In this document: piece by piece, positions 1 to 64,000 of the stretch
How the letters are laid out: each line of letters starts with the position of its first letter
How positions within the stretch are numbered: the first letter of the stretch is position 1
DNA from: Leidyana gryllorum EB-2025a
Taxonomy: Eukaryota > Protista > Apicomplexa
Length of the DNA stretch: 64,000 bases
Reading direction: 5' to 3'
Assembly (NCBI GenBank): GCA_048772705.1
Contig: JBLWGC010000047.1
Span: 151,243 to 215,242, forward strand
Program-made: the position numbers and the translations under genes
The notes under the pieces: generated by a model
Database searches by the model: none
What the model saw: only the letters and a program-made list of their open reading frames with translations
What the model was told of the DNA's origin: nothing

Positions 1-726
1 TTCCAGGAGGCATGTTTTGGATGCTGTTGTCCAACCGCCTACCCGTCAGCCGCTCGGCGAGATGAATGGCGAGAGTATATGGCTCGGGAGTGGATGAGTG
101 GGAATTCGCGCACTGACCTCGAAGCGCCACTCGTTCCGGGGCCGCCGGACGACATGGAGACGAACTGCGGTGACGAGAGCCAAGAAGAGCAGCCTGCTTG
201 AGGCACAGCCAAGGCGGAATGGCGTGAATGAATGAATGAATGAACGAATGTTTGGCAGTGATCAGTGGGGCAGACAGGCGTTGAGGCAGGCGGCTCCATA
301 TTGTTTACTGCTCTCAGTCGTTGACTACTCTCACTCTTCGTCTGGTGCCTCGTATTGTTGCCCCCTGCCATCATTGCTGCAAGTATTGAACATAGATTAG
401 AGCGAGATTTGCAGAAGGAGAACCGCCCCGGGTTGTTTGTGTGGCAGCTTCGTGTTGTCGCCCATCCAAAGGGTGTTATGATATAGAGAGTAGAGAAGTT
501 GCCCCTAATTTTCAGTCATGTGGACCTTTTTGTATTGAGAGGACTGACTACTTATCGCGTTGTGGGCATTGTCTGCCGCTCTGAATTGTGACCGATCTCT
601 CTTCTCTGTCTGTGTGTGGGCACAAAATTGATTGTCTTATTGAAGAGGTGTTTGAAGGTAATTTTTGTATTCGCAAATGGGTAGCAACGGCGTGATGTTG
701 GCTAGCTATGGTTCACAGAAATTTCA

Positions 727-2493
727 CTATGACAGGGGGGTTTCACCACCGCCTCCCCCAGTGGCAGGTCTGGTTGGGAACTCTCTGGGTAGAGATAGGA
801 GATGATCGATGAGAGCAACAGAGCGTGGGGACCAGCCTGGGAATCTTCGTTGTCCTGCCGTAGCTTGTATTTGCAGCGAGTCGGTTTTGCAGGCTTGGTA
901 TAGAGTGTTGAGATCGCGCCATAAAGGAAATACTTCTTCCATGAGGTCCAGTCGGAAAGTTGTTTTGACGAAGACTTGGGCGAATTCGTGTCGGTAGAAG
1001 GCGGGGTGTGTAGCCATAAAGATGTCGAGCATAATGGTGGCGATGAGTCTGGACATTTCTAGCACAGGATAAGTCATGTTGATAAAGCAGAAGACGGAGA
1101 CACAGAGTAGAAGATCTACCATAGTCTCTGCGAGCGGTATGAGTCCCGAGTGTGGAGTGTCTTCAGCAATTGGGCTGATGATATACTCGAGCATACTGCC
1201 GACGAGGTTATGGTTACTGAGGCGGATCCCCACATCCCATATTGACATTCGCATACCGGTCATTGTTTCAAATTTGGGAGCGAAACGATCGATTGCGGCG
1301 AGATATATCATTATCCAATCAACGGGTGTTTTGTGCATTAAGCTGCCGCCTTTGAGATATGACACAATGTACATTTGAGAGATGACGAGGTCACGCACGT
1401 TATTCACGTGTGGTACCTGGTTGACAAACCATCGCGCTTTGGTCATCTGTTTGTAGTCACATTCACTGCAGACGCCGATCAGTACACAACTGGTACTGAT
1501 ACGCGGGATGTACTCGGCTTTAGGCATTATTCCACTGGCCATCGCCACATCAAAGGCGTGGACAGCTGTGAAGAAGGAACTTATGGGCCATCCCATGGTC
1601 TCTATGACCCGAGCCATCCAGTATATAATAGATTCACGACTCTGGGGAGCCGACTCAATCGTCGTACTCTTTGCCTCCCGGAACTCATACAAAGCCGCAG
1701 CTATCGGTTGGCACGGCAGCACACGTCGCACAGAATTGCTGCGGCTCGTGCAAGTAGTACGAGCGGTATGTAGATTTTCTCCACCACAACTCGGACAGTA
1801 ATCCTCGTCATCCACAGGAGCAGTACAGTAATAAGACTCACCACCTTTCATGGAAGGAGACGACGGAGTGCTGCCACGGCATTTGCAGATCCTCGAACGG
1901 CCCAAAAACTGTCGCGATAGTCTTCTCATACCCAAACGATATTGTTGATCAATTGCAGATGATGCCGCTGCCGACGCAGCGTCGCGTGATGCTGTGAGCT
2001 CATAGTTCTTCACCGCTCGTAACATTTTCAGTGGCACCACAGTCGCTGCCTCCGCTGCCAACAACGCGTCATACACACTTGGGTCACTGACCGCCTGTGT
2101 CCAACTCTGTGACAGCTCGCGCAGCTTCAGAGCCGCTGCCCGAGTTGGGCTCAGCCATCCCCATAGGACAGGGATATACTGCCTCAGAGTTCGTGGCTGA
2201 TATCGAACGCGATCATCCACGTTTCCTCCCGGGAGATCAGACTGGCTACGATGGAACTGAGCGGGATACGATCCTCGATATTGTTGTTGTTGTTGTTGTT
2301 GATGTTGTCGAGCAGAAGGAAATGGGGAGTCCAGTAGAATCGGACCGGCAGTCCTTTGATGCATTAGTCGGCGGCTGGTCAGACTGCCCGCCGGCGGATT
2401 CGATGATCGCAACGGCAGGTGCGAGATCGGCTGCTGGTGACCATGGGGGTGGTCTGACCAAATAGACTTGTGGCACGGAACTGGACCATACAT
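727..2493 (-). CDS. Divergent cyclin-domain protein with long low-complexity/polyQ N-terminus
   Basis: First ATG of the 629-aa ORF is at 2493 (MYGPVP). RESIIYWMARVIETMGWPISSFFTAVHAFD resembles cyclin-box helices 1-2 (RxxLxxW...TxxxAVxxxD); KTPVDWI resembles the PTxxxF turn; polyQ from (TTG)n at ~2280-2300. Confidence 0.7.
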   Translation of the reverse strand: MYGPVPCHKSIWSDHPHGHQQPISHLPLRSSNPPAGSLTSRRLMHQRTAGPILLDSPFPSARQHQQQQQQQYRGSYPAQFHRSQSDLPGGNVDDRVRYQPRTLRQYIPVLWGWLSPTRAAALKLRELSQSWTQAVSDPSVYDALLAAEAATVVPLKMLRAVKNYELTASRDAASAAASSAIDQQYRLGMRRLSRQFLGRSRICKCRGSTPSSPSMKGGESYYCTAPVDDEDYCPSCGGENLHTARTTCTSRSNSVRRVLPCQPIAAALYEFREAKSTTIESAPQSRESIIYWMARVIETMGWPISSFFTAVHAFDVAMASGIMPKAEYIPRISTSCVLIGVCSECDYKQMTKARWFVNQVPHVNNVRDLVISQMYIVSYLKGGSLMHKTPVDWIMIYLAAIDRFAPKFETMTGMRMSIWDVGIRLSNHNLVGSMLEYIISPIAEDTPHSGLIPLAETMVDLLLCVSVFCFINMTYPVLEMSRLIATIMLDIFMATHPAFYRHEFAQVFVKTTFRLDLMEEVFPLWRDLNTLYQACKTDSLQIQATAGQRRFPGWSPRSVALIDHLLSLPREFPTRPATGGGGGETPLS

Positions 2494-2834
2494 CGTTGAT
2501 ACAAAGGGCAACAAGATAGGAGGAGAAAATCCGACTCGCAATCCACGCTCACAGCTCTGGGGACGTAGTTCGTACTCCGCAGCGTCAAGATGTACAAAGG
2601 GGAGGAAGTCAACCAACGGGTGCCGCGTGTTCTGTGTGTGTATATATCTTAATTCTAACTAACTAGAATATGAGCACAGTCGCAAAGACAAATGGCACAT
2701 AAAGAGACAATTCACCCCGTGTCTCCTTTGCCAACACTCCAATTTGTTGCCAGCTCACACGTCCCCCAACACCTTGGCACCTCCTCAATCCCCATAACTT
2801 CCCAAGATGGACTTTGTGCTATTTTTAGCCCAAA

Positions 2835-5114
2835 ATGAACCCTGCGCTACTCGAACTCGACTATGGCAACGATGACCTCGAGCTCCCACCCTCAGTCGCC
2901 GACACAGTAAGCCTCTGACATCTCAAAACACCACACACACCCTAAACACACACACGGCCCTGCAATATCCTCACGCATACACACTCACACCCCCTCAGGT
3001 TCTCGATCTTTCCAACAGTGGTCTTCATGTGTCCACAACTTTCAAGCCCGACCCTCACTGGGGGAGCATCAGCTCCCCCATCAATGCTGATAGTGACTCT
3101 GACGACGACGAAGAGGACCCCGAACCAACAACACAAGGGGATCACCTTGGACAGACTCAAGTCCCGGGATCGACCCCCACTGCTGCTCACAGTATGCAGC
3201 CTTTGAGTATGATGGCCGAGCCTTCTCTATCACCTGAAGCATTGTACGAAAACAGCTCAAGCTCTAGCTTACTGTTCGATCCGCCACTATCAACCCGGCC
3301 GCCTGCCTCCCAGGCCATACTGCCCGCCCTGACCCCACAATTCCCGCTTCGACCGGGTGTCTCGTCACCTCTTTTATGTGTGAGTGATGCAGCAGCACCA
3401 CTGGCAGTAGTTGATGCTCCGAGTCCTACTACAATCGACCCCCATAACGATATATTGCAAGCCGATTCCCTTTCCGCACCGGAAGCGGAAATTGTGGATA
3501 TATCCTCAGAGGAGGAGGATGGAGAGGCAGCAGATCGTGGAGCTCTGTTGCGGCCCCTCCCGCGTCCCCTAATGGCTCGGCGGAGTGGCGGGAAGTCGTT
3601 TGCGTCAACCCGCTGGCAGGTCGCTCGGGCTGTTGCCGAGTCGTTGGGGAATGAGCTCGCGAGCGATGATGGGAATTGGACCGGCGGTGGAGAGGGCGAG
3701 GAGACTCGACGGAAGCGTCCACGAGAAGAGCGGGAGCGCGAGCGAGACGTCATATTGTCTGATGAATGGCTGGCCAAGCTGGTGTCTGCCATGGAGAAGC
3801 GGTTTGTGGTGCAGCCGCGGTCGGGCGAGGGTCCGCCTCCTCCAGCAGCGGATGGTGAGAGTGGGGAAGCGAGCGACAATGAACCTCCCCCTTCTGTTCG
3901 AGTGCCGCCACAACCACCCGACCTGTCGTCTCGGATCCCGAAGAAGAAGAAACCACGGGGCGGTTCGGGAATGGACAATGCGGAGCTCCGTGGAGGAGCA
4001 ACGAATACTCTGGTGGGCATCGCTCCCCCTTCGTCTCCAAGTGTGACCAATTCAACGACTCACACGACTAATAATTCACCTAATCCTCTGATGGCCGGTG
4101 AAGAGAGGGCTCCTTCTTCACCGGCATCGTCACAACCCGTATCTCCCGGTCTCAACAAGTCAAAAAGCACCTCTCCCACGGTCGGTTCGGGACGCACATT
4201 GGACGAGTGGGCAGGGCGTGGCAAGATGAGAGGACAAGGCAAAGGGGCTGGGAAGTTCATGGGCCGTGGAAAGTGCCTTCCGTCTCCCTCACTGGCGGAC
4301 GACGGCTCCTCTTCCTCGTCCGGCTCCTCTTCTGCGTCGTGCTCATCTTCGTCGTCGTCAGCGTCCTCAGACCTCAACAACGATCCCTCGGTTGAGAGCA
4401 CAGACCTCGGAACTCGTACTACAACCACCACCACCACCAGGCGGCGACCAAAACCAAAGACCAATGCCCTGGTGGTCCGCAAAGGGCTACGGAGTGGTGG
4501 GGCGCGGGAAAACGGCGGCAAGTCTCTACTGATAGCCGCGTCGGCGGCTCCTTCGCCATCAGCGGCAACGCGGTTCCTGAGAAACTCATCGTCTCCGTCC
4601 TCAGTGTCGCGTTCGCCGTCCCCAGCGCTCGGGCCGCGTTTGCCCGCGGCCTCTATAGAACTAGCGTCATTTCACCATATACCGATCCACGAGCTGAGCG
4701 AACGAGACTCCAAGTATGTGATAGATGGCTATCTCTTAACGGCGGAGATCAAATTGTCGTGGCATCGACGGAAGAGAAAACAGGACAGAGTGTGTCATGG
4801 CTACAGTCGTCTGGCTCCCGGGTACCGAATTAGCTGTCCAGTTCTGGAAGAAGCGGACCGCGTTCGATATACAGTGAGTGGAGTGGAGTTTTGTTGATCG
4901 ACTTTCTGCGTAGAATTCACCCACGGGTTGGCGAGCCCAGTGCAACTATCCCGGACACAACTCGCATCGCATGGAGGAGTTTTTGCTCAGTAGACGTGAT
5001 ATCGCCATTGAGTACTTCAGTTGGTGGTTCTGTGAAAGGATGGCCCCTCAGACCAGACTGAAATGGCCAGACGGCGAGGGCATCGTCAGAAGGTACCATG
5101 TATTGATACCCTGA
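2835..5114 (+). CDS. Ser/Pro-rich low-complexity nuclear protein with a small C-terminal globular domain (possibly AP2-like)
   Basis: ATG 2835; GT-AG introns 2907-2998 and 4874-4913 keep frame with ORF 3029-4897; NLS-like PKKKKPR; spliced C-terminus VRYTNSPTGWRAQCNY...FLLSRRDIAIEYF; stop 5112-5114. Confidence 0.65.
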
Positions 5115-5141
5115 ATCCATGTGAGAGTACTTGAAAAAATA

Positions 5142-7953
5142 ATGTATTCCACCCCTCTGCGCCGCTCCCACCCGGTACTTCCCCTCGCCTTCTTCGCGGT
5201 CAAGAAAGTCGAAGACGACGAAGATGACGAACAACTCACCACCACCGTAGACTTGTCAGCAGCAGCCGCGCCCCCCTTAGAGAGCAGTCACCAACAACGC
5301 TCTTCCCTAGGAGGTGTCCAGACCCTCGGCACCACACAATGGTCAGTCACCGATCTCACCGACTGGCAGACTAGCTGGGGCCCTGGACAACGACTCGCCG
5401 CCAAGTCCAGAAATATCACTTCTATATTCAATCGATCATCCCTACGACCCCAAGGAGGATTCCTAGAGGCTTTGAGAACACTCAGACGCGTCTCGAAGCC
5501 ACTACGCACCCAAAGGTTACGGGATGTCCGCAAGGCAGGAAGCGCCCTCGGAGCTCTTCAAGATGCAGCAGGGGATCCCTATCCACCCCGAAACCTCACC
5601 CCCATAGATACCACATCTACTGCTGGTTTCCAACTCATTGATGAGATCAGATTCTTTTTCAGCGTCTGTATCTCCGCTTATCCCCCTCAACATGTATCCA
5701 AACACTACGGCATCAAGCTACAGGTAAAGATTGCACTCAACATCCACTCCAACAGACTGTCCTCCATACCATATTGCTCACGTCACGATGCCAAAAGCGC
5801 TTCTCCTCCGAGCAAATTGTACATAAAGTTGTGAATCAAATGTACCAAAATGTGGAGTGAATGTGGATGGGATGGGATGCTTCTGTATGTGAGAGACGTG
5901 GTGTTTGTGTGTGCGTGTTCTGAGTGTGTGTTTGTGTGTGCGTGTTCTGAGTGTGTGTGTTTGTGTGTGTAACGACGTTCGCGCGAGAGCTTCTTTGCAG
6001 TGCTTTGCTTTGTTATATAGTCACGGTTCCCCTGTTAGGCTCGCACGATGCCCGAAACAGTCCGAGAATTCCTCACTGGCAAGCCTAGCGGAAGCAATGA
6101 CGAGGCGGTCATCGTAGACTATCTTGATAAGGCTGACGTTCATCGTCCAGCGTACTGCTTGGCGGTAGATAACATACGCCAGCTGATCCTTTTGGTCATC
6201 CGCGGTTCGGCCCAATTCAGCGATGTGGCGACCGACGTGCAGTGCGAGGTTGTCACGGAGACGCGAACGCACGACGGAATGGGCCGTGCGGCTGCTTGGT
6301 TTGACGATCACCTCTGTCCGACTGTAACCTTTCTCGCAAATCTATACCCTACCTACCCGATCCGACTCATTGGACACTCATTGGGCGGAGGAGTGGCAAG
6401 TTTGCTAACAATGCGATGGCTTCACAAGACTGCTATAGCTGGGCCGCCCCCGAATCGACCACGTCTCAAAGCTTATAGTTACGGAGCGCCCGCAATATGT
6501 ACACCTGATTTGGCAGCGACCTTTCGAAGCCACATCACCAGCGTGTCGTGTGGTCGTGATATAATTGCCCGTTTAAGTTATGGCTCTGTAGTCAACATGA
6601 CTAACATGTTGTTGTCCATGTGCCAAATCCTAAAGTATGGCGCGGCTGGTGATACTGTACCCACCATTAAGGAGGCGCTCCATCGAAAAGAGCGTACCCA
6701 AGGATTATTCACTGCGTTCACTCATGCCAAAGACTATGTGGAACAAGCCTTTCATGAGCAAGCAAGTTTAGTCCAACACACCCATGCCCGTAAGCTCTCG
6801 CCGCACCATCGCGCCCGCCACATACGCTCCAGGCATCGCCAATAAATTCACAACTCCCACCACTGATGAAGAGTCGGACGACGAAGAAGATGAATGTCGA
6901 CGACCTGGGGGGCCACGCCTAGAGGCCTTTCCCGAAAATGAATGCGAATCGCCTTCTCCCTCTTATCGCTCAATGTCGCACGCTCAGTTCGAGAAGACGC
7001 CTACTTCTCCTAAACGCAACCTGAGAGATGTCATGGCCCATGGCGTCCAAGGCGTTAAGGCCAATTTTGCTATGTTCATCAAAAGCAATAGATCTCAAGA
7101 AGAATTTCGGTGAGCTCCACGAATCTTTGTAACTCTGTCGGAAGCCGAGCGTTCGTGGACGCTGGCTATCCTACACAGGGGGTGAACCGCTTACGATATG
7201 ACTACGTTTTCTCAGAGCTGCGCTGCAAGAGATTCGAAAAGTAAAAGACCAAACCGACAGGACAATCCTATGTCCTGCTGGACAATGGTACCTGTTCGTC
7301 CCTGCTGTACATTTTCTGATGGCTGGATTGCCTCCGCCAGTCCATCTACTTCCAGGTAAGAACACAGCTGTGATTTGAACAATAACACACACTCGTGTGT
7401 GTACGCTGTCTGTCTGTCTCCGTGTGGCCGTTCGCCAACCAGCTTTGAGGACATACCGTTCACTTCAGGCGGCTTTGCGATGTTTAATGCTTCCGAGCGC
7501 GTTCTGAGTATTTGCGATGAGATGATTTTTGTTCGGAGGGCTGTCCATGACCACTATCCGACGTACATAAACTTTGCCTTGGGTAATCCATTAGGTATGA
7601 CGATGCCGGAGCCTATGGCTGGAGAGATGGAAGGCGCTATAGACTTGGGAGTGGATGTTCAGGTTCGCCCAGAGTGGCAGTTGCCCCACCTGGGGCTTAT
7701 GCATCGACATTTGCGAAGCCGACAATTGGCATGGCATATGAACGCAGATCCGCTGCCTGCCCGGCCTGTTTTATTAACAAGGCACCCCGCGGCGGCCCCC
7801 TCTCCCCCTTCTAGTCCTCAACGTTTGGACACACAATCCACTGTGCCCTCCACGCCACGTCCAGAAGACAAGGACAGCATCACAACCACCAAGTATTTAG
7901 ATGCCCGGCAGACTAAGGGTTGTGTCTGCTGGAGTCCTCGCAGACGCCGCTGA
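5142..7953 (+). CDS. Class 3 lipase (diacylglycerol lipase-like), multi-exon; 3' end uncertain
   Basis: LVIRGS, THDGM, nucleophile motif LIGHSLGGGVA, YSYGAP, DIIARL in ORF 6048-6845; introns such as 5724-5755 and 6790-6832 join neighbouring ORFs. Confidence 0.85.
5895..5970. repeat. Intronic GT-rich minisatellite (about 2.5 x 27 bp)
   Basis: gtgtttgtgtgtgcgtgttctgagtgt repeated inside the long lipase intron. Confidence 0.8.
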
Positions 7954-8245
7954 GCAGATGCAATGAGTGGAGGTAGAAGCGAAGGAGAGCAATTGATGAA
8001 AGCTGGTGAATTACAGATGATAGCTGCCCGATCGTAGAATAGCTCGATCGATTCTTTGTTAACTGCCCCCTTTGAGAATTTCCTACGTATGTCGAACAAA
8101 GCGGGGGCAGTCTGTCTCAATTCAGATTGGGTCCAAAGAGAAGTCGTCTGCTGGAGTTCGGTCGCGTTGAGAGTCACACATACACACACACGCATACAAG
8201 TTTGGCTATAACTAGTCGCGCTCGCTCTGTTCGGCAATCTTTTTT

Positions 8246-11213
8246 CTAACTCACAAATAGTGGTGTCATGACCTGCAGTGTATGATGGGGGCAGCTTGGA
8301 TGGGGGGCTTAACTCACCAGTGTTACGGTCGCTACCAACTTGATCAGCACATGCACAGAAGGGCCTGCTGTATCCTTGCACGGATCACCCACGGTATCGC
8401 CAACCTGTTGTCCAACATTGTTTCTGACAGATCGGATGATCAAACTCACCACAGCGGCTTTGTGGGCTTCTGAGCCTTTTCCGCCCAGTACGCCAGTCTC
8501 GATGTACTTTTTAGCATTGTCCCATGCACCTCCTCCGTTGTTCAGGAAGAGTGCCATTAAGATTCCAGTGGAAGTGGCGAACATCATGAAGGCTCCCAAA
8601 GCCTCAACCCCCAAGAGAGGATTCCCACGCGCCGCGCCAATGAGTCTGCGGAAGTGTATACGACCTAAACACGGTCTCTTACTTGAAGCAAAGGCCCACA
8701 ACTATGGGTGAAAGGGCAGCCACGAGGCCAGGGAGTATCATTTGTCGAGTGGCTGCTTCACTCACAATCTTGACGCATTTCCGGTAGTCGGGTAGCTCTT
8801 GGAAAGTCATTATATTCGGCCGTTCGCGGAATTGCCGTCTGACCTCAGCAACAACATCGCCAGCGGTGGTTCCCACCGCGTTCATAGCCATTGCAGAGAA
8901 GAGGAAGATCGTTGCAGCTCCCAGCAGACCGCCCACAAACACATCGGGGCTCGTAATGTCTACAATCTTGAACGGCTTCTTTACAAAGATAGACACTTCA
9001 TCAAGGAAGGCCGAGAATAGCAAGAAGCTGGCCAACGCAGCTGTCCCCACGGAGAAGCCTTTGGTGTTGGCTTTGGTGACGTTGCCCACTGCGTCCAATC
9101 TATCAGTGATTTCCCGAGTGGTACCATCCTAATGTGATGGGAGATGTGTTTCCGACAGGCGCACACACGCGTTTGTGGTCCTTACCGTTCCAGCAGATGT
9201 CATTTCCACAATGCCTCCAGCATTGTCGGCTATTGGGCCGAATGAAGACATGGACAGTACATATACAGCTGTGGACAGCATCCCCATGGTAGCAACGGCT
9301 GTTCCAAAGAGACCGCCGAGAGCGGGCGATTCTGGTGAAATTCCGCTTACCACACCTGTGGTTGTGGATTATTCGTTGGTGGTGGGGGTTGCGGCATTAT
9401 AGTTTTACCTTGGTGATATGCGAAGACGATAGCGATCGAGATCGCGACAACTGGGATGGCGGTACTTTCCAAGCCAACGGACAGGCCGGCAATAATATTG
9501 GTGGCTGGTCCTGAATTACTTGCGGTGGCAATACGTTGTACTTTGGAGTAGTTGTAGTCCGTATAGTACTGGGTGGCGAAGAGGAAGACGAGGGCGCAGA
9601 GGATACCTGAGAGGCCACAGAGGGCGAATCCTCTCCAGGCGTGAGGTGCGTCGGCAGGGTTGAGGAAGAGGTAGCACAGACAAGTGAAGGAGATAGCTCC
9701 TGCAACGCAGGTATAGAAATAGACGGATATCATGTCTTTGAGCGGGTTTTGTGCGCGACGACTGTTTGCGGGTGATCCATCTGCGCCGAGTGGCAAGAGT
9801 GAGCGGTTTCCACGGCCACCCCCAGGGACCCGGCCGACCGCAAAAACTGCAATAGTGGATATTAGCAGGTCGACTGAATGAACGGCGAGAGGAAAGAGGA
9901 CAAAGCCCGCGGCCGTGCGTTCCGGGAGTTTGGCTTCAGATGCCAGCGCACTGCCGAGGATCATGGCTGCCAGCATTTCTGCGGCCAATGACTCAAAGAC
10001 ATCAGCGCACTGTCCGGCACAGTCACCAACGTTGTCGCCCACCAAATCAGCAATGACAGCGGGGTTGCGGTAGTCATCCTCGGGTATTCCGGCTTCAACT
10101 TTACCGACGAGATCGGCTCCGACGTCGGCTGCTTTGGTATAGATTCCGCCTCCCAGTTGAGCGAACATGGCGACCAGACTGGCGCCAAAGCCGAAGCCGA
10201 CGAGGAGAAGTGGTAACTTGAGGGTGGGTACCCCTGGGAATAAGAGGTGGCAGGTGAGCATCATCATAGCCAATCCCCCAACAGCCAGCGCTACATTGAT
10301 GATTGAGCTGAAAGCTCCGCCCCTGAAACAGATTCTCAAGGCTTCCTCGTAGGTTTTGTGAGCGGCTGCAGCAACGCGGCAGTTCGCGCGTACTGAAACC
10401 CAAACTCCGCTGTAGCCCGACAGGGCGGAAGCAAAGGCCCCCATTAGGAATGTGATGGAGGATACAAAAGCGAACTGGACGGGCGATATGCCCTCTCTGA
10501 TATCCTGAGGTAAAGAATCGGCCGATCGTACAGCGTAGCAGATGAAAAGGGCAATAGCGATGACCCCCGATATCTTGAGGATCGAGGAGTTCTGAGTGGC
10601 ATAGAAACCTTCGGCACCTTCTTGAATGGCTGTAGCTATCTCGACGGTGTGATCGTCCCCTTCGTCTTGAGCCATTATCCAAGACAACATCCAGAAGGAT
10701 ATCACACAGAAGATTATAGCTACCGTCAGAGCAGCAAAGTTGTATACAACGAAACCCTCATTAACGGTCAAAGACACAATCAGAAGTAACCCCAGAAGAC
10801 CAGCGATCAGCGCCGAAGTTGATATAATCCGGGTACTCGGACTCAGTCGTCGGAACTCATTCACAGCCATTTCAAAACACCTGATCACCCAGCCGGCCAT
10901 ATTCCAAATCTCTCACCACCACTCACTGATTCGCGATTCCACCTGTCATTGTCATTGTCCTCGTCCGCTTTCCTTTCCGGGACGAAGGGACGCCTCCTCC
11001 AGCAGACGTGGCGTACTCTCCTCCCCCGTTGCCAGACGATGACGACGATGGGTCCAACCGTAAAGAGTCATGATGCTGTCCTATCAGAGTCGAAAAACTG
11101 CCTTGGCTATGGATAGGCGCAGACGGAATCGGCACCGGAATGCCTCCTCCATTCGTCATCAGACCTCCTTCAGCCGGACTGAAGCGCTGAGATGCTCCAG
11201 CCGGTGGTATCAT
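8246..11213 (-). CDS. Membrane H+-translocating pyrophosphatase, K+-independent (type II / VP2-like)
   Basis: [69 protein letters not shown]; Lys in GNVTKA is the established K+-independence determinant; several short introns. Confidence 0.95.
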
Positions 11214-11283
11214 TGCTCAAGTTCTTTTTTGGACGGACACGGGACCAGAGAGAGTTAGTTGCTCACTCCCAACATGCACAAGT

Positions 11284-12361
11284 CTACTGGGCAACCTTTG
11301 ACACTACCCATTCGTAACCCCGCAACAATGCCCCTGGGGCAAGTGGATGCCTCAACAAACGCAGAACATACGAGTGAACCAACGTGAAGCTCTGCTTCGT
11401 GTAGTAATTCAGACTCGATCGGCCCCGCAACATCTGCCAGTAAAGGACCACAGGCCACAAACGGGTACGACCCATCAAAGTGAACACCAATAACAATATC
11501 CCAGTCGCAACTTCCAAATGCGCCCGGGTTGTATTCAGATCCACCCTCTGTGTGAACCAAATATTGCCATGAACCACCTTCTTGCCCTTACCTTCCGTTT
11601 AATCACATCCAAATAAGGCTTCAGCATAGACACCTGATTCAAACTCGGCGAGTCTGCAATCATCTGAATAGCTCCGATTATGGGAGACAGCATGGCCGAG
11701 AACACCTGAAGACACAAACCCGTAATCGATCACATTCAACTCCTCTCTAACTCACCCGTAGAGAAGCTGAACCCATCACAATCATCAGAATCTGGAAACC
11801 CTCCAGCTGACACGCCGCGTTCCACCACATCAGGTTGAATTTCGGCACACCCATGTGAGAACACACGTTCGCCACGCACCCAATGATGAAGGCCACCAAT
11901 GACACCGTGTACGCCCGAGTCGCCAGTGCCACTGGCATCATCGATATCAGATTGAATATCAACGCAGCTCCCAGATGCAATGTTGCCACCTTCTCCAAAC
12001 TCGCTCGACCGGCAGAAGGGGCCGGAGGCACATATCCGCCAGGAGGAGGTACCCCATATCCACCAGCGGAACTTCCCCCACAGGACGCTCCTCCAGGCGG
12101 CACTGAAGACGACGTCGTCGACGACGTCTCCTGCCCGACAGTCGAGGTGAGGTCAAACTCGGGATCAACCTCTTTCTTGTAGTACTTCTTCTTGTACTTG
12201 AGGACTTGACCCGCCGCCGGAGTCGGATATAAATTGGTCAGATACTCCTGCCACTTGGCATCGTTACGCCAGTCGTGCTCTGAGAATTACCCATTCTACA
12301 TCCCCACCTCCTCACTCTATTCCAGCTTACCCAGAAAGGCACGTTCAGATGCAGTGGCCAT
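11284..12361 (-). CDS. TMEM33/Pom33 family ER/nuclear-envelope membrane protein
   Basis: Spliced N-terminus MATASERAFLEHDWRNDAKWQEYLTNLYP...KYKKKYYKKEVDPEFD; TM helices; C-terminal AHLEVATG...LYWQMLRGR...YTKQSF...HPLAP fits the family pattern. Confidence 0.75.
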
Positions 12362-12382
12362 ATTGCCCAAATATTTTGTTGC

Positions 12383-12816
12383 TCATTCGGAAGAATTCAA
12401 AAAGATGATCAATCCGCAACTCATCACAAGCAGTACCACCAGTATCGCTATCAGCGTGGCCTTGATTCGCTCATCCCCTCGCCTCGATTCCATTAATTTG
12501 TCCCTCGTCTTCTGCAATGAGATTGGCTCCATTGACGACTCTTCGATCCCGGATGACTCCAGCTCCGAATGAACATTTGGTTTCCTCATGCGCATCCTTT
12601 TCAATGCCTTCTTCTCCAAGTGCCTCTGCTCCCTTTCCTGCTTTCTCAATGTCTCCTCCAGAGCGTGACGTTGCATCGGTGAGAGCCCCGGCAGCTGACT
12701 CAACACTTGACGGCCCACAATCGTCCCCTCCTGAAGCAAAATAGATTACCCACGCCAAAATCCACTCTTACCACATTGTACAGGCCAAGCACCGCCACCA
12801 GCAGCAATAGTCTCAT
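12383..12816 (-). CDS. Small protein with signal peptide and C-terminal TM helix, unknown function
   Basis: Exon 1 MRLLLLVAVLGLYNV, ~40-nt GT-AG intron, joins ORF 12383-12739 ending in hydrophobic LIAILVVLLVMSCGLIIFL. Confidence 0.65.
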
Positions 12817-12844
12817 TCTCTCACACAAGGTGCAGAGTTCGATC

Positions 12845-13336
12845 TCAACGCCGCTTCACCACTTTCCCTTGCCGGTCCACCTTCAGGACCATATCCCGAT
12901 CGAGACATCCTCCAACATTAGCGAAGCCTAACATACCGCCAGGCTTATCAAAGATCCCGGACGTATTCAGACATCCACAACAGCCCTCGCTCTGCTTCTT
13001 GACAAAGATCCGCTTTTTCGACCGAAAGATCGGCACATGGACGAAATGGGGATAAGCACTCGGCTCCTGTAACGTCTGCATATCATTCACTATCATTCCT
13101 GGGGCCGTCAATGACTCATAGGGATTGTACGCAAGCTGTCCAGGGAAAGGTGGGACTGGCATGGCCATCTCCGCATTATTCTCTCCTCGTAATTGTCGGT
13201 AACTCGGCAACGGCAAAGGAACGGCGCCATTATGTGGGTACCCACCAAACGGCTGCTGTGATTGCTGATATACTGGGGGCGCTTGCAATGCTGTTGGGGC
13301 CACTTGACCTCCATACAACATTGATGACTGAAACAT
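12845..13336 (-). CDS. Pro/Gln/Tyr-rich hypothetical protein with basic stretch and GCCGC motif (possible palmitoylated pellicle protein)
   Basis: Single 163-aa ORF with ATG; RSKKRIFVKKQSEGCCGC. Confidence 0.6.
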   Translation of the reverse strand: MFQSSMLYGGQVAPTALQAPPVYQQSQQPFGGYPHNGAVPLPLPSYRQLRGENNAEMAMPVPPFPGQLAYNPYESLTAPGMIVNDMQTLQEPSAYPHFVHVPIFRSKKRIFVKKQSEGCCGCLNTSGIFDKPGGMLGFANVGGCLDRDMVLKVDRQGKVVKRR

Positions 13337-13379
13337 CGCACCAAAAATTACACCCCCAAGTCGTGTTCTGCCCGGGCAA

Positions 13380-13881
13380 CTAGCCTCTTGTACCCATCGC
13401 TGGCCGCGTCATTGATAACGATCTTATCATGTAAACCCTCTGGAAGAAGTGAGGACAAGTGTAATCAGGTAAACATTGAGTCTGCTCAAACTCACGGCTT
13501 TGTGCAATGTCGTTCAACACCTTCAGAACTGAGCCCACTGTCGTTGTGCAGGAAATTCGAGGGGTGCGAATCTGAGGTAACTCACGAGTTTCGCCAAACG
13601 CCGTATCTATCGGGAGCGAATGATGCCGGTGAATCTGCAAGAATCCCTGTGGGGACTCTTCAAGGTTAGCATTCACGTATCCATCTTCCTTCTCGTACAC
13701 ATGTACCAACGGAATCGACTCAACTTCCTCCACGTCTTCGAAGGGCACCCGGATACTGTCTTGATTAGTGACCTCAGATTTGTATCCAGCCTGCTTGAAC
13801 TCTTTGATATCTAAGGCCTCAGCTAAAGCCTGTCAAGTCGTATTTAGAATGGGTATGTTGTTGGGAAGAGCCTACCTCCAT
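13380..13881 (-). CDS. Hypothetical protein
   Basis: ATG-GAG then GT-AG intron joins in frame (ME|ALAEALDIKEF...) to ORF 13380-13748. Confidence 0.55.
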
Positions 13882-13944
13882 GCGTTGGATAAGATGAGGC
13901 ACACTCAATGATGCTTGTTGTGACGTCAGAGCCACAGCTATACA

Positions 13945-15259
13945 TTATCGATATACATCACCACGTAGAGCAGCCTTACGAGGTTCGTATCCCATGAGCT
14001 CTTGTGCACGGAGCTCCCTTTTGCTCACTTCCTTGTCCAGTTCTTCGAGCTCGCGATCCTCGTGGACAGATTCTAAAAGTCACATGTGTCTTCTACACAG
14101 TCGAGTATCTCACCTAGCAGCCCCAACGCCCCGAGATCATCACGACACTCTATGCCGTGGAGCCAGGGATGTTCAAGGGTTCGAACGATCAATGACTTGG
14201 GTTGAGGTGGAAACTCATGTAAGCGTGTACATAAGGCTGGTCCGAGACGAACTGTGCGTGTAGCTCAAATGCAACTCACTCGGTGTCAGGCTGAGGCTCA
14301 CGGCCAACCAGCTGGTCCATCCATAACACATCGCACTGTCTTTTGACACGTAGAAGACCGCGCACACACGGAGACACACAACTTCCTTAGCCACACCAAC
14401 ACGATCTTTTTCTCTTAGTCACTTCAACATGACGCTCCGAGAAGCCAGATCCATCATCATCCTCAGCTGTAGTGCTACCTGTTTCTCGCTTATCCATCTC
14501 TACTCATCAAACGTTGCTGAGCTCACTTGGTGCTTTGAATGTTCCGTCACCAGTCAGAATTCCTATGGGTTGGGCACGCGCAGGTCCCATGTCAGTGGAA
14601 GTTCTGAAGGTTCTGCCTCGATGCATCTTGGCGCCTACGATGTTATAGGCCGATGCCCGACCTCCTAGTTCCTTTCGTAATAGTTTTTCCGCAGCATTAG
14701 CCTCAAGTATATTCTTCCGATTCTCCAACTGACCGCGTGGGTGTAAACATCCTTACTTCGCCACCCACTCACCTCAACCACGGCATCATGCTGATATCGC
14801 ATCCTTTGACAAATTCTCAATAATTGCTCCATCTGCTTCAGATGAGCTGCTGATCCGTGCGCCGCCAAGAATTCTACTTGGCTGATCTCACGATCGGATA
14901 CATCATAGACACTACACACAGAGACTGACCTGATCGTGTCAGACTCATTCCTCATCGCCTTATAGGCATTACGCAATTCAATCTTCATTGAATCATCGGG
15001 CAGCCGTTTTTCGGCGTACCACAAAAATGGAGTCAGCGTCGATACTCTAGTGATGCAAGATCACCACTGCCAACGGGACATTTTCTCACTGGTGAAGTAA
15101 TTGAACGCCAGTCTCCACCCCCTCAAATACGGGTTTAGGCCACAAATACCTCCCCTCTTGTGTCAACGCGGCCCTCCAAGCTGTAACATAAACATCTGCA
15201 ATCTCCTCTGCAGGAGTGATGTCTGCATTCGAAGATCTCGCGTCCGAATTCTCTGGCAT
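13945..15259 (-). CDS. Multi-exon hypothetical helical/coiled-coil protein
   Basis: ATG 15259 (MPENSDARSS); GT-AG introns link ORFs 14665-15024 and 14507-14728 and a last exon ESVHEDRELEELDKEVSKRELRAQE...YR*. Confidence 0.55.
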
Positions 15260-15271
15260 ATATCAAAAAAA

Positions 15272-17992
15272 TCATACATCATCTTCTACCGCCTCTCCTT
15301 CATCAGCACTAATGTCTTCAGATGACTCCCGTGATTCCAACTCCTCCTCCACCTCTTCCACGCCATCCTCTTCCACCGGACTTCTCGTGATCCTGATCTC
15401 ATAGAAGCTCTGTCCATCCAAAAATACTTCCTCATCGCCTTCGGCTTCCACTCCATCCTCCAACTCTATGCTGGGCGCAGCCGCGCCGCTCAGCAACAAA
15501 GCATCGTACTCCATATCCTGTTTGTCCTCCCAATATGCTCGACCCGCTCCACAATCTATCGACAATATATATGTGGCTAGCCAATCCCTTCTCACCTAAG
15601 ACAACTGTGCAAGTTGCTGTCGCTGACTCCTCCCCATCATAGGCTGTCACCAACAGCTCTCGCCGAGCTACTGGGGAAACAGCACAAGAGTGCGATACTT
15701 CAAATAGTAGAGATCTGGTATCAGCATCTTGGATGTGAATCTGGAGGGGATCACCATCCGGATCTGACGCTGTGAACAAATCATTGTTGAACTTCTTTGT
15801 GTCAACATCAATGTACACACGATCTCGGAATTCATCATACTTCATCACATTTATGCCCGGATCTGCAGTTTTGCAATGGATCGTGGGTTTGTGGTTCTCC
15901 AAACAATCTGCAGCAAGTCAGTCCCATTGCCAATCAATAGATGGAAGTCAACTCACTGATAGTCATGGGGCATGTGGTGAAAGTCACCCCATCCGGATTC
16001 CACCCTGCGGCCATAACATCCAAGGTCTTGGTGCCGGGTGTGTCGCACGTATATGAAAAGCTTAACGGGTCCACTACTTTGGTCTGGAAGACTAACCCAA
16101 CTGACCGAGTTGCTTCCACTGGCTCCACGGCAAAGAGCATGCCGAAGGGCTGGAGTGGAAGGGGTCTGTGAACAATCAGATCCATGGTCAACGGGAGGCA
16201 TCGGATCGACGTTGAGGGAATTGCCTTGATGATATCGGTGTAGTCACGCTTGGGTGACTCAGCTTGCGTGTCCTTGACTTCCTTCTCTTCTACTCCATCG
16301 GCTTTAGGCGTCGAAGACGTGGTGCTGCTGGTCGTGGTAGGCGTGGTAGTAGTTGTGGTTGTGGTTGTGGTCGAAGTCGTTGTTGTCGTGGGAGTTGTGA
16401 ACGTAGTTATACCGTTGCCAATGTCAACGATTGTGGGAATGGGAGTAGGTGGCACCAATGCTTGATACATACGTTGGATGTCTGTGCGGCTGAGCGCCGG
16501 GTTCGAAGCATCCTCCGTTGGATGAGCCAAGGGAGCCTTCTCAACGATCCATGCGTCAGGGTTCACGTGGGCGGGTGGCAACTCCAGAAACGCACTGTCC
16601 TTCCTTATGGCTGGGTAAGGCGTCTCGACGAAGGACCCCTTATTGTCGACTAGTTGGGGTCTATATTTGAAGGGCCTTTCGGGTCCTTGGGCATCCGCCC
16701 ACCATTTCTGGAAGGTCATGTCGCTCAGAGTGGCCTGCTCAGGCTGCAAAGTCTTCATTCGATCCATGTACATTTGGACCAACTGTTTCAACTCTGGGGG
16801 TTCAGCTTCCCCAAAGTTCAACGCCAACCGACTGGCAACTCTGGCTGCTTCGTCGTAAAGTCCGTCCTCTTCAAACCTCCGACCAGGTAACGAAGGATGA
16901 ATGACGCCTTGCTCAACATCATGAGCCCCCTCGCCACGGATCCGATTCAACCTTGGTTCGAAGTAATCAACCATTTCAGCCTCCCCGTTAGCCACTGGTA
17001 GACCATATGGTGCGCTGGCGGTGGGCCATTGAGCGTTAATCCCAATTCTGGGCTGGCCCACCAGAATCTGAGCTTGATCAACGGTGCTTGCAGCGGTAGA
17101 AACGGGAATCTGACCGATTGGGACATGAACCCCAGAATATGCGTTGACCCTATTGAGTGTAGGGGTGGGTGCGATGCAACCTGGGTGATTCATCTATGTA
17201 GGGAGTTCGATTTGGACGGACTCACTGATCGAAGTCTTGCACAGACTGGTTCCTTTGCTCAGCAACCCTCCCGAGGTGTCAGTGACAAATACCTTGAACT
17301 TCAAATTAAAGACACCGGGAGCATCACACGAGAACTGAAAGGTACCTGGAACCTGTGTGCGGAGCGTGTTGGATGAGTATGCAGCATTGTTCATTCACCT
17401 TCGATAGCGTTTGCAATTCCTTGACATGTATCAGTGCTGAGTCTGGATTCAATCCTTGAGGCAGGGTGACGTTAAAGATGTCGTTACTAAACCCATGGGC
17501 GTTGATGTTCAAAACCTCTCCGATGAACATATCGCGTTGGAAAGCCCGGCATGCCACGATGGGCTGTGCTGGGAATAGTGAAGCAGGTAAGACGTGCGCC
17601 GCTGCATTCAGGAATTTTCCTTCCGCAGATCGGCTCTCAGGTGCTGCCGCAACTGGCAAAGTGAGTTTGGGACCAGCATGGATCTGTTCAGATCGGTGTT
17701 GTGCGTGTGCTTGCACGTGTTCCACAGAGTGAATATTTGCGTCAAAGCCTGGTGGTAAGGTTCTTGGGTTGCAGGTCTTGATTGAGAGCAATTGGATGCC
17801 ATTCAAGAAGTTGGGCCGAGACAATCCGGTCAGGGCGCCAGCAAACGGAGCAGAGCACTGTTCGTCTCTGCTACAATCACTATCAGCGAAGCACATCCGT
17901 CCTAGAATGCTTTGAAATGGACCCTTGGCATCTTCGTTCGCACGCACAAAGAGCTGCAAGAGCCCAGATAGCCATAATGCAGCCGCCAGCAT
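15272..17992 (-). CDS. Secreted protein: signal peptide, three Cys-containing HYR/Ig-like repeats, Thr-rich mucin stalk, acidic tail
   Basis: MLAAALWLSGLLQLFVRA signal; ORFs 17324-18022, 17194-17394, 15934-17193, 15432-15902, 15272-15595 linked by short introns; repeats share IxC...[FY]SC..PG...V.A/TD...C...[IV]; poly-Thr at ~16310-16410. Confidence 0.75.
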
Positions 17993-18063
17993 GTGTCGCC
18001 CCGGGAGCGAACGTGTTTGCAAGAGACGCTAACAAACGCAATCAGACCTTACACCTACTTTGA

Positions 18064-20545
18064 ATGAGGCGCCGTATCACGTCGGCTCTATTAACGCTGG
18101 CACTATGTGGTTGTGTGACGAGTGCACGAAGATTGAGATCACATCGCGCTTGGTTGGCGAGGTACGGGCAGCCACTAACGCTGGAGCCAGCTGCGTTCTG
18201 CGATATGCGGGGTGTTACTATTGCTGTTCCCACCACAACCATTCATACGAGGGAGTCGCCTGCCTCGGTGGCTTGGGGAAGTTTGGCAGGGTCCCGCCAG
18301 GTTCAACTTGGGCCTCGAGGTCCCGAGTGCGCTGCTCGCCTCGAGCCGGGATTCTTCAGAAGGGAAGGGAATGACACGACCGTGGACGCATGGCTGGCCC
18401 GGGCAACTCATACGGGTTGTCAAGGGCACTCAGTTTATACCGCTGATTCTATTATCCATTCGAATAGATGGACAATCTCTTGGCCGGAGCGAAACAGCTC
18501 CACAGAGGGCGAACGAAGACCAAATCTCAATGTTCTCGTATCTTGCACATGCTCAGTTGAGACGGAGGAATGCAGTGCAAACGCTCGATGGGAGGATCCA
18601 ATTCTATCACCAGTTTTGGACGCGGACGGGTCCGAGAGTTTGATAGGGGGCTACAGTGTTAATTCGGCGGCTTTAGTGGGCCCTCATGCAGACGTCGACA
18701 TTTTGCCAGATCTTGAAAGGTAAGAGCTGCCATCGGAATCTTCATGATTGTTTGGCCAATAGTCGCTTCCATTTTGAAACCTACGGCCCACCTTCCGAGC
18801 ATTTATGGCCCTGGAAGTGTGACGCGTCAACGCCTGATGGACGGAGTCACCCTCTGTTGGTGGCGGGATGTCCTGTGTCGGACAAATTGGACTTTCAGGT
18901 GAGGGTATCTCCATATTGGGTTGTAAATGTTGGCTTGCAGACACATGCTGTGACTTTGCGAGGTCTATTTGGTCGCGAGCGGACGTTTTCGCAGTCGAAG
19001 GGCCATTTGGCCTTCAGTTTAAAGGCTGTGGGGTTCGAAGGAGCAGAATCTGCCTTGGTGATGGTGACGTGTGAGATGACGACTGCAGCATCTGCTCCCA
19101 AGTTGGAAGAGATCTGCCATGATCAGAAACTTCTTGTCCCATCACCCAGAGCAGTTGGGTTGGAGGGTGGCAATTCAAATCGTGCAAAAAATCCAGGTTC
19201 GTTGGTGGTCGGCGGACAAAGTGTGGAGTCAGTTGACTCTGCTGGCAGAGAGGGATCTGCTGAAGTTTTCAGACGATGGGAGAAGTCGTTGAAACGGGAG
19301 GGGAGAAAAGGTGCTCGACGGCGGAATGGTGGGGGCGTCGGCGATCCGGGCGCAGGTATGGAGGGAGGTGCCCCCCCGCGTAAGCTGTTGACCCAAAAGG
19401 AGGCTGAGGAGGAAGCAAGAAAGCGTTTCGATGCTATTTCGCACACAATCGACTTGCCCGATCTGACGGAGCATCTGGAGAGTATAGATTTCATGGACGA
19501 CGATTTGGATGACGAAACGATGATATTCTTCAATCCTGGAAGTGTCGAGAGCATGTTGCCGGAGCCGGTGGCACGTTACAAGCCTCCGGCTTTGCTTTCT
19601 GTGAAGAATGACTATGCTATTGACAATTTCGGGGTGACTTGGAATCGTGGTGTCAACAATCGTCAAACGGCTGTGAAGGTCGGGAACGATGCTGCTTGGG
19701 TTGGAGCGGATGTGGCTCTGCAACAGCGTCGGGCCACAGCGACAGTGGGATGGAAGGACTTCCACATGAATGCTCTCACAAGTTTGGAGCAGCAGGAGTT
19801 GGGTGTTGGGGTGAAGTACGGCAAGTATGGTGTGGCAGCAGTGCGGAACAACCAGGAAGATGCCACTTCGATAGAAGTGAACACACCGTATGTTGCGGTT
19901 GGTACTTTGGCGAACTTTTTGGATCGTAACTACGGACAGAAGATTCGCATAAAGGACTTTGAGATTGTTGGTCGTCACGATTTCAACGAGCACATCTACC
20001 AGGATCCTAACAAACTGGCATCAGAGTTTATGATCAGTTACAAAGATTATGGTGTTGCGGTGGGCAGCGATGTGGTTGATACTCGTTACGGTGTCAGCAT
20101 TGGTATCAAAGGGTATCAATTCAGTGTTCTTCGGGACTTTGATGAACGACAAACCGACTTTGTGGGAAATTTCGGAGACGGTTGGCAACTATATGTCAGC
20201 CAAGATGCTCCTGATCAATACTCCAAGTCGATGTTCGGTCGTGTCGGTTTCGGGAATTTGAAGAAAGCCTATGTGCTCGCTGGCGCTGGTGTGGGTGATG
20301 ACGGCATCCCAGAGTTCAATGCACGGTACCACGGGAAACGTGCTGCTATTGTCATGGATCTTGAAGGATCCGGTGTTGGTGATAGAACTTTGATCACCGG
20401 ATTCTCGTTCGGGAAGTTTACTTACGTTTGGAATAGCAAGTTGGCACTGGACAACTTGCGAGTACCCCTTATGGTCGGGGTTGAGCCGTTACAGGTCAAG
20501 AACCTTCTCACCCCTGGATCGCTCCCGACTCCACAGCACTTCTAA
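18064..20545 (+). CDS. Secreted protein with ZP-like N-terminal module and C-terminal beta-hairpin repeat region
   Basis: Signal MRRRITSALLTLALCGCVTSA; intron 18720-18762 fuses ORFs 18064-18723 and 18686-20545 in frame; probable in-frame intron 18899-18940. Gene model confident, domain calls tentative. Confidence 0.75.
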
Positions 20546-20578
20546 ATCTGATCGCAATAGAAAAAAATTACCCCACTG

Positions 20579-22002
20579 ATGAACTCTTTGCACTCTTCTC
20601 CATCATTTTCCCAACTTAACCCCTCCAATCAATGCCAGGATCCACCTTCAACCTCTTATCAACCACAACTCCAGGATCCGTAAGTGGCAATCTAATAGCC
20701 ACCTCATAATAATTAAATCAACAGTCTAATTGAATGGGTCGGTACCGCTATAAGAAGTCAATGGTCCACTGGTGCCACACCGGGCGACCTCTACTCTGTA
20801 ATGGGTAACATCGAAAGATGCGTAGAAGAACACAGGCGCAACCCAGAGTCCAGTCACATATCCAGACACGCGCCCAAGAACACCAAGTTCTGGACTCCCC
20901 TTCCTATGCGGGAGGCCTTCATGAGAATGGATGCCAAATACAAGATAAGTCAACGACGCTGGATTCCGCCCAGCAACCACGAGATCCGCCAAACCCTAAA
21001 TCTGGCACAAGTTTTGGTCACCTGTAAGAATCTACGGCTGATCACATTCGATGGGGATGAAACCTTATATCCAAACGGTGCTAATTTTGAGGACCCCGAA
21101 TTGGCTAACCTTATCATCAAATTGTTGCGGAACGACGTCCACGTCGCTCTGGTCACTGCTGCGGGATACGGGCAAGACCCCGAGCATTACGAGGTGCGCC
21201 TCGGTATATTGCTAACCGCCCTCAAAGACGCCAATCTGGGACCCGAGAAATTGGGCCAATTCATGGTATTCGGAGGAGAGGCTAATTACTTGTTCAGGTG
21301 AGTGCTAGACTTCTGTCTGCCTTCGCTACTGATGTATTTCGCCAGACTTGGTGAAGATTGCGGTCTTCACTGTGTTCCATATGACGAATGGCAACGTCAC
21401 TCCCCCATCGTTCTCACCAAGGAGAAGGATCTGGAAGAAGCCACACGGCTGCTCAATACAGCCGAGGCGACTCTGCGAGATGCTGTAACAGAGCTTGGAC
21501 TGCGTGCGCGAGTTATCCGCAAGGAAAGGGCCGTAGGAATTGTCCCAGGCGGACTGCAAGGCGTCCTGAGGGTCCCAACTGGATCGGGCTCCAAGTCCAT
21601 CAGGTCAGAAATTCTTGAGGAAGCTGTGGCACGGGTTCGCGAAGCGGTCAATCGAATTGGTAAGTTCCATAGTTCACATGGCTTGGAGTACACTCAAAAT
21701 GACCATCATCAGATCCGAAGATCCCCTACTGCGCTTTCAATGGAGGCTCGGATGTCTGGGTCGATGTCGGGAATAAGGCAATGGCGTTGGAAGTATTACA
21801 AAGCATATTAAATATTCATCCTTCAGAGTGCTTGCATCTAGGTGACCAGTTCACACAATCAGGAAACGACATCACCGTGCGCCAAAAATCGCCATGTATC
21901 TGGGTGATTTCCCCAACTGAAACCAAAGCTGTTCTTCGACGCTTGATAAAAGGAGGTGATATGGAGCAGCAAGTAGATAGTGACGGAAACGAAAATTGGT
22001 GA
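20579..22002 (+). CDS. ISN1: IMP-specific 5'-nucleotidase (HAD family)
   Basis: FWTPLPMREAF...ISQRRWIPPSNHEIRQTLNLAQ, HAD motif LITFDGDETLY, VTAAGY, GGEANY, FNGGSDVWVDVGNK, LHLGDQF...GND. Confidence 0.92.
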
Positions 22003-22007
22003 AGGTG

Positions 22008-22294
22008 CTAAACAGATTGTGTTTGATCATCCAAGACGTGTAGTGCTTCTTGAAACGCAAGCTTGAGCTGCGTTATCTCGCTCTGGTATCTTTCTGCGAG
22101 ATGCTCCTGCTCCTTCAACCGCAACTGATTGCTCTGTTCAACATCGCAGTTCAGTCATCACTTCTTACCGATAAATCGGATTCCATTTGCTCAAACTTGG
22201 CGTCAATCATCTCCAAGATCTGTGATAGTGTCTTCGTGTGTCCATGTATCTCATTTGAGCACTCAATAAGTACTTCACGAGTCAGGTCAGCCAT
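22008..22294 (-). CDS. Tiny coiled-coil protein, HSBP1-like (absent from ORF track)
   Basis: Three exons give MADLTRE|TLSQILEMIDAKFEQMESDLS|SNQLRLKEQEHLAERYQSEITQLKLAFQEALHVLDDQTQSV*. Confidence 0.5.
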
Positions 22295-22326
22295 ATCGAT
22301 CGTGTGTGCTCGATGGACAACATCAC

Positions 22327-23724
22327 ATGGAAATTAAGGCCAGGCGTTATCTAGGGTATTTCACCCTCAAAACGGTATGATTACTCCCCAGCGGATGTCA
22401 ATGCTCGAAACCAGGGTTGTTATATCATTGCGTTCTCTCATATTGGTATTGGATCGTGCATATGGATACTATTAGATTACCTTCGGCCGCAATTGCACTT
22501 ACTGTCTGTGACAATATTGTTCGCCTTCCTGTTGGTCGCTATCTTAGGGTGGGTGATTCCAGCTTTGCGATTGACAGCAAGTTTCCTGCTCAGAGTCACT
22601 GCGACTATTCAGCGATCCGTGACCCTAACCTGGGTGTACTCCGTACTCACTCTTGCATTGGCTATCACTGTCCTACTGCTGGCGTTGGACTTTCTGGATA
22701 CTATAGACTTTTTACCGATACCTCCCGCTCATCCGGTAGGCTGGCCTCATTGATTCCACATGACCTTCGTAGACGTCTGTCAATGACGAAATCGGCATCA
22801 CCGGAGGCCATACACATGGAGGCACCTTTCTTCAAGCCGTACAGACTTTGTGGACAACTCCTTTGACGCTCTTGGGATTACGGGCGGTTGAACGAAAGCC
22901 TTCGTTCCCTGTCGAAGATCGGACATATGGGGACGATTTCACGGCTTATGCCCGTAACGCTTTCCCGACTAGCCGGCGTTATCTAAAACATCAGCACAAC
23001 AGTCTACTCCACCGACGGTCGCATGCGGAGCCTCCTGAGACGCTGCAAGGCCTCGAGAAGGCTATAGCAGAGGATGTAGTCGATCTGATGGAAGAGAGAG
23101 AAGCTGGTCAGCAGCTAGTACAGCAGGGGAGCCGGCTTCGTGCTCAACGATGGGCAGATGGTGCTGGTCTGCCTAATCAGGTGGAAGATGGCTCAGCGAA
23201 CTTGAAAGCTAACGGAACAGCTGAGGGCAGCAAACTGGATCTGTTAGGTTTGGAGAAGAAGAGCTCTTCTGGAGAAGCAGAAGAGGTGTCACTGGAGGAA
23301 TTACCCCCTGAGGTGGCCGATTTACCCGAAGATTTGCAGATGACCGTGACTGCGACGACCAAAACGCTCAAACACAGTGAGGTTCTCGACCAATTACTAT
23401 CAAACTTCCTTGATTGCAGTCGTTAAAATGATTTCTGGAATCATTCTGGCAGTGATGTTCCTATATATGCTATACGCTGACTGGATCATCACAAGTTTCG
23501 CATTAAACCAATGGTAAGGAGGGCATTGATTCCAATTCTCATTGTGATTTAGTACTTCATTCGACTCCTTGGATGACATCCCGGACCAATTTGAGCCTCT
23601 GTTGTCTCATTCGCCTCTGGAAAGTATTGAAGCGGATCAATTGAACCTCAAAGACTCTCCGTTGGTTCCGGCCCCATTGCCAACTCCTCCTCCTTCACCT
23701 CCCCGAGGAGCTCCTGTAGTTTGA
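22327..23724 (+). CDS. Multi-pass membrane protein, unknown function
   Basis: MEIKARRYLGYFTLKT|GCYIIAF... joined by short introns to hydrophobic ORF 22493-22753 and ORF 22848-23426; Pro-rich last exon. Confidence 0.55.
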
Positions 23725-24480
23725 GAACAGGGTGAGCGATCATCGGTCAGAGCTGTGGGACAGCAGACGGGTCTTCCTGGTCGTAAGAGCATGAACGCTT
23801 CGTCGTTATCGTGCACGACACGATAACCAGTTTCATAGAAGTGGAGGTCGCCAACCCATCTGAAGGCAGCAAGTATAATTCTGCAGAGTCAGCGGTTTGA
23901 TTGGGGCTCACCTGTCATTGAAAAGTCGTGCGGTTCCTGTGTCGCTGCTTATACGATTATCAATGGCCACTGCCTCGTCGAGCTCTTTGTTGAGTTGCGT
24001 TTCATCGCCATTGCTCAACATCTTGGCAGTCTTCATGGAGGATATGGCTTCTCCGAGCTCTCCAAAATTGAGAAGTGCCCTTCCACGAGTCCAATGTGCT
24101 TCGAAACAATTCGGATTGAAGGAGATCGCTCTGTCAGCAGCGAGGATGGCTTTGAACCAGGAGTTCTCCATGAGGAACGTTTGTGCGACAGCTTCCATGT
24201 ATATAGCTCTATTTTCTGCATCACCAAGACCAGCTCTTTTAAATTGAGTACGAGCGTTATCGTAATGTCCAGCGGCTGCTAGTCTATTGGCTTCCTGTCG
24301 GTGGCGATAAGCGACTTCGAGAGGGATAGATATTTTGGGGGGCACACTGATATTGGGAGGAGCATCGATTTCCTCTTCGAATTGCTGGGCGAATAGCGTT
24401 CTGGTTCGTTCTGCTTGGTCGGATCGGTTTGTGTCGCCAGTTTGGGTTGATGAAGGGAATTTGAGCTGCCAGGGAGTCAT
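23637..24480 (-). CDS. TPR protein, TTC33-like
   Basis: Three TPRs (AILAADRAISFNPNCFEAHWTRGRALLNFGELGEAI); GT-AG intron near 23882-23911 adds a last exon; 3' end tentative. Confidence 0.7.
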
Positions 24481-24533
24481 TGCAGACTTTTTTTCAAGGG
24501 TACTCTGAAAGTTTTGTGTTTGGGTACCGCGAG

Positions 24534-26343
24534 ATGGCTGCCACGGCTGCGCCAGTGACCGCCTTTATGGCGGATAGAGAGAGTGGAGAGGATGTTCGTT
24601 CCCAGAATGGTGAGTGTATTGGTGTGGCGTTAGCGTGACATGATGTTGCAGTGACTGCGGCTAACACGCTTGCGAATATTCTGAAGAGTTCATTGGGTCC
24701 CCAGGGTTTGGACAAGATGCTGGTGGACGGTATCGGCGAGATGACGATTACGAACGACGGTGCAACCATTTTGAAGCAGTTGGAGGTTCAGCACCCTGCT
24801 GCTAAGGTGTTGGTTGATCTGAGTGACTTGCAAGATCAGGAAGTAGGTGATGGAACGACTACCGTGGTGTTGTTGGCTGCTGAGCTGTTGAAGAGGGGCA
24901 ACGCTTTGATTCAACAGGGTGTGCATCCAACGTGGGTGGTGACAGCATTCAAGTCGGCAGCCAAAGAGGCGGTGAAGTACATTCAGTCGAATTTGACGAT
25001 GCGATTGGATCAGAATGCGGATCCGGAATTACTGAAGAACATTGCTCGTACGTCTTTGAGTTCCAAGTTGATTGGCGGGGAGGACGATTTTTTCGCCAAT
25101 CTGGTGTGCGAGGCTGTGCCAAAAGTGCGTTTCGAGGATGAGAAGACAGGCAAAGTGAAGTATCCGGTTAAATCCATAAACATTCTCAAGACTCACGGGA
25201 AGAGTACTCGGGAATCTATGGTTGTGGACGGTTTTGCTCTGAGTCACATTGGGCGAGCCGCTCAAGGGATGCCGATGAGAGTGGAGAAGGCGAAGATTGC
25301 CATTCTCGAGTTTCCTCTGAAACAATATAGAGCACAACTAGGCGTCCAAATATTGGTCAAGGAGGCTGAGGAATTGGAGAAAATCCGTCTCAAGGAGAAG
25401 GATATCTGCAAGGACAGAGTGGAGAAGATATTGGCGGCTGGTGCCAACGTTATCCTCACTTGTGAGGGCATTGATGATATGGCTCTCAAGTACTTTGTCG
25501 AAGCCAAAGCTCTGGCTGTCCGACGTGTGCCCCGCGCTGATCTCAGGAGAATCGCTCGGGCCACTAACGCTCGTCCGGTGATTACTATGGCCAAACCAGA
25601 TGGTGACGAGGAGTACTTTGATCCCGCCTGGTTGGGTGAGGCTGACGAAGTGTGCGAGGAGAGAGTCGGCGATTGGGATTACATCTTTGTGAAAGGATGC
25701 CAAGGTGGCCGAGCTGCGTCCATTATCCTGAGAGGAGCCAATGACTACTTGGTGGACGAGGTCGACCGCTGCGTGCACGATGCCATCTGCACCGTCAGTC
25801 GCACACTCGAGTCCAACCAAGTGTGTCCCGGTGGTGGTGCCGTGGAGACTGCGTTATCGGTCTATCTAGAGGACTTCGCCCGTACAATGGTGAGTTTGTT
25901 TGGTGGTCAAGTGTTCTCACATCGTGTGTCTGTGTGTGTGTCTTAGGGTTCCAAGGGGCAAGTGGCTGTTGCCGAGTTTGCTGAAGCTCTGAACATCATT
26001 CCGAAGACTTTGGCTGTGAATGCGGCTAAGGACGCTACTGAGCTGTTGGCTAAACTGCGTGCTGCTCACTGGAGGTCTCAGAAACAAGATTTCGCTGAGG
26101 AAGACGTTCAGTACAAGTGGTATGGATTGGACTTGGTGAATGGAACTGTTCGGAACAATCTGAAGGCCGGCGTTCTGGAGCCGGCTATGATTAAAATCAA
26201 AGCTATCCGGTAAGTAATGTGATGGTTGGGGTCACACGACTGCAATTTTTGAAATCAGGTTTGCGACCGAGGCTGCTGTGACCATCCTGAGGGTGGACGA
26301 CATTATCCGGTGTCATCCGGAGGAGGATATGGGTCAGCAGTGA
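24534..26343 (+). CDS. TCP1: T-complex protein 1 subunit alpha (CCT1)
   Basis: SGEDVRSQNV.A, KSSLGPQGLDKMLVD, TITNDGATIL, EVGDGTTTVV, GGGAVE, final FATEAAVTILRVDD; three short introns. Confidence 0.97.
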
Positions 26344-26355
26344 GGAGGGTGTTGG

Positions 26356-29300
26356 TCAGATGCAACTGTCATCTGGCTCTTCTTCTTCGAGGGGATTGTT
26401 GTCGTCATTCGTGGGGTTAAGGAGGATATCACGTAGATCCTTGAGACTAGCGCCACCAGCGTCAACTTTACCGTTCTCGAGCGCAGCGGCAGCCATCATC
26501 CTTTTGACCTTTTGCTTTTTGACCACTGCCTCTTCCACTGTATTCCGCGTTACTACTCGGTACACTCTAACAGGCCGGGTCTGTCCAATTCGGTATATAC
26601 GGTCAATTGCCTGATCCTCAACATGGGGATTCCACCAGGGGTCCATAACATACGCCACGTGAGCGGCCGTCAGAGTCTGTGCAGCATCAGAATGTGAAAC
26701 AAAGGGGGGGGGAGGGTGTTGACTTACCAGTCCAGTTCCCGCAGCTTTAATGCTGGCCAACATGACCATATTGTGATTGACATTCTGAAACTCGTTGACA
26801 ATGGTTTCTCTCTTCTTCATCGACAACTTTCCATCAAACAAACTCGTTCGGACTCCGCGTCGTGTGAGTGCCTCCTGAACGTGCGTCAGCAGCTGCGACA
26901 AACATCATTTGACTCAGAATCTTCACTACAAAGTTGATTGGCTTACCTTTACGAATGTAGAGAATACCACAATCTTGTTGGGTTTGCCATCTGACTGCTT
27001 TTCGAGGAGATCTTGGGTTATTCGGTCACAAAGACCCCGAATTTTACTCGATTCCACAAATGGCCTCTCTTCTTCGCAGTCAAACACGGAATCCTTCGCT
27101 GCCTCTCTCATCCGTTGAGCCTGGCGCAGTTGAGCTTCAGATTTTCGGACCAATTGCTTCTTGCTGAGAGGCTTGCGACATATGGGGCAGTGGGCATTGA
27201 TCTGTTTGGTGGTGCTGTCGAGCCATTCTGAGATGCACCCAAAGTGAAACAGATGGGAGCAGCCACTGATCGTGTCCGGTGTGTCTCCCAAACATATTGG
27301 ACACACATCCGCCAAAGAGTCTCCTTCAAGTAAGGAGGCCATTTGATTGGTGCCCAACAGCTGATCGATGAGTGGGTTGAGGTCTTTATCGTTCCGCAAA
27401 AGTATATTGTCGAGTTGCACCCGAATATGATCAGCTACAACACTCTCAGTGTTGGCCATCAGACGTAGATGCGTTAAAACAGTCCATAGCTGGGCAGCCT
27501 GTGCCTTATCAGCTCGTTGAGCGGCCTTTTGAGCTGTCCGAGCCAAAGCTTCATACCGCTCCCACTCCTCCGCGTTCATTTTGATCCAAACCATATGTAT
27601 GGTCTTTGGCGGAAGTGTGCCCAAATCGTTGGATTCGTTGCTATTGGCGCCGATTTCGACGGTCTGAATGGTCTCAGTGGTGTTCAAGTTGAGATTTCCA
27701 GTCAGCGAGCTCGCAGGTGAGCTGTTGCTGACGGAGTCGCTGTTAGGTGTTGAGCTCGTGGCATTATTGGAGGGATCTTCTGCACTGGAAGTGCCGCCGG
27801 CTTCAGCAGCCGTGTCGATCCTATCGAGAATGGTCTTTTTCCGTCTGAGGAGTATCCATTGAATAGCGGCCTGAATTCGGCACCGAGCGCGTTTGTCCTT
27901 GAGGAGGTTTTTCTTTGCGTCTCCGCCGAGCGCACTCTTGAAGTTTTGTTTGGTATCAAAAGGTTGGACTCTTAAAAAGTTCAGCAAGGGTCCGAGATCT
28001 TCAATCTTGTTTTGGAGCGGAGTACCGGAGAGACACCATTTGTAGAGCCCTTGCAGTTGGAGGGTGGCAACAGTGGTGCGGCTATTGGCGTTCCGGATAG
28101 TGTGTGCTTCGTCCAATATGATGCGTCTCCAGAAAATATTGTGGAGAGCGCTGGGCTCGAGTTTGCTGTCCATTTGGGAAGCCGCTTGGCAGACGGTACT
28201 GTAAGTGGTAACGACGAAAAGCTTTGTGGATAACGACAGCGTATCGACGTGATTCCTCTCCGTCCCGTAGTAGGAGAAGATTAGATCTGAATGAAGGGTG
28301 GTGTGATCACGTAACTGTGCTCTCCAGGTATTGAGAACGGATTTCGGACAAACGATGAGTGTGGCATCACTTTTGACGTGGGGTTTGCCGTCGACCATAA
28401 CTTGATCCTCTTCGGGTACCTCTTTGTTATGTCCGGCTCGTCCTCCCCGTTTCCTGCGTTTCTCGTTCTCCATCTTGAAGAGGCTCTGGCCGTGTTCCTC
28501 AATCTTTTCCTGAACCACAGGATCCAAAAGAGCACAGGCGATAGACTGTATAGTCTTTCCGAGTCCCATATCATCAGCCAAGATACCTCCTTTGGGGGGT
28601 TTGAGGTCTTTGACAAACACGTGGTGCCCTCCCAAGATACGGCATTCGGCAACTTCGTCTCTGACGGGGTGCCGTCTCCATATCTGCCATTCGCCTTTCT
28701 CTTTCAACACTTCTCTCAAATCCAATCGCGACTGGTCTTCCATTTCTCGCATCCACCACACGCCTTTGCGTTGGTGTGCGAGCAGCTCAGACTTGAGACC
28801 TGGGACTTTGGCATCGACGTCCTGCATATTGGCCCATTCCTTCATGGAGAACATATCATTGATCCGGTTGGCCAAATCTTCGGTGTCTTCTTCGACGGTG
28901 GCCTCAACGGGACGTCTCAGAGGACCAGCGTCCTCGTTGTTGGCCTCCCCATTGAGCAGAGAGGCGGGCAATTTCTGGAACCCGTCTTCGTCCAGTTCGT
29001 AGTTCTCGTCTTCGACTGCTTGCAGAAAGTCGTCGTCCAGAAGGGTTTGTTGGGAGACTTCGGAGAGATTATGGCGCGCGAGCTGACAGGAAGTGCTCAA
29101 AGTATTGTCATCGGGGCCGGGTGTGAAGACATTGAGGGGCTCAAAAGCAAAACTTCGAAAAGTATCTTTCCCACGCGGCAAAGCCGACCACCCGAACGAT
29201 CCCGCAGGGGGGGGCGGGGAACTGATACTGAATCGCGCTCGGTCAGAGGGGAACACATAGTCGACATTGGGGTACTCTTGGAACCCATTATTATTGGTGC

Positions 29301-30669
29301 GATCTCTTCGGGGGCAGAGACAGGAGAGGACGCAGTCTCGACCATAAAAGTTGGTTGCGAGACGGCCTGTGGTCAAAGTGAGGGGGTTAACGGCTCCGAA
29401 GATACTTTGGGAATCGTCAGCAAGTCGCCGTCGAGCATAGGTGGCCCAAACCCGGTCGGAGACGAGACACTGTAAAAGTTCATTGGGTTCGAGGGCATCG
29501 ATATAAATGCTGACGGGTTTCCGATACCGTTGATACGAAGAATCGCTCTCCGCAAAGGTGATAACGTGATCGCCCCCTTCGAGTTTCGCCATTGTCCGGG
29601 CTGGAAACTCGTAGCGAGTTCGGAAGAGCACCGGTTGGGTACATATAGTCTCGACAATAGCGCTCGCCACGGGAGGCAGAAAGCCGGCGACTTGGGTCGA
29701 AGTGCTCGTCATCAAAACTCCAATGCCGGCCCGCCATTGCATTGTAGACTCATCGATCCAACTGAAGAGTCGAAATCTCATTTCCCGATCTAAATGAGCC
29801 AACCTCCAGCAGTTCTCAAACTCTTGGGTGGGTTCCACGTAGGTGTGAATGATAGCGCAACATCTCATATTGTCAGTATACGTCATGTGACGGTAGTCCA
29901 CGACTCCTCTCTCCCATATAATTCCACAGTCTCCGTTTCGGGTCGGAGACATCAACTCCGCCACCGACCGGTGCTGTTGGTGGCCACCCGCCTCACCGTC
30001 ATTTTCGAGCGAATTTGTAGTCGAAGCAGCGCCCTGAGGGACAACAGCGCCCTCACTCTCCTCGTCATCGTCGTCGTCGTCTATTGCAATTGCCTCCTCC
30101 GGATTCAACGCGTCCAAATCAACCAATACTGGAGATGGACGGGGGGGGCGAGCCGCCGATCCGGAAGCAGTCGTCGAGGGGGGATGTTGATAGCCATCCA
30201 AATCACCAATCTCGCGTCCATTCAACTCTATGATTTCACACGAACTACTCGCCGGGGTACACTCTCCCCCACTGCTCTCTGCCCCCACATTCACACTCTC
30301 TCGCAACGGCGGTAACTCGGGGGTCTCAAGTTGAGCTTCAGCTTCAGCGGGCGGTAACATTTCCTGATCCTCCCGGATCGCAGTCTCGGCGGCGGGTGGA
30401 GAGTTCACATCACCATCAGCGACGCCCACAGACTCCGCTTTCTCGGCGTCTCCCTCAGTCCCGCCGCCGCCGCCGGTACTGGTGGTCGACCAGCTACCTT
30501 TGATGAGAGTTGTCTCCTCCTGACGACCGGTCAAGAATAGACTGGTGGCTTCCTCTACACTCAATTGGGGTCCACGGGCTAAGGACCCGTCAAGTAGTCC
30601 TTCATCTCGACGCACACGTTTCGACTCTGGTTCAGACCATGAGGTACTTGAAGCTGGCCGAGGGGGCAT
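26356..30669 (-). CDS. RAD5/RAD16-like SNF2 helicase with RING finger
   Basis: GGILADDMGLGKT, WRRIILDEAH, LSGTPLQN, RING CPIC...CSHLFHFGC...CPICR inserted before HelicC (MDPWWNP, QAIDRIYRIGQ). Confidence 0.95.
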
Positions 30670-30723
30670 ATGATACTTAATTTTTTTGACGCTACTCTGA
30701 CTGACTAACTCTCAAGTTCAAGT

Positions 30724-33700
30724 TCATAAGGCTATGTTGGCGGCGAAAGGACTGAATGACGCTGGCGTATTCGGCAACATGGGAGCCATCCCAATACTCA
30801 TTAGTCCCGATACTGCGTGTGTGGAATGGGACCCCATAGGTTAAAGCAACTTTAGAAAACCCTCACCGAGCTCATTCGCAGAATGCTTATCTTTGCGCTC
30901 GCTCTGACTCTGAGTCTGCTTCGCAACCTCCTTCTCCAACTTGTCCAGCCTCTGACGCAAAGTGCCTACGCTCTGAATCATAAACGGCATCAACTCGTCT
31001 TGGTACCCAGCCAGCCATGCCAACTCCATGGCCACCTCTGGCCGCACCAACGGATTGCACACCTGCACAACGCAACAAATCAAGTCATTCAGTCAGTCAG
31101 TCATTCAGTCAGTCAGTCAGTCAACCAGTCAACCCCCAAACTCTCTCCCCAATCCTACCTGCAGACAGGCAGCAAAGTGCTGCGGGCTCTTGAGCTCATC
31201 AACAAAGTACTGCAACAGCGCTTCAGCGATCGCCGGATCACCCGAAGTACGAGCGATCGCCATCGCCTGCTCGTACTGATGGAACTTCTTTGCTAACTCG
31301 ATCGCGTGAGTATACTTCCCATTCTTCTCGTACAACGACAAAGCCAATTGCTTCATCTCAATCAACTGCATAACAATGTGACGACCGCAACAATGACCAC
31401 CGAGTGACAAACAATGACCACCGAATGACAATGACAGAACCCCAACAGCAACCGGAACAATTACAGAACCCCAACAGCAACCGGAACAATGACAGAACCC
31501 CAATAACAGCCGACATATAGATCATAACAATCCACAGCAAACCGAAAACATCGAACATCGATCGAACCACCGACCAAGTAACTCACCTCGTGTTTCTCGA
31601 GCTTCGCAGCCAATTCTGGTTGATCAAAGTTGTCATAAGCCGAAATACTCTTCCGTAGCTTCTCAACGTCCTTTCTGTCCAGATACAGCTCGTGCAACGC
31701 GTCATTCACAATAGTCGTGTGCTCGTTCGCACGCGCCTGCTCGTCCTCCAGCCAGCTCGCCACCAATGCCATCGGACTCAAATTAATTCGAGACGCCTCC
31801 AATGACAAACGATGACTCTTGATCGTTTGGATCACTCGCAGGTGTTCGATCTGACCACTCAGAGCCGACAGTAACTGATTCAGCATCGTCGGATGCTCCT
31901 CCAAGTACAGCACCAATGCTTTGTACAGAATGTCCAGATTCGTCACTTTTTGGAGAATAGACAGGAACTGCTCGTGCTCCCAAGCGATACTGCTGTGGTT
32001 CAGAATCACACTGGCCGCCTGGTCGTACTCGTTGTACGACAGATACAACAACACCTCTGCTTTCCACAGCTTCTCGGCCTCACAAACTTTGATCAGTTTA
32101 GGCACATTCAGCCGCCCAGCCGTCACCACCGGAGCACTCTTGAGGAAGTCCAACAACTGCTCGGGTTTGTACTTGGCGTACACAATACCCATCTCTGTAT
32201 ACAGGCCAATGTTACCCTTCCCTGTGGCCACACCCGCCTCCAAGAACTCCAACAGCTCACTCGAGTACCCAGCCGACTCGTAAGCGTTGATCAGCCGCTC
32301 CAAATGATCCGAGTTGTTGATAACGTTCAGACCAGCCGAATGGGCAATCTTCAACTGACCATTAGCCACACTCGCCAGGGCCACCTCAGTCCAGGACTTG
32401 GCACTCCCAGCTCGCTTGGCACTCTCATAAGCCGCGTTGTACTCACCCAACTTGATCAGACACAGAGTCAACTTAGTGTGGTTAGGCACCTTGGCATAGA
32501 AAACTTTCGCCGCCTTGTAACTGTTCGTGGCCCTCTCCACATCGCAGTCAGCCTCGGCTGCCAAACCCTCTTCGTACAACCGATCACCAATCATCTGAGT
32601 GTTGGCTGTATGGGCCCCGACCAAGAAGGTTTCCAGAGGACTCCACTGCCCAGTCCGGGCCAAACAGTACGCCAACTCGGAGTCCACGTCTCCCATTGAG
32701 CCAACTCGTTGAGCTCGCAGCTTCCGCAGAAACTCAGCGAGTTCCGAGAACTGTTTCGCTTGTTTGGCACATTGGATCACCCGTTTGTACTCAACGCACT
32801 TCTCAGCTTTGCCGTAAAACAACATTGCTTTCACCACCCATTCGCCTGCAGCAGTCTCCTCTCCGGCTGCCAGTCTCTCTTCGGCCTTGTCCAGCTCTGC
32901 GAGGGCCAGAGACTGCCATACAGTGGTATCCTTGGCCTTCTCGGCATAGGCCTCGGCTTGGCTGAAGTCCTGCATCTTGTACAACAGAATGTCCAGTGCC
33001 TTCTCGTTCATGTTGAACTTTTTGTACACCATCAGTGCTTCTTCGTACAACTTGAACTCCTCACTCGTGGCCACAGCGGCAACTTGGTGGGGGTCAAACG
33101 CGTCCAACCGGTTGATATAATCCTTAACCTTCTCAGGCTTGGCCGACATGGCAGTCAACAAGAGCAAATTCTGGAACGCCGACGAGTTACTCAGAGTCTC
33201 GCCATCCAGTCCGGAACCGCTGAAAGTCACAGTCTTCTGGAGAACAATGCGTTCGAGCAGTTCCAATAGTTCACTCTCCAACTTGGCGTCCACGAAGGCT
33301 TTGACTACGCACGAGATCTCATCCACAGCAGAAGCTTCGGACAAAGCGGTGGCAGTAATCTGATCGACCAGTTGACGACGGTATTCCTTGTTGTCGTCGC
33401 TCAACACCTGAGCCCACACCTCAGGACTCTTGCGCTGGATCAGATACTTGGCCTGAATTCTGAACAGACCATTGCGATTGGTGATGCTGATCAACTCTGC
33501 GTCGCATTGGCCTCGCATATACGCGATGACGGCCATATGGGGGTCTTTGTTCTCGCAGTATTGACCAATAGTTCGGGGGTCATAGTTCAGATTGGTGCTC
33601 AGGAACTTCTCGGGGTCGCGGTTGGTGTCGATGTACACTTTGGCAACGGCATTGTTCAGAACAGCATCGGTGAGACCCTCTTCGATCCGTTGTTCCATCC

Positions 33701-36700
33701 AGGGCAGAATGAGACTCAGACGGCCGCGGTTCTCCATCTCGGGGATCAGAGGTTCCAGTGGGCACTGTCCACGCACTCTATCCAACAAGTCGGTGACCAC
33801 CGACTCACTGCAGCCCAAATCCAGAAGAGTAATGATAATGGTACCAGCAGCTCTGGAATTGACTTTGGTAACATAGATCTCCAGATAGTTCATCAGATCA
33901 TTGCGGTAGAGGAACTCGGTCAACTCGTCGATGTGGCCGTGTTTGTCGTAGACATATATGAGAGGTTTTGGCTCTTCAACAACGGCTCGGCAGTTCTTCA
34001 GAAACTCCATAACACGGATGGGGTCGTAATAGACGGATTCACGGACAACGCGCTCGACCTCCTGATAGTTCTCCAGCTTCATTGCCGCCTCAATGTACTT
34101 GAAGTGGACATCCGGGTCGTTACTGAAGGCCATAATGCTTCCGAGGAAGTAGTACAACCCTTCAGTGGAGTTAACGTTCTCAAACAGATTGATGAGATTC
34201 TGAATTCCCAGCCGGTTGTGGTATTTGATACACACTTGGACGACACTCTGCAGGTTCCCCCGATTCTGACGCAACATGTCACTCAGAATCTCAATGACAG
34301 TGTTCTCGGAACTCGTCACCAACAGCTTCTCGCAGAAGCCCAACAGCCAATCGAGATTCATTTGTGTTCCGCAACGAATCATCACACGCTTGATATCATT
34401 GATATCGGTGTAATGCTCAAGGGCTCTTCTGTAAAGTCCCGCCTTCTCACACAGCTGGGCAACTCGGAGTCTATCGTAGTGCGTGAACTGCTCCGATTGG
34501 AACAAGAGCTCGGCTCCGTTCTGACTGCTGCCAGGCCCCGTCAGGTTGATCTCAAACAGACGGGTTTGCAGACTCGCGTGCTCCGGCTTGTCACTTTTGA
34601 GCGTGTCGACCAAGATGCCAGTGATCTCAGGTACCTTGCCAGCACCAACAAAAACATCAATGGCTGAGTTGATATCCATAAGTGGTGGCTCATTGGCCAG
34701 AAGACTGCGAGCAAAGTTGACCGCTCCCATAGGATCAATCGTCAGCATCGATCTCAACAGGAAGCTAAAGTCAGCCGAGTACTTCTTCTTCTTCACGTAA
34801 GTCAGGATTTCTTGGAACATACTTTTCTCCACCAAGAACTGGATCACTTTAGCGTGACAGTTTGCACGACTGTAAATCCGGAGGGCCATCTGTTCATCTA
34901 AACTTCGGCATAAATCTCCCAATTGCTCTGAACATTCCAGAGCGTCGTCGTCCAACCATTTTCCAACCAGCTCGGCACGATGTTGCGCCACCACGGGACG
35001 CATCAATTCAAGGGATTCATACCCGCTCAATTTAACCCCCAATTCAAGGAGATAATTGAAGTATTGAACAATGATCGATGACTGACCGGGAGTCACAGGC
35101 GCATTCTTGATCTGCGCAAACACATTGGGGTTGCGCAAGGCATTGCCTTTGCTCAAAGCTGCGACCCGGGCAGCAGCGGTCCATTTCTGCTGCTGCACAA
35201 GGGTACGGAACAGCTTGGTGGTGTAGTCATCGGCTACTGGATAGCAGTAACGCTGAGCCAGAGACAAGGCGACGTCCACACCCAATGTGGCTTGCACGTG
35301 ACTGATCAATGTATTTTCATTCACCGTTACGGATATTATCGCTCCTTTCCGATTCACCAGCAATATTCCACCCGAGCGCTTGTTAGCGCAACACAGGAAC
35401 ACACTGTCCTGAGACACGCGTTCGCACGCGATTTGACGGCCGGTCTTGGCATCGAATATCATTGCGTAACCCGCTTTAGTCGCTGTGTATATGACACCAT
35501 GGCGGCTCGACAACTGAAATTGAGGTGACGTAGACTCGATGAGGCGCAGTACATCATATTGAGTAACTCACATGTTGTGCGATCGGCAGATCATTCTGTT
35601 GATCGGGGGGGTAAGAGAACTCCGAGGTGATTTTGAAGGGTGTAGGACGGCCTTCACCCCGCTGGGAGTAGATATCCATGACGTAGAGCTTGTTGACACC
35701 GGCTTTGCGTTCACAGAAGGTGAAGACTTTGAGTGGTTCGGCCTCGGGATCATCAAGCTGCGGGATGAAAGCAGATTAGTGATGAGGTGACGGGGGTTGG
35801 AGACTTACATTGATGGATCCAAAACAGCCAGAATGGCCCTCGAGGAATTGTTGTAGGCGGCGTTGGACAGAGTACAATTGAAGGCAGCCGATGATGCTTT
35901 TTCTTTCGCCTAGATATATACCGGCCAGAAGGCACCATTGTACATCGGCGGGTGAGGTTTCATTGTCGACAGTGTAGTTAATGATCTGTACGCCGACGTC
36001 GGCCATTTTTTCGCCGCGAGAGAACATGAGGATGGGTTCTTCGCAGCTCGATCCTGTGGCGGGTCCAAAGGCATCAGATCCTACATCGCCGCGTAAGAAC
36101 CAGTGGTAGACGCCAGTGCGAGTGATTATGACGAGGCAGCGCTGTGGGAGCCATCTCCAAAAGACGATTTCTTCGGAGAAGGTGTGATCGCCGAGGCGGG
36201 CTTTGGTGTCCAAGTCGAAGACCTGAACAAAGTGGCCTTCTCCATCGTCCAAAAGGCCTGCGGGAGGAGAGGGAATGAATGTTTGGAGAGGGAATGACTG
36301 TTTGGAGAGGGAATGAATGTTTGGAGGAGAGTGGGTCGGCTGACGACAACGGTGTGGGTGGGTACCGACCTCTCAAGGCGAGGATATTTTCATGGGGATT
36401 CTTCATGGCCCCCTCGGCCTTGCGGCTGATGCGTCGATCGACTTCAAAGTCTTCGACTATATCGACAATACCGACCTGTTTGGAGTTTGTTTGGGATTGG
36501 TTCAGGGCGGCTCGCGGTTTACCTGAGAGGCCTTATCTTTGTCGCCTGCGGCGGAGGCATCTTTGATACAGAGATATCGATCGCCTCCGAAGCAGGCTGT
36601 ATTGAACCGAAAGGCTTTCTCTTGGAAAGAGTATGGTGGCTCGCACAACTATGAGGAGTGATGGTTTATCAATACTCTCTGGGCATTACCTGTGCGAGGA

Positions 36701-36749
36701 CCTCTGTGTGAAGAGGGGACGAGCCCGTACCGGCCGCGCCACCGAGCAT
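30724..36749 (-). CDS. CHC: Clathrin heavy chain
   Basis: Propeller (ILALR, VFWRWL, QIINY, QFLEGH), CHCR repeats (LQTRLFEINL, FTHYDR, AQLCEKAGL..RALEHY, DPDVHFKYIEAA, YCENKDPH), C-terminal RPEVAMELAW...MPFMIQ. Confidence 0.97.
31080..31565. repeat. Intronic micro/minisatellites in clathrin: (AGTC)n and about 3 x 29 bp
   Basis: (cagt)n at ~31083-31130; caatgacagaaccccaacagcaaccggaa about x3 at ~31429-31510. Confidence 0.85.
36265..36327. repeat. Intronic 19-bp tandem repeat x3
   Basis: ggagagggaatga(a/c)tgttt repeated three times. Confidence 0.85.
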
Positions 36750-36817
36750 CTGGACGTCACACGACGAAAATTAGACTGGGAGTACTCACACCACTCAAAA
36801 AGCTGAGAAAAAAAGCG

Positions 36818-39586
36818 CTACTGGACTGTGGTGAGCTTGAAGAGTTTCCCCTTCAACGCTTGGTTCTCTTTCTCAAGTTTTTGTATCCGTCCCTGCATCT
36901 CTTCCACCGTCGCTCGTCCAGTTGCCGCCAATGTGCTCATGTCGACTCCCTGTTGAAGTCGTCTTGTGGGTTCCATTAATAAGCTTTGATTCATTTTCGC
37001 TAACTCCCGATTCTTCTCGTCCAGATACCTTTGGGTCACGTCCACCCGACTCCTCAGAGTCTGGTTCTCCTGTTTCAGCTTCCCCTCCGAATCTTTCCAC
37101 TTTGCCTCCGCTTCCTTTAGAACACTCAATTGAGTCTCCAAACCGCGGATACGGAGCTCCATATCAGCCACTTTGATCTTCTCCTCCTCAACCTCTCGGT
37201 TCTTCGCCCGAAGAGTCCGGGACAACTGATCCGACAAATCGACCCCCTCGCGCCCACTCTTCTTCAACTTGTCGCGAGTGTCACCCCATTCCCGTTCTAA
37301 CCACTCAGCGTTCTTCACCGCTTCCTCCTTCTCGGTCTCCAGCTTAGCAATCTTCTCCCGGAGTGCATTCTGCGAGAAAGTTTCAAATTGAATAGACAGC
37401 AGCACGGCATAACTCACCACCTCCCGTCTATGCGCAGCGGCGCTGTCACTCTTTTGAGCGTCGCCCTCGCTGCGTCCCATTTTGTACGTCATATTCAATG
37501 CCTCCAGTTCTCGGATCTGATTCTGTAACTCCACAATCCTCATCGGATCTTCCTCCCCATATCCAGAAGCATCCAGATCACCTCCTCCTTCCCGACTTCC
37601 AGCCACTCGGCTCCCGGGCTCAAACCACGCCTTCAGCTCTCTGTCCTTCTGGTCGTACTTATCCTTCCACTCTCGCGTCATCTTCTTCTGTAACGACAAT
37701 GCCTCCTCTTTCTGCAGCAAACAATAGAGTAAGTGTGTTTCCGAGGAACACACGTCTCTTAAAAACTCACTTTATGCAACTGTTCCTGCATCTCCTCCAG
37801 CTGCGTCTTGAGCTGAGCGTGCTGCGCTGCCCTTTGAGTGAAATCTTGTGTTATCAACGACGGTTCGTTGGCCCGCCTCAAACCACCTGTCATTGAACCT
37901 TTGTTAGAATCCTCGGGACTCCCGCCCTGCAACGCCTCTATCATTTGCTGATAAGTCTCTATAGTGGCATTCAGATCCTCTTCCAGAGTATCCCGCTCAG
38001 CCACAGCCCTGTACGCGGTGTGTGGGAGTGTGCAAGTAAGTAGCCGGACCTACCGCGATCGATCTCTCACAGCTTTTTTAGCGGCATCGAGAGCTTCATT
38101 GAGTTGCCGATTCAACTGATCGTAGATCAGGAAAAAGTCCAATTCGGTTCGTTTCCGATTTGACGGCATTTCAGGTGACACCTGTTCCGGCAATGCCACA
38201 CCCGCACGCTCGTTTCTGAATCCAGCGTCCTTCTGGCCTGCAAATCAGCACCCCATCGCTTGCCAACGGCAGCTGAGCCAGTCATTACCTACAGGTGTTC
38301 AACGCAATCTGTTCCATCAGCACGGACGAATTGACAATCTTGCTCGCTGCAAACGCTCGGATAGTCAGCACGATAGTGTCACGCTGTCGGTGTGATAATG
38401 CAGCCACTCGAAGTTTCTCGGGCAAATGATCACTCGACTGTTTCATTGACAACTGCGAGGGGGTGAATGGAAGTTTAAAAGCCGTCGTTCTGTGCGCGCG
38501 TGCGAGTGCGCGCGCGCCATTCTCATACCTTGAGTCCTTTGGGGGTAGAATAATCCACAGATACAATGTTGGTGTACGCCACAACCGGTGCCGTCCAGTC
38601 TCTGACATATCCAACATTATTCGGCCCGGGTTTCTTCAAACGAACTTCATCGGGAGTCACAAAGAGAACATATGATTTGCCGTCAGCAGTTTCGAATCCC
38701 GCGGTATCCGATATGGAGTTGTCCACGGACTCAACTCTGTGACCACAGTGCGTAGCAGTGTACCCTCCGCCGGCTACTTACGGGTCAACGGGGAAACTCG
38801 AGCCCCCCGAATCTATGATGAGTGTGTGGTATACAGTCGAACACGAATATTGAAGACTGAACTCACGTAGATAGCCTTGGATAGTGTTGCGCATGGCGGC
38901 GTCGACATCAAAGGGTCCCATTTCACAGAATGCCGTCCCGAAGTCTCCGTTAGTCGACGTCACTTGCGCTCGCACATAGCAGCACACATCGTCAGCCGTT
39001 ATAGGTAGGGATCTGGGGGAGAGCGGAGTGTTTGGGGGGGTGTTACAGAGTGTGGTGGTACTCACGTCCCAACGTATTCAACGGGAATGGTGGCACTGCC
39101 ACATCGTCTTTGCCACGTAACGCGAATGGGCATATCACTTCGGCGGCCACCAGCGCCATCGATCCAGGCATTGACCACGACGGAACCGCCGAACTCTGTG
39201 TCTTCTGTGGCCATTTTTCCGTCGGGGGTACACCACTTCATTGCCACCTGAAACTTGTGGTCTCCCCATACTTGCGCTTCGAAGGGTTCGGAGGCAAAGG
39301 TTCCTAAGGCAGCGAGTCGTGTGGATAGACTCTCCTGTCTCTGTTGTTGTTGGCCGTTGGTGTTAGTCGATGTCAGAAGGTGTTCGTTCCTTCGCCTGTT
39401 TACGACGAGCTCAGTGCTCGGAGATATGGCATCTGTCGCATCGTCGCACGACCTCAGACTTGAGCTTATGACCGAACCAGCTTTCTGGAATGTCGATTGT
39501 AAATTGTGTCCGAGAGATGTGAGTCGTCTCTGTACGATGGCTGAGCTGTTGGAACCCGAATTCACGGGAGAGCCCCCGGTCGTCAT
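36818..39586 (-). CDS. Multi-exon protein with Ig-like (AIR9 A9-type) N-terminal domain and long C-terminal coiled coil
   Basis: IRVTWQRR...ITADDVCCYVRAQVT resembles A9/Ig-like repeats; E/K/L heptads in ORFs 37759-38004 and 36818-37753. Confidence 0.65.
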
Positions 39587-39610
39587 CGTAGTATTTTATT
39601 TTTACGCATC

Positions 39611-40707
39611 ATGGAAGGTGAAGTCACTCGGGTAAGCAGAGGAAGAGGACCTCTTGCTGTCCATCACACAGTCTCAATAGGCGCTGGAGTACTGTCTGAC
39701 TGGCCACACTCAGGAGGCACAAAAGATAGTGCGGAGTATTGATGCAACCGGAGAAGGCCTGGATGCAATCGCTCGCAAAGTGTGTGAAGAAGTCGAACTA
39801 ATCTGCGCATTGGATCAGAATCCGAACGCACCACTCCCGCCCACACGGATCGCTGAGGTCTTCAAACATATCTACACCGCCTTCTCTCCCAGAGTCACTG
39901 ATGACGAGCGAGCAGAGTCCCATAAATGGCTGAGAGACAACGCCAACAACTTTGACAAGGAGAGACGGTGTCGTGCATATATCACCTGCGCCCTGGGTGC
40001 ACTCACCAGCAACGGACAACTGCCCCGCTCCTCTCAGTCCATTGGCAATATCAACAATGCCATCGGAGACCTGATGCAGTTCAGCGCGGGTCTCATGGAA
40101 GCCAATCATATCGAGACGATCCTCCTGATGGCCGCCGACAGACCCGACCTCGTCGAGAGACTGCAGTCTCGAGCCGTCCGCGACAATGACATCACTCCCC
40201 TCCTCCTTGGCGTATGGGCGGCTATCGGTAAGTGTGACGCAGATTGCCGTTGCCCCAATTTCAATCAGTCCGCGGACAGTACCAGGAGGCCGGTTTGTCG
40301 TGCACAGATATTGAGGATATAATGCGCCAAGACATTGTCGCCGGTTCCTGGAGGCTCATTTGTTCTCGAGGCGTCGCTCTCTTACACGAGGAACGATACG
40401 ACGAGGCTTTGGTGGACTTCAAAAAGGCAGCAGAAATGACGCAGAATGAAGAATACTCTGTACTCGTCAACCTAATCGCCTGCTACCACCATCTCAGAAT
40501 GCATACGGAGGCCGAGAACGCCACCAGGTGAGATTGTCTCTCCCTCTGACCCTCTGACCCCCCCCCCAAAACTCATTTCCATCTCTCACTCTCTGTCTGT
40601 GTCTCAGCTTATTGCGGAAATGCACGAGTTTGACTCATCCTCTCATTGAGAAACTAGACTTGTTGGCCACCACCGCTGCCAATTTTGACAAGCGGGTGGT
40701 AGCGTAA
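39611..40707 (+). CDS. COPE: Coatomer subunit epsilon
   Basis: TPR-like; DNDITPLLLGVW, RYDEALVDFKKA...VLVNLIACYHHL, terminal THPLIEKL...NFDKRV match the epsilon-COP C-terminus. Confidence 0.75.
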
Positions 40708-40724
40708 ACCCCTCCCTCCTATGG

Positions 40725-42479
40725 CTAACTAACGATTGTGGGAAAGTCTCGTGGATGGATGTTCTCTTTGTTCTCCTCAGTATAGACAACAGCGGGTGGG
40801 GCCCTCTTCTTCTCTACAGCCCCCGCTGGCGGCACGTCGTCTCTTACCAGCGTCTCAGTGCCACGCTCTGACTCAATACGCACCATACCTCTGCTATCCT
40901 CGGGCTCGGCGTCACCCACACTCACACCGCCCTCGAGCGATCCACCGCTCTTCGCGCTCGATCGGCTCCCCACAGCTTCCCGCCGCCGAGACAGTGAGTG
41001 AGACTCGCGAGTTTTGGTGAAACTGCATTGGCTCAAAAACCATCGCAACAACGCGTCAGGGTGCTGTTCGGCCGCGACTATCATAGGACGCAGAAATTCT
41101 TCTCCAGTCGCCGGGTTCATCAGCTTCACATCAATGCCTTGCAGATGGTTACCGAACCCTTTCGGGTCGGGAATGAAAGATCGCGGGCTCACGGCGTGGC
41201 CCCAACGTCGACGGACCAGCGACACAACCACCACATCCCCTTTGGTCGACGACACTTCTTCGCTCAATTGGATCTCCACTGATCCAGTCTCGATCGGAGT
41301 AATGTTGGCAGTATACTCCGCCGGCTCCGGGGGATCAGGTATCGCCACTCTGCCGCCCACCACTCGACGACTATTGTCACTTTGGACAGCCGGAGCTTTT
41401 CGCAATATCTCCTTGTGAGATGCGGGTGCGTAACCAGCCGTCGCGCTCTTCTTAGCCGCCGGCTCAATCTCCTCCTCCAGAACGGGCTGTGATTGTGACA
41501 GCTTGCGAATTGATCGGCCTCGCGCAGCAACCGCCGGAGCCTCCTGCGAGGCACTGCCCTCGTCGCTGCCCTTTGGCGTAATCAGCGCAGAATGAGGTCG
41601 CACGGGCTCAGAAGCTATCATATCGACGGAGGAACCATTCTCCCCGCTCTGAATCTCCGGAACCGGAGACAATTTGGAAACCGCTGGGAGGGTCGACTTG
41701 GCCGACGCTTCCATGCCTTCGGTCGGCAGAGGTACCTCGGCCATGTCCTCAGCCGACACCTCGTTACTCCTCTCATCCTCAATCTCAGCCGAAGCCGCCG
41801 GCCGAGTACCCCCCTTCAGCTCAACCAGCGGCTTCACGTCAGAAGCCTTCCGCTTCAGAAGGGACTCCTTGCGTACGGGCGCCGCCTTGGTGACTAAATT
41901 GTTCGACACACTTTCTTGAGTGACAGTATCATTCGAAAGCGGCATTGATCTTTGCGAAGGCTCTTTAGATTTACCTCTCCGCGCCTTTGATGTTGCAGCA
42001 GTGCCATTCTTCAGATCGTTTCGCACCTTCGGCCGCGCCGGAGCGGGGGCTATCTCTTCTACCATCACGGCTGCTTCAGTACCTTCAGTCATATCAGGAG
42101 CGACAACAGCTTCCTCTGAACCGGGAGATGGAGCAGTGAGACTTTCATGGGCCTTCTTGCGAGCCTGAGGCTGGGATTGAGTGGTGTCCAACTTTCGCTT
42201 CTTGGACGACCTCTTACGGTCCTTGAAGGCGTCCTTGAACACTTTCATCTGCTCCCGGATATCATCAGTGGGTGTCAAGATGTTAGTCTTCGGCTCCCAG
42301 GTGGCTTCTTCCTCACTATAGTTCTCCCACTTGATCAGATAGTACTCCTTGCCGCGCATGATGTTATAAGCGAGAATCCGTTCCATAGTGTAGACATCGT
42401 CGGCCTTGTCTGCTGCCCCTTCTCCCATTTGCTGTTCCGTCTCGCTTTCGGTGTCGCTGGGTATTCGGCGTTTAGTCAT
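40725..42479 (-). CDS. Chromodomain protein, HP1-like (chromo + probable chromo-shadow)
   Basis: YTMERILA...YYLIKWENYSEEEATWEPKTNI; near C-terminus PMIVAAEQHPDALLRWFLSQCSF resembles the chromo-shadow helix; intronless. Confidence 0.8.
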   Translation of the reverse strand: MTKRRIPSDTESETEQQMGEGAADKADDVYTMERILAYNIMRGKEYYLIKWENYSEEEATWEPKTNILTPTDDIREQMKVFKDAFKDRKRSSKKRKLDTTQSQPQARKKAHESLTAPSPGSEEAVVAPDMTEGTEAAVMVEEIAPAPARPKVRNDLKNGTAATSKARRGKSKEPSQRSMPLSNDTVTQESVSNNLVTKAAPVRKESLLKRKASDVKPLVELKGGTRPAASAEIEDERSNEVSAEDMAEVPLPTEGMEASAKSTLPAVSKLSPVPEIQSGENGSSVDMIASEPVRPHSALITPKGSDEGSASQEAPAVAARGRSIRKLSQSQPVLEEEIEPAAKKSATAGYAPASHKEILRKAPAVQSDNSRRVVGGRVAIPDPPEPAEYTANITPIETGSVEIQLSEEVSSTKGDVVVVSLVRRRWGHAVSPRSFIPDPKGFGNHLQGIDVKLMNPATGEEFLRPMIVAAEQHPDALLRWFLSQCSFTKTRESHSLSRRREAVGSRSSAKSGGSLEGGVSVGDAEPEDSRGMVRIESERGTETLVRDDVPPAGAVEKKRAPPAVVYTEENKENIHPRDFPTIVS

Positions 42480-42561
42480 GTGTGTTACTTTCTGGACACT
42501 TGTTGTTGGAGACACAGCACACACGGAGACACACGGTTTGTGTGACGTCTATTGTACAAAT

Positions 42562-44164
42562 CTATTTCCAGGCAAAGTCAGCTTCGTCTGTATCCACTAC
42601 AGTACGGGTCTGAGTATCTTCATGGAGACTCTTGAGCGCTTCTGCCACGAGCTGAAATAGGTTCTGATTCTGAGGGCGGGACGACGCAGACTTGCTCACC
42701 TTTGACACATTCAGGATTTTGAACTTGGATGAATTGAGGTGTGGAGGAATTTGAACAGTGTTGGTCGTCAAAATCTCAACGATCGGAGATTTCTCCAGCG
42801 ACATGACGGTCTTTTTGGTTAGCATTGCATGGGTAGCATAGGCGAACACACGGCGTGCTCCTGCTTCTTTCAATGATCTTGCCGCCTGTATCAATCGAGA
42901 ATCCGATCCCAGGACGTCGTCCACAATGATACAGTCCCTCCCTTTGAGATCTCCAATGATCAAGTTATCGTGGTCTCTGGCGTGTTGATTGCAAGTGGGG
43001 AGGATCGGTGGAATGGTTAAACTCACCCTTTACAGTTGTCCCACCTGGTGAGTATCTCCACGCCATCTTTCCGCCCATGTCGATGTTGGACGCAGTTCGC
43101 TAGACATGTGGTGAGTCCCACTTCCTTACTGTCCGGATGGATAGCTCTCAATTGGGTGAAGAACTCTGAGCATCGCTCCATGGACTCTTCTTTGGTGGAA
43201 ATGACGACTGGACGTTTGAGACCTTTCTTGATGTAATGCTTCACCGCCAGTTTGTACGGTGTAATGTTCACAGCAGGCAGTCCTTCCGGAGTATATCCCG
43301 CCGTCCGTCGGTCGTGAAGATCGAGAAAGACGACACGGTCAACTCCCATTGTATTGAGAAGATGGCAGATGTCGGCTGCTGCCACAGGGGACGATTTATC
43401 GGAACCGCCCTCAATGTGACGAGAATAAGGCATGTGAGGAAGGATAGCGGTGATTCGCTCTGCTGAAGCTCTGCATGGTCGGTGGTTAGGCGTGAGACTG
43501 ATCCAACTACCAGACGCCCACCTTTTCAAAGCGCTTACTAAAAGGAAGAGCTCCATGAGACCGTTGTGTGGGTCGGGGGTGACTTCGGGAGATCCAACGG
43601 ATTGGATTACATAAACGTCTCGGCTCCGGACGGTGTTCAGCACTTGAATGTCAATCTCGCCATCCGCAAAGGAGCCCACATGAAGTGATGCTAACTGAAG
43701 GAGAACGTCAGTCCATCTGTGACTGCACGGCTCACATTGATTCCAAGGTGCGCACAGACCTCGTGAGCCAAGGGGGCATTCGCAGTGCCAGTGAACACCA
43801 ACATGTCGCTCTCGTCAGGAGACTTTTGGTAGGAATACCTGTGAGAGATCGATCATTCTCACGCACGCACACACTCTTGATTGACATACTTTGACTCCGG
43901 TTCAAACTCCTCGTCGTCTTCGCAATGACACTCACTTGCACGGAAGCCCTGATATACTAAGGCAGCAGAAGCAGCGGCAGCGGCGCCGCCCCAGAAGTAC
44001 CGACGATGTTGTTGTTGCTTTTGTTCTTTGGTGCTAGAAGGACTCAGCCGGTGACCATATTGACTACCCGTCAATGAACGCAGGGCAATACTCTTTGAAG
44101 CCGGTCTCAGGGCTGCTAGCCTGAAGAAGCCTGGTGCTGCCCTGGTAGGAACAAGACCATTCAT
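42562..44164 (-). CDS. Ribose-phosphate pyrophosphokinase (PRPS) family protein, degenerate active site, N-terminal targeting peptide
   Basis: FTGTANAPLA, FADGEIDIQV..TVRSRDVYVIQS, LMELFLL, GVDRVVFLDLH, IIGDLKGRDCIIVDD, VFAYATH, TNTV. Confidence 0.88.
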
Positions 44165-44320
44165 TTTTTATGGGTGTTTTTGGCTGACAGCAGCGGGCTT
44201 GAGAAAAGATACTTACCTTCACTGGGTGAACTTTGAGCCACTTACCACACAAAGTCGAGCCAATAGCTAGCCGTTGTCGCAGAGAAGTCGATATTTCAGC
44301 AAGGTTTACGCACAGAATCA

Positions 44321-47300
44321 TCACCAAGTTCTGAGTTGTTTGTTCGACGTGGACGCATCCATGAGATGTTTGGTGACAGTAGCACCGACATGTCTTCTGC
44401 TGCCGCTGCTCACTTTCCCGCCACCACCTGCAACTAAACCATTCGCCTTCCGTCCGCTCACAGCACGTACGTTTCCAGTACGCTTCCCTTTCGGCAACGG
44501 TGGAGGCGCACCTGGCGGCAAGACCGGTTCATCTTCACTCTCTGAAATGCTCACAATCCTCCGAGCCGCCTTGTGCGGTCGTAAAGCTCCATAAAACTCT
44601 TCAGGACTCTTTGCCGATTGGAGTTTGTCGATCAAACCGCGATCCTTGTCCACCCATCCTGGCGCCACAGACCGGAAAGAAGCTAATGCGCCACTCCCCG
44701 CCGGGGACTGATACAAGAAACACTGCCGGTACACCGCCATCAGTTCTTCGAAATCACCCGGACGAGCAGGAATGTCGTTTATCAACTTCTCCATACTCTC
44801 AAGCCCCTTGTCCTGGGTCACTGCTGTTTGCGACCGGCGCCCTTTGACATCTGGTGTGGTGTCCTCATCATCGCTGATGGCGACCACCCGACTTGCAGCA
44901 TTGTCATGCTTCCTCAACATGTTCACGTAGCCCTCGTGAGTTGTGCCATTCCTCTCCAAATCATCCAGTAGACCTTCCTGGCCAGGGAGGAGGAAATACT
45001 GCTTCTCCTGCTCAACTTGATCCGCTGCACTCAGTCTCTCCGAAGCCAGGGCCGGGTGATTCCACCAAATGAGACCTTGGTGAAGATCTATCAGCTCATG
45101 CAGGACCGCCAGGTTCACTTGCACAGAGGACTGCCCACTCTTACGCGGCAAATCAATATCGAAGTTGGACCCATAAACGCTTCCGCGATCGCCCTTCACC
45201 CCACTGTTCGCGCTGCCGCCACTGCTTCGGGAGTTCGAACTGTCCGGCAGGGCGCCTTCTTCTTCTTCCGTCTCCAGCTCCACTCCCCCCATTCTCAGTA
45301 CTTGACCTCTTGAGCCAATTACCTCACACTCCCTCGCCTGTTCGCTACTACTCAGACTCATTTCCTCAACTCCGCAGCCATTCTCCCTCAGAACCTTCAG
45401 CTCCTCTTTCAGAACCGGCAACTTGTCAGTCATCTCATCGATATCGTCCGGGTGTACCTTCCTCTTTTTTCCATTCCGCTGCATCCAGGCTGGCAAGTGC
45501 TCGCCACGGGCTTCTTTCTCCTCCACCATTCCCAGCATACTGGCATAAGCAATCGCCTCGTCTTCACACATCCCTGTACTTTGACGTCCAGGAGAATACA
45601 AAGTCAGTGTCTTGTTGTATCGAGCCTCTGGCAGCAAGTCCAGGAGTGTTAAACGGCCATTTGAGCACTTGGAGCGTACAGCTGGTGAAGCTGTCCGGTC
45701 CAAGACATTCCCAAGTCGCCTGTACGTATTCTCGAATATTTCAATCGGTATCGATAGTTCCGGTCTCAGAGTATAGATTGAATACTCCGAGCTGTTCAAG
45801 CCCTGGCCTCCACATATCCGTGGCCCACCCTGGTGCCAAAGCGGATGGTATCGCGGTAGACTGCGCCGACGGAACACTCTGTCGTCGATACTGATGACAG
45901 CGGACAGCAAAGAAGCCTCTCTCAGCCTCATCAGATTACGAATTTCGTCAGGCCTGTCTCGAGATTGTGCTTCTAGTCGGTGCTCCGCATCGCGAACAGA
46001 TAATAGGCGCTGTCAGAATCGATATTGAAAAAGAAATAGTTACTTGACGCTTACTTCTAATCGTTCCTCGAATTTGTCAATTGCTTCGGCGATGCGGAAA
46101 CTGTTCTTTCCGATATCATTGGTGGGTTCCAAAGGTGAGGATATACACAACAACTCGTCATATCGCTCAGCGTTGAGATCCGGAGCACAGAGACGCATCC
46201 GATACTGCAAGACAACGATTCGAATGCTCTTGGTGGTGTTTGGTTTCTTACCTTAGGAAACGTGCTACCAACTCCTCTGACGTCTATGGCATCGATACTT
46301 CGGTCCCAATTACAATAGCGATGGAGGAAGCCGACCAGCAGATCACCCAGATTATAATTCGAGAGACGATTGTCAGGATCACGAGAGAGATCCTGTAGAT
46401 GAGAGAGGGTCATCGTAAACAACATATATGACCCAATTCCTCCCTTGTACGTTTCACCGAGGTCCGACTGTCGCAACAACATCTTCAATACCAACAAAAG
46501 TGGTCGCAATACTGGCCACTCCTTTAGCTGCGAATACAATCGAGTATTGAACACCGCCGAGACATCAGACGCACCTTAGAGCGAATAAAGTGGGAAGTAT
46601 CTCGGGCCGACCCCTGATTCATGGAGACATCAGCATGGATGCCTGTTGCTTCATCCACGAACTTAACAATTGGGATTCGAGCTTTCGTGATGGGAGTCAA
46701 ATTCGACGTGAAGCGACATTTGCGGATTGCAGCTACGAGTTCCAGACAAGCCTCTCGAGTATCGGAACGGGGAACGTCCATCAGACATATATCTACGTCA
46801 CCTTGGGGTAAAGTCAGACCAGTGCTAAAAGAACCGAAGGGGACCAGTTTGCAATGGGGCCACAGACTGCGGGCCACGAAGAGCACTCGAGCCAAGACCT
46901 GAAGCAACTATGTGAGTTTCCAAATGGCCGCTCACCTCAAGCCGTTTGACGGCTTCTCCTTCAGTGGGCTCACACCACGCTGCAAAGGCGCAAATCTCCT
47001 CGTGCAGCCGCTCGCTAAACGACAACTGTTTGATGGACTTCAGAATAGTCGTATCATTAGGCCGTTGCTTCTCGTCGCGCCATCGCTTTCGGGTGTCTCG
47101 AGATTTCAGCCCAGCAGCTTCATCGCCACTCTCATGCAAGAGGAACGGTGCCCATGGAGTGCACATCAGAGCCGGTCCACAATAGTGAGAAACGGTAGCA
47201 GTGGGGGCTCCTCTGTATGGCTGAGACCGGGGAGGGGAGTCACGTTGGTGACCACGAGATCGTGATGAGTGAGAACTATCTCGATCCCGCTGTCTGCTCG

Positions 47301-47778
47301 AGGGATGTGGGTCTGGACGAGTGGTGGGGTTCCCAGAGAAGCCGAATACCGAACGGGGTAAGTCCATCGCCTCCTGGGTGGTATTGCTAGAGACGCCTAT
47401 TTTCTCAAGCTCGGCAAGCCTCCGGTCTCTACGAGCTTTCAGCAAACCTTTCACCATGTTAGCGGCCTGAGCAGCTTGCTCTCCGCGCGAGACAGGTGTG
47501 CAGTATTCATCGGGTCTACGACTGTCCAGGTCGTTTTTGGACTGTCGAAGAGCTTCGAAGAGGTTGAAGCGACTCTCCACGGGTCTCGCCTCCTCAGATC
47601 GCCCGCTCTCTCCATCTGCCGCGTCAGGAGTATCGGGTTCAATTCGGCGTCTTTTTGCACCCTGTTGAGACTCCTCAAAGCGCCTCTTCCGTTGTGCGAG
47701 TATCTCGGGAGACACGTTCCTGTCCGCTGGGGACTCCGTGAGGCCCTGGGGAGCTCGCCTCGCCTTGGTCGGCCGCAT
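44321..47778 (-). CDS. TRF4/PAPD5-like non-canonical poly(A) polymerase
   Basis: RLHEEICAF, PFGSFSTGLTLPQGDVD, ARIPIVKF, IHADVS (all three Asp present), LKMLLRQSDL..TYKGGIGSY, NLGDLLVGFL; long C-terminal extension. Confidence 0.92.
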
Positions 47779-48432
47779 CAGGACCGCTAAAATTTTCTCT
47801 CGGGGGTGGCAAAGTACCTTCCACCAAGGTTCTGAACTCTTTCTTAGGGAGGCCTTTGAAAGCAATGGAGCAACCCTGCGGATGGGATTGAACCATCATT
47901 GGGAGTAAGGCGACTGCTATAAGGTGCTCGCAAGGCTATTGTGTGTCATATGGCGCTCAATTTATAGGATTTCGTCACTCACGAACGAAGTGCCCCTGTC
48001 GCGGCCGCGTGCTTGGTATAGACAGGTACAAAAATGGGGAGCCATCAAACGCCGACGGGTTCCAGTGCATTCGTCCTCAATCTGAATGAAGCACGGGGCG
48101 TCCAACGATTGTGGCAGCATTATTGTTTCTGAGAACTCCTTCCCTATCATATAAAATGTTGGACCGTGGTGAGGAGGCAGTATGAAGTGCACGGTGACTT
48201 GCGAGCGAGTCAGGAGTGCATGAGCCTTGCGCACTTGAGCTTCAGATGTCAAACAGCATAAGTACTCGATGTGATCGATCATTGACTGGGATGGATGTCG
48301 ACTGGGTTTGGTATGGCATTCAAGTAGCTGGAGTGTCCGTTTCCATTCGTAATTTGTTTTGGACAGTAGCTCTGGCCAAAGGCTCGCCCAGACCAAGGCA
48401 GTGTAAATGTCCGCTTGTTCTGCGTGAGCCAT
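47675..48432 (-). CDS. SWIM zinc-finger protein, ZSWIM7/SWS1-like; 3' end overlaps or splices into TRF4
   Basis: Intron 47936-47982 restores FCTC-x14-CEHLIAV (CxC...CxH); VRKAHALL resembles the SWS1 N-terminal helix. Confidence 0.7.
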
Positions 48433-48502
48433 CACACACACGTGTGCGACGTTGAGCGAAGCACCTCGAGTGGTGTGTCCAAAGCAGTGCTATCTAATCT
48501 AT

Positions 48503-49755
48503 CTATCGATGTGTCGTTGTCCACTTCGCCACAGCATAGGGACGAAAGATGGCATAGCCCCCCGTGTCCAAGGGCGAGCCGTGGTATTTGGGTCTCGTTT
48601 TGACGTCGAACACCTCCATGGACAAGGCTGGGGCGAGCATACTTCCAAGTTGTTTGTGGCGTAGCATTGGAGCGGCGATCAGGAGCTGCGTGGTCGCTTT
48701 TGGATGGGATTGGATATGGGATGGTTACCTTTAGTAGGGCGTCTAGGAAAACTCGGAAGTTTTTGAGCTCCTCGGGCCCATTGATATCATGTTCTATAGG
48801 CATATGAGTGACGGGGTCCAGCACATGCAGAGGTTGTTGAGATAGAGGTGCGGTAAGAGTTGATCTGGCGGAGATACCGTTGGAAGAGCTGGGGTTGATT
48901 ACGAATTCAGTGTAATTGAAGTTAGCATAGGTGTGCAAGAAGGCAAGCAGTATATCTCCCAGCAGGTTGCGCACAGTACGGTTCTCCCTGCAGCGGCGGC
49001 AGAAGGCGACAACCAGACATAGCAGCAGCCAGCTTGGTATTCTACTTCGGTAATTGATGGCAGGCTCGCCGTCGTCGGCGGAGGCAGGCTGTTCATAATG
49101 ATGGGGGGGATAATCGGCGGATGTCATCAGGGCTTTGGTCATCATATAGAGTGGTCGTACTTCTGGGAGTTCCTGTAACACTCGCGTCACCCATTTAGTA
49201 CGTCTGAGAAAGTGATCTTCGATTACACTTATACGAACGGTTAATTGGCCTTCGGTGTTTTCGATCTGGATAACATCGTGGTTAGATAGATAGTGTTTCT
49301 CAGTGGTGATCTTCATGGATTTGAAAACTCGACTTCGTTCAATGATTTGTACCAGTAGGGCTCGGCTCACAGCGCCGTCGTTCACTTTCTTCGCAATCAG
49401 GTTTACATCACTGAACTGGTGAGCCAGGCCAGTGGCATGAGAGCCATGTGCGACCAAACGGACGTCAGGGGAAGCAGCGCGTATGGTGCGTTCCAGACTG
49501 TCTATGGTCTGCGAGGCGGTCGTTGGGGAGGAAGGAGTGAGTGTTACTTACCTCATCCCGTAATGCAATGCGCAGGGGAGTGAGCTCTGCCGTGACAAGG
49601 AAGGCGTATATTTCGAGGTGCAATGCCAAGGGATACTCTAATTTGGCAAGTAGTTTGGTGACGTCCTTATCGGTGATCACCGTGGTGCCCCCTTTCCGCA
49701 TCATGTGCACCAATGCAGGGAACCAAGGTACTTTGGAGAGAGCTCGGCCAGACAT
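48503..49755 (-). CDS. TRF4-like nucleotidyltransferase paralog, probably catalytically inactive
   Basis: LHLEIYAF, HGSHATGLAHQFSDVN, LPEVRPL, LLGDILLAFL, LHVLDP; first intron at the same position as in the TRF4 gene. Confidence 0.75.
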
Positions 49756-49898
49756 CTGGCACAGGGGGAGTTCAACGAATGTGTGTTCTTATTGTTGTTG
49801 ATGGTATAATATATGTTTGGGGCTGCCCCCACGCCCAGCAGGTCAACACTATGTTGCACGCGCGGTGTTTCTATTATTAGGGTTGTCAATGAAAAAGG

Positions 49899-50729
49899 CT
49901 ATTGTCCCATGTCGTCTTGTTGTTCCTGCTCGTTTTCTGAAGTATCCCGTGTACTGTCGTCGTCGTCGTGGCTCTGTGCTTCACCTTCTGTCTCGATTCC
50001 CATAATACCGTTCCAATCGATAAACTCTGTCACTATTTCGCAAATGTCGCCTTGATCGTCATAGCCCATATAGACTGGATAATAGCCATCTCCCCAGCCA
50101 CTGGCGAGGAAGGTGAAACGCAAACCGTCCGAGTTGGGCACTTCAACATTCGGCCAGTCTCCGCCCGATCTTTGATACAGAGGATTGGCTGCGAAATTCT
50201 CTTTCAACTTCTCCTCAAAGTAATCGTCGTGAACATTGTAGAACCCGTTCCTCCAGGGGCAATACATATCGCGCGTCTTGGCGTCCATCACACACGCCAG
50301 CCCAGCATCCACTCCGAACCCCCAGTATAAGTCTCCATCTTCCATGCCGTCCTCCAAAACAGCGCCCTCTGGGACGGCGATCTCCCAATACACTGCCGCC
50401 GTTGGCTTCACTTTCACCCGCGATGCGGCATATCTCATAATCGCCGGCCCATTCACCACCGCTATTTCGACCGGATGAGTTCCTGTTGGAACTCTTTGGG
50501 CAAACGGAGGGTCATCCTCGTCGACAGAGCAAAATGGATCTCCGGCAACGACCTTTCCTGTGGGAAAGTCGACCACTCCAGCCGGAATAATTACCATCTC
50601 GTCGCCCTCCTCATTGCCAGTTGGACCCGCTGTAAAATGCTTCGCAAACCCCTGGGCATAGCGAAGCCTCGGCCTCACACTTTCGAATTGACTCCACCAC
50701 TCAGGGGATGTCTCACTCTGGGTGGTCAT
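49899..50729 (-). CDS. DUF4241-type bacterial protein, intronless
   Basis: GVVDFPTGKVVAGDP, PFAQRVPTGTHPVEIAV, RYAASRV, WEIA, FGVDAGLACVMD, SGWGDGYYPVYMGYDDQGDICEIVTEF; ATG 50729. Confidence 0.85.
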   Translation of the reverse strand: MTTQSETSPEWWSQFESVRPRLRYAQGFAKHFTAGPTGNEEGDEMVIIPAGVVDFPTGKVVAGDPFCSVDEDDPPFAQRVPTGTHPVEIAVVNGPAIMRYAASRVKVKPTAAVYWEIAVPEGAVLEDGMEDGDLYWGFGVDAGLACVMDAKTRDMYCPWRNGFYNVHDDYFEEKLKENFAANPLYQRSGGDWPNVEVPNSDGLRFTFLASGWGDGYYPVYMGYDDQGDICEIVTEFIDWNGIMGIETEGEAQSHDDDDSTRDTSENEQEQQDDMGQ

Positions 50730-51099
50730 GAAAATTTTACTTTGCTGCCACTGTCTGTCACCCCCACCCCCACTGTTTGCCACACCAGTGCGTTTCCCAC
50801 GACGTCCTCAGAGAGTGTGTGTGTGTGTCCGCCCCCATTGCGATCCACTTTGCATTGTCAGCTCCAGCCAACCCCTCCTCTGAGCCCAGCCATCAGATCA
50901 CCCCTCGCAGCCGGGGGTAATGCCGTGATCCCTCTAAAGATCAGACACCGCACTTTGTGTATTCTGGGGCGCGACGATCCCCCCAGACAGTAGTGCTACA
51001 CCGACTCATTCAGACTGATTTGTCCCCCGACTTGCCCGCCCACCTTTCTCCAGAGCGCGCCCTGACGCATGTCATCTCGTTGACTGAGGAGGAGTCGAG

Positions 51100-53900
51100 C
51101 GTCAAGATGCCTGACGCCTACACAGTCGAAGGGTGCGCTCATTCGAAGCTGCAACGGAGGCCAAGAACAGGTTCAGTCTGAGGTGCAGAGACGATGAGGT
51201 GGCCATTGTCAGAAAACATTGCAAAGGGGAACGAACGTTCGAAACTTTCTCCATCAGTGTGGATGGCGTGTGGTGGGAAGGAAATTTGCCGGGACACCCA
51301 ACGATTGAGATCTGAAAAGTTGCCTGCCTTCACAGACCCTTCGCAGAACCCAATCGTTATGTGTATCGAGTTGGCCCCTCGCGCAGAATCAGAGACGCTC
51401 CACGACAGAAACTGCCTCCGGTGACATGGAGTCCAAGAAACACTTTGGGTACCACCCCTGGAAGTGGCGTCACTCGAAGGCACCAAATTTCCCAGAAGAA
51501 ATCCCACAAACCATCAGTTGCAATGGTCTCGACAACGAGAAAAGACCTGACATTTCGAGCACTGCGACGTCGCAAGGCTGGAAAAGGTCCGCGTCAACAC
51601 TGTCACAGGCCAGTTGGGTAGGAGTGAACAAAGAAAGCATCCTGCAGTGCCACGCGAGCAGATGATGATACTCGCTCGGCTTTTACACATCACCTCTCGC
51701 AGCCGCAACAAGTAGATTTCTCTGCCCAACGAAGCGGCACCAAGTCCACTGCCACCGTTCGGATCTGTGTGTCACGTGCAAACAGGCTCGATTCCCGACT
51801 TTAGATTGCGAGTCACAAGACAGATGAGCTCCGGTGGTGACGGTGGTGGTACAACGCTCACGGGCGATTCGGGATGACGTCGTCTCGGTCGCACCATTAC
51901 GCAAACATTGTTCAACATCACGTCGCCGACCCATGTGTGATGCACCATCACTTTGAACAGCGATATCGCCCCCCTTCAGAGTGAAGACACGAGAGTCAGT
52001 CCCGGGAGGTTCCTTTGGGCAGTGGTAATTGATACATCACATTGTGGCTGAGCATTGAACGTTTCTGCCGACTTCCAGGACACACGAATGGAAGCCGCAG
52101 ACACTGTTTGGCCCGCAGACACCGTTTGGCTCAACCGCGGCCTGGTAGAGGACGGAAGGGAGAGAAACGCGCATTTGATCTCGTTCGCGCCCGCATCTTA
52201 CGAGACGCAAGTACGAGTAGTGGCTCTCGACCGAGCCCTCGCAGAGTGAAAGGTGGAACGCAGCCTGCCAAAGCAACTTCCGCGGGACCCGACATGCGGT
52301 CCGAAGGCCTGTTGGGAGGCCTTAAATCTGCAGTCGGCAGACACCACCAAACTGCTCTATTCACTTCTGGGAAGGGTAAGTCGAAATCATTCAGTAAGAG
52401 AGACTGGGGTGAGGGCAGGTCCAGCTGGTTCGCCCCACTGGTGCATCCTTCTCCAAAATTCGGCGTCTTGATTCGAGGGCCAATGAGTGGTTCCTATACG
52501 GAACCAATCAATGGTCGGGGAGAATTGGGGCATTTCGACGGGGATAGCCAGGACCTCGATGGTCGGAGCCCAGATTCGAGCATCGGGTCCGTTCCATCAC
52601 AGTGGATTTTCTCCATCGTTGTCTGGGGCTCTCCTCCGAGCGCGAGGCGACGTGTAGAGATTGGTGCTCACCCGTTGCCCGCTCGAGGATGGATCATTGG
52701 TGCGTCGAGCTCTGGAAGGTACGCGACCAATGGGAAGACGAAGCCAAGTCGACGGCCAAGCCATGTCTGAGACACCCGCGGGCTGCGAGATACGTCCGGG
52801 TGATCTGGCGCGAGTTCCCGATACCACCGAGAGTGTATTCTGGCCCGCAGCATGAAACTTCGATAGCCCTTTGGGGACCTGAATGCCAACGGCAGCTGTC
52901 TGTGAGAGTCCACCCACAACCAGACAGCTCCCGGTGAAAGAGGAATCCGACGCTTTACGAATCAGCATTGATGCCTATATTTGGTTGCGAGTTCCAGGCG
53001 ACGCAAAGAGCCACATCCGTGCACTCTCTTCCAGACGCACCTCATTTTTCAGGCCGGAGAGAAGAGGCCGGAGTCCGAGCCTTCAACGATACACGAAAAA
53101 TCGAGGTCACGGCCTCTGGTGAGCTCGTCAACAAACCTGACCAGAAGTTTCAACCATTGCCAACTTGAGGGTTGGGACTCACGTCACTCAGTACGGCAGA
53201 CCGGCAATATCGCCAGTGTAAATCAGTTGGTGCCACTGCGCGATCGGATGACCCTTTGGTTGTGGTGTAAACGGTCATCAAAGGAGAAACATCACGAATC
53301 AAGTTTTGCTTTGGCAACAGGCCCGTAGAACGGATAAGCGATTACACGCTCTCCGCCGCCCCGGACCACCCATTGCCGTTGATGCAAAAGATCCAAGTTC
53401 AGTAAGCCTATCACCAGCTGGGTGGGCTTCAGGACACCAGAGTTTGTGAGGCCAGCCGACATACTTCATCAAGGCGCAGTAAGCAAAATTGTGAGTCCGA
53501 CAGATCGGGCAAGATCATCATATCGTCACTACTGAGCCAACTGTCTAATAGTGTTTTCCAAGGCGTCATAGTGATGGAAACCACGAAAACAAAGGTCGGA
53601 ACATCGAGTGTTTCATTTGCGAAAGGAAGGTCCGAAAATCAAGGCCAGGCGCTGCAGCAGGTGGAAAGAGGCCAATTGGGGATTTGCGGCCCGAAAAAAC
53701 CATTCTTTGCGGGCGGGGGCGGGGTGCGCGACGACAAACCCATCACGTCTTGCGCTGACGTACCCATCTTCTGGCCCGTCCCCCGGTCAACGACCCTCGC
53801 AGCTTCGGTGCTCTCAAGTGCATCCAATATTGTTCTGGGGAAATACTGTCGGGTGAGTTGGCGAGGAGGAGTTGCGATCGATAAACTGTGAAAGGTTCTC
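51100..53900 (-). mobile_element. Highly decayed Ty3/gypsy-type LTR retrotransposon pol remnant (RT-RNaseH-integrase)
   Basis: Minus-strand fragments in gypsy order: WLSSDDMMIL...LRLDEVCRL (~53460-53540, YxDD region); LPLAFRSPKG...RELA...TWLGRR (~52700-52900, RNase H); EIYLLRLREVMCKSRASIIICSR and DFFWEIWCLR (~51450-51730, integrase). Many stops and frameshifts; no LTRs found. Confidence 0.55.
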
Positions 53901-54159
53901 AAACACGTTGGAGAAATTCGAGCGTAGACAACACTGGTGTAAAGGCGGCATCACAAAACTCAACAGGAAACGAAATCTGCTCTCGCCAAGCGATCTGGAG
54001 GGCTCTGTCACACTCTCTTCTGCAGTGCGGCAAACACTTTTGTGTGAGACAATTGGGGGGGGGAGATTTGATGGGACAGCAGAGGAGACACGGGCAGTGA
54101 GGTCTGCTCAAAACTGACATCAGTCTTTCAATATTCACACTTCTGTATATAAATACACA

Positions 54160-54738
54160 ATGGGGTGTTGTTCAGTATTGATATTTGGATTGTTGGTAGT
54201 GATTGGATCCGTCGCATGGGTCGCAGCGTTGATCCGATGCTGGAACGAGATTATGCCGAGCTCTGCGCAAACCCGAGCGGGCGACTACCAGAACTTGGCG
54301 AAAGCGGAGGCGTACAAAATGCTGTTCGGACTATTGGCCCATTTGTAAGTTCCACTCGATCTGAACGACAGCAATGTTTCCAGAATTATGGTGTTTATGT
54401 GGTTCTGGTATGATCAATGGAAACAGCACTGCAAAGAGAAGTGCACATGTTGCTGCTGGGGAGGTTCGGGAGGCGCAAAGGAGGACAGCGTGGAGAGTGG
54501 GCCTGATCGCCATCCGTGTCCCAATCTGACCCCAGCTGTGATGGATAATACTAAGCGAATTGCGGATGTGGAGCGTCAGCTTGCGGCGATGCGGCAATCT
54601 AAGCAACCGTTATCTGCAACGGCGCCTGCATGTCGCCTGAGGCAGGTTCCTCCAGGCCGCCTCCACGATCGGATGGTCCACTCAGGGCGCACAACACGTT
54701 TCAGGAGAATTGACTTTTGTGGGGCAAGCCGGAGTTGA
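54160..54738 (+). CDS. Cassette gene A copy 1: ~183-aa membrane protein with MGCC N-terminus and Cys cluster
   Basis: 27-nt intron 54345-54371 (gtaagt...gacag) joins ORFs 54160-54348 and 54388-54738 in frame; TM helix, CKEKCTCCC. Confidence 0.65.
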
Positions 54739-55105
54739 GGCCTTCTGCTAAATTTAGAGCAGATAGATAGATAAATTGATTGTTTATGACTGCAAATGCA
54801 GTCATCTGTGGTACAGAATATAGCCACAAAGCCGCTCACATTCGGGGCCTGCCAACAAGTGATTAAGACTAGAGATGTGAATCGGTTGCCGCTGTATGAC
54901 AGCCCTCCTTGACTCGTTGATGGACAGTGTAATAATCAACTACAGAGTATCAATCTTATTATCCCCCGAGCACGGCTATTACTGTACTCAATGTTCGAGA
55001 ACACCTTCGGCGCCATGCTGATTCACCTCTGATTCAAAACAGAGAGTGATGTGATTCTGCAATCAATATTCTTCCTGTCTGCCTTATGATGGAACGATTC
55101 GAAGG

Positions 55106-55281
55106 CAACCTTTGCCGTCACTTACCGTATGCGGCATCCGGTTGCCGGTCATGAGGCACTGCTATGGTGCGAGCGACTCAGCGACTGCAAGCTCAACCTT
55201 TGCCGTCATTTACCGTATGCGGCATCCGGTTGCCGGTCATGAGGCACTGCTATGGTGCGAGCGACTCAGCGACTACAAGCT
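55106..55281 (+). repeat. 88-bp direct tandem duplication upstream of gene B (also in copies 2 and 3)
   Basis: caacctttgccgtca...cgact(g/a)caagct starts at 55106 and 55194; equivalents near 58582 and 62107. Confidence 0.9.
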
Positions 55282-55454
55282 CAAAATGGATTGTCAGAAG
55301 CGAGACACGGGACACAATGATCTTCTGTGTCAACACAATGGGATGTTGCAACGGGAATTGCGGCGGCATGACCAAACGGCGCTGCCCACCCAATTATCAC
55401 AGCTCGCACACAGGTGTGTGTGCAAACACATTCCCCGACCCGTGGTGCTGACGA

Positions 55455-57451
55455 ATGCTCAGCGACCTCATCTGGGCCCAAATTCTGGGCTTTCTGCCGC
55501 TGTGGGAGCTGACACGACTGGCAGGAATTTCCAAACAGATATACAATATCCTCAATTCGGAAAGTTCATTGTTGGTTGCCGAACAGATCTGCCTCTGCCC
55601 GGCAGCGTTTGCCTGGGTACAGCGCGCCTCGTGGTTCGAGATATGGCTCCGCAGATCGTGCCCCCACCTGGTATCTGTGAGATTGTTCGGGTCTGGAGTG
55701 AAGATGGTCATCGTCACTGACATGTTGCAGAAGATGTGCCAATGGGGTCTCCCCAGACTGACTGAGGCGATGATAGATGGACTCTTTCACAGTGGGGTTT
55801 CCCATACATTGAGTTTTCCCGAGCTGAAGTTTTTGGATATTCATTGGTGCCAGTTCTCCGGAGGATCGCTACATATCGATGCTCCGAAATTGGAGTCTTT
55901 AGCTGTCAGGAGGCACCAGCTTCCTTACATTGACCACGATTTGGTGTTTGCACTGCGCCGGGCGGTGGGTGACGGACCCGATGACCTGATTGTGGTGGTG
56001 ACGAAGCCAGAATTCAAATATTGGATCTGGATAGCTCAACACGTCCCCTCATCCGTAGTGAATGGCGGTTGGAAGACGTCTCCCTTCCTATCAGAGTATC
56101 TGCCTCACCCGCGGGATTGGACGAGTGACCGACCGGATTTACACTACGCAACCACCTACACGTGGCCAAAAAGCGCGAGGTGAGGGGTTTTGGGGTTTCT
56201 CATTGGACAGTTCGCAGCGAGACGCAAAGGGTTGTCGATTACGTTATGAGAGAGTGGACCGATCGCGAGCGTCATATGCATCCGCATTGTCGCACATTTT
56301 TGGAGGGGGCCCGTTGCGGCCAATATTTTCCTGCGCAATGGATAGTCAACGAGCGTCAGGAGAATGGACCATCTATTCCGCACGCGTATTCGAGCTTGGG
56401 ATGGTTCCGGTTGGCACGCACAAAGGATTTGGAATCATTGTCTCCCTTGTGGAAGGCGCTCCCATTGACAGAACCACCCGCTGTATACCCGCCCAGTTGC
56501 ATAGGGCTGGCGAGTGATCACACAGCGTATCTGAGTGCCACCGGCTTCCGACGTCGAATCCATTGGACCGAGCTGAGACGGATTTTCTATGTCAACACCG
56601 ACGCCATTCCGACTCTGACGGAAGAATCAATCAAAGGTTTACCCTTCCAGAATTTGAAGCGGATTGAATTACCGCTGAGAGGATGGGAGCTCGTTGACAC
56701 ACTGTCCAGAGGCGGGGCGCGTCCCTGTTGGCCTCCTGACTGTGTTCGAGTTCTCTGCCTTCACACCAAACGCGATGACCCCCCGGAAGCTATTAAACGT
56801 TTGATTGAGAGCTGTCAAATCCAATATGTCGGTGTTACCGGAATACCCGACAATATCGCGAAGCTGACTGACTGGTTTCTGGTTGGGCACTCTATTTGGC
56901 GACGAAATGGCCTTCGGATCCGTTTCGGCCTCCAAGCTGCAGCACTCCTACATTACCCGTGGCCTAAGGTGCAATTGGAACTCGTCTCCGGGCTCTACAC
57001 TGATGCCACTCTCCGGGCGATGCTGAAATACATCGGGTGCTCGGCTGAGGAGATCGATACGTATTTGATGGCTCAGTGGGGTGACGACAGCGAGACGTGG
57101 GCACCGTTTCGCGAGAAAAGTCTTCAAACTCAGTCCGCTGACTTCAGCGACACTTTCCACATTACCGTTCCAAGAGTATTCTTGAGGCAGTGGTACTCTA
57201 AAATGCTGGAAGCGACGCTAAAGGAGGCTCAGATTTCTGTTGGCGGTATCTTCGATCAATTGATCGGCATTTCCTCACGGGATACGTGGCTGAGCAGTAT
57301 GGTGATCAATCAACAATTTGGAGATCTGGAGGATATGGGGATCCCTGTGACATTGCCGACTGTCTGTCCCTTCAGTTTGCGTGAGAAAGTGTTTCCCCAC
57401 AGCGGCATCGAGAATCCCACAACGCCAGCAGCACCACCGGGAGGGCTCTGA
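55455..57451 (+). CDS. Cassette gene B copy 1: F-box/LRR-like protein (~650 aa)
   Basis: DLIWAQILGFLPLWELTRLAGISKQIY F-box pattern; LRR-like CPHLVSVRL, LPRLTEA, FPELKFLDI, APKLESLAV; 38-nt intron 56180-56217 fuses the 242- and 429-aa ORFs. A start at 55286 via intron 55414-55462 is also possible. Confidence 0.7.
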
Positions 57452-57612
57452 CACACTCTCTTCTGCATAATGTGCGCCAAACACTTTTCTGTGAGACAAT
57501 TTGGCGTCGGATTGGGAGATTTGATGGGACAGGAGAGGAGACACGGGCAGTGAGGTCTGCTCAAAGCTGACATCAGTCTTTCAATATTCACACTTCTGTA
57601 TATAAATACACA

Positions 57613-58220
57613 ATGAGCCGTTCGGTAACGGTATTTGGAGTGTTGGCACTCGCTGTGGCTGTCAGATTGGAGCTCCTATTCCACAATCTGAGTATGCCGA
57701 GTCTTCCGCAAAGTCGAGCGGGCCACGACCAAAATTGGTGAAAGCGGAGGCGTATAATTTCCTGTTCGCCTTATTGGGCCATCTGTGAGTTCGACTCGAT
57801 CTGACCGACAGTAATGTTTCCAGTATTCTGGTGTTTACGTGTTTCTGGTGTGATCAATGGAGACAGAGCTGCAAGCAGAAGTGGGCACGGAACTGCAAGC
57901 GCTGCTGTGGGGCTCGGGGACCGTGACTAGAGCGCAAAGGGGGGAGGCTCCAAGGACGGCAGCGTGGAGAGTGAGCGTCTTCGCCATCAGTGTCTCAATC
58001 TGAGCCCAGCTGTGCTAGAAAGTGCTCGGAGAATCGCGTATGTGGAGCGTCGGCTGGCGACGACCTGCAATCTAAGCAACCGTCATCTGCAACGGGACCC
58101 CCAAGAGCTCCCTGCATGTCGCCTGAGGCAGCTTCCTCCATGCCGCCTCCACGATCGGATACACAAGGAGAACATCCATTATTTATGAGGTTTGACTGTG
58201 GTGGAGCGAGCCGCAGTTGA
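57613..58220 (+). pseudogene. Cassette gene A copy 2, frameshifted
   Basis: Homologous to 54160-54738 but reaches a stop (caa aat tgg tga) before the conserved mini-intron. Confidence 0.6.
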
Positions 58221-58930
58221 GGCCCTCTGCTGAAATTAGGTCAGATAGATAAATTGATTGTTTATGACTGCAAATGCAGCCATCTGTGGTACAGAATATA
58301 ACCATAAAGCCCCTTACATTGGGGACCTGGCAATAGTTCATGGAGACTAAAGATGTGAATCGGTTGCCGCTGTATGACAGCCCTCCTTGACTCGTTGATG
58401 GACAGTGTAATAATCGACCGCAAGAATATCAATCTTATGATCCCTCCCAGCACGGGTGTACGCAATGTTTGAAAACATCTTCGGCGCAATGCTGATTTAC
58501 CTTTGGTTTCCAAAAACGAAAGTTGTGTGATTCTGCAATCAATATTCTTCCTGTCTGCCTTATGATGGAACGATTCGAAGGCAACCTTTGCCGTCACTTC
58601 CCGTATGCGGCATCCGGTTGCCGGTCATGAGGCACTGCTATGGTGCGAGCGACTCAGCGACTGCAAGCTCAACCTTCGCCGTAACTTCCCGTATGCGGCA
58701 TCCGGTTGCCGGTCATGAGGCACTGCTATGGTGCGAGCGACTCAGCGACTACAAGCTCAAAATGGATTGTCAGAAGCGAGACACGGGACACAATGATCTT
58801 CTGTGTCAATACAATGGGATGTTGCAACGGGAAATGCGGCGGCATGACCAAACGGCGCTGCCCACCCAATTATCACAGCTCGCACACAGGTGTGTGTGCA
58901 AACACATTCCCCGACCCGTGGTGCTGACGA

Positions 58931-60936
58931 ATGCTCAGCGACCTCATCTGGGCCCAAATTCTGGGCTTTCTGCCGCTGTGGGAGCTGACACGACTGGCAG
59001 GAATTTCCAAACAGATATACAATATCCTCAATTCGGAAAGTTCACTGTTGGTTTCCGAACAGATCTGCCTCTGCGCGGCAGCGTGGGCCTGGGTACAGCG
59101 CGCCTCGTGGTTCGAAATATGGCTCCGCAGATCGTGCCCCCACCTGGTATCTGTGAGATTGTTCGGGTATGGAGTGAAGGAGGTCATCGTCACTGACATG
59201 TTGCAGAAGATGTGCCAATGGGGTCTCCCCAGACTGACTGAGGCGATGATAAGTGGACTCTTTCACAGTGGGGTTTCCCATACATTGAGTTTCCCCGAGC
59301 TGAAGTTTTTGGATATTCATTGGTGCCAGTTCTCCGGAGGATCGCTACATATCGATGCTCCGAAATTGGAGTCTTTAGCTGTCAGGAGGCACCAGCTTCC
59401 TTACATTGACCACGATTTGGTGTTTGCACTGCGCCGGGCGGTGGGTGACGGACCCGATGACCTGATTGTGGTGGTGACGAAGCCAGAATTCAAATATTGG
59501 ATCCGGATATGCCAACACGTCCCCTCATCCGAAGTGAATGGCGGTTGGAAGACGTCTCCCTTCCTATCAGAGTATCTGCCTCACCCGCGGGATTGGACGA
59601 GTGACCGACCGGATTTACACTACGCAACCACCTACACGTGGCCAAAAAGCGCGAGGTGAGGGGTTTTGGGGTTTCTCATTGGACAGTTCGCAGCGAGACG
59701 CAAAGGGTTGTCGATTACGTTATGAGAGAGTGGACCGATCGCGAGCGTCATATGCATCCGCATTGTCGCACATTTTTGGAGGGGGCCCGTTGCGGCCAAT
59801 ATTTTCCTGCGCAATGGATAGTCAACGAGCGTCAGGAGAATGGACCATCTATTCCGCACGCGTATTCGAGCTTGGGATGGTTCCGGTTGGCACGCACAAA
59901 GGATTTGGAATCATTGTCTCCCTTGTGGAAGGCGCTCCCATTGACAGAACCACCCGCTGTATACCCGCCCAGTTGCATAGGGCTGGCGAGTGATCACACA
60001 GCGTATCTGAGTGCCACCGGCTTCCGACGTCGAATCCATTGGACCGAGCTGAGACGGATTTTCTATGTCAACACCGACGTCATTCCGACTCTGACGGAGG
60101 AATCAATCAAAGGTTTACCCTTCCAGAATTTGAAGCGGATTGAATTACCGCTGAGAGGATGGGAGCTCGTTGACACACTGTCCAGAGGCGGGGCGCGTCC
60201 CTGTTGGCCTCCTGACTGTGTTCGAGTTCTCTGCCTTCACACCAAACGCGATGACCCCCCGGAAGCTATTAAACGTCTGATTGAGAGCTGTCAAATCCAA
60301 TATGTCGGTGTTACCGGAATACCCGACAATATCGCGAAGCTGACTGACTGGTTTCTGGTTGGGCACTCTATTTGGCGACGAAGAGGCCTTCGGATCCGTT
60401 TCGGCCTCCAAGCTGCAGCACTCCTACATTACCCGTGGCCTAAGGTGCAATTGGAACTCGTCTCCGGGCTCTACACTGATGCCACTCTCCGGGCTATGCT
60501 GAAATACATCGGGTGCTCGGCTGATGAGATCGATACGTATTTGATGGCTCAGTGGGCTGACGACAGCGAGACGTGGGCACCGTTTCGCGAGAAGAGTCTT
60601 CAAACTCAGTCCGGTGACTTCAGCTACACTTTCCACTTTGTCGTTCCAAGAGTATTCTTGAGGCAGTGGTACTCTAAAATGCTGGAAGCGACGCTAAAGG
60701 AGGCTCAGATTTCTGTTGGCGGTATCTTCGATAAATTTATCGGCATTTCCTCACGAGATACGTGGCTGAGCAGTATGGTGATCAATCAACAATTTGGAGA
60801 TCTGGAGGATATGGGGATCCCTGTGACATTGCCGACTGTCTGTCCCCGCCGTTTGCGTGAGAAAGTGTTTCCCCACAGCGCCAACGCCAGCAGCAGCACC
60901 ACCGAGAGATCTCTGACACACTCTCGTTCTGCATAA
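58931..60936 (+). CDS. Cassette gene B copy 2: F-box/LRR-like protein
   Basis: Near-identical to copy 1; intron 59656-59693; different C-terminal ~15 aa. Confidence 0.7.
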
Positions 60937-61184
60937 TGTGAGGTGAATGAGCCGTTCAGGCGACATGACGAGCACAGAGGGCCCCTACCGTGCGTACTTC
61001 TTTTTCGTAGACCATAGACGATATAGTTGGACTGAGTAGCACCGTTTCACCTCATTCTCCTCAATGGGATCTTACATCACAAATTCGGCATTGGAAGAGT
61101 TGATGGGACAGAGTGAGGAGACACGGGCAGTATGGTCTACTCACACAAACTTCTTTCATATTTTCACTTCTGTATCAATACTCA

Positions 61185-61732
61185 ATGGGCAATTCGGTAG
61201 AGCTATTTACCGCTCTCGGCGCGGCGTTCCTATTCCACTATCTGCGTATGGCGAGTCTTGCGCAAACTCGAGCGGGCGACGGCCAGAACTTGGTGGAAGC
61301 GGCTGGGGATTGGTTCCCGTCCGCACTATTGAGCGATTTGTAAGGTCGACTCGATCTGACCGACAGTAATGTTTCCAGACTTCTGATGCTTACGTGGTTC
61401 TGTTATGATCAATGGAGACAGATCTGCAAACAGAAGTGCACATGTTGCTGCTGTTGAGGTTCGGGAGGCGCAGAGGAGGGCAGCGTGGAGAGTGGGCGTG
61501 ATCGCCATCAGTGTCGCAATCTGAGCCCAACTGTGATGGATAATACTTTGAGAGTTGCGGATGTGGAGCATCAGCTTCCGACGATCCGGCAATGTACCCC
61601 ACCGTTATCTGCAACGGCCCTGCATGTCGCCTGAGGCAGGTTCCTCCAGGCCGCCTCCACGATCGGATGGTCCACTCAGGGCGCACAACACGTTTCAGGA
61701 GAATTGACTTTTGTGGGGCAAGCCGGAGTTGA
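61185..61732 (+). pseudogene. Cassette gene A copy 3, truncated by TGA at 61455 (pseudogene or short variant)
   Basis: MGNSVELF...; same 27-nt intron; tgc tgc tgt TGA replaces tgc tgc tgg gga. Confidence 0.55.
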
Positions 61733-62455
61733 GGCCTTCTGCTGAAACTAAAACAGATAGATAGTTAAATAGATTGGGTTATTAGGACTGCAAATGCAGT
61801 CGTCTGTGGTACAGAATAAAGCCACAAAAGCCGCTCACATTCGGGGCCCGCCAACAAGTGATTAAGACTAAAGATGTGAATTGGTTGCCGCTGTATGACA
61901 GCCCTCCTTGACTCGTTGATGGACAATGTAATAATCAACTACAGAGTATCAATCTTATGATCCCTCCCAGCACGGGTATTACTGTACTCAATGTTCGAGA
62001 ACACCTTCGGCGCCATGCTGATTCACCTCTGATTCAAAACAGAGAGTGATGTGCTTCTGCAATCAATATTCTTCCCTGTCTGCCGTATGTTGGAACGATT
62101 CGAAGGCAACCTTTGCCGTCACTTCCCGTATGCGGCATCCGGTTGCCGGTCATGGGGCACTGCTATGGTGCAAGCGACTCAGCGACTACAAGCTCAACCT
62201 TTGCCGTCATTTACCGTATGCGGCATCCGGTTGCCGGTCATGAGGCACTGGTATGGTGCGAACGACTCAGCGACTACAAGCTCAAAATGGATTGTCAGAA
62301 GCGAGACACGGGACACAATGATCTTCTGTGTCAACACAACGCGATGTTGCATCGGGAACTGTGGCGGCATGACCAAACGGCGCTGCCCACCCAATGACTT
62401 CAGCTCGCACACGGGTGTGTGTGCAAACACATTCCCCGACCCGTGGTGCTGACGA

Positions 62456-64000
62456 ATGCTCAGCGACCTCATCTGGGCCCAAATTCTGGGCTTTCTGCCG
62501 CTGTGGGAGCTGACACAACTGGCAGGAATTTCCAAACAGATATACAATATCCTTAATTCGGAAAGTTCATTGTTGGTTGCCAAACAGATCGCCCTCTGCC
62601 CGGCAGCGTGGGCCTGGGTACAGCGCGCCTCGTGGTTCGAGATATGGCTTCGCAGATCGTGCCCCCACGTGGTATCTGTGAGATTGTTCGGGTCTGGAGT
62701 GAAGAAGGTCATCGTCACTGACATGTTGCAGAAGATGTGCCAATGGGGTCTCCCCAGACTGACTGAGGCGATAATAGATGGACTCTTTCACAGTGGGGTT
62801 TCCCATACATTGAGTTTTCCCGAGCTGAAGGTTTTGGCCCTTCATTGGTGCCAGTTCTCCGGAGGATCGCTACAAATCGATGCTCCGAAATTGGAGTCTT
62901 TAGCTGTCAGGAGGCACCAGCTTCCTTACATTGACCACGATTTGGTGTTTGCACTGCGCCGGGCGGTGGGTGACGGACCCGATGACCTGATTGTGGTGGT
63001 GACGAAGCCAGAATTCAAATATTGGATCTGGATAGGCCAACACGTCCCCTCATCCGAAGTGAATGGCGGTTGGAAGACGTCTCCCTTCCTATCAGAGTAT
63101 CTGCCTCACCCGCGGGATTGGACGAGTGACCGACCGGATTTACACTACGCAACCACCTACACGTGGCCAAAAAGCGCGAGGTGAGGGGTTTTGGGGTTTC
63201 TCATTGGACAGTTCGCAGCGAGACGCAAAGGGTTGTCGATTACGTTATGAGAGAGTGGACCGATCGCGAGCGTCATATGCATCCGCATTGTCGCACATTT
63301 TTGGAGGAGGTCCGTTGGGGCAAATATTTTCCTGCGCAATGGATAGTCAACGAGCCTCAGGAGAATGGACGATCTATTCCGCACGCGTATTCGAGCTTGG
63401 GATGGTTCCGGTTGGCACGCACACAGGATTTGGAATCATTGTCTCCCTTGTGGACGGCGCTCCCATTGACAGAACCTCCCGCTGTATACCCGCCCAGTTG
63501 CATAGGGCTGGCGAGTGATCACACAGCGTATCTGAGTGCCACCGGCTTCCGACGTCGAATCCATTGGACCGAGCTGAGACGAATTTTCTATGTCAACACC
63601 GACGCCATTCCGACTCTGACGGAAGAATCAATCAAAGGCTTACCCTTCCAGAATTTGAAGCGGATTGAATTACCGCTGAGAGGATGGGAGCTCGTTGACA
63701 CACTGTCCAGAGGCGGGGCGCGTCCCTGTTGGCCTCCTGACTGTGTTCGAGTTCTCTGCCTTCACACCAAACGCGATGACCCCCCGGAAGCTATTGAACG
63801 TCTGATTGAGAGCTGTCAAATCCAATATGTCGGTGTTACCGGAATACCCGACAATATCGCGAAGCTGACTGACTGGTTTCTGGTTGGGCACTCTATTTGG
63901 CGACGAAATGGCCTTCGGATCCGTTTCGGCCTCCAAGCTGCAGCACTCCTACATTACCCGTGGCCTAAGGTGCAATTGGAACTCGTCTCCGGGCTCTACA
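62456..64000 (+). CDS. Cassette gene B copy 3: F-box/LRR-like protein, partial
   Basis: Intron 63181-63218; last exon open to the window end. Confidence 0.7.

Follow-up and report, generated by a model that had tools for sequence, protein, structure and literature searches.

A very probable zona pellucida module fused to an unclassified beta-meander in an alveolate gene family

The bipartite, eight-cysteine zona pellucida (ZP) module has been called a metazoan synapomorphy, and its choanoflagellate relatives are described as incomplete (PMC13361971, a 2026 review). A locus in the apicomplexan Leidyana gryllorum EB-2025a raises the question of whether a protist may carry the complete module, ZP-N followed by ZP-C, and from where such a gene would derive. 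The window, i.e., the whole stretch of 64,000 nucleotides analysed here, had been described in an earlier note as encoding this module at positions 18130-19125. The module is found in this span, but the gene extends to 20545 and includes a beta domain of about 280 residues that the note omitted. The features of the gene are as follows:

18064-20545, + strand: whole ZP gene, three exons (18064-18719, 18763-18898 and 18941-20545), 798 amino acids, supported by orthologues
18064-18126, + strand: signal-peptide-like N-terminus, with a basic start and a hydrophobic core (sequence, hydropathy)
18187-18591, + strand: ZP-N domain; the orthologue model fits the ZP-N of ZP1 and ZP3 with an rmsd of 2.4-2.5 A over 92-93 residues
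18199, 18328, 18418 and 18544, + strand: ZP-N cysteines C1, C2, C3 and C4, with an extra pair at 18550 and 18571
18646-19117, + strand: ZP-C domain, encoded across all three exons; the orthologue model fits the ZP-C of betaglycan, ZP2 and uromodulin with an rmsd of 3.4-3.6 A over 109-113 residues
18646-18675, + strand: first ZP-C strand (IHP position)
18720-18762, + strand: intron 1, 43 nt, GT-AG, same position in loci L008 and L009
18818, 18869, 19070 and 19115, + strand: ZP-C cysteines C5, C6 (in GCP), C7 and C8
18899-18940, + strand: intron 2, 42 nt, in frame, GT-AG, same position in L008 and L009
19292-19324, + strand: polybasic stretch KREGRKGARRR, found in close orthologues, not family-wide
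19379-19390, + strand: RKLL, the form that the RRL/RxL motif of the family takes in this gene; a candidate protease site
19604-20443, + strand: 24-strand amphipathic antiparallel beta-meander, about 22 residues per hairpin, pLDDT 93, without a close structural match

The product thus begins with a signal peptide, continues through ZP-N and ZP-C to a linker that contains an RxL site, and ends in the beta-meander. Computationally, the secretion signal is recognised from a basic-hydrophobic-small pattern (best 11-mer hydropathy 2.4), and the segment is directly followed by an RRL tripeptide (18127-18135). No transmembrane or GPI anchor was found by hydropathy, the best hydrophobic 19-mer in exon 3 scoring 1.14. 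Both introns had been proposed earlier, and their GT-AG borders and their positions agree with the orthologous loci L008 and L009. Intron 2 must be spliced, because the L008 copy holds an in-frame stop inside it. In the intronless orthologues P0009 and P0046 the reading frame is continuous over both window junctions. The ZP-like motifs quoted in the note are all found where it placed them. Two details had to be revised: the N-terminal unit, described as having four cysteines, has six conserved ones (C46, C89, C119 and C161, plus C163 and C170), and the conserved basic element of the family is not KREGRKGARRR but R[RK]L/RML, represented in the window by RKLL at 19379.

Window exons were searched separately, and the fold was predicted for the natural intronless orthologue P0009 (40% identical to window exon 1) rather than for the window protein. 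A match to PF00100, the Pfam family to which the earlier note had pointed, was not obtained with the window protein, which matched no Pfam family. Single exons gave nothing significant against Pfam and PDB sequences, ZP3 appearing at E = 1 only, and a PF00100 scan of the organism's own genome was silent, as was the positive control. Family members likewise stay under the gathering scores; the best PF00100 score was 21.3 bits vs 24.6, and the best score for ZP-N (PF23344), at E 0.037, was also below its gathering score. The Pfam cut-off, having been trained on animals, limits detection and does not serve as a biological criterion.

Three partly independent lines support homology to the animal module: a family profile, language-model features and a structure search with the orthologue. 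A profile built from a 44-row alignment of the ZP-like module (A7) matched three PDB sequences at E <10 and no others. Each bears the name uromodulin, one being the ZPD filament entry; E-values against the uromodulin/ZPD chains ranged from 6.8e-5 to 6.7e-4. In the alignment, all four cysteines of ZP-C are paired, as are the GCP position and the F-S-x-x-x-F strand; the C-G...Y-S-N stretch of ZP-N is included as well. When the module from Vitrella was used as a query against the language-model features of the ESM Atlas, all ten of the ten best named matches belonged to the ZP family or clan.

The AlphaFold model of P0009, to which the window exons align in sequence, has a mean pLDDT of 78 and about 90 in the cores. 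ZP proteins occupied ranks 1-17 of the Foldseek search (best E 2.3e-6) and ranks 1-11 of VIA, a Foldseek-independent comparison with 48,161 chains (Z 7.0-8.7; top non-ZP chain Z 5.9). Residues 11-145 superpose on ZP-N chains and residues 151-290 on ZP-C chains, so that the bipartite order is kept. The ZP-N half fits ZP1, ZP2 and ZP3 with an rmsd of 2.4-3.5 A over 90-102 residues (Z 7.0-8.2), and the ZP-C half fits betaglycan, ZP2, uromodulin and GP2 with 3.4-3.9 A over 108-115 residues (Z 7.1-8.1), at 10-18% identity in the structural alignments. Such scores are modest alone, yet each half fits its proper ZP subdomain in the correct order, which argues for a ZP module. The structural comparison suggested in the note thus placed ZP proteins on top, and its reading of ZP-N plus ZP-C agrees with the profile, language-model and predicted-orthologue results. 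We consider it very likely that the window protein is homologous to the animal module in both halves.

Ten cysteines are nearly invariant in the family (29-34 rows), eight at canonical positions and two forming an extra pair that closes ZP-N. In the ZP-N Y-x-N strand, 23 of 33 rows have Tyr or Phe; the window gene and the orthologues nearest to it have His. The first ZP-C strand, at the position of the internal hydrophobic patch, features a conserved G-x-x-L/I; its function as a patch is putative. An EHP strand (strand G after the cleavage site) is not predicted in the P0009 linker, where pLDDT is under 50, and the family alignment holds no conserved linker motif specific to ZP-bearing members. 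The C-terminal tail was rejected as a candidate EHP, because members without the ZP part keep it. In animals, the EHP is not universal among ZP proteins (PMC7456536, PMC13361971).

The family was delimited by an exhaustive profile search of 1.84 billion representative sequences, which found it where word-index searches were insensitive and returned 85 proteins at E up to 0.001. Members occur in Vitrella brassicaformis (three paralogues), Gregarina, Blabericola, Rhytidocystis, Siedleckia, Cardiosporidium, Digyalum and Cryptosporidium, as well as in assemblies GCA_009768925.2 and GCA_002563875.1, which we take to be Cryptosporidium bovis and Besnoitia besnoiti, respectively. The occurrence in other alveolates that the note had asked about is thus documented for gregarines, Rhytidocystis, Cardiosporidium, Cryptosporidium, Digyalum and Vitrella. 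A signal peptide, a ZP-like module, a variable linker with RRL and a beta domain make up the common plan. In several members, the putative Besnoitia protein among them, the beta domain seems to stand without a ZP part, which makes the latter dispensable in some lineages. A meander without ZP was seen in a probable coccidian genome (P0071; L024:3001-5585).

A quick tree built from the C-terminal domain joins the window gene to Gregarina niphandrodes GNI_077960 (support 83) and a paralogue from the same genome to Blabericola (support 100), a placement that makes a eugregarine host likely. This paralogue (G000:C177, L006:4410-7023) encodes ZP, RRL and meander, and has one short intron after the signal peptide. 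GNI_077960 and the Vitrella proteins CEM09749.1 and CEM19602.1 are direct homologues that share the architecture, with about 40% identity in the meander, but the intron positions of the Vitrella members differ from those of the window gene.

The host itself is an alveolate, because the assembly (15.5 Mb, 237 contigs) contains 15 IMCp/alveolin matches over the cut-off, one of them on the window's contig; the ZP gene is therefore not a contaminant. Host contamination, which the note had also dismissed, is further ruled out by the alveolate family members and by the introns and synteny conserved in the orthologous loci. The note had left open an animal-derived or an anciently shared module. No animal ZP protein was recognised among the 85 matches at E up to 0.001, of which 20 are named and none of these is animal. 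A recent transfer from an animal host is unlikely for this reason and because the family reaches from Vitrella, with its paralogues, to Cryptosporidium, which leaves ancient sharing or a very old transfer. These computational results show that the ZP-meander gene is a native alveolate gene and that the family predates the apicomplexan/chrompodellid split.

The weakest matches of the profile search were large PAN-domain proteins of Cryptosporidium and Rhytidocystis, which constitute a sister family. Their module aligns with that of the window family over both halves (hhalign 98.1%, E 7.7e-14). In one of them, P0110 (L022:1877-8686), ZP-N (E 0.039) and ZP-C (E 0.005) are the sole Pfam families matched by the respective halves. 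The sister-family profile alone matched no ZP chains in the PDB. Residues 564-574 of P0110 are the peptide used to raise the cgd6_3730 antiserum (PMC8710574), and the gene adjoins pyrroline-5-carboxylate reductase, as cgd6_3730 does. The P0110 family thus includes C. parvum cgd6_3730, together with C. muris CMU_016990. The annotation of cgd6_3730 lists a signal peptide and peptidase S8/S53 but not the ZP module that follows its S8-like, mucin and PAN regions, and the module is likewise unmentioned in the cited papers on this gene (PMC8710574, PMC6877471). In its family, a hydrophobic C-terminal tail and S8-like, mucin and PAN domains take the place of the meander of the window family.

PAN followed by ZP is also the order in nematode and arthropod proteins of the NompA/NOAH type. 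The sister family resembles them in this architecture, and the shared arrangement may have arisen independently. In Digyalum oweni, P0068 combines a subtilase (PF00082, E 5e-6), a ZP-like region, two RRL sites and the meander in one chain, linking the ZP-meander and PAN plus ZP families, although the ZP-like region was read by eye and its alignment is poor. The window genome has a PAN plus ZP gene of the cgd6_3730 family (G000:C213, L019:3107-5977), which seems to end after ZP-N; the next gene lies 150 bp further on the opposite strand, and a standalone ZP-N is possible. A Cryptosporidium ZP plus meander gene, called as three pieces (L020:4358-7464), adjoins malic enzyme, as does C. parvum cgd5_760, its candidate orthologue; cgd5_760 is female-induced (log2FC 4.5; PMC6877471).

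Upstream of the ZP gene lies a divergent partner:

15272-17992, - strand: divergent partner gene, Cys-bounded beta-sandwich-like repeats and a Thr-rich stalk, secreted; low end approximate
17993-18063, no strand: spacer of 71 bp between the head-to-head start codons

The partner has a weak Big_9 match (E 0.11) and a DPDGD motif of cadherin/Big_9 type. The head-to-head pair is kept in three other genomes (L008, L009 and L026) but did not turn up at the Gregarina, Vitrella, Cryptosporidium or L021 loci; its retention suggests co-regulation in one gregarine clade. In L009, an extra one-repeat paralogue of the partner lies between the partner and the ZP gene. Directly downstream of the ZP gene, positions 20801-22002 (+) encode an ISN1 IMP-specific 5'-nucleotidase (PF06437, E 2e-41). 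A C2-domain gene found 3' of the ZP gene on the opposite strand at L009:7160-7630 and L021:4809-5333 is absent from the window. Housekeeping genes recognised by eye include a membrane H+-pyrophosphatase (9347-10900, -), a chaperonin CCT subunit (24651-25946, +) and the clathrin heavy chain (31461-35513, -). A 294-aa ORF at 49899-50783 (-) resembles a bacterial DUF4241-type protein, a possible horizontal acquisition. The segment 55455-63184 (+) consists of a tandem two-gene unit with ORFs of 242 aa and about 430 aa and a period of about 3.5 kb; a 228-aa ORF resembling a tandem-unit ORF follows the C177 paralogue, and the group looks like an expanded family of F-box/LRR type.

The motif R[RK]L/RML occurs in 21 of 26 linkers vs 3.9 expected from shuffles, often within a polybasic run, and is not the furin consensus RxK/RR. 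In Toxoplasma, the Golgi protease ASP5 cuts at RRL and prefers Arg in the middle position (PMC4764566); RKL and RML deviate from this strict specificity. Compared with animal ZP proteins (uromodulin, ZP3, ZPD, ZP2 and betaglycan; PF23344 plus PF00100), the window family has in common the signal peptide, the order of ZP-N and ZP-C, the eight cysteine positions, the GCP and F-S-F motifs, the predicted folds and a basic candidate processing site after ZP-C. It differs from them in the extra cysteine pair ending ZP-N, the absence of a recognisable EHP and of a transmembrane or GPI anchor, the meander of about 280 aa past the candidate cleavage site, RRL in place of the furin consensus, scores below the Pfam cut-offs, and its occurrence in alveolates.

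What such a protein may do is suggested by these features and by the sister family. We propose a secreted precursor in which a true bipartite ZP module is fused to an apicomplexan-lineage beta-meander. The precursor would be cut at RRL/RxL in the secretory route by an ASP5-type aspartyl or a subtilisin-type protease, the freed ZP part would polymerise into animal-like filaments, and the amphipathic sheet would bind lipid or pack with itself. Together with its divergent adhesin-like partner, the protein may add to the extracellular coat of sexual stages. The Digyalum chain, which unites an S8 peptidase with ZP and meander, favours this scheme. A sexual-stage role is inferred because cgd6_3730, in another organism, is female-induced: in sorted-stage RNA-seq, its mRNA averages 0.96 log2 CPM in asexual stages vs 10.2-10.3 in females, a log2FC of 9.25 or about 600-fold, and the authors placed the gene under oocyst resilience (PMC6877471). 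These stage data come from the sister family, not from the ZP-meander family, for which the expression stage would follow by analogy. Against the scheme stand the missing EHP strand and membrane anchor, the His in the ZP-N strand, the members that seem to lack a ZP part, the deviation of RKL and RML from strict ASP5 specificity, and one cgd6_3730 antiserum, which stained the sporozoite pellicle (PMC8710574). Taken as a whole, a protease-processed building block of the gamete, oocyst or gametocyst coat has about an even chance of being the right description.

Some animal ZP modules, such as those of endoglin and betaglycan, are not known to polymerise. By analogy, the module may be a true ZP that serves as a pro-domain, chaperone or ligand head for the meander or, in the sister family, for the subtilisin. 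Besides the lack of EHP and anchor, this would suit the better conservation of the meander, with a mean column identity of 35% vs 11% for the ZP part in the family alignments (the latter figure is lowered because fragment rows are included), the meanders that follow the same RRL site in proteins without detectable ZP, and the PAN gene of the window genome, which apparently ends after ZP-N. However, both halves and all eight cysteines are kept across deep splits, the module is present in two unrelated architectures, and its best structural matches include the filament-forming ZPD, ZP3 and uromodulin, though tied with betaglycan. We regard a non-polymerising module as the main rival, though an unlikely one.

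A ZP polymer or adhesin on motile or feeding stages (trophozoite or sporozoite), working in host attachment rather than in a cyst wall, appears improbable. The adhesin-like partner with its mucin stalk, the PAN domains of the sister family and the pellicle staining would fit; on the other hand, the cgd6_3730 transcript is abundant in females but at the floor in asexual stages, and Vitrella, where the family also occurs, is free-living and invades no animal cell.

The C-terminal domain invites a further reading, that of a secreted pore-former or membrane beta-barrel for which the ZP part would act as a targeting or latency domain. Its model contains 24 antiparallel strands (pLDDT 93), mostly amphipathic with one hydrophobic face (hydrophobic fraction about 0.5-0.9), barrels prevail among its VIA matches (Z up to 11.4), and a feature search gave a weak porin match. 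Against this, strands are only 7-9 residues long, searches of Pfam and PDB sequences returned no match and no porin, and the monomer model superposes on barrels over its full length with an rmsd of 10-12 A and a TM of at most 0.47; OspA and MORN sheets score like the barrels, also without global superposition. Porin identity is not supported on these grounds, and a pore-former is quite improbable. The domain shares a long antiparallel meander with the OspA single-layer sheet, MORN repeats and outer-membrane barrels, from which it differs by TM values under 0.5 and the absence of any sequence relation, and is best described as an amphipathic beta-meander outside existing classes.

Finally, that two generic Ig-like sandwiches converged on a ZP-like appearance is very improbable. 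In favour of such convergence, the window protein has no Pfam match, all members are under the gathering scores, and identities of 10-18% with Z about 8 are low, but the halves fit the corresponding ZP halves in the correct order, the motif alignment to uromodulin is independent of the structural model, the two halves of cgd6_3730 match ZP-N and ZP-C and nothing else in Pfam, and a clear score gap separates ZP from other Ig folds.

The module has been seen before by machine: UniRef auto-names the Vitrella proteins CEM09749.1 and CEM19602.1 'ZP domain-containing protein', so the domain was already caught by automatic annotation. Our literature searches, whose coverage left subscription journals largely outside, found no paper on a ZP module in protists or apicomplexans, and zona pellucida is absent from the text and supplements of the chromerid genome paper, which curated extracellular domains. 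New here are the unexpected range of the module and its partner domain, the 24-strand meander, which by itself constitutes an unclassified domain family.

Finding the complete module in Apicomplexa and in their free-living relatives leaves two histories: it arose far earlier and was then lost on a massive scale, or it passed between animals and alveolates in an ancient transfer. We tentatively entertain, while leaning against it, the larger idea that the polymerising ZP is not an animal invention: it would have been present in the free-living ancestor of apicomplexans, chrompodellids and squirmids, with ZP filaments in the female-gamete or oocyst coat, including that of Cryptosporidium, in parallel to the animal egg coat. 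Apicomplexan parasites may thus build cyst or gamete coats with a ZP module. Uncharacterised Cryptosporidium genes, one of them strongly female-induced, gain a structural reading, and oocyst wall assembly and gamete recognition become testable in a genetically tractable parasite.
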